Source of the DNA: Acidobacteriota bacterium
Lineage (GTDB): Bacteria; Acidobacteriota; UBA890; WLXD01
Length of the DNA stretch: 64,000 nucleotides
Reading direction: 5' to 3'
Assembly (NCBI GenBank): GCA_963666055.2
Contig: CAXWPH010000002.1
Span: 1-64,000, forward strand
Positions 1-64,000 of this stretch are shown one piece after another (within the stretch, counting starts at the first letter, position 1; every line of letters begins with the position of its first letter). Both the position numbers and the translations under genes were made by a program. The notes beneath the pieces are model-generated. The model was not told where the DNA came from. It worked only from the letters and a program-made list of their open reading frames with translations, and made no database searches.

Positions 1-831
1 TCGGCCCACCGGTCCCGCCGGCGATCTTGATCGGCAGCGCCAACAGCATCGCGCCGCTTTCCGGCAGCGCGTCGAGATCGGTGAGGTTCTCGAGGTTGAA
101 GATGTTTGCGGCCGCCAGGACGCGGTGAGCGCGGAACGCGACGTCGTTGCCCGGATCGATGCTGGCGGTGTCGATGCCTACACCCACAACGCCTCGATCG
201 GCGATCGCCTTTGCAGCCTCGGCCGAAACGCCGGGAAAATGCAGCGTGGTGGTGTCGAAAGCATCGTCGCTGCCGTAGTAGCTGTTCCAGTTCGGCCAAC
301 GCTCTGACCAGCGCGTGCGCACCAGCAGGATTGAGCCTTCGGGCATAGTTCCGTGGCGCGCCTCCCAGGCTGTCAAGTCGCTCGGCTGCAGGGTGGTGTC
401 GATGTCCATCGCGGCGCGCTCGCTGATGTCCACCACAACGGCAGGCGGAGGAAACGATCGACTGGAATCTGCGCGCTCGTCCAGCCTGCGGCCGCAAAGT
501 GGATGGGCGCATCCAAATGCGTCCCTAGATGCTCTGGCGTGCAGAACCGCGCCATCGCGTACCAGTTTCCATCGGTGTCGAACTCCCACCCCTGCCGTTC
601 GTGCTCGAACGGTTCTCCGTTGGGCCAGTAGAGGCTGCTGGGACTCAACGCGTGGGTCAGGTCGACGAGGTTCCAGCCGTCGTTGTCGCGGAGATCCAAC
701 ACCGAGGCGGCTTCGGGATCGCTAGCTGCAGGGTCGGCGCGATCGGTGATCGCCATCACGGCGAGAGCACCGGCTACGAGTCCGACCAACGCTGCTACGA
801 CGACATATCGCGACCTCGTGCCTGCTTGCAT
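1..831 (-). CDS. Cyclase family (kynurenine formamidase-like) protein with signal peptide; frameshifted near 445, runs off the window start
   Basis: ORF 373..831 contains LVDLTH and HLGTHLDAPIHF (HxGTHxDxPxH). The minus strand near 1-130 reads AHRVLAAANIFNLENLTDLDALPESGAMLLALPIKIAGGTGGP, the typical cyclase C-terminus. GGGAGG RBS precedes the start. Confidence 0.85.
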
Positions 832-923
832 CGGGGCCTCCCAGGTTAGGTGTTGCAGGGCTCAGGCTACAGCGAACGGCGGCACGATGACGAATCATGC
901 GTAGCTTCGGTAGTGGGCAAGTT

Positions 924-1796
924 TCAAGATATTGGATCCGTGCCGGTCCAAAGCTCTCCGGTTTCCTCGGCACGCTCTAGCAGGCGAACGATATCCTCGA
1001 CTTCCCACACGCGAGACGTGACGCCAGCTTCCATGGCCGGGGTCACGCGCAGCGTCCGGTGAATCCGGCAGAAGTTGTAATGCATGTAGTGGAGCGCGAC
1101 GGAGTGCGCGTGGTTTTCGACCTTCTTGGAGAATGCGTTCGTCAGCCGAGTGAAGCGGCGCATATTCATACGCATGGTCAGATTCTGACGCTCGACGTAA
1201 GACGTACTGATTAGCTCAGCGTTAGGTGAGCCGACCACGGTCAACTTCTTGGTGCCGTTGCACTTGGCAGGGCTGTAGCGCTTCTGCGGCTCCGGGTCGG
1301 GCCCGTAGATTTTCTGTAGTTGCGCGAAGTCGATCTCATGTGCGAACGCAGCCTCTACCGATTCCAGGTACATTCTGTGACCGTCGGTCGTTAGCTGAAT
1401 GCGGTTCGACAGACGCCCCGCTAGGTCCTGCATGAAGTCGGTAGCGGTGCCGAGATCACGCGGGCCAATGCGCCACGACGGAACGAGTTTGGAATCGGCG
1501 CAAATCGCGGTGAAGGTCCACACGTCGCCATACCCGAACTGACCGCGTTTGTCGGCCGGGACGTTCTTGGCCTTCGAGTAGCAGAACGCCCAGATCTCGT
1601 CGGCCTCGATCCGCTTGCACGGAAGGTCGCGCAGCACTGCATCCTGGTAGTCAGCGCACACCTGGCCGAGATCCACGAGCAGCTTGATGACGGTCGGCTT
1701 GGAAACCTTGGTCATCCGGCATGTGGCACGAATCGAATTGCCTTCAACCAGGGCGGCGACGACGTGGGCTCGCCTGGCTGTGCTTAGCTTGTTCAT
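924..1796 (-). CDS. IS1-family DDE transposase (single ORF), copy 1
   Basis: N-terminal HTH (GNSIRATCRMTKVSKPTV); catalytic motifs IEADEIW, LTTDG, SYVERQNLTMR; R-rich RRFTRLTNAFSKK. Likely start MNKLS at 1796; stop codon overlaps the left TIR. Confidence 0.9.
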   Translation of the reverse strand: MNKLSTARRAHVVAALVEGNSIRATCRMTKVSKPTVIKLLVDLGQVCADYQDAVLRDLPCKRIEADEIWAFCYSKAKNVPADKRGQFGYGDVWTFTAICADSKLVPSWRIGPRDLGTATDFMQDLAGRLSNRIQLTTDGHRMYLESVEAAFAHEIDFAQLQKIYGPDPEPQKRYSPAKCNGTKKLTVVGSPNAELISTSYVERQNLTMRMNMRRFTRLTNAFSKKVENHAHSVALHYMHYNFCRIHRTLRVTPAMEAGVTSRVWEVEDIVRLLERAEETGELWTGTDPIS

Positions 1797-1803
1797 ACTT
1801 GAC

Positions 1804-1832
1804 ATTATGCTTGACTGAGTACGAAGAAACAA
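1804..1832 (-). promoter_or_regulatory. Putative sigma70 promoter of the transposase (TTGTTT-N17-CATAAT), 7 nt upstream of ATG
   Basis: AAACAA at 1827-1832 and ATTATG at 1804-1809 on the + strand, 17-bp spacer; repeated in copies 2 and 3. Confidence 0.55.
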
Positions 1833-1928
1833 GGAGTTATTTGGTACTATCGCTAAACTTTACGTGTTAGATACCAGTAACTCGGCACTATTCTCGTTCT
1901 TTAGGTCATTTGGTGATATGTTTAGGGC

Positions 1929-3128
1929 ATGATGACGCACGAAGCCCAACGTTTGGATCTACAAGTAGGAGATGTGTTCCGGCCTGCTGCGCCGGTTGAT
2001 CGGGCCAAACTGTTCGCGGGACGAAAGAAACAGATCCGCAAGGTTGTGGACTCGATCAATCAGCGCGGGCAACACGCCGTGCTGTTTGGCGAGCGCGGCG
2101 TTGGCAAGACATCGCTAGCCAACATCCTGAGCGAAACACTCCACGTCCCCGACGGCCAACTCCTTGCACCACACATCAATTGCGACAGTGCAGACACCTT
2201 CGCCGCTCTTTGGCGCAAGATCTTCAACGAAATTGAACTTGTCGAGGAGCGAGCCGCCGCTGGCTTTCAACCGTCGCTGTTCAGCAAAACCCTATCTGTC
2301 GGAGAGCAACTACCAGAAGACCTGACCACTGGAGACGTTCTGCGTAGTTTGCGTATGCTCTCCGGGCAGGCACGGGTCGTCGTCATCATTGACGAGTTCG
2401 ACCGCATTCGTTCTGAACAAGTGCGCGCTAGCGTAGCCGATACTGTGAAGGCGCTGTCAGATCTCGCGGTTGGGGCAACCATTGTTCTCGTTGGCGTTGC
2501 AGATTCGGTTAATGAGCTTGTTCGAGAGCACGAGTCCGTGGAGCGAGCACTCGTTCAGGTACACATGCCAAGGATGTCAGTTGATGAGTTGAACGAGATC
2601 ATGGAAACTGGTTTGGGGATTCTCGGCATGTCGATTGATCCCGACGCCAAAGCCCAGATAGCCGAACTGTCTAAGGGCTTACCGCACTACACACACCTGC
2701 TCGCGAAGCATGCGGCCCGTGCAGCACTCGATGAAGACATTACAGTCATCGTGAGCGATCACGTCGCCAGTGCCATCGAGCAAGCCCTCGGTGACGCTCA
2801 ACAGACCACGCAAAAGGCGTATCACTTGGCGACAATGAGCCAACGCAGGGACAACCTCTATTCCCAGGTGTTGGTCGCTTGCGCGCTGGCACAGACTGAC
2901 GAGATGGGCTACTTCGCCCCCGCTGACGTTCGTGGACCCATGACAGAGATTATGAGCAAGACCTACGATACGCCCAACTTCGCGAAGCACCTGCATGATT
3001 TCTGTACGGAGGATCGCGGGTTCGTGCTAGAGAAGACTGGTGGGAAGCGCCGATATCGATACAGGTTCCGAAATCCCCTAATGCAGCCATACGTCGTGAT
3101 GCACGGACACCGCGACGGCTTCATTTGA
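1929..3128 (+). CDS. AAA+ ATPase cargo (Cdc6/ORC1-like or STAND-like P-loop with C-terminal helical/wHTH region), copy 1
   Basis: N-terminal FAGR motif, Walker A GERGVGKT, Walker B VVIIDEFD, TIVLVG sensor strand, SKGLPHYTH (GxP) motif. Confidence 0.85.
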   Translation: MMTHEAQRLDLQVGDVFRPAAPVDRAKLFAGRKKQIRKVVDSINQRGQHAVLFGERGVGKTSLANILSETLHVPDGQLLAPHINCDSADTFAALWRKIFNEIELVEERAAAGFQPSLFSKTLSVGEQLPEDLTTGDVLRSLRMLSGQARVVVIIDEFDRIRSEQVRASVADTVKALSDLAVGATIVLVGVADSVNELVREHESVERALVQVHMPRMSVDELNEIMETGLGILGMSIDPDAKAQIAELSKGLPHYTHLLAKHAARAALDEDITVIVSDHVASAIEQALGDAQQTTQKAYHLATMSQRRDNLYSQVLVACALAQTDEMGYFAPADVRGPMTEIMSKTYDTPNFAKHLHDFCTEDRGFVLEKTGGKRRYRYRFRNPLMQPYVVMHGHRDGFI

Positions 3129-3139
3129 TGCCTGGGTTG

Positions 3140-3400
3140 TTACTTGCCGTCGTGGGCCTTCGCGTTGCGCCACCGCGTGCGAGCGGCCTTACTGGCAATC
3201 TCTGACCGCCGCTTCTTGCTGAGCTTCTTGGCGCGTGCGACACCGCCCTTCTGCCCGCCTAGTCTGCCCAAGGCAACCGCGTGCGGATTTTTCTCGGGTT
3301 CGTCTGCTTGCTCAGATGCTTCACCCACAGCTTCCTGTACCACCTGGAAGGCTAGGAGGTTCATGTCGGTGGGTCGCTTCTTGCGTGGGCGGTCAGGCAT
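3140..3400 (-). CDS. Small basic IS-associated protein (KGG-like, often auto-annotated histone H1-like), copy 1
   Basis: KNPHAVALGRLGGQKGGVARAKKLSKKRRSEIASKAARTRW signature, Lys/Arg-rich. Confidence 0.75.
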   Translation of the reverse strand: MPDRPRKKRPTDMNLLAFQVVQEAVGEASEQADEPEKNPHAVALGRLGGQKGGVARAKKLSKKRRSEIASKAARTRWRNAKAHDGK

Positions 3401-3478
3401 AGCTAAAGCGTAGCATGCTGTCGGGATCGGTCAGATTTCAAACTTGCCCACTACCGTAGCTTCGGTAGTGGGCAAGTT

Positions 3479-4351
3479 TCAAGATATTGGATCCGTGCCG
3501 GTCCAAAGCTCTCCGGTTTCCTCGGCACGCTCTAGCAGGCGAACGATATCCTCGACTTCCCACACGCGAGACGTGACGCCAGCTTCCATGGCCGGGGTCA
3601 CGCGCAGCGTCCGGTGAATCCGGCAGAAGTTGTAATGCATGTAGTGGAGCGCGACGGAGTGCGCGTGGTTTTCGACCTTCTTGGAGAATGCGTTCGTCAG
3701 CCGAGTGAAGCGGCGCATATTCATACGCATGGTCAGATTCTGACGCTCGACGTAAGACGTACTGATTAGCTCAGCGTTAGGTGAGCCGACCACGGTCAAC
3801 TTCTTGGTGCCGTTGCACTTGGCAGGGCTGTAGCGCTTCTGCGGCTCCGGGTCGGGCCCGTAGATTTTCTGTAGTTGCGCGAAGTCGATCTCATGTGCGA
3901 ACGCAGCCTCTACCGATTCCAGGTACATTCTGTGACCGTCGGTCGTTAGCTGAATGCGGTTCGACAGACGCCCCGCTAGGTCCTGCATGAAGTCGGTAGC
4001 GGTGCCGAGATCACGCGGGCCAATGCGCCACGACGGAACGAGTTTGGAATCGGCGCAAATCGCGGTGAAGGTCCACACGTCGCCATACCCGAACTGACCG
4101 CGTTTGTCGGCCGGGACGTTCTTGGCCTTCGAGTAGCAGAACGCCCAGATCTCGTCGGCCTCGATCCGCTTGCACGGAAGGTCGCGCAGCACTGCATCCT
4201 GGTAGTCAGCGCACACCTGGCCGAGATCCACGAGCAGCTTGATGACGGTCGGCTTGGAAACCTTGGTCATCCGGCATGTGGCACGAATCGAATTGCCTTC
4301 AACCAGGGCGGCGACGACGTGGGCTCGCCTGGCTGTGCTTAGCTTGTTCAT
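3479..4351 (-). CDS. IS1-family DDE transposase, copy 2
   Basis: Translation identical to copy 1. Confidence 0.9.
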   Translation of the reverse strand: MNKLSTARRAHVVAALVEGNSIRATCRMTKVSKPTVIKLLVDLGQVCADYQDAVLRDLPCKRIEADEIWAFCYSKAKNVPADKRGQFGYGDVWTFTAICADSKLVPSWRIGPRDLGTATDFMQDLAGRLSNRIQLTTDGHRMYLESVEAAFAHEIDFAQLQKIYGPDPEPQKRYSPAKCNGTKKLTVVGSPNAELISTSYVERQNLTMRMNMRRFTRLTNAFSKKVENHAHSVALHYMHYNFCRIHRTLRVTPAMEAGVTSRVWEVEDIVRLLERAEETGELWTGTDPIS

Positions 4352-4483
4352 ACTTGACATTATGCTTGACTGAGTACGAAGAAACAAGGAGTTATTTGGT
4401 ACTATCGCTAAACTTTACGTGTTAGATACCAGTAACTCGGCACTATTCTCGTTCTTTAGGTCATTTGGTGATATGTTTAGGGC

Positions 4484-5683
4484 ATGATGACGCACGAAGC
4501 CCAACGTTTGGATCTACAAGTAGGAGATGTGTTCCGGCCTGCTGCGCCGGTTGATCGGGCCAAACTGTTCGCGGGACGAAAGAAACAGATCCGCAAGGTT
4601 GTGGACTCGATCAATCAGCGCGGGCAACACGCCGTGCTGTTTGGCGAGCGCGGCGTTGGCAAGACATCGCTAGCCAACATCCTGAGCGAAACACTCCACG
4701 TCCCCGACGGCCAACTCCTTGCACCACACATCAATTGCGACAGTGCAGACACCTTCGCCGCTCTTTGGCGCAAGATCTTCAACGAAATTGAACTTGTCGA
4801 GGAGCGAGCCGCCGCTGGCTTTCAACCGTCGCTGTTCAGCAAAACCCTATCTGTCGGAGAGCAACTACCAGAAGACCTGACCACTGGAGACGTTCTGCGT
4901 AGTTTGCGTATGCTCTCCGGGCAGGCACGGGTCGTCGTCATCATTGACGAGTTCGACCGCATTCGTTCTGAACAAGTGCGCGCTAGCGTAGCCGATACTG
5001 TGAAGGCGCTGTCAGATCGCGCGGTTGGGGCAACCATTGTTCTCGTTGGCGTTGCAGATTCGGTTAATGAGCTTGTTCGAGAGCACGAGTCCGTGGAGCG
5101 AGCACTCGTTCAGGTACACATGCCAAGGATGTCAGTTGATGAGTTGAACGAGATCATGGAAACTGGTTTGGGGATTCTCGGCATGTCGATTGATCCCGAC
5201 GCCAAAGCCCAGATAGCCGAACTGTCTAAGGGCTTACCGCACTACACACACCTGCTCGCGAAGCATGCGGCCCGTGCAGCACTCGATGAAGACATTACAG
5301 TCATCGTGAGCGATCACGTCGCCAGTGCCATCGAGCAAGCCCTCGGTGACGCTCAACAGACCACGCAAAAGGCGTATCACTTGGCGACAATGAGCCAACG
5401 CAGGGACAACCTCTATTCCCAGGTGTTGGTCGCTTGCGCGCTGGCACAGACTGACGAGATGGGCTACTTCGCCCCCGCTGACGTTCGTGGACCCATGACA
5501 GAGATTATGAGCAAGACCTACGATACGCCCAACTTCGCGAAGCACCTGCATGATTTCTGTACGGAGGATCGCGGGTTCGTGCTAGAGAAGACTGGTGGGA
5601 AGCGCCGATATCGATACAGGTTCCGAAATCCCCTAATGCAGCCATACGTCGTGATGCACGGACACCGCGACGGCTTCATTTGA
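4484..5683 (+). CDS. AAA+ ATPase cargo, copy 2
   Basis: Identical to copy 1 except L/R at ALSD(L/R)AVG. Confidence 0.85.
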   Translation: MMTHEAQRLDLQVGDVFRPAAPVDRAKLFAGRKKQIRKVVDSINQRGQHAVLFGERGVGKTSLANILSETLHVPDGQLLAPHINCDSADTFAALWRKIFNEIELVEERAAAGFQPSLFSKTLSVGEQLPEDLTTGDVLRSLRMLSGQARVVVIIDEFDRIRSEQVRASVADTVKALSDRAVGATIVLVGVADSVNELVREHESVERALVQVHMPRMSVDELNEIMETGLGILGMSIDPDAKAQIAELSKGLPHYTHLLAKHAARAALDEDITVIVSDHVASAIEQALGDAQQTTQKAYHLATMSQRRDNLYSQVLVACALAQTDEMGYFAPADVRGPMTEIMSKTYDTPNFAKHLHDFCTEDRGFVLEKTGGKRRYRYRFRNPLMQPYVVMHGHRDGFI

Positions 5684-5694
5684 TGCCTGGGTTG

Positions 5695-5955
5695 TTACTT
5701 GCCGTCGTGGGCCTTCGCGTTGCGCCACCGCGTGCGAGCGGCCTTACTGGCAATCTCTGACCGCCGCTTCTTGCTGAGCTTCTTGGCGCGTGCGACACCG
5801 CCCTTCTGCCCGCCTAGTCTGCCCAAGGCAACCGCGTGCGGATTTTTCTCGGGTTCGTCTGCTTGCTCAGATGCTTCACCCACAGCTTCCTGTACCACCT
5901 GGAAGGCTAGGAGGTTCATGTCGGTGGGTCGCTTCTTGCGTGGGCGGTCAGGCAT
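5695..5955 (-). CDS. Small basic IS-associated protein, copy 2
   Basis: Identical to copy 1. Confidence 0.75.
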   Translation of the reverse strand: MPDRPRKKRPTDMNLLAFQVVQEAVGEASEQADEPEKNPHAVALGRLGGQKGGVARAKKLSKKRRSEIASKAARTRWRNAKAHDGK

Positions 5956-6033
5956 AGCTAAAGCGTAGCATGCTGTCGGGATCGGTCAGATTTCAAACTT
6001 GCCCACTACCGTAGCTTCGGTAGTGGGCAAGTT

Positions 6034-6906
6034 TCAAGATATTGGATCCGTGCCGGTCCAAAGCTCTCCGGTTTCCTCGGCACGCTCTAGCAGGCGAACG
6101 ATATCCTCGACTTCCCACACGCGAGACGTGACGCCAGCTTCCATGGCCGGGGTCACGCGCAGCGTCCGGTGAATCCGGCAGAAGTTGTAATGCATGTAGT
6201 GGAGCGCGACGGAGTGCGCGTGGTTTTCGACCTTCTTGGAGAATGCGTTCGTCAGCCGAGTGAAGCGGCGCATATTCATACGCATGGTCAGATTCTGACG
6301 CTCGACGTAAGACGTACTGATTAGCTCAGCGTTAGGTGAGCCGACCACGGTCAACTTCTTGGTGCCGTTGCACTTGGCAGGGCTGTAGCGCTTCTGCGGC
6401 TCCGGGTCGGGCCCGTAGATTTTCTGTAGTTGCGCGAAGTCGATCTCATGTGCGAACGCAGCCTCTACCGATTCCAGGTACATTCTGTGACCGTCGGTCG
6501 TTAGCTGAATGCGGTTCGACAGACGCCCCGCTAGGTCCTGCATGAAGTCGGTAGCGGTGCCGAGATCACGCGGGCCAATGCGCCACGACGGAACGAGTTT
6601 GGAATCGGCGCAAATCGCGGTGAAGGTCCACACGTCGCCATACCCGAACTGACCGCGTTTGTCGGCCGGGACGTTCTTGGCCTTCGAGTAGCAGAACGCC
6701 CAGATCTCGTCGGCCTCGATCCGCTTGCACGGAAGGTCGCGCAGCACTGCATCCTGGTAGTCAGCGCACACCTGGCCGAGATCCACGAGCAGCTTGATGA
6801 CGGTCGGCTTGGAAACCTTGGTCATCCGGCATGTGGCACGAATCGAATTGCCTTCAACCAGGGCGGCGACGACGTGGGCTCGCCTGGCTGTGCTTAGCTT
6901 GTTCAT
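6034..6906 (-). CDS. IS1-family DDE transposase, copy 3
   Basis: Translation identical to copy 1. Confidence 0.9.
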   Translation of the reverse strand: MNKLSTARRAHVVAALVEGNSIRATCRMTKVSKPTVIKLLVDLGQVCADYQDAVLRDLPCKRIEADEIWAFCYSKAKNVPADKRGQFGYGDVWTFTAICADSKLVPSWRIGPRDLGTATDFMQDLAGRLSNRIQLTTDGHRMYLESVEAAFAHEIDFAQLQKIYGPDPEPQKRYSPAKCNGTKKLTVVGSPNAELISTSYVERQNLTMRMNMRRFTRLTNAFSKKVENHAHSVALHYMHYNFCRIHRTLRVTPAMEAGVTSRVWEVEDIVRLLERAEETGELWTGTDPIS

Positions 6907-7038
6907 ACTTGACATTATGCTTGACTGAGTACGAAGAAACAAGGAGTTATTTGGTACTATCGCTAAACTTTACGTGTTAGATACCAGTAACTCGGCACTA
7001 TTCTCGTTCTTTAGGTCATTTGGTGATATGTTTAGGGC

Positions 7039-8239
7039 ATGATGACGCACGAAGCCCAACGTTTGGATCTACAAGTAGGAGATGTGTTCCGGCCTGCTGC
7101 GCCGGTTGATCGGGCCAAACTGTTCGCGGGACGAAAGAAACAGATCCGCAAGGTTGTGGACTCGATCAATCAGCGCGGGCAACACGCCGTGCTGTTTGGC
7201 GAGCGCGGCGTTGGCAAGACATCGCTAGCCAACATCCTGAGCGAAACACTCCACGTCCCCGACGGCCAACTCCTTGCACCACACATCAATTGCGACAGTG
7301 CAGACACCTTCGCCGCTCTTTGGCGCAAGATCTTCAACGAAATTGAACTTGTCGAGGAGCGAGCCGCCGCTGGCTTTCAACCGTCGCTGTTCAGCAAAAC
7401 CCTATCTGTCGGAGAGCAACTACCAGAAGACCTGACCACTGGAGACGTTCTGCGTAGTTTGCGTATGCTCTCCGGGCAGGCACGGGTCGTCGTCATCATT
7501 GACGAGTTCGACCGCATTCGTTCTGAACAAGTGCGCGCTAGCGTAGCCGATACTGTGAAGGCGCTGTCAGATCGCGCGGTTGGGGCAACCATTGTTCTCG
7601 TTGGCGTTGCAGATTCGGTTAATGAGCTTGTTCGAGAGCACGAGTCCGTGGAGCGAGCACTCGTTCAGGTACACATGCCAAGGATGTCAGTTGATGAGTT
7701 GAACGAGATCATGGAAACTGGTTTGGGGATTCTCGGCATGTCGATTGATCCCGACGCCAAAGCCCAGATAGCCGAACTGTCTAAGGGCTTACCGCACTAC
7801 ACACACCTGCTCGCGAAGCATGCGGCCCGTGCAGCACTCGATGAAGACATTACAGTCATCGTGAGCGATCACGTCGCCAGTGCCATCGAGCAAGCCCTCG
7901 GTGACGCTCAACAGACCACGCAAAAGGCGTATCACTTGGCGACAATGAGCCAACGCAGGGACAACCTCTATTCCCAGGTGTTGGTCGCTTGCGCGCTGGC
8001 ACAGACTGACGAGATGGGCTACTTCGCCCCCGCTGACGTTCGTGGACCCATGACAGAGATTATGAGCAAGACCTACGATACGCCCCAACTTCGCGAAGCA
8101 CCTGCATGATTTCTGTACGGAGGATCGCGGGTTCGTGCTAGAGAAGACTGGTGGGAAGCGCCGATATCGATACAGGTTCCGAAATCCCCTAATGCAGCCA
8201 TACGTCGTGATGCACGGACACCGCGACGGCTTCATTTGA
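7039..8239 (+). pseudogene. AAA+ ATPase cargo, copy 3, +1 frameshift in the C-run 8083-8086 (possible sequencing error)
   Basis: CGCCCCAAC versus CGCCCAAC in copies 1 and 2; ORF truncated to 356 aa. Confidence 0.75.
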
Positions 8240-8250
8240 TGCCTGGGTTG

Positions 8251-8511
8251 TTACTTGCCGTCGTGGGCCTTCGCGTTGCGCCACCGCGTGCGAGCGGCCT
8301 TACTGGCAATCTCTGACCGCCGCTTCTTGCTGAGCTTCTTGGCGCGTGCGACACCGCCCTTCTGCCCGCCTAGTCTGCCCAAGGCAACCGCGTGCGGATT
8401 TTTCTCGGGTTCGTCTGCTTGCTCAGATGCTTCACCCACAGCTTCCTGTACCACCTGGAAGGCTAGGAGGTTCATGTCGGTGGGTCGCTTCTTGCGTGGG
8501 CGGTCAGGCAT
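8251..8511 (-). CDS. Small basic IS-associated protein, copy 3
   Basis: Identical to copy 1. Confidence 0.75.
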   Translation of the reverse strand: MPDRPRKKRPTDMNLLAFQVVQEAVGEASEQADEPEKNPHAVALGRLGGQKGGVARAKKLSKKRRSEIASKAARTRWRNAKAHDGK

Positions 8512-8695
8512 AGCTAAAGCGTAGCATGCTGTCGGGATCGGTCAGATTTCAAACTTGCCCACTACCGTAGCTTCCAGTACCACGGACGATCCCGACGGCG
8601 TCGTTGCCGCCGAGATCGACGAGCGCTTCGACCTGGCGCGGCGCATTCGCTCGCGCCTCGGATCTCGGGGATCCTCCGTGCGCCGCCGTCGATGT

Positions 8696-9073
8696 CTAGG
8701 TTTCGGGCAGGATCTCGATGGCGTCGGGCAGGTTGGGCAGCACGCAGAGAAACTCGAACGGTTCCTCGACTACCTCGTACGAGTGGGCGACACCCGCCGG
8801 GATGTAGATAGCGTCGTCGGCCTTTACCTCGTGTACAGCGTCGCCGATGGTGACTCGCGCACGGCCCTTCAGCACGTACTGCTCGTGTTCCACGGCGTTC
8901 GTGTGCCGCGGCATGCCACCGCCAGCGCCCATCACGAAGCGCCGCATGGCGAAGTTGGGGGCGCCTTGCTCGGCGCCGATCAATACCTGGCTTCGAGTCG
9001 CCGTACCCGCCGGCACCTCGTTGAGCGCCACGTCGGCGCCGCGCCGCACCGTGCCGATCTCCGGTTCAGCCAT
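8696..9073 (-). CDS. Cupin domain protein
   Basis: MPRHTNAVEHEQYVLKGRARV and AIYIPAGVAHSY cupin motifs; start MAEPE overlaps the upstream stop. Confidence 0.85.
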   Translation of the reverse strand: MAEPEIGTVRRGADVALNEVPAGTATRSQVLIGAEQGAPNFAMRRFVMGAGGGMPRHTNAVEHEQYVLKGRARVTIGDAVHEVKADDAIYIPAGVAHSYEVVEEPFEFLCVLPNLPDAIEILPET

Positions 9074-10193
9074 TGTGCTCTCGGGCCAAGATGCCCTCCG
9101 GGGCCTGGCGGATGTATAGGTCACGCTTGGGGTAGGGGATCTCGATGCCCGCCGCATCGAATCGCAGCTTTACCTGCTCGGTGATCGTGTCCTCGACGGC
9201 GCGGCGCTGGCGTCCGTCCTTGAGCCAGACGCGCAGTTCGAGGTCAACCGACGAGGCGCCGAAGGCACGCAGGATACACACCGGCTCCGGCGATTTCTCT
9301 ACCTGCTCGGAGGCAGCCGCGATCTCGAGGCACAGTTTCTTCGCCTGCTCGAGATCGGCGTCGTAGCCGATGCCAATCGGGATGCGCAGGCGGATCGTCG
9401 GGCCCGAGGCGGTATAGTTGATGATGTCACGCTGCATGATCTGGTTGTTCGGAATGATGATCAGAATATTGTCGGGTGTGCGTATCTTCGTGGCGCGGAT
9501 TCCGATCTCGATAACATCGCCCCACGTCGACTGACGGGCCGGCGCGCTCCACAGCTCGATGCGATCGCCGACCTCGAAGGGGCGGTCCAGAATCAACAGC
9601 ACGCCGGCGATGAGGTTGGATAGCGTGTCCTTGGCAGCGAACGAGATCGCGATCCCGGCGATGCTCGCCCCGGCCAGCAGTGGCGTTATGTCGATGTTCA
9701 TGTTGAAGAGCGCCAGCAGCGCTGCCGTGCCGACGATGACCCCGCTGATGGTCCGGTTGATCCACGGTAGTGCGGTCTCGTCGAGCTTGGTTCCGGTCTT
9801 CGCTACCAGGTTGGTCTCGAGGACCTTCATGAGGGCGCCGACCGCACGACTTATCGGCAAGCTGAGACCGACGATCCAGGCTCCGCCGACGACGGCGGCC
9901 ATCGTCGGGAGGTTCCAGATCTGCGCCACTCGCCATACCGCCCAGAAGCCGACAGACATCAGCACCAACCGGCGTACGAGCTCCACCACGATGTCGTCCA
10001 GAGTGGTCTCGGTGCGCGATGCAAAGCGTGATTCGAGTCGCCGCAGGATCCAGCGTGCCAGGTAGTAGACGATTCCCGCGGCAAGCAGCTGCAGGCCGCT
10101 CTGGATCAAGCGCGGCAGCAGGAACTCGATGGTTGCGTCGAGCCACGCTCGGTAGTCGATGCTCCAGAAGTCGAACCCTAGAAAGTCGCTCAT
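9066..10193 (-). CDS. Small-conductance mechanosensitive channel (MscS family)
   Basis: TM helices, then AKDTLSNLIAGVLLILDRPFEVGDRI, GIRATKIRT, IPNNQI, GIEIPYP. Confidence 0.92.
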   Translation of the reverse strand: MSDFLGFDFWSIDYRAWLDATIEFLLPRLIQSGLQLLAAGIVYYLARWILRRLESRFASRTETTLDDIVVELVRRLVLMSVGFWAVWRVAQIWNLPTMAAVVGGAWIVGLSLPISRAVGALMKVLETNLVAKTGTKLDETALPWINRTISGVIVGTAALLALFNMNIDITPLLAGASIAGIAISFAAKDTLSNLIAGVLLILDRPFEVGDRIELWSAPARQSTWGDVIEIGIRATKIRTPDNILIIIPNNQIMQRDIINYTASGPTIRLRIPIGIGYDADLEQAKKLCLEIAAASEQVEKSPEPVCILRAFGASSVDLELRVWLKDGRQRRAVEDTITEQVKLRFDAAGIEIPYPKRDLYIRQAPEGILAREHNG

Positions 10194-10299
10194 CGGTCCC
10201 ACCGGCTGAGATTGGTCGCGAACGTCGCGCAACGTTGCCGCATCGTCCCTCCGCGCACAAGTGGCTGCAGGCTCACCTGGCCTCACCCATTCTGTCTCG

Positions 10300-10940
10300 A
10301 TGACCGCGCCGGCTCGGCTCCGCGCCGCGGAGATGCACCTGAGTCGCGTCGATCCGGTGATGCGCTCGGTCATCGAGCAGATCGGGCCATGTGGCCTCGA
10401 GCGCTACTGGCGCCGGCGAGCCTTGCCGGCGCTGTTCCAGACGATCATCGGACAGCAGATCTCGGTGCACGCGGCACGTAGCATCCACGGCCGGTTCCGG
10501 GCCCTGTACGGCGGCCGCGATCCTTCCGCTCGACAGCTGTTGTCGACCTCCGAGGAGAATCTGCGAGCCGCCGGGCCTTTCGCGTCCGAAGGTCACCTAT
10601 CTGCGCGACCTTGCTTGCCGGGTGTCGAGTCGACGGCTCAGCCTGCCCTCTCTGGAGCGTCTCCCGGACGAGGAGGTGATTGAGGCGCTTCTGCAGGTCA
10701 AGGGGATCGGTCGCTGGACCGCGGAGGTGTTCATGATCTTCCGACTCGGACGGCTGGATATGCTTCCTGTCGACGATATCGGCCTGCTTGACGGCGCCCA
10801 GGTGCTGTACGGTTTGCCGCAGCGGCCACAGGGAGACCAGCTACGCAAGATCTCCGAGCCCTGGCGCCCTTATCGTTCAGTAGGATGTTGGTTCCTATGG
10901 CAAGGTCGTCGGCGGGCCCGAGGGGATGGAGCTTCGATGA
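10300..10940 (+). CDS. alkA: DNA-3-methyladenine glycosylase II (AlkA/HhH-GPD family), frameshifted near 10575 and probably near the 3' end
   Basis: TIIGQQIS in ORF 10261..10683; GLSRPK, VKGIGRWTAE (HhH), LPVDDIG and WRPYRS in ORF 10391..11566. Confidence 0.82.
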
Positions 10941-12081
10941 CGCTCAACGGTGCGACGGACCCGCCGCGTGCTTCAGCCCGGTCAGTCGAGCTATCGCCCC
11001 GGCGCCGAGCTGCGTGGTCGCGTTTGTTCATCTTCGCCATGCTGTTGCCCGTCCTCGCAGTGGTTACTCTGCCCGCCGATCGTATGGCCGCCGAGGCGGA
11101 GGCAGCGTCGAGTCGGGGGGCGCCGCAGCGGTTGCCGTTTTCGGTCGACAGCTGGGGGTATCAGCTCCAGGAGTTCGACCTGCCGGCGCTCGCCGCGTCT
11201 GCCTTCGACGCCCTTGTCATCGACTATTCGACCACCGGCGACGCATCAGGCGAGCTGGACCGCCGCACAGGTCAATGCGCTGCGCGCCGGACCCTGCGGC
11301 CAACGAGTGGTGCTTGCTTACCTGAGCATTGGCGAGGCCGAGAGCTACAGGTATTACTTCGACGTGGCCTGGCTCGACGATGTCGGGGACCCTGGAGCCG
11401 GCGCGCCGGCGTTTCTCGGTCCCACGAATCCCGACTGGGAGGGCAACTACAAGGCGCGCTACTGGTTGCGCGCCTGGCAGCGGGTGCTGTTCGGCAACGC
11501 TTCGGGGCCCGACAGGAGCTACCTCGACCGCATTATCGACGCCGGATTCGACGGTGTGTACCTTGATATCGTCGATGCCTACGAGTTCTGGGGTCCGTCG
11601 GAGATCGGTGGCAACGACGAGCGCCGCCGCGCGCCGGCCGACATGATCAAGCTGGTGCGCCGGCTGGCCAAATACGCGCGCCAGACTCGTGGAGCATCCG
11701 GTTTCCTGGTGGTGCCGCAGAACGGCGCAGGCATTATCGACCCAGAAACCTATCCCGACGCCGGCAACCCGGACAACGAAGCGGCGCGTCAACGGCGAGC
11801 GTACTTCAAGGCGATCGACGCTATCGGTGCCGAGGACACCTTCTACTTCGGTGGGCGGGTTGAAAACAATGGTCTTCATCCGCAGCGCTTCACGATCGAG
11901 CTACTCGACGCGTTCGCCGCCGCCGGCAGGTCGGTGCTGGCGATCGATTACCTCACGCAGCGGGGGCAAGATCGATCGTTTTTGGGATCTGGCGTCGGAG
12001 CGCGGCTACGTCCCGTACGTCTCGCGGCGGGAGCTCGATAGGCTAACGATCCCCGCCGGCCACGCCCCAGCGTGCGGCTGA
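10937..12081 (+). CDS. Secreted GH114-like (MJ1477/TM1410) endo-alpha-1,4-polygalactosaminidase, two frameshifts (~11260, ~11965)
   Basis: SWGYQLQ, LVIDYS, VLAYLSIGEAESYRYY, GFDGVYLDIVDAYE, VPQNG and AIDY motifs split over three frames. Confidence 0.82.
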
Positions 12082-12133
12082 TGGCCGCCCGCCCTGCTTG
12101 CGTAGGGCTCGCGCAGGCCCACCGGGGTGCCTC

Positions 12134-12869
12134 ATGAGCGCCGCCGCTTGGACGGCGCTCGATCGGGAGATCGTTGGCTGTCGCCTTTGCCCACGGCTCG
12201 TCGAGCACCGCGAGCGTATGGCACGCGACAAACGCGCCGCCTACCGTGATCAGGAGTACTGGGGGCGCCCGGTACCCGGATTCGGCGACCGGCGAGCGCG
12301 CCTGGTGCTCGTCGGCTTGGCGCCCGGGGCGCACGGCTCGAACCGTACCGGCAGGATGTTCACCGGCGACCGATCTGGCGACTGGCTATTCCGGGCTCTG
12401 TACGAGACCGGGTTCGCGAGCCAGCCCGAGGCCAGCCACCAGAACGACGGGCTGACACTGCACGACGCGTTCATCACCGCTGCCAACCGCTGTGCCCCGC
12501 CCGGAAACAAGCCTACGCCAGCCGAGCGCGAGCAGTGCCGCCCGTTTCTGGAGCGCGAGCTCGATCTGATCGATGCGGCACGCGGAGTCGAGGTCATCGT
12601 GGCGCTGGGCCAGTTCGCCTACGACCATTCGCTGCGGCTGCTACGTGATCGCGGCGCCCTGGTACCGCGGCCGAAGCCGAAGTTCGGGCACGCACGCACT
12701 ACCGTGGTCGGTGCCGCGAACGCTGCCGGGCGTTTCCCACGCTGCGCCGTGGAGGTGATCGCCTCGTATCATCCCAGCCAGCAAAATACCTTCACCGGGC
12801 AAGCTGACGCTCGAGATGCTGGTCGAGGTATTCGAGAGGGCGCGCGGCGCAATCGAGGCGGATCGCTAG
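12134..12869 (+). CDS. udgB: Uracil-DNA glycosylase family 5 (Fe-S), frameshift near 12800
   Basis: CRLCPRL, GLAPGAHGSNRTGRMFTGD, RCAPPGNKP, YHPSQQNTFTG; the shifted frame continues KLTLEMLVEVF to TAG 12869. Confidence 0.88.
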
Positions 12870-12899
12870 CCGGCCGATGCTTGCACCACGGCCTGCTAG
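12866..12899. repeat. Collapsed relic of the CTAG-flanked MITE family
   Basis: CTAG-CCGGCCG...CACCACGGCCTG-CTAG matches the termini of the 271-bp elements at 54770 and 62009. Confidence 0.6.
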
Positions 12900-12907
12900 C
12901 AGTTGCT

Positions 12908-14723
12908 TTATCTCGAGTCCTCGTCGGTGCGCAGGACCGAGAGGAACGCTTTCTGTGGGATCTCCACCTGCCCGAACATCCGGGCCCGCTTCTTGCCTGC
13001 TTTTTGTCGCTCGAGCAGCTTCCGTTTGCGGGTGATGTCGCCACCGTAGCACTTGGCGGTGACGTCCTTGCGGAAGGCGTTGATGTTCTTGCGGGCGATA
13101 ATGTCCCGCCCGATGGTGCCTTGGATGGGGATCTTGAAGTTGTGCCGCGGGATCGTCTTCGCCAGCTGTTCGCAGGCGTGTAGGGCACGAGCCCGCGCTT
13201 TCTCGCGGTGCACCAGCATGCTGAGCGCGTCGACGCGTTCAGCGTTTACCAGAATGTCCACTTTCACCAGATCGGTCTGCCGGTAGTCGGTGGACTTCGT
13301 AATCGAACGAGCCGTAGCCTTGGGTCATGGACTTCAGTCGATCGTAGAAGTCGAACAGCACCTCGGCGAGCGGTAGGTCGGCGGTCACGTCGACGCGCCC
13401 CACCGCCAGATAGTCGAACTTGATGTTCTCGCCTCGTCTGTCCCGAAGTAGGTCCATGACCGGCCCCAGATAGCGGTCGGGCATCAGGATGGACGCTTTT
13501 GATGAACGGTTCCTCGACCCGCTCGATCAGCGAGGGGTCGGGATAGTCAGCCGGGTTCTCGACCGCCATCTGTTCGCCGGCTGCGGTGGTGACGTGGTAC
13601 TCCACTGACGGCGCGGTTAGCAGCAGCGACAGCCCGTACTCTCGGCTTAGCCGCTCCTGCACGATCTCCAGGTGCAGCATGCCGAGAAAACCCGCATCGA
13701 TACCCGAAACCCGAGCGCATTCGAGGAGTCCTTTTGGAAGGTGAGGGCAGCGTCATTGAGCTTGAGCTTGTCGATCGCCTTGCTGAGGTCCTGGTACTCG
13801 TCGGCCTGCATCGGATACATCGACGAGAACACCACCGGCTTGGCAGGCACGTAGCCCAACAGCGCCTCGTCGGCCGGGTTGTCCACATGGGTCAGCGTGT
13901 CGCCGACCTCGATGTCGCTGACCGACTTCACTCCCGCGATGATGTAGCCGACGGCGCCGGCGGCCAGTTGTTCGCCCTTCACGCGTCCCAATTTCAGTAG
14001 CCCGACCTCTTCGATCTCATAGTGGGCCTCACCGTGCATCAGACGAACCCGATCGCCGGTGCGCAGTGTTCCGTCGAACACGCGCGCCAGCATGATCACT
14101 CCGCGGTAGGCGTCATAGGAGGCGTCGAATATGAGTGCCTTCAGTGGTGCCTCCGCATCGCCGGCGGGAGGTGGCAGCTTCTGCACGATGGCCTCGAGCA
14201 CGTCATGGATACCGTGCCCCTCCTTGGCCGATGTGAGAACCGCCTCGAACGGATCCAGGCCGAGGTCTTCGTCGATCTGCTCGCGCACGCGCTCCGGATC
14301 GGCAGCCGGCAGGTCGATCTTGTTGATCACCGGCACGATCTCCAGATCGTGCTCGAGCGCCAGGTAGAGGTTGGCGACGGTCTGCGCTTCGACCCCCTGG
14401 GCAGCGTCGATCAGCAGTAGTGCCCCCTCGCAAGACATCAGCGAGCGGCGTACCTCGTGCGAGAAGTCGACGTGCCCGGGCGTATCGATCAGGTTGAGCT
14501 CGTACGTCGTCCCGTCGTCGGCGGCGTAGGAAAGCATGATGGTGTTGCTCTTGATGGTGATGCCGCGCTCCTGCTCGATGTCCATGGTGTCGAGCATTTG
14601 ATCGTGGAACTCGCGCTCCGACACCGCGCCACAGGCCTGCAGCAGTCGATCGGCAAGAGTCGACTTGCCGTGATCGATATGGGCGATGATACAAAAATCG
14701 CGGATGTGCGAGAGGTCGGTCAT
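12908..14723 (-). CDS. lepA: Translation elongation factor 4 (LepA), about four frameshifts
   Basis: [76 protein letters not shown] across ORFs 13647..14897, 13264..13680, 13239..13484 and 12908..13267. Confidence 0.93.
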
Positions 14724-14818
14724 CGGTCGTACGATTGTACCGGGGGTTGAACTGTGCCGGTCATCGGGCGCATATTGAACGGGGCTACGGAATTGCTTCG
14801 CCACCGAGGAGAGGCATT

Positions 14819-15068
14819 GTGAACGTCGGTCGCAACGAACCCTGCCCGTGCGGCAGCGGTGAGAAATACAAGCGGTGCTGCGAAGGCAAGGCGACACAGA
14901 GTCAGAAGCTATGGCGCGGCCTCGCCGTGCTCATCGCCCTGATCGTCATCCTGGTAACCGTGGGCATTATCCGCGGAGGGGTCCCAGGCCGAGGATGTGC
15001 CGCCCGGACGCGTTTGGTCGCCGGAGCACGGTCACTGGCATGACGCCACGGGCACCGGGACCCAGTAG
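14819..15068 (+). CDS. Small SEC-C (zinc-binding) membrane protein, frameshift near 14980
   Basis: [19 protein letters not shown], one TM helix, then in the shifted frame [16 protein letters not shown] to TAG 15068; AGGAGAGG RBS. Confidence 0.72.
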
Positions 15069-15196
15069 CAGAGTTGCAGAATCGGTCTCGGTAACCCGCT
15101 CGTCTTACGCCGCCTCAGCGGCCGAGCCCCGCTGCCTCACCGGCGGTCTCGACACAGCATGGCTAGTCGAGGCTCTGTCGATGATAGATTGCCGGC

Positions 15197-17921
15197 ATGA
15201 ACAAGAAAGCCACATTTCTGGCGGCTCTCGTTGCCACGCTCGGCTCTGTTATCACCGCGGGCAGCGTCCTCGCCTCGTCGTCGGCCCAGACGTCATTGCC
15301 TACGCCCGAGTCGGTGCTCGGGTTCCGCGTTGGTGCCGACTTCAAGCTGGCGAGCTACGACGAGTCTGTCGCGTACTTCCGCGCCTTAGCGGCTGCCAGC
15401 GACCGCATGGAGCTTCGTGAGGTTGGGCGTAGCCCGGAAGGTCGCCGCTGGTACATGGCGCTGATCTCGAGCCCCGAGAACCTGATTCGAATCGACGAGT
15501 ACCGTGAGATCGCCCAGCGTCTGGCCCATCCGCTCGGCGCCGATGGTACGGAGGAGATACTCACCGACGAACAAGCGCGGTCGCTGGCGCGGCGTGGCAA
15601 GGCGATCGTGCATATCGACGGTGGCCTGCACGCCAGCGAGGTGGCCCACGCGCAGCACACCATTCAGCTGGCGTACGACCTGGTCAGCAATACCGACGAT
15701 GCCGAGATCCAGGCGATTCTTGATGAGGTCGTGCTGATGCTGTGGCCGTCGGTCAACCCCGACGGCCAGAACCTCATCGTCGACTGGTATCGCAGCAACG
15801 TCGGCGGTCCGTACGAGGTATCGCCGATGCCGTGGCTATACCAGAAGTATGTGGGGCACGACAACAACCGCGACGGCTACATGCTCAACATGGTGGAGTC
15901 GCGTGTGTTGGCGCGCACCTGGCGCGACTGGGAGCCACAGATAATCTACATCCACCACCAGTCGTCGCCGTTCCCGACCCGCATCTGGCTTCCGCCGTTT
16001 GCCGAGCCCATCGCCACGCGTGTCCACCCGCTGATGTCGCGCACGGTGAACGCGGTGGGCATGCTCATCGCCCAGGCACTGGAGGAGCGCGGCCAGACGG
16101 GTGCGGTGCATATGGGCACCGGGTTCGACTCCTGGTATCCGGGCTATGTCCGACTACATGCCGATGCTGCGCAACATCGCCTCCTGGTGGACCGAGACGG
16201 CGCTCTACCGCTACGCGACACCGAAGTTCTACACGTTGCGTGATTACCCGGAAGATAAGCGCGATCTGCGCTCCGAGTCGCTTTACCCGAGCCCCTGGCG
16301 CGGTGGGTGGTGGCGTCTTCGCGATGCGGTGGATTACATGATCACGGGCTCGATTGCGACGCTCGACTACGCCGCCAAGTACCGCACCGACCTGCTCTAC
16401 AATCGCTACCAGGCGGCGCGAGACACCATTGGACGCTACCGGCAGGAGCCCCCTATGCCTATCTGGTGCCGGCTGATCAGCGTGATCCGGTAGCCGCGGT
16501 GGAGCTGCTGCGAAGGCTGGCGTTCAACGGTCTGCGCGTCTACCGCCTCGCCCGGGCCGTGACGTACGAAGGCATCAGCTTCGACGCCGGCACCTGGGTC
16601 GTGCCGATGGACCAGGAGGACGCCGAGCTGGCGCGCCAGGTGCTGGAGGTGCAGGAGTACCCGGATCTGCGCGAGTATCCGGAAGGGCCGCCGGAGCAGC
16701 CTTACGATGCCGCCGGGTGGACGCTGCCGTATCAGATGGGGGTGCGGGTGATCTCCGGCGGCGCCCCGCTCGACGATGGGTTGCGCTCGCTGCTGGAGCC
16801 GGTTTCCGGCGATCCGGTCGCCTGCGGAGCGATGGCGATGCCAATCCCGAGGTAGATGCAGGCTCCGACCGCTCGACGTTCGATTCTGTCACCGGCGTGG
16901 GGTTCGATACCGATGCAGTCGCCGTTGGGCTGGTGCCGTTATCCGCCGCTATCGCGGACAGGGCGCAGCGCTGGCGGTGCATCCGGGTGAGAACAACGCG
17001 TTTCGCGCCGTGAACCGAACGTGGCGCGCCGGCGGCACTGTTCGCCTGGTTGCCGGCGACGATGCGCGCTACGTGCTTTCGGGACTGTCGCCGGCGGTAG
17101 CTACTGAGATGGTGCAATCGCTGGCGCTACGGGCAGAGCGGCGTGCGGTCACCGGCGTCGAAGTACGACGCCCGCGAATCGCCATGTACCGACCCTGGAC
17201 CGCGAGCATGGACGAGGGGTGGACGCGCTGGCTGCTGGAGAGCTACGAGTTCGAATTCACCAGTTTGTCCGACGCCGAGTTTCGCGCCGGCGAGTTGCGA
17301 GAGCGCTACGACGTGGTGGTACTGCCCGATATGCGACCGCGCGACATCACCGCTGGCACGAGGTCGGCACCGTGCCGCCGCGCTACGCTGGCGGCATCGG
17401 CGAGGAGGGGTTGCGGGCGACGGCACGATTCGTCAGCGAGGGTGGGCACGCTGGTAGCGATGAACGCCAGCAGTCTTTTTGCAATCGAGGCACTTGAACT
17501 GCCGGTTGAGGACGTTATCGGTGGACTGAGTCGTGAGGAGTTCTTCGCCGGCATCTCGCAGCTCGAGGTGCGCGTCAGCACCGCTCATCCGCTGATGGCC
17601 GGTATGCCGGGGCGCGCCAGCCTGACTGTGTCGAGCAGTCCGGCGTTCCGGACCCTCGAGGGATTCGACGGCGAGGTCTTGATGAGCTTCGCCGAAGCAG
17701 GCTCGCCGCTGTTGTCGGGGTACTTGTTGGGCGAGGAGCACCTGTACGGCAACGCCGCTGCGCTGCGTGTCCGGCACGGCGATGGGCAGGTGATCTTACT
17801 CGGTTTCCGCCCGCAGTGGCGGGGGCAGTCGTTCGGAACGTTCCGGGTCCTCTTCAATGCTCTGTTGGCGGGCGACATCGAGGTCGATGTCGAGGGGGCG
17901 AGCGCCTTATCCTCCAGATGA
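15197..17921 (+). CDS. M14-family zinc carboxypeptidase with C-terminal class I glutamine amidotransferase-like domain, several frameshifts
   Basis: Signal peptide; GGLHASE (HxxE), NPDG, GHDNNRD, IHHQ; later PYDAAGWTLP, SMDEGWTRWLLE, LGFRPQWRGQ over ORFs 15197..16243, 16101..16493, 16307..16855 and 16776..17921. Confidence 0.85.
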
Positions 17922-19005
17922 GTGGTGGAGCCGAGCCGATCCCGGTTGGCCGGCTACAGGACTGGGGTTGGAGCGATGAGGTGCCGCGAGCCTCGCGGAG
18001 GACGAGAAGCGGCCCCCGGCTCGGGTGATCGCCCAGCACCGCGGCGAGTACCGACTCATTACCCCCTGGGGTGAGGCGACCGGTGTGGCGCCTGGACGCA
18101 TGCTCTACCGTGCTACCGGCCGCCGCGAGTTGCCCGCCGTCGGCGACTTCGTGTTGATCGAGCCTCAGACCGATGGTCCGGCGACGATTGTCGAGATCCT
18201 GCCGCGCAGGACGCAGTTCGTTCGTCGCAAGTCGGGCACCGAAAGCCAGGAGCAGGTCGTGGCGGCGAACGTCGACGTTGCTTTCCTGCTGACCTCGTTG
18301 AACCAGGAGCTCAACCCGCGGCGCATCGAACGCTATCTCGTCGCGGCCTGGGAAAGCGGCGCACAACCGGTGGTTGTGTTGACCAAGCTGGATCAGTGCG
18401 ACGATATCGAGGCGGCGTTAGCGCGGGTCGGCCCAGCGGCGGCCGGTGCGCCGGTGGTGGCGGTGAGCTCGGTGACCGGCGAGGGCATTGATGAGCTGCG
18501 TCGCCACCTGCGCCCAGGACGCACGGCGGTGTTGCTGGGCTCGTCGGGGGTCGGCAAGTCCACGCTGGTGAACACCCTTGCCGGCGAGGAGCTACTGCGC
18601 ACCCAGGAGATTCGCGAGGCCGACGACAAGGGCCGCCACACCACCACCCACCGCGAGATCTTCCGCATGCCCGACGGCGTACTGGTGCTCGATACGCCCG
18701 GGATGCGTGAGCTCGGCCTGGTCGAGGCCGAGGATGGCCTCGAGGAGACTTTCGACGACGTCGCGGCAATCATCGATGGCTGCCGTTTCCGCGATTGCAC
18801 CCACGCTGACGAGCCCGGCTGTGCGGTACGCGAGGCCGTCGGGTCGGGCGCCATATCGCTGCAACGATGGGAGAGTTACCAGAAGCTGCAAAAGGAGCTT
18901 TCTTACGAGGAGCGACGGCGCGACCTGGGCGCGGCGCTGGCCGAAAAAAGCAAGTGGAAGCAGATCCACCGCGACTATCGCAAGCATCCCAAGAAGGGCC
19001 GCTGA
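17918..19005 (+). CDS. rsgA: Ribosome small subunit-dependent GTPase A, N-terminal frameshift near 18000
   Basis: PAVGDFV, AANVD, TKLD, GSSGVGKS, GRHTTT, DTPGMRE, CRFRDCTHADEPGC zinc finger. Confidence 0.92.
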
Positions 19006-19007
19006 GA

Positions 19008-19359
19008 ATGGCGCAAACGCTGGTGGTGCGGCTTGGCCGCGGTTCCGAATCGTATTGGCGCCTGCGGCCACTAGTGCTCGAGCTGGGTGCGCAGCTGGTG
19101 TGCGCGATCGAGCAACCTCGCAACGAGCCGCTGTTTGGCGATCTCGAGCGACTGCTCTCGGGCTACGGAACTGGCATCCAACGACCCGGCCAGGGAAATC
19201 GCGAAGTCGCCCACGGCGCCCTTCTTGGGCCCTCCCAGGGTGGCCGTAAAGGTCGCCGCGCCGGCCTCCGAGGTCCGCAGGCTGTCCGGAGAGCTTGGTT
19301 ACGAGCCTACTGCAGCCTACCGGTCAAGCAGGTTGACAAGACTAGATAAGTATTTATAG
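19008..19359 (+). CDS. Hypothetical protein, probably frameshifted near 19160
   Basis: ATG two bases after the rsgA stop; coding-like frames 18867..19349 then 19087..19359; no motif recognised. Confidence 0.35.
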
Positions 19360-19388
19360 ATATAGTTATCTATAATGTTTTATCTAGT
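19333..19388 (+). promoter_or_regulatory. Promoter and palindromic operator upstream of the PadR gene
   Basis: TTGACA at 19333-19338 and TATAAT at 19371-19376 (too far apart to be one canonical pair); imperfect palindrome ACTAGATAA-gtat-TTATAGATA-tagt-TATCTATAA-tgtt-TTATCTAGT at 19341-19388. Confidence 0.7.
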
Positions 19389-19397
19389 AGGGTCTAC

Positions 19398-19985
19398 ATG
19401 AGCCTCGAACACATCCTGCTCGGCATGCTTCGCAGCCCGTCGACGGGGTACGACCTCGGCAAGCGGTTCGCTGAGGCTCCGGCCCACTTCTGGTTTGCCG
19501 AGCGTAGCCAGATCTACCCGACGCTCAAGCGCATGGAGTCGCAAGGTCTACTACAACGGCACGAGGCACCCTCGGCGCGCGGTCCGCGGCGCCAGGTGTA
19601 CGAGACCACGCCGGCCGGACGTGAGGCCTTGCGCCATTGGCTGCGCGGAGGTTCGAAGATCGGCCGCGAGCGCCTCGGCTATGTAGCACAGACGTTCTTC
19701 TTGGGAGAGCTCGGCGACTTCGAGGAGTCGTTGAGGATCATCAAGCAGATGCGCCGCGAGTGGGCGCAGAAAGTCGCCACGCTCGAGCTGGTCGAGCTCC
19801 AGATGCACCAAGAGTGCGGTGATCGCTCGCGGCTCGACGCCGACGGCTTCCACCATCACGCCGCGCTGCGCATGGGGCTGCACACCCACCGAGCCCGGAT
19901 CGCCTGGTGCGACGAAACCATCGAGCAGCTGAACGAACGGATCGCCGAGGCCCGTGCGGAGCCGGTCGGCACGGAGGAACAATGA
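19398..19985 (+). CDS. PadR-family transcriptional regulator
   Basis: LEHILLGML..PSTGYDL, SQIYPTLKRME..GL, RQVYETTPAGREAL; C-terminal helical dimerisation region. Confidence 0.9.
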   Translation: MSLEHILLGMLRSPSTGYDLGKRFAEAPAHFWFAERSQIYPTLKRMESQGLLQRHEAPSARGPRRQVYETTPAGREALRHWLRGGSKIGRERLGYVAQTFFLGELGDFEESLRIIKQMRREWAQKVATLELVELQMHQECGDRSRLDADGFHHHAALRMGLHTHRARIAWCDETIEQLNERIAEARAEPVGTEEQ

Positions 19986-20734
19986 TGGACGTATTTATTG
20001 GCGCCCTACGATGGGTACACATCGTCCTGGGGTTCATAGGGCTGGCCGCCTGGTGGGTACCAATTTTCACCAAGAAGGGTGGTAAGCGCCACGTAGCCTT
20101 CGGCAAGGTCTTCGCCGTTTGCGCCTACGCGGTGGCGGGCAGCGCGATGATCACGCCGCCGCTGCGGATCGGTGGCGCGCTGGCGGCCGGCGCCTCGTTG
20201 GCCGAGAACACCGCGAGCTTCGGGTTCTTGATCTTTCTGTTCTATCTCGGCACCGTCGCGTTCGCCCTGACTCGCCACGCCATCCAGACGGTGCGCACGC
20301 GGCGCGACCCCGACGCCATTCGCACGCCGTTCCATATTGCTCTGGGGATACTGCCGGCGATAGGTAGCGTGGTGGTGGTGGCCTGGGCAATGCTGTTGTG
20401 GTCGGGTGTGTCGATCATCATGCTGGCGCTGTCGCCGGTGGGCGTCCTGACCAGCCTGCAGATCCTCCGGTACCTCTACCGGCGTCCGACGGAGCGGATG
20501 GCCTGGTTCTATGCCCACATGGGCTCGATGCTCGGCGCTGGGATCGCCTTCCACACGGCGTTCCTGGTGTTTGGCTCGAGGATCCTCTTCGATCTCTCGA
20601 TCCTGGGGCAATTCAACTGGGTGCCGTGGGTGGCACCGGGCATTGTCGGGACGATGGCCAACCGCTATTGGGAGACATACTACCGGCGCAAGTTCGGTGA
20701 TTTGCCGGTCGCCGGCGGTGAGGCACGCGCCTGA
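19982..20734 (+). CDS. DUF2306-like integral membrane protein
   Basis: [22 protein letters not shown], several TM helices, [20 protein letters not shown]; coupled to padR. Confidence 0.7.
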
Positions 20735-20771
20735 GAGGCGTATTCTCGACGCTGCAAGTAACATTGCAGCG

Positions 20772-23700
20772 ATGGAAAAGCGCATCGAGCCCTACAGTCC
20801 AGCGCACCATGTGCGGGTAGTGACCGCCGCCTCGCTGTTCGATGGCCACGACGTTGCCATCAACATCATGCGGCGCATCCTGCAGGCGTCCGGCGCCGAG
20901 GTGATCCACCTGGGGCACAATCGTTCAGTGGCGGTGATCGTCGACTGCGCCATCCAGGAGGATGCCCAAGCCATCGCCGTGACCTCCTATCAAGGCGGCC
21001 ACCTCGAGTACTTCAAGTACATGGTCGACTTGCTGCGCGATCGCGGCGCCGGTCACATCAAGGTGTTCTGCGGCGGTGGCGGCACGATTCATCCCGCCGA
21101 GATCGAAGAGCTGCACGAGTACGGCGTGGCGCGTGTCTACTCTCCGGACGACGGGCGCACGCTCGGTTTGCAGGGGATGGTCAACGACCTGCTGCGGCAA
21201 AGCGACTTCCCGACGGTGGGGCCTACCTCGAACGGTCACCTCGCAGGATTGGCCGAGCGCAGCCCGAGGCTCATCGGCCAGCTCATCACCATGGTGGAGA
21301 ACTATCCGGAGGCCGCCACCCGGCTGCAGCCGGTACTGCAGTCGATGGTCGAGGAGCGCGCCGTGCCGGTGCTGGGTATCACCGGTCCCGGCGGCGCCGG
21401 AAAGTCTTCGCTGGTCGACGAGCTGGTGCGGCGCTTCTTGCTTGCCTCCGACGACACCACCGTCGCGGTGGTCTCGGTCGACCCTTCCAAGCGCCGCAGC
21501 GGAGGTGCGCTGCTGGGTGATCGCATCCGCATGAACGCGATCGATAGCGATCGCGCCTACATGCGCTCGCTGGCGACACGCCAGTCCAACCTGGCGCTCT
21601 CCAAGCACGTGCGGCAGGCGCTCCAAATCTGTCGCGCGGCCGGGTTCGATCTCATCATTCTGGAGACCTCGGGCATCGGCCAGTCAGACACCGAGATCAC
21701 TGATCATGCCGATGTTTCGGTCTACGTGATGACGGCGGAGTACGGCGCCGCGACGCAGCTCGAGAAGATCGACATGCTCGACTTCGCCGACGTCATCGCA
21801 ATCAATAAATTCGACAAGCGCGGCTCACTCGATGCGTTGCGCGATGTTCGCAAGCAGTACAAGCGTAACCACGAGCTGTTCGAAACTCCCGACGAGGAGC
21901 TTCCTGTCTACGGCACCATCGCCTCGCAGTTCAACGAACCCGGCATGAACCGGCTGTATTGCGTGTTGATGAGCAAGCTGGCGGATAGAGGTGGCGAGCT
22001 GCCGCAGCTGGACCTTGAGGGGCTTGCCGCGATCGGCGACAAGGCGCTCATCATTCCTCCGGACCGCGTTCGCTACCTCGCCGAGATCGCCGAGGATAGC
22101 GACGCCTACGCGGCGTTCGTCGACGAGCAGGCGGCGATCGCCAGCAGGCTGTATCAACTGCACGGCGCCATCGAGCAGCTACGCTCCGACGGCCCCGTCG
22201 CGACCGATCCCGTGCAGGAGCTCATCGACCGTCACGATGCCCTCGAGGAGCAGTTAGATGCGGGCTGCCGGCGCCTGCTGCGCGAGTGGCCCGCCACCCA
22301 GGAGCGATACCGCGCCGACGTGTACCAGTACAAGGTGCGCGACGAGGTCATCGAGCGTTCGCTGTTCACCGAATCGCTATCCCACCTGCGAGTCCCGAAG
22401 GTCTCGCTGCCCACCTACCGGGACTGGGGCGATGTGCTGCGCTGGCTGCTCATGGAGAATGTGCCCGGTGAGTTTCCCTTTGCCGCCGGGGTCTTCTCGC
22501 TGAAGCGCACCGAGACCGAAGATCCGGCGCGGATGTTCGCCGGCGAAGGAGGCCCGGAGCGCACCAACCACCGGTTCCATTACCTCTCCCACGGGATGCC
22601 GGGGCGGCGACTCTCGACCGCTTTCGATTCCGTCACCCTGTACGGCGAGGATCCCGACCCACGCCCCGACATTTACGGCAAGGTCGGCAATTCCGGTGTC
22701 AGCCTCTGCACCGTCGACGATGCCAAGAAGCTCTACTCCGGGTTCGATTTGCTCGACCCGGCGACCTCCGTGTCGATGACGATCAACGGCCCGGCGCCTA
22801 TGTTGCTGGCATTCTTCCTCAACGCTGCCATCGATCAGCAGTGCGAGCTGCACATCAAGCGCCAGGGGCTCGAGGCCGAGGTCGAAGAGAAGATCGGTGA
22901 GATCTACGCTGCCAAGGAAGCCCCGCGCCCCGCCTATCAAGGGGAGCTGGCCGAGCATAGCGACGGCCTGGGACTAGCGCTTCTCGGCGTCAGCGGCGAC
23001 GAAGTGCTGGAACAGGAAACCTACGAGCGCATCAAGGCCGACACTCTGCGCGGCGTCCGCGGCACCGTCCAGGCCGACATCCTCAAGGAGGACCAGGCGC
23101 AGAACACCTGCATCTTCTCGACCGAGTTCGCGCTGCGGATGATGGGCGACATCCAGCAGTACTTCATCGACAACGAGATGCGTAACTTCTACTCGGTCTC
23201 GATCTCCGGGTATCACATGGCCGAAGCCGGGGCGAACCCGATCAGCCAGCTGGCGTTCACGCTCTCCAACGGCTTCACCTTTGTCGAGTACTACCTGTCG
23301 CGCGGCATGGCGATCGACGACTTCGCCCCCAACCTGTCGTTTTTCTTCTCCAACGGCATGGACCCCGAGTATTCGGTCATGGGACGGGTGGCGCGGCGCA
23401 TCTGGGCCAAGGCGATCAGGCGCAAGTACGGCGGCAACGACCGCTCGCAGAAGCTCAAGTACCACATCCAGACGTCGGGCCGATCGCTGCACGCGCAGGA
23501 GATCGCCTTCAACGACATCCGCACCACGTTGCAGGCGCTCCACGCCATCTACGACAACTGTAACTCGCTGCACACCAACGCCTACGACGAGGCGTTGACG
23601 ACGCCGACCGCCGAGAGCGTGCGCCGGGCGCTGGCCATCCAGCTGATCATCAACAAGGAGCTCGGCCTGGCGCGCAACGAGAACCCCCTGCAAGGGTCGT

Positions 23701-24158
23701 TCATCATCGATGAGCTCACCGATCTGGTGGAGCAGGCGGTGCTGCAGGAGTTCCGCAACATCTCGGAGCGCGGTGGAGTGCTGGGCGCCATGGAGCGCAT
23801 GTATCAGCGCTCCAAGATCCAGGAAGAGTCGCTCTACTACGAGAGCCTCAAGCACAGCGGCGAGCTGCCGATCGTCGGGGTAAATACCTTCCTCGACGAG
23901 GATGGCTCGCCGACGATCATTCCCGACGACGTCTTCCGCTCCACTACCGAGGAGAAGGAATACGCCATCGCCTCGCGCCAGGCTTTCCAGGAGCGCAACA
24001 GCACGGTGTCGGGTGCCGCGCTCGAGAACCTGCAGCGCATCGCGGTCGAAGCTGGCAACATCTTCGACGCGCTGATGGAGGCTGCCAAGGTCTGCAGTCT
24101 GCGCCAGCTCACCGGGGCGATGTACGAGGTTGGCGGGCAGTACCGGCGGAACATGTAG
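20772..24158 (+). CDS. icmF: Fused isobutyryl-CoA mutase / MeaI GTPase
   Basis: N-terminal B12 domain FDGHD, GTPase GPGGAGKS and NKFD, mutase barrel with RMFAGEG (Phe in the specificity position), C-terminal VGGQYRRNM. Confidence 0.93.
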
Positions 24159-24183
24159 CGCGTGCGGCGCGCACTGTAGCAAG

Positions 24184-24912
24184 GTGCGGATCGCCTGCTT
24201 CAACATGCGGGCCGGGGGATCGGTGGGCCATTGGCAGCAGATGATCGATCGGCTCGCCCCCGACTTCGCGCTGGTGCAGGAGACGCGCGATCCTCGGGAG
24301 CTTGCACGAGAGCTCGGGGTTCCCCGGAATCGCCTCCTGTGGGCGCCGGTCGAGCACGGCAAGTGGGGTACGGCGCTGTTGGTGCCGCGCCGGCCGCGTC
24401 GGCTGCTGCCGATCCCGGGTTTCGAAGGCTGGGCGTTCGGGGCCGAGGTGACAGCGTGGCCGCGGCGGCCGCCGCTGCACGTTTACAGCGTGCACATGCC
24501 GGCGCGGCGGATCAGCTACGTGCGCGAGGCCAACGCGATGCTCGACGGCATCGTGGCGCAGTCGGCCGGCGCCGACCTGGTAATCGGAGGCGATTTCAAC
24601 CTGACGGTGGCGCATCGAGCAGCGGGGGAATGGCGGACGAACAGTCGCGCCGAGCAGCGCTTCCTGGAGCGGACGGAGAACGAGCTCGGGCTGATCAATA
24701 CCTGGCGCGCGTTGCACCCGGGGGAGCCGCTACCACAGACGCTGCGCTGGACGCGTGAGCCGATGACGCCCTACCACTGCGACGAGATCCTGGTGCCGGA
24801 ACGCTGGGCTCCCTCGATACAGACTGCCGAGGTGCACGCCGGCGATGAATGGGACCATCTCAGCGACCACAACCCGGTCAGCGTCGCCATCGGGCGCCCG
24901 CCGGTTCGGTGA
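24184..24912 (+). CDS. Endonuclease/exonuclease/phosphatase family protein
   Basis: RIACFN, DFALVQE, GGDFN, HCDEI, SDHNPV. Confidence 0.87.
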   Translation: MRIACFNMRAGGSVGHWQQMIDRLAPDFALVQETRDPRELARELGVPRNRLLWAPVEHGKWGTALLVPRRPRRLLPIPGFEGWAFGAEVTAWPRRPPLHVYSVHMPARRISYVREANAMLDGIVAQSAGADLVIGGDFNLTVAHRAAGEWRTNSRAEQRFLERTENELGLINTWRALHPGEPLPQTLRWTREPMTPYHCDEILVPERWAPSIQTAEVHAGDEWDHLSDHNPVSVAIGRPPVR

Positions 24913-25074
24913 GGCGATTCCGCCCGGACGTGCCCTCGAGGGTCACGCCATCCTGGACACCCTGGCCTGGCTCTCGATCGACCGTTGACAGTGCCCCGAG
25001 GTCGATGGAAGGATGCGAGGGCTACGGGTATGTGCCCGTGAGTTCCGCTTCCGGATCGAGACGAGGAGGGAGCC

Positions 25075-25902
25075 ATGGAGGTCGATCGCAGAGCGTTTCT
25101 TGCCACCCTGGGCGTCGGAGCGGTGGAGCTCATGTCGCCCGAGGACAAGGCCGAAGAGCTCGAGCACTACATGATGGAGCAGCTCGATCACGCGGTCGCC
25201 GAGCGCGCCGGCGTCGAAGGTTCGGTGCTCTACATGCCCGATGGCGAGGCGGTGGCGGTTGCCGAGCTGCAGCAGCAGGACGAGCTCCGGGCGCCGCGAG
25301 GTACAGGCAGCCTGTTCATGCCGCGTGCCGAACCGTTCGCACCCATGTCAGACAAGCCGACGCTGGCGGAGTTCTTCGAGAAGCGCTTCGCACCCGCCAA
25401 CCATGTGCTACAGAGCGCCAATCACGCGCTCACGACCGGGCAGCCGGAGCACACGGTTCTGGCGTGCTTGCTCCACGACGTGGTGTTGAACCTGATCAAA
25501 GTCGACCACGGCTGGTGGGGCGCGCAGCTCATGGAGCCGTACGTCGAGGAGCGCATCAGCTGGGGCATCCGCTACCACGCCCCGCTGCGCTTCTACGCCG
25601 ACGAGAGCGTCGGCTACGAGTACCCGGAGATGTATAACCGGATCTTCGGCGAGGACTACGTCCCCGAACCGTACATCGCGCAGGCCTACGAGTACGCGCG
25701 GGCGCACCCGCTGTATATGGACGCTCGCATGATCACGGTCAACGATACCTACGCGTTTGACCGCGACGCGGAGGTGTCGATCGATCCGTTCATCGACATC
25801 ATCGGACGCCATTTCAAGCAGCCGAAGGAAGGGCTGGGATACGACAACAGCCCGTCTGCCCACATGTGGCGCACGATCGCCTACCCGAACCGGCCGCTTT
25901 AG
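25075..25902 (+). CDS. HD-superfamily metalloprotein (PhnZ/TmpB-like spacing) with twin-Arg-like N-terminus
   Basis: NHVLQSA...ACLLHD...DHGWWGA...IRYH...VND; N-terminal DRRAFL; GAGGAG RBS. Confidence 0.65.
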   Translation: MEVDRRAFLATLGVGAVELMSPEDKAEELEHYMMEQLDHAVAERAGVEGSVLYMPDGEAVAVAELQQQDELRAPRGTGSLFMPRAEPFAPMSDKPTLAEFFEKRFAPANHVLQSANHALTTGQPEHTVLACLLHDVVLNLIKVDHGWWGAQLMEPYVEERISWGIRYHAPLRFYADESVGYEYPEMYNRIFGEDYVPEPYIAQAYEYARAHPLYMDARMITVNDTYAFDRDAEVSIDPFIDIIGRHFKQPKEGLGYDNSPSAHMWRTIAYPNRPL

Positions 25903-26084
25903 CACCCTGCTAGAGACCTCCGGACGCTCGTGTGACATGCAGGGGCACGGCCGGTGCCGCTCCTCTGTCTGACTGTGCGCGTGTGGCCGACTCTGCAGAG
26001 CGGTTTCTTTGACGCCGTGGCAGCGCTGCTCTATGTTGCCGGGCGCCAACCGCGAGAACACCAGGATCCGACACGAGGGCTTGC

Positions 26085-27302
26085 ATGGGCATCAACAAGC
26101 AATTCTCTGGCTACCGCTCGTTCGACTACCTGAAGACCACACGCGATTTCCGCGAGTTCGAGCTCGTCGAGGGCCATTGCAAGGATGAGCCGTACTTGCT
26201 GCCGCTGGCGGCCGAGCAGGAGGCTCGCGTCGAGGATCTGGCCGAGCGGCTGCTGATGATCTCGCTCCATGAGCATCCCCACTACTTTCCGGCTGCTCTC
26301 GACGAGATGATGGCGTACGACCGCGAGGCCCGCGTGTACACGGCCTACGAGGCGCTGGGCGATTCGTACTGGGACTGCGTCTTCGATAATTTCCTCGACG
26401 GCAGCGCCATCATCACCTCCAAGAGCGGCTGGAAGTGGGACGACGTCCTCTACGACATGGGCATGCGCCTTTGCGATCTCGCCCATCAGGACTTCATCAT
26501 CCGTTGCGAAGTTGTTGACGATATCCACCGTGCGCACCGCGAGGGACGTATTGCGCTGGTGCCGGCGCAGGAGGGTGCGGCGATGATCGAGAACGAGCTC
26601 GACCGCATCGAGATCCTCTACGGCTTCGGGCTGCGCGTGCTCGGCATCTGCTACAGCGAGTCGAATGCGCTCGGTACCGGCCTCAAGGAAGTCCGGGACG
26701 GCGGTCTCACCGCCTTCGGCAAGCGTGCCGTGGCACGCATGAACGAGGTCGGGATGGCGATCGACTGTGCCCACGCCAGCGATCAAACGACACTCGATAC
26801 GGTCGAGGCGAGCAGCAAGCCGATTTTCCTGACCCACACCGGGGCACGGGCCCTGTGGGATATCAAGCGGCTTGCTCCCGACGAGGTCATCAAGGCGGTC
26901 GCCGGCAAGGGCGGCGTGATCGGCATCGAGGCAGCGCCGCACACGACGATCACCGAGCGGCACCCGCGGCACGACATCGAATCGTTCATGGAGCACTTCG
27001 AGTATGTCAGGGACCTCGTCGGAGTCGACCACGTCGCCTTCGGACCCGACACCCTCTGGGGCGATCATGTCGGCGTGCACAAGGTTTATGCGAATTTGTT
27101 GTCGATCGATGCTTCCCACGAGGGCGGCAAGTCGTCCGGCCCCAGCCACGAGATGGTGGAGTACGTGCGCGGCATCGAGAACCCCACCGAGGGTTCCAAG
27201 AACATCCTGCGCTGGCTGGTGCAGCACGAGTGCGCCGAGGAGGACGTCGCGAAGGTGATGGCCGGAAATATCCTGCGGGTTCTGGGAGAGGCATGGCAGT
27301 GA
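26085..27302 (+). CDS. Membrane dipeptidase (M19 family)
   Basis: SLHEH, AQEGA, DGGLTAFGKRAVARMNEVGMAIDCAH, THTGA, GVDHVAFGPD. Confidence 0.9.
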   Translation: MGINKQFSGYRSFDYLKTTRDFREFELVEGHCKDEPYLLPLAAEQEARVEDLAERLLMISLHEHPHYFPAALDEMMAYDREARVYTAYEALGDSYWDCVFDNFLDGSAIITSKSGWKWDDVLYDMGMRLCDLAHQDFIIRCEVVDDIHRAHREGRIALVPAQEGAAMIENELDRIEILYGFGLRVLGICYSESNALGTGLKEVRDGGLTAFGKRAVARMNEVGMAIDCAHASDQTTLDTVEASSKPIFLTHTGARALWDIKRLAPDEVIKAVAGKGGVIGIEAAPHTTITERHPRHDIESFMEHFEYVRDLVGVDHVAFGPDTLWGDHVGVHKVYANLLSIDASHEGGKSSGPSHEMVEYVRGIENPTEGSKNILRWLVQHECAEEDVAKVMAGNILRVLGEAWQ

Positions 27303-27538
27303 GCCGGGCCGGTGACGAGGTCCCGGCGGTGGCGGCGCCGGCAACGCTGCAGCGGCCGAGGTTGCCACGCGTCTCGATCGCGTTGATGGTTGTCTTTCTG
27401 GTCGGCGGCAGCCTCGGGCTGCTTGTCGACTGGCCCCCCGGTCCCGCCAATCTCGACTGGGGCGTGTGGATCCTCGTTTACGGCGGCTACCTGTACGTGA
27501 TCGCGGCGTCGCTCTTCTACGTCAAGACGGGGCGTTAG
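27299..27538 (+). CDS. Small two-TM membrane protein preceding the symporter
   Basis: GTG overlaps the dipeptidase stop; two hydrophobic stretches; position typical of SSS accessory subunits. Confidence 0.6.
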   Translation: MSRAGDEVPAVAAPATLQRPRLPRVSIALMVVFLVGGSLGLLVDWPPGPANLDWGVWILVYGGYLYVIAASLFYVKTGR

Positions 27539-27547
27539 TCAGCCGAT

Positions 27548-29020
27548 ATGAGCATCACCGCCCAGTACACGCTGATCCTGATCGTGTACTTCGCCGGCCT
27601 GATGGGGCTCGGCGTCTGGTCGAATCGTCGGACGCGCTCGCGCACCGACTACTTCCTGGCGCGCGGCAAGCTGGGTGCGGGCACCATCGGCTTCTCCTAC
27701 TCGGCGACCCAGATGAGCGGCAGCTCCTACATGGGGGGCATCGGTGCAGAGCGCGTGCTCGGGTACAACTTCTCGCCTGCCGGGGTCACGTCGGCCGCAG
27801 CTCCCTGGTTCACGTACGTACTGGTTGGTGATCGGTTGCGGCGTATCGCCAGCCGCATGAAGTGCACGACGATCATCGATGTGTTCGAGGCGCGCTACTA
27901 CAGCAGAACGGTCAGCCTGACGGCGACCGCCATCATGCTGGTGGCCTTCGTTCCGCTGATTGCGGCGCAGCTCAAGGCGGCGGGGAACGTCTTCGAGGTG
28001 TTTCTCGGCCTGCCCTATCTCGCCGGGCTCTTCGTCTTTGGTGGCATCGTGGTGCTGTATACGGTGTTGGGGGGAATGCAGGCGGTGGCCTGGACCGACC
28101 TGATCCAGGGAACGATCATGATTTTCGGCTTTGCCCTGCTGTCGCCGATGGCGGTCAATGCGGCGGGTGGGTTCTCCGAGATGCACCGTCGCTACGGGGA
28201 GATCAACCCGGAGGCGATCTCGTTCCTGGGTGCGATGCCGGCGCTGTGGGTGGTTTCGTCGTTCCTCGTCTGGGGGTTCTTCCAGATCGGCGGGGCGCCC
28301 GCGGCGGTGACTCGATTCCTGATTCCGGAGGATGACCGTACGCTCAAGAGAGCGATGGTGTACTCGGTGACGTTCTCCTGCTTCATCTATGTCAACGCCA
28401 CGATCATCGCCATCGCCGCAGGGGTCTTGCTGCCGACCCTCGACCAGCCGGATCTGGCCTTGCCGCTGCTGGTGTCGGACCTGTTGCCGCCGATCATCGG
28501 CGGGTTGATCGTCGCGGCGGTGCTCGGCGCCACTATGTCGACCATCGACTCGGTGTTGCTGCTGGCGGGATCGCTGGTGGTCGAGAACGTCTACATTCCG
28601 CTCTCGCGGCGCGAAGTCGACGCGGCGGAGGGACTGAGGGTGGCGCGCGCCGCCACCTTGGCGCTCGGTATCATCGCCCTGCTGATGGCGATCGATCCGC
28701 CGGCAGCGATTCTCTGGATCGTCACCATGGGCTTCAGCCTGATGGCGTCGGCGTTCACCTTCCCGTTGTTGCTCGGACTCTGGTGGCCGCGCGCCACGCG
28801 CGAGGGAGCTCTTGCCGGCATGATCGGCGGCTCGATCGTCTGCTTGCTCTGGTACCTCGCCGGCTACGCGGTGTACGGCTCGTTCTCCAACTGGATCGGC
28901 GGCCTGTGGCCGGCGCTGCTTGGGCCGATGGCCTCGCTGCTGTTCGTCGTGACCGTCAGCCGACTGACCCCGCCGCCGCCAGACGAGGTGACCGCACTGT
29001 TCTTCTCCGACACTCCGTAA
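27548..29020 (+). CDS. Sodium:solute symporter (SSS; PutP/PanF-like)
   Basis: DYFLARG, SATQMSGSSYMG, GGMQAVAWTDLIQG, ATMSTIDSVLL, GLWWPRAT; ~13 TM helices. Confidence 0.9.
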   Translation: MSITAQYTLILIVYFAGLMGLGVWSNRRTRSRTDYFLARGKLGAGTIGFSYSATQMSGSSYMGGIGAERVLGYNFSPAGVTSAAAPWFTYVLVGDRLRRIASRMKCTTIIDVFEARYYSRTVSLTATAIMLVAFVPLIAAQLKAAGNVFEVFLGLPYLAGLFVFGGIVVLYTVLGGMQAVAWTDLIQGTIMIFGFALLSPMAVNAAGGFSEMHRRYGEINPEAISFLGAMPALWVVSSFLVWGFFQIGGAPAAVTRFLIPEDDRTLKRAMVYSVTFSCFIYVNATIIAIAAGVLLPTLDQPDLALPLLVSDLLPPIIGGLIVAAVLGATMSTIDSVLLLAGSLVVENVYIPLSRREVDAAEGLRVARAATLALGIIALLMAIDPPAAILWIVTMGFSLMASAFTFPLLLGLWWPRATREGALAGMIGGSIVCLLWYLAGYAVYGSFSNWIGGLWPALLGPMASLLFVVTVSRLTPPPPDEVTALFFSDTP

Positions 29021-29119
29021 GTTTCCGACGATCATCTGTTACAGGCCACCAGAGCGAATGTGTGCGCGACGCGCCGAGTATCGGGTTGGGCGTGTAGTGC
29101 CAGCCGGCTTCATCGTGCT

Positions 29120-29260
29120 CCAACACGGTCAGCGCAGCACCGACCGTCAGAATCACTGCCATGGTGATCTCGGCGACGACGAGAACACGCTGTCCGCGGG
29201 TGCCGGGAGCACTGCCGCCACGATGCCCCACGAAGCCAAGCTCGCGGCGAACGTCTGGCA
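29120..29260 (-). pseudogene. Fragment of an ADOP/MacB-like ABC permease
   Basis: GHRGGSAPGTRGQRVLVVAEITMAVILTVGAAL resembles the LVVAEVALAVVLLVGAGL linker of acidobacterial duplicated orphan permeases; no full ORF. Confidence 0.5.
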
Positions 29261-29365
29261 GCGAGCAGCGAAAGGCGTGCAAGTCTCGGTCCTCGGACAC
29301 TGCTTTGCGCCGGAAAGTGTCAGAATCGTGCTCCATAAGCAGCGGATCGAAGAGCCAGGAGCGTC

Positions 29366-31429
29366 ATGTCGAAGCGTCGGCCCAAGTCGATCTACACGGT
29401 CGAGGACCTCGAAGCCCTCGAGCACCTCGGCGGGTTGCCCGGCGAGCCGCCGTACGTGCGCGGACCGTACGCGTCGATGTACACCGAGCGGCCGTGGACG
29501 ATACGGCAGTACGCCGGCTTCTCGACGGCCGAGGAATCGAACGCCTTCTACCGTCGTAATCTGGCCGCCGGGCAGAAGGGACTGTCGATTGCCTTCGACC
29601 TGCCGACACATCGGGGTTACGACTCCGACCATCCTCGGGTGGGCGGCGATGTGGGCATGGCCGGCGTGGCAATCGATTCGATCCTCGACATGCAGATTCT
29701 CTTCGAGGGCATTCCGCTCGATGAGATGAGCGTGTCGATGACGATGAACGGCGCGGTGCTGCCAGTGCTGGCGCTCTACATCCTCGCCGGGGAGGAGCAG
29801 GGGGTCGCCAAGGACCTGCTGACCGGGACGATCCAGAACGACGTGCTCAAGGAGTTCATGGTTCGCAACACCTACATCTATCCACCGGCGGCGTCGATGC
29901 GCATCGTCGCCGACATCTTCTGCTACACGTCGGAACACATGCCGCGCTTCCACAGCATCTCGGTGTCCGGGTACCACATGCAGGAAGCCGGGGCGACGGC
30001 CGACATCGAGCTCGGCTACACGCTGGCCGACGGTGTCGAGTACGTGCGTATCGGGATCGAGGCTGGCCTCGATGTGGACGCGTTCGCGCCGCGCATCTCG
30101 TTCTTCTTCGGCATCGGTATGAGCTACCACACCGAGGTCGCCAAGTTGCGCGCCGCTCGGTTGCTGTGGAGCCGCCTCATGGAGCAGTTCGAGCCGCAGG
30201 ACCCGCGCTCGTCGTGCCTCCGAACCCACTGCCAGACCTCCGGCTGGTCGCTCACCGCCCAGGACCCATACAACAACATCGTGCGCACGGCGATCGAGGC
30301 GATGGCGGCGGTGCACGGCGGCACGCAGTCGCTTCATACGAACGCGTTCGACGAGGCACTGGGACTTCCCACGGATCTGTCGGCTCGCGTTGCCCGCAAC
30401 ACGCAGCTGGTGTTGCAGCTGGAGAGCGGAATTTGCGACGTTGTCGACCCCTGGGGGGGCAGCTACTTCATGGAGAGCTTGACCAACGAGCTCGCCGAGC
30501 AGGCGATGCAGCACATCGAAGAGGTCGAGGATCTCGGTGGCATGACGCGGGCGATCGAGGCGGGGCTGCCGAAGCTCCGCATCGAGGAATCGGCGGCGCG
30601 CACGCAGGCTCATATCGACACCGGCCAGCAGAAGATCGTCGGTGTCAATGCTCATACCAGCGACGTAGACAGCGCTATCGACGTTCGCTCGATCGACAAC
30701 AGCGAAGTGCTGCGAGCGCAGGTAGAGCGGCTCGGGGTGCTCCGTGCCGAGCGTGACGCCAGCGCGTGTACAGATGCACTCAAAGCGCTGACGCAGGTCG
30801 CTGAAACCGGCCAGGGGAACCTGCTGGAAGCGACCATTGAAGCTGCCCGCGCCCGCGCCAGCGTGGGAGAGATGTCGGCAGCGCTGGAGGAGGTGTTCAC
30901 GCGCCACAAGGCCACCGTGCGTTCGTTCTCGGGCGTATACAGTGCCGCCATGGGCGAGTCTTCCGAGGACGTGCGTGCGGTGCGCGAGCGTGTGGAGGAG
31001 TTCTCGGGCCGCACCGGCCGGCGACCGCGGCTGCTGGTCGCCAAGCTCGGGCAGGACGGTCACGACCGCGGTCAGAAGGTGATTGCCACGGCGCTTTCCG
31101 ACCTGGGCTTCGACATCGATATCGGCCCCCTGTTTCAGACGCCCGGCGAAGTGGCGCGTCAGGCAGTCGAGAACGACGTCCACATCGTCGGCGTGAGCAC
31201 GTTGGCCGCCGGACACCTGACGCTGGTGCCCGAGCTGCGCAGCGAGCTGGAGGGGCTGGGTCGTTCCGACATTCTGGTCGTAGTGGGTGGCGTTGTACCG
31301 CCGCAGGATCACCAAGCCGTGCTAGAGGCAGGAGCGGCGGCCATCTTCGGTCCGGGAACAGTGGTCACCGAAGCCGCAACGCAGCTGCTGGACCAAATCC
31401 AGGGTGCTTTCGACGCTGAGGCTGGTTGA
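29366..31429 (+). CDS. scpA: Methylmalonyl-CoA mutase (B12-binding large subunit)
   Basis: [10 protein letters not shown] (Tyr), [36 protein letters not shown]. Confidence 0.95.
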
Positions 31430-32425
31430 ATGGCGGGAGTGCCCGCGTCGGAGCTAGCGGCGAGCATTCGCGCCGGTGATCGGTCGTCGCTGGCTCGCGC
31501 CATCACCCTGATCGAGAGCGCCCGCGCCGAAGATCAGCGGCGCGCCGAGGAGCTGCTCGAAGAGCTCGCACCCCATATCGGCGATGCCTGGCGCATTGGC
31601 GTGAGCGGCGTGCCCGGGGTCGGCAAGAGCACGTTCATCGATGCGCTCGGCGCCTGGCTGGTTGATCAGGACCGCCGCGTTGCGGTGCTGGCGGTCGATC
31701 CGTCGTCGACGCTTTCGGGCGGCAGCATCATGGGCGACAAGACGCAGATGGCGCGCCTCTCGAAGCTCGACAACGCCTTCGTGCGACCCACGCCGTCCGC
31801 ACAGACTCTCGGAGGCGTGGCATCGAGGACGCGGGAGGCGATGCTGCTGTGCGAAGCAGCCGGATTCGATGTGGTGATGATCGAGACCGTCGGCGTCGGA
31901 CAGTCCGAGACCGTGGTCGCCGACATGGTCGACTGCTTCCTCGTGCTCATGCTCCCCGGAGCGGGCGACGAGCTGCAAGGAATCAAGAAGGGCATTCTCG
32001 AGGTCGCCGACATCGTGGCGGTCAACAAGGCCGACGGCAGCAACGTCGAACGCGCCCGCGAGGCTGTTGCGGACTACAGCGCTGCGCTGCGTTACGGACG
32101 CTCCGAGCCGACCAGCTGGCGTCGTCGTGCCGCCATGACAAGCGCCACCACCGGTGACGGCATTGCCGAAATTTGGGCCCTGGTTGAAGAGCATCGCGCC
32201 ACGCTGGCAGGCAGTGGCGAGCTCGCCGAGCGTCGACGACGCCAGCGCATCAAGTGGATGTGGGGCCTGATCGAGGAAACCTTGATTCGCGACTTTCGGG
32301 CGCGCGGGGAATCTTCCGGGCAGGTGGCTGCCACCGAGCAGGCGCTGCTCGACGGCGCGGTCACCCCGCGCCGTGCGGCACGAGAGCTCATGGCGCGTCT
32401 GGCCGGTGAACCGGATTCCCACTGA
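31430..32425 (+). CDS. meaB: Methylmalonyl-CoA mutase-associated GTPase
   Basis: LARAITLIES, GVPGVGKST, LAVDPSS, ETVGVGQSE, GDELQGIKKG, NKAD. Confidence 0.95.
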   Translation: MAGVPASELAASIRAGDRSSLARAITLIESARAEDQRRAEELLEELAPHIGDAWRIGVSGVPGVGKSTFIDALGAWLVDQDRRVAVLAVDPSSTLSGGSIMGDKTQMARLSKLDNAFVRPTPSAQTLGGVASRTREAMLLCEAAGFDVVMIETVGVGQSETVVADMVDCFLVLMLPGAGDELQGIKKGILEVADIVAVNKADGSNVERAREAVADYSAALRYGRSEPTSWRRRAAMTSATTGDGIAEIWALVEEHRATLAGSGELAERRRRQRIKWMWGLIEETLIRDFRARGESSGQVAATEQALLDGAVTPRRAARELMARLAGEPDSH

Positions 32426-32605
32426 ACTTGTGGAAATCCCTGTGGAAGAGCGCCGCCGCTTCGCACGTCGGTGCCGCAGGGTCGGCCACTTCTCCGTTTT
32501 GCACCACGAACGGTGCAGCCCTATGTCATTTGCCGAAACGGCTCGCAGCTTGTTAGCTATGCGGCGGCCCCGGCCCGCTCAGCTCACCGCATCGAGGTGT
32601 GAAGA

Positions 32606-35214
32606 ATGTTGAAGGCGACCCGACCTGACTGTCGCATGCGCACTCGTTCCGTGTCGCTCGTTCTGCTAGCCACGGTTCTTGTCGTCGCGCCGTCGTTTGC
32701 CCAGGAAGAAGGTCAGGCGGTGCGCGCCAACCGCGAGCTGGCGATGCGGTTCAGCCAGGACAAGATGGACAAGATGATCTTCGACACTCAGGTGCAGCCG
32801 CACTGGCTCGAGGGTAGCGATCGCTTCTGGTACTCCTGGGAAAGCTCGGAGGGCAAGAGCTTCTGGCTGGTTGATCCTGCACGCCGCAGCAAGACGCCGA
32901 TCTTCGACAACGACGACATGGCGGCGCAGCTCACCCTGCTCACCAAAGACCCGTACGACGCCAAGCACCTGCCGATCGAAAAAATCCGCTGGGTAAACGA
33001 CAACACCACCCTGCAGTTCGATGTCGTCAGCTCGCTAGACGAGGAGCGCGAGGCATCCGAAGGTGAACAGGAAGAAGACGATTCTGAACCCCGCCGCAAG
33101 CCGAAGAAGAAGGTGCACCACTTCGAGTACGAGCTCGGCACCGGCCAGGTGCGTGAGCTCACCGACTTCGAGGCACCCGCCGACCATCCCGAGTGGGCTG
33201 CCATCTCTCCCGACCAGCAGTGGGTGTTGTTCGGGCGCGCTTACGACCTCTACATGATGGACGCCGCCAACTATCAGAAGTACTTGGAGAAGGAGAAGGC
33301 AAAGGAGGATTCCGGCGAGGGCGATGACGAGGAGGACACTGACGATGAGCAGGAGTCCGACGTCGATCCGGACATCGAGGAGATCCGTCTGACAAAGGAC
33401 GGCGAGCAACACTATGCCTACACGCGGCGGCAGCGCGGCATGACCGACAAAGAGCGCGCCAAGAAACTCGGCCGTCGACAGCCGGTTGCCATTACCTGGT
33501 CACGCGATTCCTCGAAGTTTGCTCTCGAGCGCGCCGATCGTCGCGAGGTCGACGAGCTCTGGGTGATCAATGCTGTGGCCGAGCCGCGCCCGACGCTCGA
33601 GACCTACCGCTACGAGATGCCCGGCGAGGAACACGTCACCCAGTCGGAGATCTGGGTGTTCGACATCGCGGCGCGGCAGGGCAAGAAGATCGACACGGAG
33701 CGATTCACCGATCAGACAGTGAACATCCTCAGCGCCCGGCAGTTCCCGCGCCCCGACGCCGAGGACCCGATCCCGTCACTGTGGCTGTCGGAAAGCGCCA
33801 ACGAGCTTTATTTTGGCCGCATCAGCCGCGACCTGAAGCGCTACGACGTTGCAGTGGCTGACCTGGGGTCGGGTTCTACCCGAGTGTTGATCGAGGAGCG
33901 GCTCAATACCTACGTGGAGGTCCAGCCGGTCGAGCTGCTCAGCACCGGCGAGATGGTCTGGTGGTCGGAGCGTGATGGATGGGGCCATTACACCTCTACG
34001 GCTCCGACGGCAACGTGCGCAACCGCATCACCTCGGGCCCGTACTCTAACCGGCGCATCGAGGGCATCGACGAGGACAACCGGGTGCTGTACTTCACCGC
34101 CAACGCTCACGAGGAGGGCGAAGACCCGTACTACACGCACCTGTATCGCGTTCGACTCGATGGCACCGGCATGACGTTGCTCAACCCCGGCGACGCCAAC
34201 CACCAAACCAGCATCAGCGAGAGCAACGACTACTTTGTCGACAACCTGTCGCGCGTTGATACCGTGCCGATGTCGATGTTGCATGACGGCGACGGCGAGG
34301 TGTTGATGGAGCTCGAGCAGGCTGATCTGTCGCTCCTGATGGAGGCTGGCTACGAGTTCCCTGAGCCGTTCATGGTCAAGGCGGACGACGGCGTCACCAA
34401 CCTCTACGGCGTGGTGTACAAGCCATTCGACTTCGACGAGGACCGCCGCTACCCGATCATTGCCTACGTCTACCCGGGGCCGCAGACCGAAGCTGTCACC
34501 AAGTCGTTCAGCACCCGGGCGCAGAACGTCCATCTGGCGCAGCTCGGCTTCGTGGTCATCGAAGTTGGAAACCGCGGCGGCCATCCGGCGCGCTCGAAGT
34601 GGTACCACAACTACGGATACGGCGATCTGCGTGACTATGGCCTGGCCGACAAGAAGGCTGCCATTGAGCAATTGGCGCTGCGCCACGACTACGTAGACAT
34701 CGACCGGGTGGGGATCTTCGGCCACTCCGGCGGTGGCTTCATGTCAACCGCCGCAATGCTCGTCTACCCCGACTTCTTCAAGGTGGCGGTGTCGTCGTCC
34801 GGCAACCACGAGAACCAGATCTACAACCGCTGGTGGAGCGAGAAGCACCACGGTGTGAAGGAGGTCATCGACGATGAAGGCAACGTCAGCTTCGAATACG
34901 GCATCGAGACCAATTCGCAGCTGGCCAAGAACCTAAAGGGCAAGCTGCTGCTCACCACCGGCGATATCGACAACAACGTCCACCCGTCGCTGACCTACCG
35001 AATGGCCCACGCCCTCATCAAAGCCAACAAGCGCTTCGACTTCTTCGTGTTCCCGGGCGAGCGCCACGGCTATCGCGATACTGCCGACTACTGGGCGTGG
35101 CTACGGGCAGAGTACTTCTGCGAGCACTTGCTAGGTGATCGGCCCGGCGGCGTCGACATGGACGTGCTGAACCGGGAGATCGGCATGACCGGGGGCTCGG
35201 GGACGGATCGCTAG
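32606..35214 (+). CDS. S9B dipeptidyl-peptidase IV family protein, frameshift near 33985
   Basis: Signal peptide and beta-propeller (WWSERDGWGH), then YPGPQ, GHSGGG nucleophile, DNNVH, PGERHG. Confidence 0.9.
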
Positions 35215-35253
35215 CAGGCCATCCGCGGGAGCGGTTCGCCGGGGGCCCCAATG

Positions 35254-37083
<1,830 letters not shown>

Positions 37084-37307
37084 GTCTGTGAGCAGACGAG
37101 CGCCCGTTCAGGGAGATTTCGGGAGGTGACCGTACTCGACCAGCACGACCAGACCACCATTGTAGCCGGGTGCTGGCCGCACCGTTCGCATAGCCGCGCC
37201 GCCAGGCGAGCGGAAACCAACCCCCAGCTTGGCACCAACTATCCGTCGACTGCTACAGTGAGCAACGAGCGACGAACGAGTCCACTGAAGGGTGGCGAGG
37301 AGCAGCC

Positions 37308-38348
37308 ATGTTGATCAGGAAGCGGCGCGGCTGGGAGATCCCGGAGCGGCAGGTTACCCCGGAGAGCATCTATCTGAATCGCCGCAAGGTTCTGCAGGGC
37401 ATGGGTCTGGCGGCGATCGGCGCAGGGGGCGCGTACGGGGCGTCGAGGGCGCTGGCCAACGGCGGGCTGATGATGCAACAGGCCGTTCCCATGCCCGACT
37501 CGGTGGTCTACCCGAGCGGCCCTGCGGCCGACCTGTACCCGGCGACTCCTCATCCACGCCTGACGCTCGAGGACGCCGGCCGACCGCTGACTGAGCCGGC
37601 ATTGACGCATGCCTACAACAACTTCTACGAGTTCGAGACGCCCAAGCAGGGCGTGTGGCGCAACGTTGGCAACTTCCAGACCGAACCCTGGGCTTTCGAG
37701 GTGACGGGGCTGGTCAGCAAGCCGGGCACCTACGACCTCGAGGAAGTGATGCGCAAGATGCCGCTCGAGGAGCGCGTCTGTCGTTTCCGCTGCGTCGAGC
37801 GCTGGGCCGCGGTTATCCCGTGGTCGGGCTTTCCGTTCCGGGCGTTCCTCGAGCTCGTCGAGCCGCAGCCTCGCGCCAAGTACGTCGCCATGTACACGGC
37901 CAATCGGCCGGATGAGATGCCCGGCATCCGGTCGCAGCCGTGGTACTCGTGGCCGTACCACGACGGCCTGTCGATCGAGGAGGCCAACAACGAGCTGGCG
38001 TTCCTGGTCACGGGCTCCTACGGCAAGCCGAACCCGAAGCAGAACGGCGCCCCGATCCGCTTCATCACGCCGTGGAAGTTCGGCTTCAAGCAGGTGAAGT
38101 CGATCGTCAAGTTCGACTTCGTCGAGCGCCAGCCACGCACCTTCTGGAACGATTCGCAGCCGAGCGAATACGGCTTCTGGGCCAACATCAATCCGAAGGT
38201 CCCCCACCCGCGCTGGTCGCAAGCACAAGAATGGTTGATTAACAACGGCGACGTTTACGACACCCAGATCTACAACGGCTACGGTGAGTGGGTGGCTGAC
38301 ATGTACGCGCCGATGGAGAAGGAGCTCGGCCTCTGGCTCTACCGCTGA
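37308..38348 (+). CDS. msrP: Methionine sulfoxide reductase catalytic subunit (Mo cofactor, Tat-exported)
   Basis: TPESIYLNRR, YNNFYEF, FRCVERW, QNGAPIR, PWKFGFKQVKSI, EYGFWANINP..HPRWSQA. Confidence 0.93.
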   Translation: MLIRKRRGWEIPERQVTPESIYLNRRKVLQGMGLAAIGAGGAYGASRALANGGLMMQQAVPMPDSVVYPSGPAADLYPATPHPRLTLEDAGRPLTEPALTHAYNNFYEFETPKQGVWRNVGNFQTEPWAFEVTGLVSKPGTYDLEEVMRKMPLEERVCRFRCVERWAAVIPWSGFPFRAFLELVEPQPRAKYVAMYTANRPDEMPGIRSQPWYSWPYHDGLSIEEANNELAFLVTGSYGKPNPKQNGAPIRFITPWKFGFKQVKSIVKFDFVERQPRTFWNDSQPSEYGFWANINPKVPHPRWSQAQEWLINNGDVYDTQIYNGYGEWVADMYAPMEKELGLWLYR

Positions 38349-40406
<2,058 letters not shown>

Positions 40407-40507
40407 CAGGGAGCTCCGGTCGAGTTTCGGTGGAAGCGTCGTTTGCAGCGAGTCCGCCAGGCCCCTCGGGTTTGCGGCCGCCACCCGGCGTTGGGTACCT
40501 TGTCAGT

Positions 40508-41506
40508 ATGTGCTCCCGACAGCAATCACTGCTGCGCGGCTCGGCATTCGTGACGCTGGGACTGGCTTTGGCCGTCAGCGGTGCCAGTGCCCAGCAGGCG
40601 CCCGGCTTCCGCACGTCGGTCGATATCGTGCGGCACAGCGTTGCCGTGCTCGACTCTCGGGGGGAGCCGGTTCCGGGGTTGCAGGCGGCCGATTTCAGGA
40701 TCGAGGAAGACGGCGTGCTGCAGCAGATCAGCGTATTTCTGGCACCGGGGTCGACACCGCTCGACGTGGCGCTGCTACTCGACTCGAGCACCAGTCTCTT
40801 GCACTGGTCACGCGTCGTGCGCCACGCCGCCAAGACGTTCTTGCGACGGCTCGACGTGCGCGACTGCGTCTACTTGCTGCCGTTCAACGATGTGGTCGGC
40901 CCGGGAAGATGGGCGCGGTCGCTCGAGCCGGCTCTGGCGGCGCGCGTCGACGGCATCTTCATGGATGGAGGTACGGCGCTGCACGACGCCCTGATCGACG
41001 GGTTGAGCACCGTGTACTCGATGAGCACCGGCCGGCCTCGCATCGAGCTCGATTCCCGCGCCGGAGAGGTCGCCGATCGGGGCTCGTGCAGCTCGCGCTC
41101 CGAGGCCGACACCGACTCCATGCCGATCCGACGGGCCGCCTTGGTGCTGCTGACCGATGGCGACGACCATGACAGTGAGCGTCGCTTCGACGAGGTTCTC
41201 GACGCCGCGCGTGAGACCGCCGTTCCGGTCTTCCCGATGATTCTCGGTGCGGCGCGAAGCGATGAGCGGCTGCGCGAAAAGCTCAGCCGGCTCGCCGGCG
41301 AAACCGGGGGTACGATCATCGACGCCATCCGGCCCGATGAGCTCGAGAGCGCCTACGACGACGTGGTGATCATGCTGCGGGCGTCGTACTTGCTCGGTTA
41401 CGACCCGGAGAGCCCCGCGGCGCAGCCGGTTCGCCAGCGGCAAGTATCGGTGCGCTCACGTCGACCGAGCTATCGGCTGGTGTTCCGCGAATACTACTAC
41501 CGCTAG
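40508..41506 (+). CDS. Secreted VWA domain protein (acidobacterial VWFA-related type)
   Basis: FRTSVDIV...[31 protein letters not shown] (MIDAS), [27 protein letters not shown]. Confidence 0.85.
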
Positions 41507-41522
41507 CGTTCCGCACCGAGCG

Positions 41523-42101
41523 TTAGCCGACGCGGCGGACTTCCGGATAGCGGAAACAATCCACCGTATGGTCGTTCACCAATCCGGCAGCCTGCATGAA
41601 GGCGTAGCAGATTGTCGGTCCGACGAAGCGAAACCCGCGCTGCCGCAACTCCTTGCTCATGGCCTCGGATGTCGGGGTCTGCGCCGGGATGTCACTCAGC
41701 GCGCGCCAGGCGTTCTGCACCGGGACACCGTCGACGAAATCCCAGATGTAACTGGTGAACGACCCCTCCGCGACCTGCAGACGCAAGAACGCGCGCGCGT
41801 TGTCGATGGCCGACGTCACCTTGAGGCGGTTGCGTACGATCCCCGCATCCCGCATCAAACGCTCGATGGAGCGCCGGTTGAACCGGGCAATACGCTCGGC
41901 GTCGAAGCCGGCAAAAGCCCTTCGATATCCTTCACGCTTCTTCAGGATTATCGACCAGCTGAGGCCGGCTTGCGCGCCTTCGAGCAACAGGAATTCGAAC
42001 AGCCGGCGATCGTCGCGAACCGGGACGCCCCACTCCAGGTCGTGGTACTCAATATCCAGAGGTCGACTCGATCCTGCCCACTCGCAACGCGTCAAGCTCA
42101 T
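41523..42101 (-). CDS. tag: DNA-3-methyladenine glycosylase I
   Basis: RCEW, YHDLEWG, LEGAQAGLSW, IVRNRLK, GFRFVGPTICYAFMQAAGLVNDH..DC. Confidence 0.95.
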   Translation of the reverse strand: MSLTRCEWAGSSRPLDIEYHDLEWGVPVRDDRRLFEFLLLEGAQAGLSWSIILKKREGYRRAFAGFDAERIARFNRRSIERLMRDAGIVRNRLKVTSAIDNARAFLRLQVAEGSFTSYIWDFVDGVPVQNAWRALSDIPAQTPTSEAMSKELRQRGFRFVGPTICYAFMQAAGLVNDHTVDCFRYPEVRRVG

Positions 42102-42121
42102 GAGGCACCCGGCGAGGGCTG

Positions 42122-43321
42122 CTATTCGCTCCGCAGCGCGTCGACCGGGTCAAGCGCCGCGGCACGGCGCGCCGGCAGCACACCGGCGGCGAGACCGGTA
42201 GCAAAGCTCACCGCCAGCGCAGCGATGACGAACTGGGTGGGGACATGTACGGGTAGCCCCGGCACTGCGGCGCGCGCCAGCATCGCCAGCCCGAAGCCCA
42301 GGCCGACACCTAGCGCGCCGCCCGCCAGCGAAAGCGCTCCCGACTCCGCCAGGAACAGCAGCTGTACCTGGGTCGAGGTTGCGCCGAGCGCCTTCAGGAG
42401 GCCGATCTCGGAGGTTCGCTCACCAACCGCGATCCACATGATGGTGAGGATACCGATCGAGCCAACCAGTAACGAAATGCCGCCGATGGCCATTACGCCC
42501 GCGGTGACCATGTCCATGACGTTGCCGAACACGGCAAGCATCTGGGTCTGCGTGGTGACGGTGAAATCCTCCCTCCCGTGGCGCTCGGTGAGTCGCGCCC
42601 GCACCGACGCCTCTACCTGCCGCTCGAGGCCACCGTGCGCGAAGATAACATCGATTTCCCACAGCTCGTCCTGGTTGAGCAGCTTCATCCCTTGTGCCAC
42701 CGGCACGTAGACCACGTCGTCGATGTCCATTCCGAGGATCTGGCCCTTGGGTTCCATGACCCCGATGACGCGAAACCTCTGACCGCCAACGCGTACGAAC
42801 TTGCCGAGCGCGCTGACCTCGCCAAACAACTCCCGTTTCAACGTTGGCCCCAGCACCGCCACCGAGCTCCCTCGTCGTGGGTCACCCGCCGGCAGGAAAC
42901 TGCCCTGCCGTACGCTGAACTTGAGCACATCGGTGAGCGCTTCAGTGGCTCCGTAGATGAATACCGAGCGTCCGCGCCCCTCCGCCTCGACTCTTCCCGA
43001 GCCGAGGGAGAACATCGCTACGCGCTCCACTCCAGGCAGCCTGGCGAGGGCCTCCGCATCGTCGATCGTCAGCTTCTTGGTAGTGCCGCCCAGCACACCC
43101 GGGATGCCGATGGTCTCCTGTTTGCCAGGGTTGACGGCAATGATATTGGTACCGAACTGGGTGAACTGGTCGAGCACGTAGCGGCGGGTTCCCTCGCCGA
43201 TGGCGGTGAGTAGGATCACCGCACAGACGCCGATGGCGATGCCCAGCATCGACAGGAACGTCCGTAGCCGGTGCCCGCGCAACGCCCCAGCGGCCAGCCT
43301 CAGCAGATCGGTGGTCGCCAC
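42122..43321 (-). CDS. MacB-like ABC transporter permease
   Basis: RTFLSMLGIAIGV, GSIGILTIMWIAVGERTSEIGLLKALGA, PARRAAALDPVDALR. Confidence 0.92.
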   Translation of the reverse strand: MATTDLLRLAAGALRGHRLRTFLSMLGIAIGVCAVILLTAIGEGTRRYVLDQFTQFGTNIIAVNPGKQETIGIPGVLGGTTKKLTIDDAEALARLPGVERVAMFSLGSGRVEAEGRGRSVFIYGATEALTDVLKFSVRQGSFLPAGDPRRGSSVAVLGPTLKRELFGEVSALGKFVRVGGQRFRVIGVMEPKGQILGMDIDDVVYVPVAQGMKLLNQDELWEIDVIFAHGGLERQVEASVRARLTERHGREDFTVTTQTQMLAVFGNVMDMVTAGVMAIGGISLLVGSIGILTIMWIAVGERTSEIGLLKALGATSTQVQLLFLAESGALSLAGGALGVGLGFGLAMLARAAVPGLPVHVPTQFVIAALAVSFATGLAAGVLPARRAAALDPVDALRSE

Positions 43322-43322
43322 G

Positions 43323-44522
43323 TCAGCCTCTCAGTGCGGCGATCGGGTCGAGCCTGGTTGCGGCACGCGCCGGCAGCACACCGAAGATCGCGCCGACGCC
43401 GATCGAGACGATCAAGGCGCCAGCAATCGCCCACGTCGGAGGTGTGGCATCGAGGGCCGGCAGAGCGACAACCAGGGTCTCGAGCGAGGCGGCGGCGATC
43501 CCCAGACCGACCAAGCCGCCGGCGGTGCTCAGCAGCACCGCTTCGGTCAGAAAGGCGAACAGTATCTGACGTGGATGGGCGCCAACCGCCTTGAGCAACC
43601 CGATTTCGTGGGTGCGCTCCGATACCGAAACTAGCATGACGTTCATGATACCGATCCCGGCAACGCTCAACGAGATCGCCGCGATCCCCGCTAGCGCGGC
43701 GGTCAACGCCGCGAAGATCTGAGAGAACGCGGACATTACGGCGTCCTGGGTTATGAGGGTGAAATCCTCTTCATCATGACGATCGACGAGAATCCTTGTA
43801 ACGTTGGCCTGGATACGATCGACGTCTGCTTGGGGATCATGCTGCAGCATGATACGGAACAGCGAGCTGCGGTTGAACAGGCGCATGCCGGTCGCCAGCG
43901 GCACCATCACGATCTGATCGAAGTCCATTCCCAGCGTCACGCCACGCGCCGCCATGACGCCGATCACGCGCATACGGAAGTCGCCGATGCGCACCACCCT
44001 GCCGATCGCGCCGGTGCCCGGAAAGAGGTCTCGGGCGATGCCGCTCCCGAGCACCGCCACCGAGGTGCCACGCTCCCAGTCGCCCTCAGGCAAGTAGCGA
44101 CCCGCACGCATCTCGATGTTGCGGAGGCCGCGCATCTCCGCCGTAGTTCCGAGGATCATCACTTGCTTGCTGCGTCCGCCGGCCGAGACCGTCTCGTTGC
44201 CGTTGGACACCGGTGCCACGCGGGTGACAGCGCGAACCTCGCAGGCCAGTGCTTCGGCGTCGGCGATGGTCAGATCGTTTGCTACTCCGCCGATTCCTGG
44301 AAACCCGCCTGTGGTCTCCGTTCGCCCCGGCACCACGATCAGGATGTTGGTGCCGAGCGAGGCGAACTGATCGATGACGTAGGTGCGGGCACCCTCGCCG
44401 AGTGACGTCAGGATGATCACCGAGGCGACACCAATGGCCACGCCGGTCATGCTCAGCCCCGTGCGCAGAGCATGGCCGCGTAGCGCCCGAATCGCGAAGC
44501 GCAGGATGTCGAGCGCGCTCAT
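43323..44522 (-). CDS. MacB-like ABC transporter permease
   Basis: GIGIMNVMLVSVSERTHEIGLLKAVGA, PARAATRLDPIAALR. Confidence 0.92.
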   Translation of the reverse strand: MSALDILRFAIRALRGHALRTGLSMTGVAIGVASVIILTSLGEGARTYVIDQFASLGTNILIVVPGRTETTGGFPGIGGVANDLTIADAEALACEVRAVTRVAPVSNGNETVSAGGRSKQVMILGTTAEMRGLRNIEMRAGRYLPEGDWERGTSVAVLGSGIARDLFPGTGAIGRVVRIGDFRMRVIGVMAARGVTLGMDFDQIVMVPLATGMRLFNRSSLFRIMLQHDPQADVDRIQANVTRILVDRHDEEDFTLITQDAVMSAFSQIFAALTAALAGIAAISLSVAGIGIMNVMLVSVSERTHEIGLLKAVGAHPRQILFAFLTEAVLLSTAGGLVGLGIAAASLETLVVALPALDATPPTWAIAGALIVSIGVGAIFGVLPARAATRLDPIAALRG

Positions 44523-45295
44523 CGGGCAGGTTCGCCGCTAGAGACGCCGACCGCCGACGGCACCGCGGCGCCATCCGCCGCCTCGACGGCGGCGATATAA
44601 GGGTTCACGTCGCCCAGGTCCGCGCCCCGCATCCTCGACACGATGTGCCCGTCCACCAACGTGATAACTCGATCGGCCCGCCGCGCTACTCCGGGGTCGT
44701 GGGTGACCAACAGCAGGGTCAACCCATGGCTTCTGAGCTCCTCGAGAAGGTCGAGCACCAGACCCCCGGAACGAGTATCGAGGTTGCCGGTAGGCTCGTC
44801 GGCGAGCAACAAACTCGGCTCCATGGTGATCGCCCGGGCGATGGCGACCCGCTGGCGCTCGCCGCCCGAGAGCTGATCCGGGCGGTGGTCGGCGCGGTCC
44901 AACAGGTTGACGGACTCCAGAGCGGCGTTTGCCAGCCGCCGCCGGTCGCGCCGCCCGACGCCGGCGAACATCATCGGCAGCTCGACGTTGCCTACCGAGG
45001 TGAGCCGCGGAACCAGGTGGAACGACTGGAAAACGAAGCCAATCAGGTCCCGGCGGATGCTGGTCAGCTGTGATTCGCTGAGCTGGGCAACTTCCTGGCC
45101 GTCGAGCTCATAGGAGCCACGGCTCGGGCGGTCGAGGCAGCCCAGGAGGTTCAGCAGCGTCGACTTACCCGAGCCCGAAGGGCCCATGATGGCGACGTGT
45201 TCCCCGGCCTCGATGTCCTCGTTGATCTCGCGCAATGCGTGTAGCGGCCGGCCGCCGACGTCGTACGTGCGCCAGATGTCGCGCAGCCGGATCAT
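44519..45295 (-). CDS. ABC transporter ATP-binding protein (LolD/MacB type)
   Basis: GPSGSGKST, LSGGERQRVAIAR, LLADEPTGNLD. Confidence 0.95.
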   Translation of the reverse strand: MIRLRDIWRTYDVGGRPLHALREINEDIEAGEHVAIMGPSGSGKSTLLNLLGCLDRPSRGSYELDGQEVAQLSESQLTSIRRDLIGFVFQSFHLVPRLTSVGNVELPMMFAGVGRRDRRRLANAALESVNLLDRADHRPDQLSGGERQRVAIARAITMEPSLLLADEPTGNLDTRSGGLVLDLLEELRSHGLTLLLVTHDPGVARRADRVITLVDGHIVSRMRGADLGDVNPYIAAVEAADGAAVPSAVGVSSGEPAR

Positions 45296-45296
45296 G

Positions 45297-46451
45297 TCAG
45301 CCCGCGCTGCTCTCCCCGGCGACCACCACCTCGGCGCCGGGTTGCACCTCGACGCGGTCGAGCGAGGTCACGACCCGATCGTTAGCGCCAAGGCCAGAGA
45401 GGATCTCGGTGAAATTCCAGTTGCGCAGCCCGATCTGCACTTCACGCCGTACCAGCGTGCCGTCTTCAACGACAAGCACTGCGCTGCCCTCGAGCAGGGT
45501 CGCGGTGGGCAGCCGCAGCGCGTCGTCGTGTGTTTCCAAGATGACCTCGACGTCCGCCGAGGTGCCAGGCAGCAGCGAGGAGGCGAGCTCCTGATCGTCG
45601 AGCTCCACTTCGATCTCCACCGTGCGATTCTGCGCCTCGATGTCGAGCACGTAGGGGGCAACGCGCGACACGGTGCCAGGGAATATCTTGCCGGGGTACG
45701 AATCGATGGTCGTGCGCACCTGTTGGCCGGCCATGATGCGCGCCGAGTCCACCTCGTCCATCGGTGCGCTGATGAAGATCGACGTGGTATCGATGATCTC
45801 CATCACCGGCGGTATCGGCAGCCCCGGTGGCGATGGTGTGGTGTATTCGCCGAGCTCGATCGATAGCTCCGAGACAACGCCGCCGAACGGCGCTCGTAGC
45901 ACCGTCTTACGCAGCTCGCTCTCGATTAGGCCGATCGACGCATCGGCACTCGCGACCATCGCATCGGCAGCTTCGCAGGATGCCGCCGAAGTCTGGGCCC
46001 GGCTGTCGAGCTGATCGAGCAGATTCTGCGACACGATCTGACGTGCCGCCAGCTCCTCATAGCGGGCGTACTCACGGCGCACTTGGTCGGCTGCGAGGCA
46101 AGCCTCACGGTGACGTGCCTCGGCGGTGATGACATCGCGCCGGGCCTTTTCCAATTGGGCCCGATGGGTCGAGTCATCGAGCTGCATCAGGACCTGGCCG
46201 CGTCGGACCTCTGAGCCGGCGCGCACCGGAAGCTCGACGACGCGCCCACCGATCTCGGGCGAGAGACTGGCCCGCCGCCTTGCCTTTACGGTGCCCGCCT
46301 TCGAGTTTGTGACCGTCGACTCGACTCGACCGCGGGTCGGCTGCAACACGCTCACTTCGATCGGCTGTGGCGCGAAGTACGTGAAACGCGCGTAAAAACC
46401 CGCCGCAACGAGCGCCGTCAGCACGACGATGCGGACCACCCACCTGAGCAT
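45297..46451 (-). CDS. Efflux periplasmic adaptor (MacA/HlyD-like)
   Basis: N-terminal anchor, lipoyl halves (EIGGRVVEL; LRAPFGGVV), coiled coil; first gene of the ABC operon. Confidence 0.9.
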   Translation of the reverse strand: MLRWVVRIVVLTALVAAGFYARFTYFAPQPIEVSVLQPTRGRVESTVTNSKAGTVKARRRASLSPEIGGRVVELPVRAGSEVRRGQVLMQLDDSTHRAQLEKARRDVITAEARHREACLAADQVRREYARYEELAARQIVSQNLLDQLDSRAQTSAASCEAADAMVASADASIGLIESELRKTVLRAPFGGVVSELSIELGEYTTPSPPGLPIPPVMEIIDTTSIFISAPMDEVDSARIMAGQQVRTTIDSYPGKIFPGTVSRVAPYVLDIEAQNRTVEIEVELDDQELASSLLPGTSADVEVILETHDDALRLPTATLLEGSAVLVVEDGTLVRREVQIGLRNWNFTEILSGLGANDRVVTSLDRVEVQPGAEVVVAGESSAG

Positions 46452-46546
46452 GAGGAAACTCTAGCACCCACACGCTTCGGCCAACTGCCGGGCGGACCGC
46501 CCGAGGACCTTCATGGACAACGCCGGCCGGCCGGTGAACGGCGCGG

Positions 46547-47620
46547 CTACGCCTTGCCGGCCACGGCGGTCGCCTGCAGGCGCTCAAGGACTGCGGACCC
46601 CGCTATCGCGGTGTCGATCGCCCCCGTGGAGTCTAGGTCGCGCGGCAGGAACCCATCGTGCAGCGCGGCGTCGACCGCCGCCTCTACAGCGGCCGCCTCC
46701 GCCTGGAGGCCAAGCGAGTGTCGCAGGAGCATCGCCACGCTGAGGATGGCTGCATACGGATTGGCAACCCCCTGCCCAGCGATATCGGGTGCCGACCCAT
46801 GTACCGGCTCGTAGAGGCCACGCTGGCCGATCCCCAGGGACGCGGATGGGAGCATGCCCAGCGATCCAACCAGTACGGCCGCCTCGTCCGACAGAATGTC
46901 GCCGAACATGTTCTCGGTGACGATGATATCGAAGTCCGCCGGGCGGGTCACCAGGTGCATCGCCATGGAGTCGACCAGACCGTGCTCGAGGGTGATGTCG
47001 GGAAACTCGTCGGCAGCGATCGTGCTGGCCGTCTCCCGCCACAGCCGCGAGGTATCGAGTACGTTCGCCTTGTCGACAGAGGTTACGAGTTGCCGCCGCT
47101 CGCCGGCCATCTGACAGGCGATCCGGACCACCCTCGCGATCTCGGCACGGGTGTACACGCAGGTGTCGAATGCACGATCGGCGTCGCGGCCACGCTCACC
47201 GTAATAGAGGCCGCCGGTGAGCTCACGTACGATCATCAGGTCCACGCCGTGGAGGTATTCCGGGCGTATCGGGGAGGCGTCGGTCAGCGACTCGTGCGTA
47301 CGGATTGGTCGGAGGTTGACGAACAGCTCCAGCTCACTGCGCAGCCTGAGCAGCCCATTCTCGGGTCGCAGGTCCTGGCCGTCGAACCGCGGGTGGCCGA
47401 CGGCGCCCAACAGCACCGCGTCGGCGTCGCGACAGAGCTCGACCGTGGCTGCCGGAAGGGGGTCGTCAGCAGCATCGATCGCCTCACCGCCGATGGCGGC
47501 ACGCCGCACCTCGAACGTGTGGCCGTACAGCTCGCCGAGCTTCTCGAGCACACGGAGCGCCTGTTCACATACCTCGGGTCCGACGCCGTCGCCGCTCAGC
47601 ACGGCGATCAGCGATCTCAT
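46547..47620 (-). CDS. leuB: 3-isopropylmalate dehydrogenase
   Basis: GDGVGPEV, RELTGGLYYG, VDKANVL, ENMFGDILSD, EPVHGSAPDIAG. Confidence 0.96.
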   Translation of the reverse strand: MRSLIAVLSGDGVGPEVCEQALRVLEKLGELYGHTFEVRRAAIGGEAIDAADDPLPAATVELCRDADAVLLGAVGHPRFDGQDLRPENGLLRLRSELELFVNLRPIRTHESLTDASPIRPEYLHGVDLMIVRELTGGLYYGERGRDADRAFDTCVYTRAEIARVVRIACQMAGERRQLVTSVDKANVLDTSRLWRETASTIAADEFPDITLEHGLVDSMAMHLVTRPADFDIIVTENMFGDILSDEAAVLVGSLGMLPSASLGIGQRGLYEPVHGSAPDIAGQGVANPYAAILSVAMLLRHSLGLQAEAAAVEAAVDAALHDGFLPRDLDSTGAIDTAIAGSAVLERLQATAVAGKA

Positions 47621-48207
47621 GGCCGTGGCTCGAGACGGCGCTCGAATGCAGCGATTGCGTCCTCCTTGGAGCGCAGGAATCCGAGCTCGTCGGTTCCCTC
47701 CAGTAGACAGCGGCGCGCGAACGGATCGATCTCGAAGGTTACCGACGTACCTCCCGGCAGGTCGACGCGACGCTCCACGAGGTCGATGGTGACGGTGCCG
47801 AACCCAGCTTCCAGCAACTGCCCCAAGCTTTCGGCGGCAACATCGATTGCCAGCAGCCTGTTCTTGAGCGCGTTGGCGCGGAAGATGTCGGCGATGCTTG
47901 TGCTGATCACGGCACGGAACCCGTTGTCCACCAGGGCCCACGGAGCGTGTTCACGTGACGAGCCGCAACCGAAGTTCTCGCCTGCCACAAGTACCTGAGC
48001 TCCGCGCGCATCGTCGTGATTGAGTGGAAAGTCGGCGCGCTGGTTCCCCTGCTCGTCGACGCGCCAGTCAGCGAACAAACCCTCGGCTAGGCCGCTACGA
48101 TCCGTCACCGTCAGGTAGCGGGCGGGAATAATCCGATCGGTGTCTATGTCCTGCATCGGCAACGCGACAAACGGCGATGTCACTACGGTGAACGGCTCGA
48201 AGCTCAT
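47617..48207 (-). CDS. leuD: 3-isopropylmalate dehydratase small subunit
   Basis: [28 protein letters not shown]. Confidence 0.96.
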
Positions 48208-49601
48208 GCCAGCAACTCCCGGGGGTCGGCCACGCAGCCCGCCACGGCGCTGGCTGCGGCGGTTAGCGGGCTTGCCAGGAACGTGCGCCCGCCGCGCCCC
48301 TGTCGGCCCTCGAAGTTCCGGTTGCTGGTGCTTACGCAATACTGTCCTGCCTCGAGCGCGTCGCCGTTCATGGCGATGCACATGGAGCAGCCGGAATCTC
48401 TCCACTCGGCGCCAGCCTCTCGAAACACTCGATCGAGGCCCTCGGATTCAGCCTGTCGCTTGACTGCCGCCGATCCCGGCACGACCACCATACGCACACC
48501 GTCAGCGACGCGTCTGGTTTTCAAGATGCTTGCCGCCGCCCGCAGGTCCGAGATGCGGGAGTTTGTGCAACTGCCAACGAACACTACGTCGATCGGATGA
48601 TCGAGCAGCGGTACCCCTGGCTCGAGCCCCATGTAGCTCAGGGCGCGCTCAATTGCCGCATCGCCGTTGGGCGCTGGCACCTCACCGTGCAACGGGATGC
48701 TCATGCCAGGATTGGTGCCGTAGGTGACCATTGGTTCGATCTCGGCCGCGGGCATCGAAACCTCGCGGTCGAATACCGCGTCGGCGTCGCTGTGGAGCTC
48801 CCGCCATCGCGCCACGGTTGCGTCCCAGTCGTCGGCGCTCGGCGCGTGAGGGCGGCCGGCGAGGTACTCGAACGTGGTCTCGTCGGGAGCGATCAAGCCG
48901 GCACGGGCACCAGCTTCGATGGACATGTTGCAGACCGTCATGCGACCCTCCATCGATAGCCTGCGCACTGCATCGCCGACGTACTCGATCACGTGCTCGG
49001 TCGCCCCGCCGACGCCGATCTGTTGGATCAGCGCCAGCACCAGATCCTTGGCCGTTACTCCCTTTTGCAGGCTCCCTTCGACCCGCACGCGCATGGTCTT
49101 CGACTTGCGTTGCAGTAGGCATTGCGTGGCTAGCACATGGGCTACCTGGCTAGTGCCGATACCGAACGCCAGAGCGCCGAAAGCACCGTGGGTGCTGGTG
49201 TGGCTATCGCCACAAACGATGGTCATACCGGGCTGCGTGAGCCCCAGTTCCGGGCCTATGACGTGAACGATGCCCTGCTCCGGGGCACCGAGCTCATACA
49301 GCCGGATCTGGTGCTCGCCACAGTTGCTCGCCAGGCACTCGACCTGGATCCGCGCCTGGTCCGTTACATAGAGGAAATCGCCTGCATCGTCGCGCCGCGT
49401 GGGGGTGGAATGATCCATCGTGGCGACGGTCAGATCCGGTCGGCGCACCGCAAGGCCGTCGGAGCGCAGACGGTCGAACGCCTGCGGCGAGGTGACCTCG
49501 TGGATCAAGTGAAGGTCGACGTAGAGCACCGCGGGCGTATCGGTGGATTCGGGTCGTACGAGGTGCGCGTCCCACAGCTTGTCGTACAGCGTCGACGGCA
49601 T
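48204..49601 (-). CDS. leuC: 3-isopropylmalate dehydratase large subunit
   Basis: [48 protein letters not shown]; alternative start at 49622. Confidence 0.96.
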
Positions 49602-49605
49602 GGTG

Positions 49606-51192
49606 TCAGCGCGCGTCGGCATGTTTGCGTGAGCGCCGCGGCTCCGCGACCTCTTTGGGCGTCGGTGTGGCCAACTGCGGCACCTCGTCGGCAAGGACCT
49701 GGTTGACCAGGCTCATGTAGGCGTCTGCACTGGCCTCGATGACGTCGGTGCTCACCGCACGGGCACGATATAGGCGACCGTCGCGCATGGTCTCGATCGT
49801 GACCTCGCCCTGGGCGTCCTTTCCCCGGGTGACGCTCTGAACGTTGTAGTCGTGCAGCTCGACACGCACCCCAGTAGCGCGGTCCATCGCCTTGAAAAGT
49901 GAATCCACCGGCCCGTCGCCGCACGCTGCTTCCTGCCGCTCCTCGCCGTCTCGGTGCTCGATTCTGACTTCCGCCACGTGCTGAATGCCCTTGCCGGCGA
50001 TGGTCTGGAAGCCGACGATGCTCCAGACTTGCGGCGTATCCTGTAGGCAGTCGTCGATCAGCGCCCGAATGTCGGCGTCGTACACGGTGCGCTTCACGTC
50101 GGCCAGCTTCTTGAACTCGGCGAACACCTCCACGAGCTGATCCTCGTCGAGCTCGAAACCCATCTTCTCGACGTGACTGCGGAAGGCGTGGCGACCGCTG
50201 TGCTTGCCCAGCACGAGGTTGCTCGCACCTACCCCAACATCCTCGGGGCGCATGATCTCGTAGGTCGAGTGGTGCATCAGCATGCCGTGCTGGTGGATGC
50301 CGGCTTCATGAGCGAACGCGTTATCGCCCACGATCGCCTTGTTACGCTGCACCGCCAGGCCGGTAATATTCGAGAGCAGCTGACTCGTGGGGTACAGTTT
50401 GGTGGCGTCGATGGCAGTATCGAGCTCAAAGAAGTCGCTGCGCGTGCGGAGCGCCATCACGACCTCCTCTAGCGAGCAATTGCCAGCCCGCTCGCCGATA
50501 CCGTTGATGGTGCATTCCACCTGCCGGGCGCCGGCGCTGAGCGCCGCGACCGTGTTGGCTACCGCGAGCCCGAGATCGTCGTGGCAATGAACGCTCAACA
50601 CCGCGTCGGCGAGCTCCTCGACCCGCTCTCGCAACCCAGCAATGCGTTCAGCGAACTCGCTCGGTACCGCGTAGCCGACGGTGTCAGGGATATTGATCGT
50701 CGTAGCGCCGGCCTGAAGCGCGCAGCGTACGACCTCATCGAGAAAGTCGGGCTCGGTTCGTGAGGCGTCCTCGGGAGAAAATTCTACGTCGTCGCAAAGG
50801 CTCCGGGCGAGCTCAACCGATTCCGCCGTGCGCCGCAGGATCTCTTCCTTGGCCATCTTGAGCTTGTGCTCTCGGTGGATCGCGCTGGTGGCCAAGAAGA
50901 CGTGCAATCGAGGACGGCCCGACTCTTTCACCGCCTCCCAGGCGCGTTCGATGTCCTTGCTGTTACAGCGTGCGAGCCCGGCGATTATCGGTCCGTCGAT
51001 GTTGCGCGCCACGGCGCGCACTGCTTCGAAGTCGCCCGGCGAGGCGATCGGGAAACCCGCCTCGATGATGTCGACACCGAGGTCGGCCAGCGCCTCCGCC
51101 ATGCGCAGCTTTTCGGGGATATTCATGCTCGCGCCGGGAGACTGCTCTCCGTCGCGCAGCGTTGTGTCGAAGATCAGAACGCGACCGCTCAT
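49606..51192 (-). CDS. leuA: 2-isopropylmalate synthase
   Basis: [39 protein letters not shown], regulatory domain GDGPVD. Confidence 0.96.
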
Positions 51193-51253
51193 GGTGTTTC
51201 CTCACATCGGAGGTCGACTATTTCGGGGTATGAGATCGAGATCATTTGGGCAC

Positions 51254-51286
51254 AAGAAAAGCCCCGCCCTGACTCAGGGACGGGGC
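51254..51286 (-). terminator. Attenuator terminator of the leu operon
   Basis: Minus strand GCCCCGTCCCTGAGTCAGGGCGGGGC hairpin followed by TTTTCTT. Confidence 0.85.
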
Positions 51287-51302
51287 GTCGATCGTACGCT
51301 GG

Positions 51303-51395
51303 CTAAGTGGATCGAGCGCCCCTCCCCAGAAGGAGGAGCGGGCTAAGAGCGAGAGCATCCCGGCTGTTGCCGTGGCTCGGAAACATGTCGTGCAT
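51303..51395 (-). CDS. leu leader peptide (30 aa)
   Basis: MHDMFPSHGNSRDALALSPLLLLGRGARST; four tandem Leu codons just upstream of the terminator. Confidence 0.8.
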   Translation of the reverse strand: MHDMFPSHGNSRDALALSPLLLLGRGARST

Positions 51396-51473
51396 GGCTT
51401 CGATCCGCCAGTTGTCATGCCGGTGGGCGCTGCGTCAGGGTCGGCGCTCGCGCGGCAGTCTGTCAGGCTGCGA

Positions 51474-51503
51474 AGTATGGTGTGCGGCGGGTGGTTGAGT
51501 CAA
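51474..51503 (-). promoter_or_regulatory. Putative leu promoter TTGACT-N18-CATACT
   Basis: AGTCAA at 51498-51503 and AGTATG at 51474-51479 on the + strand. Confidence 0.45.
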
Positions 51504-51565
51504 CACGCCGCCATCCCACGTTCGCCGGCCGACCGATCCGGATGCTGGACAGAGCGATCCCGCCA

Positions 51566-53650
51566 TCACTCGACGGTAGCTTCATCTGCGTCGTCGTCGG
51601 GAGCCTTGGGGGCTGAGAACAGACCGGCCGCCAGCCGCTGGAAGCCCTCCACGGTAAGCGACTGGGCGCCATCGCTGAGAGCCTCGTCGGGTCGCGGATG
51701 CATCTCCACCATCACGCCTTGCGCTCCCGCCGCCAGCGCTGCCCGCGCCAAAGGTGCCACCCAGCGGCGCACACCAGCAGCGTGCGACGGGTCAACGATT
51801 ACCGGTAGGTGGGTGCGCTCACGTACCACCGGGATTGCCGTGAGGTCGAGCGTCCCGCGGGTCGCCGTCTCGAAAGTGCGGATGCCACGCTCGCACAGGA
51901 TCACATCCTGGTTGCCCTGCGCCAGGATGTACTCGGCGGCGGCGATCCACTCGTCGATCGACGACATCATGCCGCGCTTCAGCAAGACCGGACGCTGCGT
52001 CAGCCCGACCTCGCGCAGTAGTGCGAAGTTCTGCATGTTGCGAGCTCCGACTTGCAGCACGTCGGCATGCTCCGCGACGCGCTGGACGTCGGACGTGTGG
52101 AGCACCTCGGTGACGATCGGAAGACCGTACTCCCGTCCTGCCTCCACGAGTAGATCAAGGCCGTCGTAGCCGAGCCCCTGGAAGGAGTACGGGGATGTGC
52201 GAGGCTTGAAGCAGCCGCCGCGGAGCATCGCCCCGCCGGCCTGGCGTACGGCTGCGGCGCAGGCGTGGATCTGCTCGCGGGATTCGACTGAGCAGGGACC
52301 CCCGATCAGTATCGGCTCCGGGCCGCCGACCGCCACGTCGCCGATTCGCACCACGGTGTCTTCGGCGCGCGTCGATCTGGAAGCGAGCCTGTAGGGCTTT
52401 TTCTCCAGCTGCGCTATGAGCATCGCTTGCTCGTCGTCGACCGATGGTTCGACCGCTGTTTCAATAACCGGTTTGGCAGTTATGGGTACGTTGAGCTTGG
52501 TACTTTCCGTCAGGGCGGCATGCGTAGGGTACGAGCCGAGTACCTTCAGGAAACGCGTTCGTGCCGCCACCGCGGTGAGCGCGCTCTGCACGTTGTCGTC
52601 AGCGACGTTGCCCTCGAAGTCCAAGTAAAAGAGGTACTCCCACGGCGCCCGTCGCCGTGGCCTCGACTCGAGTTTGGTGAGGTTGAGGTCATGATCGGCA
52701 AGCACCTGCAAGCACGCCGCAAGCGCGCCGTGCTCGTGTCGTGTGGCCAGCATCAGCGATGTCTTGCACGGGATGCGCGGATCGCACTTCAGCGGCTCGC
52801 GTGCCACCACCAGGAAACGCGTGTAGTTCTCGGCCACGTTGGCGAGGTCGCGGCGGATCACCGTCAGCCCGTGCAGTCGCGCCGCCTCCTCGCTTGCGAT
52901 CGCCGCCTGCGACAGATCGCGCTCCCGAACGATGCGCTCGACCGCCATCGCGGTGTCGGTGTACGACTCCGCCTGACACCTCGGCAACGAGTCGATGAAC
53001 TCACTGCACTGGGCCAGCGCCTGCGGGTGCGAAACGATACGGCGAATGCTCTCGATGGGTACCGATTCGATCGCTACGAGGCAGTGCTCTATACGTAGGA
53101 CCTCTTCTCCCACCGCCGACAGTATTGAGCTCCCAAGCAGATCATAGGCTTCGTTGACCGAGCCCGCGGTGCTGTTTTCGACCGGCAAGATGGCGTAGCG
53201 GGCGCGCCCTTCTTGCACCGCTTGCAGCGTTTCCCGGAAAGAGGGGAAACCGATGAACTGGACCTCGCCCGGTCGTTCTGCGAAGTAGCGCTTGCCGGCG
53301 ATCTGACTGTAGGCACCGGCGCTACCCTGGTAGCTAACATACAGCGTCTCGCCGCGCGTTTCCGGGTCCGACAGCTCGACGAGATGTGATGTCTGGTGGC
53401 GCACCGACTGCTCCAGAATGCGGTGGAATATGGCCGTGACGTATCCGGGGTCGAGCCCCTGCCGGGCGCCCTCCTCGGTGAGCGCGCCCAACAGGAGCCG
53501 TTCACGTTCGGGGTCGCGAGGTGATGCCCCGGTGGCTGCCTTGGACGCAGCAGCCTCGGCGACCATCCGTTGGCGCTCGGCGAGCGCGCTCACCAGACGC
53601 CGGTCGATCTTGTCGAGCTCGCCTCGTATGCGTTCCAGGTCGGTTCCCAT
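51566..53650 (-). CDS. Trifunctional chorismate mutase / prephenate dehydratase(+ACT) / class I-beta DAHP synthase
   Basis: AroQ (LERIRGELDKIDRRLV..L.ER, RDPERE); PDT (YQGSAGAYS, PVENS, SHPQALAQC, NYTRF, LTKLESRP); DAHPS (GPCSVE, FKPRTSPYSFQG, GARNMQN, LKRG, CERGIRTF, DPSH, SDGAQSL). Confidence 0.92.
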   Translation of the reverse strand: MGTDLERIRGELDKIDRRLVSALAERQRMVAEAAASKAATGASPRDPERERLLLGALTEEGARQGLDPGYVTAIFHRILEQSVRHQTSHLVELSDPETRGETLYVSYQGSAGAYSQIAGKRYFAERPGEVQFIGFPSFRETLQAVQEGRARYAILPVENSTAGSVNEAYDLLGSSILSAVGEEVLRIEHCLVAIESVPIESIRRIVSHPQALAQCSEFIDSLPRCQAESYTDTAMAVERIVRERDLSQAAIASEEAARLHGLTVIRRDLANVAENYTRFLVVAREPLKCDPRIPCKTSLMLATRHEHGALAACLQVLADHDLNLTKLESRPRRRAPWEYLFYLDFEGNVADDNVQSALTAVAARTRFLKVLGSYPTHAALTESTKLNVPITAKPVIETAVEPSVDDEQAMLIAQLEKKPYRLASRSTRAEDTVVRIGDVAVGGPEPILIGGPCSVESREQIHACAAAVRQAGGAMLRGGCFKPRTSPYSFQGLGYDGLDLLVEAGREYGLPIVTEVLHTSDVQRVAEHADVLQVGARNMQNFALLREVGLTQRPVLLKRGMMSSIDEWIAAAEYILAQGNQDVILCERGIRTFETATRGTLDLTAIPVVRERTHLPVIVDPSHAAGVRRWVAPLARAALAAGAQGVMVEMHPRPDEALSDGAQSLTVEGFQRLAAGLFSAPKAPDDDADEATVE

Positions 53651-53682
53651 CTGGTTGCTCCTCGTTGCGGCTTTCAGGCCAC

Positions 53683-53712
53683 AAAAAAACCCGCCGGGCT
53701 GCCCCGGCGGGT
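53683..53712 (-). terminator. Attenuator terminator upstream of the CM-PDT-DAHPS gene
   Basis: Minus strand ACCCGCCGGG-GCAG-CCCGGCGGGT hairpin followed by a T run. Confidence 0.88.
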
Positions 53713-53734
53713 CGCGGCCGAGGATCGTTTTCGG

Positions 53735-53860
53735 CTACACGACCCGCAGGCTCCCGCGGGTAAACAAAAAGAACGCGCAGTCCTGAGTCAGCACGGCCGC
53801 GCTGACCGCTGTGCGGGTCGCGCGAGCATCGCGTGATTGTCTGGAGGCGTCGTTGAACAT
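53735..53860 (-). CDS. phe leader peptide (41 aa)
   Basis: MFNDASRQSRDARATRTAVSAAVLTQDCAFFLFTRGSLRVV; FFLF cluster upstream of the terminator. Confidence 0.78.
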   Translation of the reverse strand: MFNDASRQSRDARATRTAVSAAVLTQDCAFFLFTRGSLRVV

Positions 53861-54100
53861 GGCCTGACGATCCGCCATTGCGCCGGTCGCTGTCAAGGCC
53901 CCCGCCCTTCGGCCTCGAACCGAAGCTGCCAGGGCTGGTCAACGCGGCCGACTTGCACCGCTCCCTGACGTTCTCCAACATCTGGACATGGGCGATTCGA
54001 GTCTCGGCGGGAACCTTGCGGCCATCTGGATCAAGAGGTCCCAGCGCGGTCCGATGGACGCCGGCGAGACGGTGCCGTGTCGCTTGATGGACGAGGTGCC

Positions 54101-54769
54101 GTGATCCGGGCTGCCGTCTTCGATCTGGATGGCCTGTTGATCGACTCCGAGCCCTTCTGGCAGCAAGCCGAGGCCGAGGGCTTTGGCGCCGCCGGCCTGA
54201 GCCTGTCGCCAAGCGATCTGCGCCAGACGGTTGGCCGGCGTATCGACGAGGTGGTGGCCTATTGGCTCGAGCGGCGCCCGTGGGACGTCGAACGCCATCC
54301 TCCAGAGAGCGTGCAGGGCAGCATCGTCGAGCGCGTCATCGACCTCATCGAAACGCGTGGCGAGCCGATGCCTGGCGTGCTGTCGGCGGTGAGCCTCTTC
54401 GAAAGCCTCGATCTGCTTCTTGCCGTGGCCTCGTCGTCCTCCAGGCGCATTATCGAGGCCGTATTGGGCCGTTTACGAATGAATGATCGGTTCGCGGTAG
54501 TGCACTCGGCGGAGCTCGAGTCACGCGGCAAGCCCGACCCTGCCGTGTTCCTCACCGCGGCTCGCAAGCTCGGCGTCTCGCCAGGGGAGTGCGTGGCGCT
54601 GGAGGACTCGATAATAGGCCTGCGCGCCGCTCGCGCTGCCGGCATGCGCTGCATCATGGTGCCCGATCCACGCCTTCGCGATGATCCGGCGCTCGGACAA
54701 GCCGACCTGGTGCTCGATACGCTGGCCCAGCTCGACGCCGAAATGCTACGCCGCGCCGTCGACGTCTAG
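54101..54769 (+). CDS. HAD-superfamily phosphatase (HxpB/YniC-like)
   Basis: FDLDGLLIDSE, AVASSS, GKPDPAVF, LEDS. Confidence 0.9.
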   Translation: MIRAAVFDLDGLLIDSEPFWQQAEAEGFGAAGLSLSPSDLRQTVGRRIDEVVAYWLERRPWDVERHPPESVQGSIVERVIDLIETRGEPMPGVLSAVSLFESLDLLLAVASSSSRRIIEAVLGRLRMNDRFAVVHSAELESRGKPDPAVFLTAARKLGVSPGECVALEDSIIGLRAARAAGMRCIMVPDPRLRDDPALGQADLVLDTLAQLDAEMLRRAVDV

Positions 54770-55040
54770 CAGGCCGTGGTGGAAGTGTGGCGGGCCTGGC
54801 GACAGGGTCTTGCGAGGAGGAGGCAAGGAGAGAGGAGGAGGCGATGGCTACCCCATCGTTGACGAGGAACGACGCAGCATAGGCGCGCAACCCCCTATCG
54901 CCCGGAGGGTTACGGCGATTTGGGGTCATCTGCGACGTTGGCCCTTCTGGACGATGGCTGGAGCATTGCCGGCGTCAGGCCGCCTTCCATCTGACCCCAA
55001 CTCGCCGCAACCAGGCCCGCTACACTTCCACCACGGCCTG
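54770..55040. mobile_element. 271-bp non-autonomous MITE/REP-like element, copy A
   Basis: 30-bp TIRs (29/30) CAGGCCGTGGTGGAAGTGTGGCGGGCCTGG; flanked by CTAG (54766-54769) and CTCTAG; similar over its full length to 62009-62279 in inverted orientation. Confidence 0.85.
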
Positions 55041-55142
55041 CTCTAGCAGATCTTCAGCACCCCGCTGCCGGGTCGCGCTGCCGTCTGCGCTCGCTTCATT
55101 GATTCAACAGTCTGGCAACGGCAGGGAGGACGTGTCGACGCT

Positions 55143-55328
55143 ACTTCCGCAAGGCCGATCACGGGATTGCGTCAGCTACTACTTCCGCGCCGCCACACGT
55201 ACTCGTATGATCGCCGGAGCGAGGGGGTGAGCATGCGCTTCGAGCTCCAGGCCGGTCGGTGGATACGACCTGTGCTCGAGGAGCCTGACCGGTTCGTCGA
55301 AGAGATCAGCCGGCGCGTTTCGTCGTGA
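55143..55328 (+). pseudogene. Possible 3' remnant of a gene upstream of the DUF3592-like gene
   Basis: Open frame ending ...VLEEPDRFVEEISRRVSS with its TGA overlapping the next GTG; no clear start. Confidence 0.3.
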
Positions 55329-57067
55329 TCAGCCGCGGGCAGAGCAACAAGAAGACAGGTCGTGGCGGTGTGATCTCCCTACTGCTGCTCGCCCTGCCCT
55401 TCGCAGGCGCCGGGACGTTCGTCGGTTACCTGGCGGGTGCCAGCGTCTCGAGCTGGATCAGAGCGCAGTCGTGGGAGATGGTCCCGGCCCGCATCCTGAG
55501 CGCCAACCTCGAGGTGAGCCATGACAGCGACACCACGACGTATCGTGTCGAGGCCGTCTACGAATACGCCTATCGGGGGGAGCTGCACACCTCGGACGTC
55601 GTTCGCTTCGGCTTCGGATCTGACAACGTCGGCTCGTTCCATCAGGACAAGCACGCTGAGCTGCAGCCCTATGTGGGCTCGGATCGTCGATTCCGTTGCT
55701 TTGTCAACCCGGACGATCCGACCGAGGCCGTCCTCTATCGCGAGATGCGCTGGGGCATGCTCGGGCTCATGGTCATCTTCGCGCTGGTCTTCAGCCTGGT
55801 CGGCTACGGCCTCATGTTTGCGGCCGTCTACGGCAGTCGTCTTGTTGCGGTGGTCGACAAGCTCAAGAAGGGTAACCCGGCCGAGCCGTGGCGTTGGGAG
55901 CATGAATGGACCACCGGTCGCGTATCGTCGGGCGCCAAGGGGACCGTGATCGGTGCTGCCATCTTCGCGACTCTCTGGAACCTGATATCAGCGCCCGCTC
56001 TTTTCTTCGTTCCGACCGAAGTTGCCGACGGCAACCGTCTGGCATTGATCGCCCTCATCTTTCCTGTCATTGGTCTCCTGCTGGTGGGGTGGACGGTGCG
56101 GGCGTTCTTGCGTTGGCGCAAGTTCGGCAGCGCTACCTTCGAGCTGGCCACCAACCCGGGTGTGCTGGGCGGCTACCTCGAGGGGCTGATTCACACCAAC
56201 ATCCGCGGCAATTTGGATGAGGGCTTCGAAGTGACGTTGACCTGCACCCGCACGGTCAGCACCGGCAGCGGCGACAACCGCAGCACCCGCGACGATGTCC
56301 TGTGGCAGGACGCCGCCTTCGTGCGGCGCGGCGCCCTCGGTCTGGGGCCCGAGGGAATCACGGTTCCGGTGCGCTTCGCCATTCCCTTCGGCGCCGCTCC
56401 GGCCAGCGATCCCGGCGGCTACCAGCCGATCCACTGGACGCTGGCGGCCGAGGCCGAGATGACCGGGATGGACTTCGCCGCCGAGTTCAAGGTACCGGTA
56501 TTCAAGACCGACGACAGCGATCCCGATCTGGAGATCGAGTCGGCCGAGGCCGATCGAACGAGCCCACACGACTGGGCCGCCGAGCTCGCCGCGATGGGGA
56601 TCGAGGAGGTTACCGGGGCTGGCGGGCGTCGTTACGTCTTCCGACGCGCCCGGCACAAGGGAGTTGCCGCCGGCGTGACGGCTTTTACGGCGGTCTGGTG
56701 CGGCTTCATCTGGATGATGGTCTCGCTCGGAGCGCCGCTGGTGTTCCCGATCATGTTCGGCCTCTTCGCGGCGATCATGCTCTGGTTCCTGCTCGAACTG
56801 TGGGTCGCCGAGATCAGTGTCGAGGTTGGCAACGGAACACTCGCGTTCACCAAGCGGCTGCTCGGGCCCGGCCGCTCCAGGTCCTTCACGCGCGACCAGA
56901 TCACCGCCCTGCGACCCACCCCCGGCATGCAGGCCAACAACAAGCTCTACTACCGCATCGAGCTCGCGACGCGCACCGACGACGAGCACATCATCGCCAC
57001 TCAACTCGACAGCCAACGTCTCGCCCGCCGCCTGATCGGCGAGATGCAGGAGGCGCTCCGAGCTTGA
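55325..57067 (+). CDS. DUF3592-like multi-pass membrane protein
   Basis: TM, W..VPARIL....YRVEAVYEYAYRG, FVNPDDPTEAVLYR, further TM pairs and a beta-rich domain. Confidence 0.7.
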   Translation: MISRGQSNKKTGRGGVISLLLLALPFAGAGTFVGYLAGASVSSWIRAQSWEMVPARILSANLEVSHDSDTTTYRVEAVYEYAYRGELHTSDVVRFGFGSDNVGSFHQDKHAELQPYVGSDRRFRCFVNPDDPTEAVLYREMRWGMLGLMVIFALVFSLVGYGLMFAAVYGSRLVAVVDKLKKGNPAEPWRWEHEWTTGRVSSGAKGTVIGAAIFATLWNLISAPALFFVPTEVADGNRLALIALIFPVIGLLLVGWTVRAFLRWRKFGSATFELATNPGVLGGYLEGLIHTNIRGNLDEGFEVTLTCTRTVSTGSGDNRSTRDDVLWQDAAFVRRGALGLGPEGITVPVRFAIPFGAAPASDPGGYQPIHWTLAAEAEMTGMDFAAEFKVPVFKTDDSDPDLEIESAEADRTSPHDWAAELAAMGIEEVTGAGGRRYVFRRARHKGVAAGVTAFTAVWCGFIWMMVSLGAPLVFPIMFGLFAAIMLWFLLELWVAEISVEVGNGTLAFTKRLLGPGRSRSFTRDQITALRPTPGMQANNKLYYRIELATRTDDEHIIATQLDSQRLARRLIGEMQEALRA

Positions 57068-57080
57068 GCCGGAGCCTGCG

Positions 57081-58070
57081 TCAGCCGGCCGCCGCCTGGT
57101 AGGCGCTGGCGATCGCCGCCAGCGCCAGGATGTAGAAGAGGAACATGAGCCCGAGGAAGGTATTGGTCTTGCCGTCGGCGCCCTCGAACTCCTTCCAGAC
57201 GAAGATTCCCCACGCCGCCGCGACCATCGGCGCAGCCTGACCGATCGCGTACGCGATGGCTACGCCGACGAGGCTCGCGGAGACGAAGTTGAAGACCGCG
57301 CCGGTGCCCCATACGATGCCGCCCAGGAGCCCGAACGCATGGTTCGCCGGTGGCGCGGAAAAAAAGCCGGAGAAGTCGACGGGCGCACCCACGAGCGGGT
57401 TCTTCATGAAGTAGACGTTGAAGACGAAACTGCTCAGCAGCGCTGCCAGCGTGAAGAACACGGCGATGCTGTAGGGCGTCAGCGGATGCCCCGCGGTGAG
57501 CGCCCGGGTCACGAACGGGGCGAACAAGCCCATCAGCAGTCCGGAGATCACACACACCACCAGGCTTTTCCTCGACACCGCTTCGCTTGCCGACGACAGG
57601 CGCGCATAGGCCTTGCCGTCGAAGAACACGGCACCGAGCGCCAGGGCGACGCCGAGACCGAGAATCATTGGGTTCCCGACCGGCTGCAGCGCGTAGCTGA
57701 GCACGACGCCGACCACCAGCGCGATGCCGATGGCCACCGGCAGCGCGACGGCGAGGCCGGCCATCTCGATGCCGGCGACGAGGAGGAGGTTGGCGATGTT
57801 GAAGATCGTCCCGCCCAGCATGGCGTAGGCGATGTTGCTTGAGTCGGCGGACGCGACGTTCTCGAGAAAGCCCTCTCCGGCGCCACCCGTGGAGCCCAGC
57901 GTGAAGGCGTAGACGAGCGACGCGAGAAAGATGCCGAGGGCGAAGTCCCAGTAGTAGTGCTCGAACCGATAGTTCTTGGTGAGCTTGATCGTATTGGCCC
58001 ACGACCCCCAGCAGATGGTGCTCACGATCATCATCAGCATCGCCATACCGAACGTTTCCGCGACGAACAT
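57081..58070 (-). CDS. DMT-superfamily transporter (GRP sugar transport / ureide permease-like)
   Basis: CWGSWANT.K...RFEHYYWDF, FNIANLLL, AYAIGQAAPMVAAAWGIFVWKEF; 10 TM helices. Confidence 0.8.
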   Translation of the reverse strand: MFVAETFGMAMLMMIVSTICWGSWANTIKLTKNYRFEHYYWDFALGIFLASLVYAFTLGSTGGAGEGFLENVASADSSNIAYAMLGGTIFNIANLLLVAGIEMAGLAVALPVAIGIALVVGVVLSYALQPVGNPMILGLGVALALGAVFFDGKAYARLSSASEAVSRKSLVVCVISGLLMGLFAPFVTRALTAGHPLTPYSIAVFFTLAALLSSFVFNVYFMKNPLVGAPVDFSGFFSAPPANHAFGLLGGIVWGTGAVFNFVSASLVGVAIAYAIGQAAPMVAAAWGIFVWKEFEGADGKTNTFLGLMFLFYILALAAIASAYQAAAG

Positions 58071-58404
58071 GTGCCCTCCTTCTACCAGGCTGCGGTCGCC
58101 GCTCACCGAGCGTCGACAGCGAGAATTGCGCGGAGTCTAGCCAACCTCGCCAACAGGCGCCATGTTGAGGGCCGCCACGCATGACGCAGTTGACGCCGGC
58201 GGGATAGGGCTGGGAGGGCGCGCTCCCGCCGGTACCCTGAGCAGATAAACTCGCCATTGCTTTGGCCACCGAGGTGCGGTGCTGCGAAACTCGAAGCTCG
58301 GCGCGCTTGTCGGCGTGACCGACCGGCGCCGCGACCCGAGAGCGATCGGTCGCGCGATCAACTTTCCGTCGTCGGCTAGGCGGCGACTCGAACCGAGGAC
58401 AATC

Positions 58405-61400
58405 ATGCGTAGGATCAGCCCTCTCGTCACCATGGCAACCCTCCTCGCGTTGGCGATGCCCGCCGCCGGATCTGCCGGGCAGGCGTCGCCCGCCGGGGCG
58501 CAGCAATACCTGGCGCCGCCAGAGGAGCGCAGCACGGATCGCATCGTCCTGCCGCCCTGGTTGCACGGTGTGCCCGTCGACCCCATTACCGGCTACCCGT
58601 ACGGGTACGTGGTATTCGGCCAGGAAGACGAGGAAGGCGACGACGACGAAGAGTCGCAGGACGACTGGGACAAGAAGGACCTGCCACTCGAACCGACACG
58701 CACTGTGGCATTCACCGCCACGGAGGGCTCCTGGCTATCTCTGGACGGCAGCCCCGCCGGGTCGACGGTGCTCTTCGACTTGCTCGGTGACCTCTACACC
58801 GTTCCGATGACCGGCGGAGAGGCGGTGCGAGTCACCGAAGGGATGAGCTTCGACAGCATGCCGAGCTATAGCCCCGACGGCACCGAGGTGCTGTTCGTCT
58901 CGGATCGTAGCGGCTCGGAGAACCTGTGGGTGTTGAAGCTCGATGAGGACGACGAGGACGAGCGCTTTCGCCAGGTGACCAAGGACAAGAGCAGCAACTT
59001 CGCGTCGTCCGAATGGACTCCCGACGGGAAGTACATCGTTGCCGCCAAGGCGGGGGCGGGTGTTCGTGCCCAGAAACTCTTTCTGATCCACGCCGAGAAG
59101 GGCGGCGACGGTATCCAGATCGGAGAAGCGAGCAGCTCCATACGCCAGATGGGCCCCGCGTTCGGCGACGACGATCGTTGGATCTGGTTTGCCACGCGCA
59201 CCGGAGCCTGGCAGTACAACGCGATCTTTCCGCAGTACCAGCTCGCGGTCTACGACCGTCAGACCGGTGAGGTAAGCCAACGTAGCTCACGATATGGCTC
59301 AGCATTCCGGCCGACGCTCTCGCCAGACGGAAGGTGGCTGGCCTACGGAACCAGACACGAGGACCAGACCGGACTGCGGCTGCGAGATCTCGCCACCGGC
59401 GATGAAAGCTGGTTAGCGTATCCGGTGCAGCGCGACGACCAGGAGTCCGTCGCATCGCGCGACGTGCTTCCCGGAATGTCGTTCACGCCCGACTCCGCGG
59501 CGCTGGTGGCGTCGTATGGGGGCAAGATCTGGCGTATCCCGATCGATGGTTCCGCCGCGGTGGAGATTACGTTTACCGCCGAGGTGGAGCTCGAGGCGGG
59601 ACCGAAGCTCGACTTCGACTACCCGGTCGATGATCGTCCCGAGTTCGAGGTGCGCCAGATACGCGATGCGGTGCCCTCTCCCGATGGCCGCCAGCTCGCG
59701 TTCACCGCTCTCGACCGTCTCTACGTGATGGATTGGCCGGACGGTGAGCCGCGACGATTGACCGAGTCGGACAACGTCGAAGCCATGCCCGCCTGGTCAC
59801 CCGACGGCGCCACGCTGGCGTTCGTGACCTGGGACCAGACCGACGGAGGGCATATTTGGGCGATCTCCGCCGCTGGTGGTACGGCGCGCCGGCTGACGAG
59901 AATGAACGGCACCTACACGCAGGTGCCGTGGGCGCCGGACGGCGAGCGCATCGTCGCCGTCCGGGGACCGGCGCGTGACTATCAGGAGGCCACCGGTCCG
60001 TCCTTCGGCGGGGGTGCGAGGGCCGATCTGGTATGGATTCCGGCTGGCGGCGGTGACTGGACGCGAATCGCCTCAATGAGCGGCCGTACCGCTCCACACT
60101 TCGGTGCCGATGCCGATCGCGTCTATCTGTATGCGGGTCGCGCCGGCCTGGTCTCGCTTCGTTGGGACGGCACCGATCTGAAGGAGCATCTCAAGGTCAC
60201 CGGCCCGCCGATCCCGGGGGCGGAAGGGCCGCCGCCGCCTGCCAGATGGGTGAAGATCGCGCCCACCGGCGACAAGGCGCTGGCACGCGTTGGTATGGAC
60301 CTCTATGCCATCGAGGCCATTCCACTGGTTGGCGCCGAGGCGCCATCGATCTCGATGGCGAACATCTCCGACGCACCGGTTCCGGTGCGCAAGCTCACCG
60401 ATATCGGCGGCGAATTTCCGGCGTGGAGTGCCGACGGCAATACTGTGCACTGGTCGATCGGCAACGCCCATGTGACCTACGACCTCGAGGAAGCCGAGCG
60501 TGTCGACGAGGAGCTCGAGGCCGAGAAGAAGCGCAAGGCGAAAGAGGAGAAGGAGAAGGCCGCCGCTGAGAAGGAGGCCGGCGAAGAGGGCGCAGACGTT
60601 GCCGAGGGCGACGAAGACGAAGCCGGGGAGGATGACGACGGCGCTGGCGAGGACGACGAAGACGAGGGTTATGAGCCGTTCGAGAAGCGCGTCGTGGTCA
60701 TGGCGTCGCGAGATCTTTCAACCAGCACCGTAGTGCTACGGCGCGCGCGCGTCATCACCATGAACGGCGACGAGGTGATCGACAACGCCGATATCGTGAT
60801 CGAGGGCAACCGCATCAAGGCGGTCGGGCGGCGCGGCCGCGTGCAGATCCCGGATGGCGCCGAGCGCATCGATCTGCGCGGCAAGACCATCGTGCCGGGC
60901 TTCGTCGATACACATGCCCACATGTGGCCGAACTGGGGTCTGCACAAGCAACAGGTGTGGATGTACCTCGCTAACCTGGCGTACGGGGTGACCACCACAC
61001 GTGACCCGCAGACCGCCACCACCGATGTGCTGACATACTCCGACAAGGTCGAGACTGGAGAGCTCATTGGCCCGCGCGTGTACTCGACTGGGCCAGGGGT
61101 GTTCTCGGGCGAACGCTGGCGCGACGCCGACCACGCCCGCGACGTGCTCAAGCGTTACTCCGAGTATTACCAGACCAACACCATCAAGATGTACATGTCG
61201 GGCAGCCGCCAGACCCGGCAGTGGATCATCAATGCTGCCCGTGAGCAGGAGCTCATGCCGACGACCGAAGGTGGGCTCGACCTCGAGTACAACCTGACGA
61301 TGGCGATCGACGGGTACCCGGGGCAGGAGCACTCGCTGCCGATCTATCCTCTGTACGAGGACGTCGTGCAGCTGTTCGCGCAAACCGGGATCACATACTC

Positions 61401-62008
61401 GCCAACCCTGATCGTTAGCTACGGTGGGCCGTTTGGCGAGAACTACTTTTACACTAACGAGAATCCGTACAACGATCCAAAGATCCAGCGCTTCTATCCC
61501 TATTCGGTATTGGCGTCCAAAGCGCGACGGCGAGGTACCGGGGGTGGCGGGAGCCCGGGCCCGGGCGGCTGGTTCATGGACGAGGAATACGCCTTCGAGG
61601 GCCACGCTGAGGTGCTCAGGCGCATCGTCGAGGCCGGTGGTCGTGGCGGTGTCGGCAGCCATGGCCAGTTCGACGGCCTCGGATACCACTGGGAGCTGTG
61701 GATGATCGCCTCTGGCGGTATGTCGAACCACGACGCGCTTCGGGTGGCGACGATCCACGGCGCGGAGGGTATCGGCGTTGAGAACGACCTGGGCTCGATC
61801 GAGCCGGGAAAGATCGCCGACCTGATCGTGCTCGATGCCGATCCGTTGCAGAACATTCGCAACACGAGCCGCATCCACCGGGTGATGAAGGACGGCCGCT
61901 TGTACGGACGGCGCCACCCTCGCCGAGATCTACCCGCGCCAGCGGGAGGTGCAAGGGATGTACTGGTCGGATAGCTATAGTCCCTCTTCGCCTGCGGGGA
62001 TACGCTAG
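58405..62008 (+). CDS. Secreted amidohydrolase with TolB-like (PD40) propellers; frameshift near 61907
   Basis: Signal peptide; repeated SPDG motifs; PGFVDTHAH, GVTTTRDP, GSIEPGKIADLIVLD. The shifted frame DGATLAEIYP... ends at TAG 62006-62008. Confidence 0.88.
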
Positions 62009-62279
62009 CAGGCCGTGGTGAAAGTGTGGTGGGTCTGGTTACGGCGAGTTGGGGCCGGATACAAGGCGGCCTGACACAGGCGATGCCCTAGCCATCGTCG
62101 AAGAAGGCCAACGCTGCAGATGGCCCCAAAATCGCGCAACCCTTCGGGCGACAGGGGGTTGCGCGCGTATGCTGCGTCGTTCCTCGTCAACGATGGGGTA
62201 ACCATCGCCTTCTCCTCTCTCCTTGCCTCCACTTCGCAAGACCCTGTCGCCAGACCCACCACACTTTCACCACGGCCTG
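62009..62279. mobile_element. 271-bp non-autonomous MITE/REP-like element, copy B
   Basis: Perfect 30-bp TIRs CAGGCCGTGGTGAAAGTGTGGTGGGTCTGG; CTAG on both sides (62005-62008, 62280-62283). Confidence 0.88.
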
Positions 62280-62551
62280 CTAGGAAGCCGCCAGAGTTTT
62301 CCGGTCGTTCGGCGGTGGCGACGCCTCCTCCAGCGCGACTCTTGGGTGAGCCAGGCCCAAACTCCGTAGATGATCTGGATGAGCAAGAACGGGTAGAAGG
62401 CGGCGAAGAACGCGAATTTCCCCAGCGTCCCGCAGAAGATCTTCAGGACGGGACTCACCAGAGGGTGGGTGGGCTCTTCCGGCTGGCGCACCAGCAGCCA
62501 CTCCAGCAAGCCCACAGAAATCAAGAATAGACCGATCCCGCCGACTGCCAA
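62267..62551 (-). CDS. Small hypothetical membrane protein (two TM); stop codon lies inside the MITE end
   Basis: Two hydrophobic segments and a basic tail; GGAG upstream. Confidence 0.4.
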   Translation of the reverse strand: MAVGGIGLFLISVGLLEWLLVRQPEEPTHPLVSPVLKIFCGTLGKFAFFAAFYPFLLIQIIYGVWAWLTQESRWRRRRHRRTTGKLWRLPSRPW

Positions 62552-62609
62552 ATATCGGGTTCTCGGAGGTAACGTGACTCCCTGAAACTCGTCCTTGCTT
62601 CACTTGTCG

Positions 62610-62643
62610 TTGACACTAGGCGCCTGATAGCTCAAGCTATCAG
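62610..62643 (+). promoter_or_regulatory. TA promoter and operator
   Basis: TTGACA at 62610-62615; palindrome CTGATAGCT-CA-AGCTATCAG (62624-62643) covering the expected -10 position. Confidence 0.7.
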
Positions 62644-62664
62644 TGAACAGAGAGGAGAGGCGCC

Positions 62665-62904
62665 ATGGCCACGGCGACCGTACGAATACCGGCGGAAAAG
62701 CGAGACATCCTGAGGATCATCGCCAGCATCGAGAAGACCGAGATGAAGGAGATCCTCTCCGAGCTCATCGACGAGTACATCGAGCGGCACCAGGAAACGC
62801 TGGACCTTCTCTCGAAGCCGGGGTGGGTCGACATCATCACTCGCGGCAAGCGAGAAGTGGAGACCGGCGTCAAGGGAAAGTCTCTCGATGAGCTGGCGGA
62901 TTGA
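62665..62904 (+). CDS. Antitoxin (ribbon-helix-helix-like)
   Basis: N-terminal TATVRIP strand plus helices; HQETLDLL and C-terminal GKSLDEL typical of RelB-like partners; overlaps the toxin gene; GAGGAG RBS. Confidence 0.75.
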   Translation: MATATVRIPAEKRDILRIIASIEKTEMKEILSELIDEYIERHQETLDLLSKPGWVDIITRGKREVETGVKGKSLDELAD

Positions 62905-63154
62905 GATCAAGCCATCCGCCGAAAAGCAGTACCTCAGGCTGGACGCGGTCACTCGTCGGCGGATCAAGGAAACACTGCGCGATCTCGAAGACACCGAGAA
63001 GCCACTGCAACACCCGCGCGTACGACCCCTGACCGGGAAGCTGAAGGGGGACTGGAGAGTGAGGGTCGGGGGCTGGCGCCTTCTCATGACTCCCGATCGC
63101 GAGTCCGAAGTGCTCTACATCTACGCCATTCTTCCCCGCGGCGACGCCTATTGA
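62888..63154 (+). CDS. RelE/ParE-family toxin
   Basis: WRIEIKPSAEKQY..L, LTGKLKGDWRVRVGGWRLL, ILPRGDAY. Confidence 0.88.
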   Translation: MSWRIEIKPSAEKQYLRLDAVTRRRIKETLRDLEDTEKPLQHPRVRPLTGKLKGDWRVRVGGWRLLMTPDRESEVLYIYAILPRGDAY

Positions 63155-63190
63155 TCTCCTGAGACACGATGGGCGCTGACCCATGAAACG

Positions 63191-63628
63191 ATGAACCGAA
63201 CGATGCACATCCACCGCGAGACACTCGAGCGGTCCACGCAGCCCGACACCGACATCCACGACCTCACCGAAGAGGTCCGGGCTGTAATCGAGCGCTCGGG
63301 GGTGATGGACGGCCAGGTGCTGGTGTTCACACCCGGCTCCACGGCCGGAGTCACCGTGATCGAATTCGAGAGCGGGGCGGTGGCCGATCTCGAGAGGGCG
63401 ATCGACCGGCTCGCGCCCACCGGCGAGCACTACAAGCACGACGCCCGTTGGGGAGATGGCAATGGCTATTCGCATGTGCGGGCGGCACTGCTCGGGCCGT
63501 CTGTCACGGCACCGATCGTGGACGGCCAGCCCGTTCTCGGCACCTGGCAGCAGATCATCCTGTGCGACTTCGACAACCGGCCACGGAGTCGGAAGATCGT
63601 CGTGCAGGTGACGGGAGTAGTGGCGTAA
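63191..63628 (+). CDS. yjbQ: YjbQ/UPF0047 family protein
   Basis: DLTEEV, GSTAGV..E, YKHD...GNGYSHVRAALLG, LGTWQQI..DFD. Confidence 0.9.
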   Translation: MNRTMHIHRETLERSTQPDTDIHDLTEEVRAVIERSGVMDGQVLVFTPGSTAGVTVIEFESGAVADLERAIDRLAPTGEHYKHDARWGDGNGYSHVRAALLGPSVTAPIVDGQPVLGTWQQIILCDFDNRPRSRKIVVQVTGVVA

Positions 63629-63869
63629 GGGGCTCTGGATTCAGCGCCACAGTCAAGTTTTAGCGCTTGGCGAAGTCGATCATCCGCTCGATGGCCACGA
63701 GCGGGATTGACGCCCGTAGGCGGCTGGCGGCCGCCAGCTGGCCGTCGTCGAACCAGTCGGGGTTGAAGCGTGAACCGAAGGCAATGAGCCCAGCGAAGCG
63801 CTCGTGGTGCCTTTCGCTTAAGTGCGCGCCGGAGAAGTATGCCGAGCAGGAAACTCTCAATCACAGCTA

Positions 63870-64000
63870 CATATTGTCATGAAAGCTGATAATGATTATT
63901 TAATTCTTTTTCAGATCAACTATTGACTTATCTATGGTCTATTGACTATTTCTAATCAAAAGAAACTACTAATAACGTTTACTACGATACAAGATGATCA
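63870..64000. other. Abrupt AT-rich segment at the window end
   Basis: Composition switches from GC-rich to strongly AT-rich; CTATTGACT repeated at 63920-63928 and 63939-63947. Confidence 0.7.

Follow-up and report, generated by a model that had tools for sequence, protein, structure and literature searches.

The window analysed here, a 64,000-nucleotide stretch of an Acidobacteriota genome, contains in its assembled sequence a head-to-tail trimer of a cargo-carrying IS1-family element whose copies share a single 8-bp target duplication, GTAGCTTC, at 901, 3456, 6011 and 8567, confirming the architecture given in the original prediction. The explanation that we favor, at a probability of about 60%, is that a second copy inserted on the same promoter-defined 8 bases as the first and that unequal exchange then added the third. 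It draws on four observations, namely, the architecture itself, the occurrence of the junction in other samples, the fixed position of the family relative to a promoter motif, and the presence of different elements on one 8-mer.

The array begins with the first copy of the duplication (901-908), followed by element copy 1 (909-3455; 2547 bp), copy 2 (3464-6010; 2547 bp) and copy 3 (6019-8566), and its right outer edge is the last copy of the duplication (8567-8574). At junction 1 (3440-3479) and junction 2 (5995-6034), GTAGCTTC (3456-3463 and 6011-6018, respectively) is flanked on either side by an inverted repeat. Sequence comparison of the three units gave a period of 2555 bp, and the predicted unit length of 2547 bp was correct for copies 1 and 2 but not for copy 3, which is 2548 bp. 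The element ends, GGTAGTGGGCAAGTTT, form a perfect 16-bp inverted repeat (18/19 on extension), as had been predicted, and since the transposase reads leftwards, the left end is presumably IRR by the usual naming convention. The copies are indeed near identical, with two differences in all. Position 2464 is T in copy 1 and G in copies 2 and 3 (5019 and 7574), specifying Leu or Arg at ATPase residue 179, and copy 3 has an extra C near 8082-8085 which shifts the ATPase frame; the extra C is probably a consensus error, since it was absent from all listed contigs of the runs examined. The GC content of copy 1 is 56.8% versus approximately 64% for the genome. A search of the 5.73-Mb genome found no further occurrence of the unit, which argues against a chance arrangement; its sole relative there is 80% identical across the transposase.

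Each unit encodes three proteins. The IS1-family DDE transposase (924-1796, minus strand, ATG at 1796) is a single frame of 290 amino acids with an N-terminal HTH and the residues D66, D138 and E202, and the minus-strand copies at 3479-4351 and 6034-6906 are identical to it. The cargo is a P-loop NTPase of 399 amino acids with AAA_22 and nSTAND1 matches (1929-3128, plus strand), which is intact in copy 2 (4484-5683, plus strand) and frameshifted to 356 amino acids in copy 3 (7039-8109, plus strand). Its family is also found aboard three related elements (L071, L094 and L104). No full-length curated defence match was obtained for it, the sole PADLOC match (mad8) being partial and confined to the P-loop, and its NCBIfam matches were weak and all under the cut-off. 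We consider the NTPase to be a passenger and its multiplication probably a by-product. The third product is a small basic protein of 86 amino acids (3140-3400, minus strand; copies at 5695-5955 and 8251-8511, minus strand) that matched no named family and is kept in many related elements. A homing role for it is disfavoured, given that elements in which none was detected (L085, L090, L096 and L121) also lie at promoter motifs.

Members of the IS1 family have ends that begin with GG-nnn-TG and duplicate 8-9 bp of target (ISfinder features). The ends of the present element read GGTAGTG and its duplication is 8 bp, and its transposase, an InsAB-related DDE enzyme, matched Pfam PF03400 (DDE_Tnp_IS1) with 26.7 bits against a cut-off of 24.1; the element therefore belongs to IS1 in the broad sense, and its prior description as cargo carrying and IS1-like stands. 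In an alignment of 42 sequences, D66 and E202 were invariant and D138 nearly so. The top Foldseek matches were DDE transposases and integrases, and three plasmid proteins annotated as IS1 family transposases (H1, H3 and H4) were 53 to 60% identical. The transposase does not qualify as Mutator-like: no Mutator-type family was returned by the Pfam or NCBIfam searches, and the Foldseek match to ISCth4 had a TM score of approximately 0.4 across the catalytic core. By narrow-sense enterobacterial criteria the element falls outside IS1, being a single frame in which insA/insB with a programmed -1 frameshift was not seen and scoring 53.3 bits against NCBIfam NF033558 (IS1), under the cut-off of 100. 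The closest known systems are IS1 of Escherichia coli and single-frame passenger-carrying IS1-family elements (tIS and the ISMhu11 group), with which it may group; a literature search on the name ISMhu11 gave no match. IS1 of Escherichia coli resembles the element in its level of transposase match, its ends and its duplication (8 or 9 bp for IS1 in the available text of PMC12903888), while the element differs in its one frame, its 2.5-kb length, its cargo and its score below the NCBIfam IS1 cut-off, and its family differs in stacking and in its fixed promoter-motif position.

One shared 8-mer per junction is a habit of this family. At least 119 end-to-end junctions were found across phyla, with spacers of 8 bp in 93 cases, 7 bp in 8, 9 bp in 14, 10 bp in 4 and 6 bp in none; within the phylum, the strict junction pattern occurred in 5 of 401 genomes and the reversed control in 0. 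Flanks were analysed for 80 of the junction loci. The element boundary was delimited on 55 of 160 sides, and on 38 of those 55 the outer 8-mer matched the junction 8-mer. In five of the six doubly delimited pairs the partners were different elements, which excludes homologous recombination or misassembly for mixed pairs. Mixed stacks were also present in close relatives (L043 and L038), stacks of three or more at L081 and L119, and one other perfect homodimer at L127. Tail-to-tail junctions occur in L043 and L101, whereas both junctions of the trimer are IRL-IRR, head to tail, and the 9-bp spacers of L073, L054, L057 and L121 comprise two duplications offset by one base. IS1595 transposases as members of the stacks were rejected, with two matches in the loci searched and none in a delimited partner. 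In the IS30 and IS911 systems, a strong promoter is formed across the abutted junction. Here, both element ends carry an outward TTGCCC with no good -10 at 16-17 nt, and a generic promoter scan of the junctions called none.

The array lies next to a predicted sigma70-type promoter (864-893, minus strand) of a cyclase-family gene with its ATG at 831. This promoter comprises a -35 of TCGTCA (893-888), 18 nt and a -10 of TAGCCT (869-864), the -10 stretch being conserved in G001 and G002, and it starts 7 nt past the duplication, which is the homing position of the family. Its motif score of 10.5 passed the threshold of 10 narrowly, with weights and threshold chosen after the flanks had been seen, and a generic promoter scan did not call it. 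The family position was derived from 80 loci collected by transposase similarity and not picked for junctions, of which 40 gave an 8-bp duplication and 36 were unique. The promoter motif occurred at offset 7-8 in 22 of these 36 elements (22/72 flanks, versus a background of 1.6% per flank), never on both sides of an element, and with an orientation ratio of 11:11; the remaining 14 lacked a promoter at that offset. This position places the -35 box 15-16 bp from the element end, with the elements upstream. The -10 box was enriched even without a -35 match (12/56 versus 2.2%), and because both hexamers are enriched independently, we infer that RNA polymerase holoenzyme bound at the promoter may position the transposase. 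Junctions occurred at 2 of 108 ends in this set, both away from the promoter-motif side. The outer flanks of junction loci passed in 14 of 28 cases, a weak polarity test (P = 0.057 versus 22/72), and the more intact member was usually promoter-side (L043, L081, L089, L091, L212 and L223; opposite in L119, a tie in L073). Two junction loci, L060 and L127, had no clear promoter. Targeting of pseudo-ends via TTGA in the repeat was rejected, with 0 of 69 at the pseudo-end position. The literature searched, whose scope left most subscription journals and ISfinder pages outside, held no report of IS1 promoter homing or stacking and no IS481 precedent.

In the reading that we prefer, the element would be copied out as a circle and pasted back at the duplication beside the promoter, and such re-insertion would recreate the same 8-mer at every junction. 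The fixed distance upstream of promoter-like sequences would likewise cause later copies and unrelated relatives to stack on one spot. Pure homing does not yield the T,G,G order at position 2464, so a second process is needed: once two identical copies were present, misaligned recombination could vary the copy number, as might the transposase by acting on the abutted ends, down to loss of the whole array. The unequal recombination of the original prediction is thereby retained for the addition of the third copy to the first two, a step that fits the T,G,G order. Double insertion leaving one shared duplication, with later expansion by unequal exchange, is described in the available text of PMC5932611. 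Against this reading, all three copies face one way, whereas the family inserts both ways, and an empty allele suggests that a strand transfer was directed at an end of the element itself, which the end-targeting alternative below accounts for directly.

Assembled contigs of seven runs (X1 to X7) were compared with the array, each run being represented by up to eight listed pieces, and that allele was found in one of them. In X2, the left flank at 899 is joined straight to 8567, so that the expected empty site is present, but one base short; on the right the join falls precisely at the element end, and on the left it falls 9 bp outside the element. The predicted IRR-duplication-IRL junction was recovered outside the assembly in X1, X2, X4, X6 and X7 (five samples from two studies, 2023-2025), with at least 31 letters on each side only in X6 and X7 and approximately 22 on the short side elsewhere. 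A short side of about 22 letters is as expected at an assembly-graph fork. The proposed comparison of depth inside and outside the array, made on contigs, gave approximately 2 to 3.5 times the flank depth for the element in X1, X2, X4 and X6, depth not being equal to copy number, and junction depth was comparable to or above that of the flanks in all five junction samples. Position 2464 was T in X1, X2, X3, X4, X5 and X7 and G in X6. A variant copy absent from the assembly has a 307-bp deletion (2859-3165) in samples S1 and S2. Joints at 1601-1790, 1205-1561 and 1285-3193 were set aside as having short sides and probably belonging to other elements.

The empty allele resembles the left-over of an end-to-end strand transfer and so bears on an alternative that we regard as unlikely, in which the promoter chose the first site only and the transposase then built the array by IS30/IS911-like end-targeting or site-specific dimerisation, attaching one end at 8 bp from a second end, the partner being a sister chromosome or a circle. 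Such a process permits the T,G,G order and accords with the uniformly head-to-tail junctions of the trimer and with the existence of 7- and 9-bp spacers, and the available text of PMC9333248 describes dimers arising from partly replicated chromosomes and from circles integrating beside the original copy. IS30/IS911 dimers likewise have abutted inverted repeats with flank-derived bases between them and can be maintained in populations and give rise to single elements (PMC9333248, available text). However, IS30 yields only IRL-IRR junctions with a 2-bp spacer according to the same text, whereas the spacer here is 8 bp, the whole duplication, and junctions of the family occur in either orientation (tail to tail in L043 and L101) and between unrelated elements. 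The tendency of the promoter-side member to be more intact also argues against end-targeting, and the survey of dimers, as far as its available text goes, lists such behavior for IS30 and IS911 only and no IS1-family dimers.

The original prediction included a circle that had captured one duplication and recombined by homology back into the parent copy; this route, combined with selection for more ATPase, now appears quite improbable. It would give the same structure for identical copies in a single orientation, as in the homodimer of L127, and IS1 is listed among circle-forming families in the available text of bioRxiv 10.1101/2023.06.07.543989, but it is not needed for the trimer and cannot produce the mixed stacks, the offset 9-bp spacers or the tail-to-tail junctions. 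The proposed dosage benefit is unsupported, as the deletion in S1 and S2 takes out the last 89 ATPase codons. Copy number itself probably does vary, as predicted. That the assembler turned a single chromosomal copy, together with circular or concatemeric forms, into three is very improbable: the consensus does carry single-base indel errors (443, 10573, 10922 and 11257, by comparison with run contigs), the contig starts just 900 bp before the array, no single record among the contigs examined spans it, and chromosomal tandems and free circles look alike in short-read contigs, but the junction depth in five samples, the presence of both 2464 alleles in contigs and the sharing of this architecture by relatives with unrelated partners, which is beyond any assembler, make it very likely that the trimer is no artefact.

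Targeting of promoters, formation of tandem dimers and double insertion each have precedents in other families; here they appear to come together in one IS1-family element with cargo. The Mutator-like TnGBS, ISLre2 and ISKra4 elements insert 15-17 bp upstream of the -35 box, and those with near-perfect ends insert both ways (PMC3942029, available text), much as the present family does; they differ in transposase family, and no tandem stacks are described in that text. If the present reading is true, this combination, at the 15-16 bp distance also used by the unrelated TnGBS/ISLre2 enzymes, would suggest that tethering to RNA polymerase arose convergently. The Drosophila P-element, R1 and hobo double insertions share with the trimer one duplication between tandem elements, a site preference and unequal exchange (PMC5932611, available text) but are eukaryotic, whereas the trimer is bacterial and cargo bearing with a promoter-tied site. 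More tentatively, and at less than even odds, an IS1-family lineage in many phyla may dock on sigma70 RNA polymerase and insert just upstream of the -35, leaving the promoter uncut, such that each promoter would become a polar, time-ordered, integrase-free cassette array with cargo that includes defence genes, and abutted ends would allow one locus to range from no copy to three or more in wild populations, as the empty, deleted and multi-copy alleles suggest. Defence matches among the family cargo were IetAS, GmrSD/HEC-06, SoFic and PD-Lambda-2_B, and stacking is a possible route by which small defence-type genes gather in rows. The 290-amino-acid transposase offers a small system for testing how bacterial transposons find promoters, and the array is a natural locus where an apparent excision scar occurs alongside abutted ends that are retained from sample to sample.

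The three-unit head-to-tail array of the original prediction, with one 8-mer at each junction, was borne out in the window sequence, where GTAGCTTC stands at 901, 3456, 6011 and 8567 and brackets three units with perfect 16-bp inverted ends. The predicted unit length of 2547 bp holds for copies 1 (909-3455) and 2 (3464-6010) but not for copy 3 (6019-8566; 2548 bp), which has an extra C; the copies otherwise differ by one substitution at 2464, which is T in copy 1 and G in the other two. The array lies near the start of contig C2 of the assembly (15 contigs, 5.73 Mb), with a cyclase-family gene on one side and a cupin gene on the other, and the insertion site is empty in same-genus genomes, such as G002 at 92% identity. 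Each unit encodes a transposase (290 aa) and a basic protein (86 aa) on the minus strand and a P-loop NTPase (399 aa) on the plus strand. The transposase scored above the Pfam DDE_Tnp_IS1 cut-off and below the NCBIfam IS1 cut-off, its D66/D138/E202 triad is conserved, and the top structural matches of its confident predicted model (pLDDT 84.9) were DDE transposases and integrases. On the minus strand at 1804-1832, TTGTTT-17-CATAAT ends 7 nt ahead of the transposase ATG and would give a nearly leaderless transcript. A second family member in the source genome, at 4239-6580 of contig C11 (L001), is a single copy with the 8-bp duplication TATCCGTC, a frameshifted transposase, P63C cargo and the same small protein; a lone similar element end was seen at C14:339163.

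The array is very likely real. Seven of 24 listed sequencing runs (X1 to X7, one of which may be the source sample) were examined, all as contigs. The junction sequence was present in X1, X2, X4, X6 and X7, which are five samples from two studies, bridged in X6 and X7 by more than 31 letters to either side and in X1, X2 and X4 by about 22 on the short side; it was not among the matches listed for X3 and X5. A depth comparison inside and outside the array, as originally proposed, found the element deeper than its flanks in X1 (16.4-21.3 versus 5.8-7.4), X2 (9.1-15.4 versus 6.6-8.8), X4 (7.9-8.5 versus 2-2.8) and X6 (8.1-10.2 versus 3.7-5), although contig depth is no copy number and the contigs are compatible with circles too. 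Since single-base indels occur in the assembly consensus at 443, 10573, 10922 and 11257, the extra C of copy 3 is probably a further consensus error. So, probably, is the break in the cyclase-family gene, which appears split in 1-831; X1 and X2 contigs show a G missing after 443.

Stacking recurs across the family. Among 17 loci from the source genome and relatives, 8-bp duplications flanked seven single elements and end-8-end junctions occurred at three; at one of the loci of related elements, L043, the same 8-mer occurs three times around two different elements. A pattern scan of species genomes found at least 119 junctions in many phyla, with spacers, among the matches listed, of 6 (0), 7 (8), 8 (93), 9 (14) and 10 bp (4); under a strict pattern, 5 of 401 genomes of the phylum had a match, and under its reversed control 0. 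Flanks were obtained for 80 of the 119 junctions listed, and 55 of the 160 sides could be delimited; the junction 8-mer was repeated in 38 of these and its reverse complement in 3, with neither in the other 14. Where both sides were delimited, five of six pairs joined different elements, the other (L127) being a perfect dimer, and identical tandems would be under-counted in short-read assemblies. The same 8-mer occurs four times in both L081 and L119, and the 9-bp spacer of L073 consists of two 8-bp duplications that are shifted against each other by one base. Neither homologous recombination nor misassembly can produce mixed stacks; re-integration of a circle by homology, as first suggested, therefore fails for those seen in relatives. 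With the junction present in five samples, the alternative of an assembly artefact is unlikely. The outer flank of L050, L051 and L061 carries the junction 8-mer in reverse complement, as would be expected had an element or segment been inverted after insertion. Six junctions with 9-bp spacers in genome G148 (L278, L283 and L285-L287 on contigs C12, C17 and C32), some just 108 bp apart, suggest arrays of miniature elements.

The window array is a clear example of an IS1-family lineage that stacks and probably homes to promoters. Of 56 outer flanks, 15 had TTG(A/C/T) starting 7 nt past the duplication and 17 had TAnnnT 30-31 nt past it. For a set not selected for junctions, metagenome loci were ranked by transposase similarity and the best 80 of 575 were taken (both ends in 42, duplication in 40, 36 unique). 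A two-hexamer promoter score, with weights and threshold that we set after the flanks were seen, passed at offset 7-8 (from the outer edge of the duplication to the -35 motif) in 22 of 72 flanks, compared with 1.6% at offsets 15-119; the passing flanks belonged to 22 of 36 elements, 11 per end and never both sides. The -35 and -10 hexamers are enriched independently, the former occurring by itself in 13 of 69 flanks and the latter in 12 of 56 flanks without a -35 (versus 2.2%); TTGA at the pseudo-end position was found in 0 of 69. This offset places the element end 15-16 bp from the -35 box, compared with the 15-17 bp given in PMC3942029 for TnGBS, ISLre2 and ISKra4, which are unrelated. Upstream of the cyclase gene, the left flank of the array has a predicted promoter at offset 7, TCGTCA-18-TAGCCT, with a score of 10.5 (threshold 10) versus 5.5 for the right flank; a generic promoter scan made no call for it. 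Elsewhere, L101, L102, L111 and L126 keep a fixed distance to ATAA-N5-GTTAT at offset 4 rather than to a sigma70 box, L237, L241 and L244 (variant ends GGCACTGG or GGTACTGG) lie within short repeat-like flanks and not at promoter motifs, and a minority of insertions (L043, L073, L089, L105, L204 and L220) have the -35 box at an offset of -1 to 2, possibly a second docking position.

Junctions might instead be built by end-targeting, as in IS30, but the evidence leans to homing. Under homing, the newest element would be expected beside the promoter; the more intact member lies on that side in L043, L081, L091 and, by end quality alone, L089, with L119 contrary, L073 a tie, and L060 and L127 without a clear promoter. 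Outer flanks of junction loci passed the promoter score in 14 of 28 versus 22 of 72 (p=0.057), and four failing ones have another motif in common at a fixed offset. In the set not selected for junctions, 2 of 108 ends formed junctions, both away from the promoter motif. End-targeting by IS30 yields solely IRL-IRR junctions according to PMC9333248, whose list of nine dimer-forming elements includes no IS1-family member, whereas the relatives here include tail-to-tail junctions.

The trimer may have arisen in two steps. The ATPase residue at 2464 is Leu in copy 1, on the promoter side, and Arg in copies 2 and 3, compared with Tyr in three homologs, and G is therefore probably the derived base. 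Homing alone would give the order T,T,G or G,T,G, and a dimer followed by unequal exchange would give T,G,G, the same route as that described for Drosophila tandems in PMC5932611. Mis-phasing in assembly could also produce T,G,G; both alleles are present in contigs, T in those of six runs and G in those of X6. Transposition may be copy-out through a circle, because IS1 is listed among circle-forming families (bioRxiv 10.1101/2023.06.07.543989); E. coli IS1 is described as mainly replicative in PMC12903888.

The empty site that the original prediction proposed to look for was found in an X2 contig, one base short: the left flank joins from 899 directly to GTAGCTTC and the right flank (30 letters on the short side), without C900, which G002 has. 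Contigs of X3 and X5, which come from the same sample as X2, break off at 899, and the X5 right-junction contig stops where the 899 path would merge. The cut coincides with the right end of the array and lies 9 bp outside its left end, and slippage between direct repeats would retain C900. We infer that the transposase left this scar on excision; a sister strain that never had the insertion and lost the base by chance is a less likely source. A variant without 2859-3165, which loses the last 89 NTPase codons and the end of the small gene, was present in X1, X2, X3 and X5. In X5, additional graph paths lead into the element at 908 and 2460 and out of it at 3016, which would fit a different flank or one more rearranged copy in that population.

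The component habits are already known from other families; a literature search without most subscription journals found no report of promoter homing or stacking in IS1. As to the suggested benefit of ATPase dosage, nothing shows such selection. The NTPase matches AAA_22 and nSTAND1 and had no full-length match among curated defence proteins. Cargo of related elements was compared with Pfam (76 frames, from 75 of 119 listed plus one hand-picked) and PADLOC (57 proteins). Four elements gave strong PADLOC matches (IetA with IetS, HEC-06/GmrSD, SoFic and PD-Lambda-2_B), and Pfam added SocA, a Gp49/HTH pair, NYN, HNH with MT-A70, P63C and ClpP-like proteases, with no Pfam family for 37 of the 76 frames.

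The window also holds a 277-bp non-coding element at 54766-55042 and 62007-62283, with a partial end at 12863-12899. With inverted ends of 32-47 nt, CTAG at its borders and 91 BLAST rows of at least 240 nt in the genome (some being one copy counted on both strands), it resembles a MITE family of high copy number.
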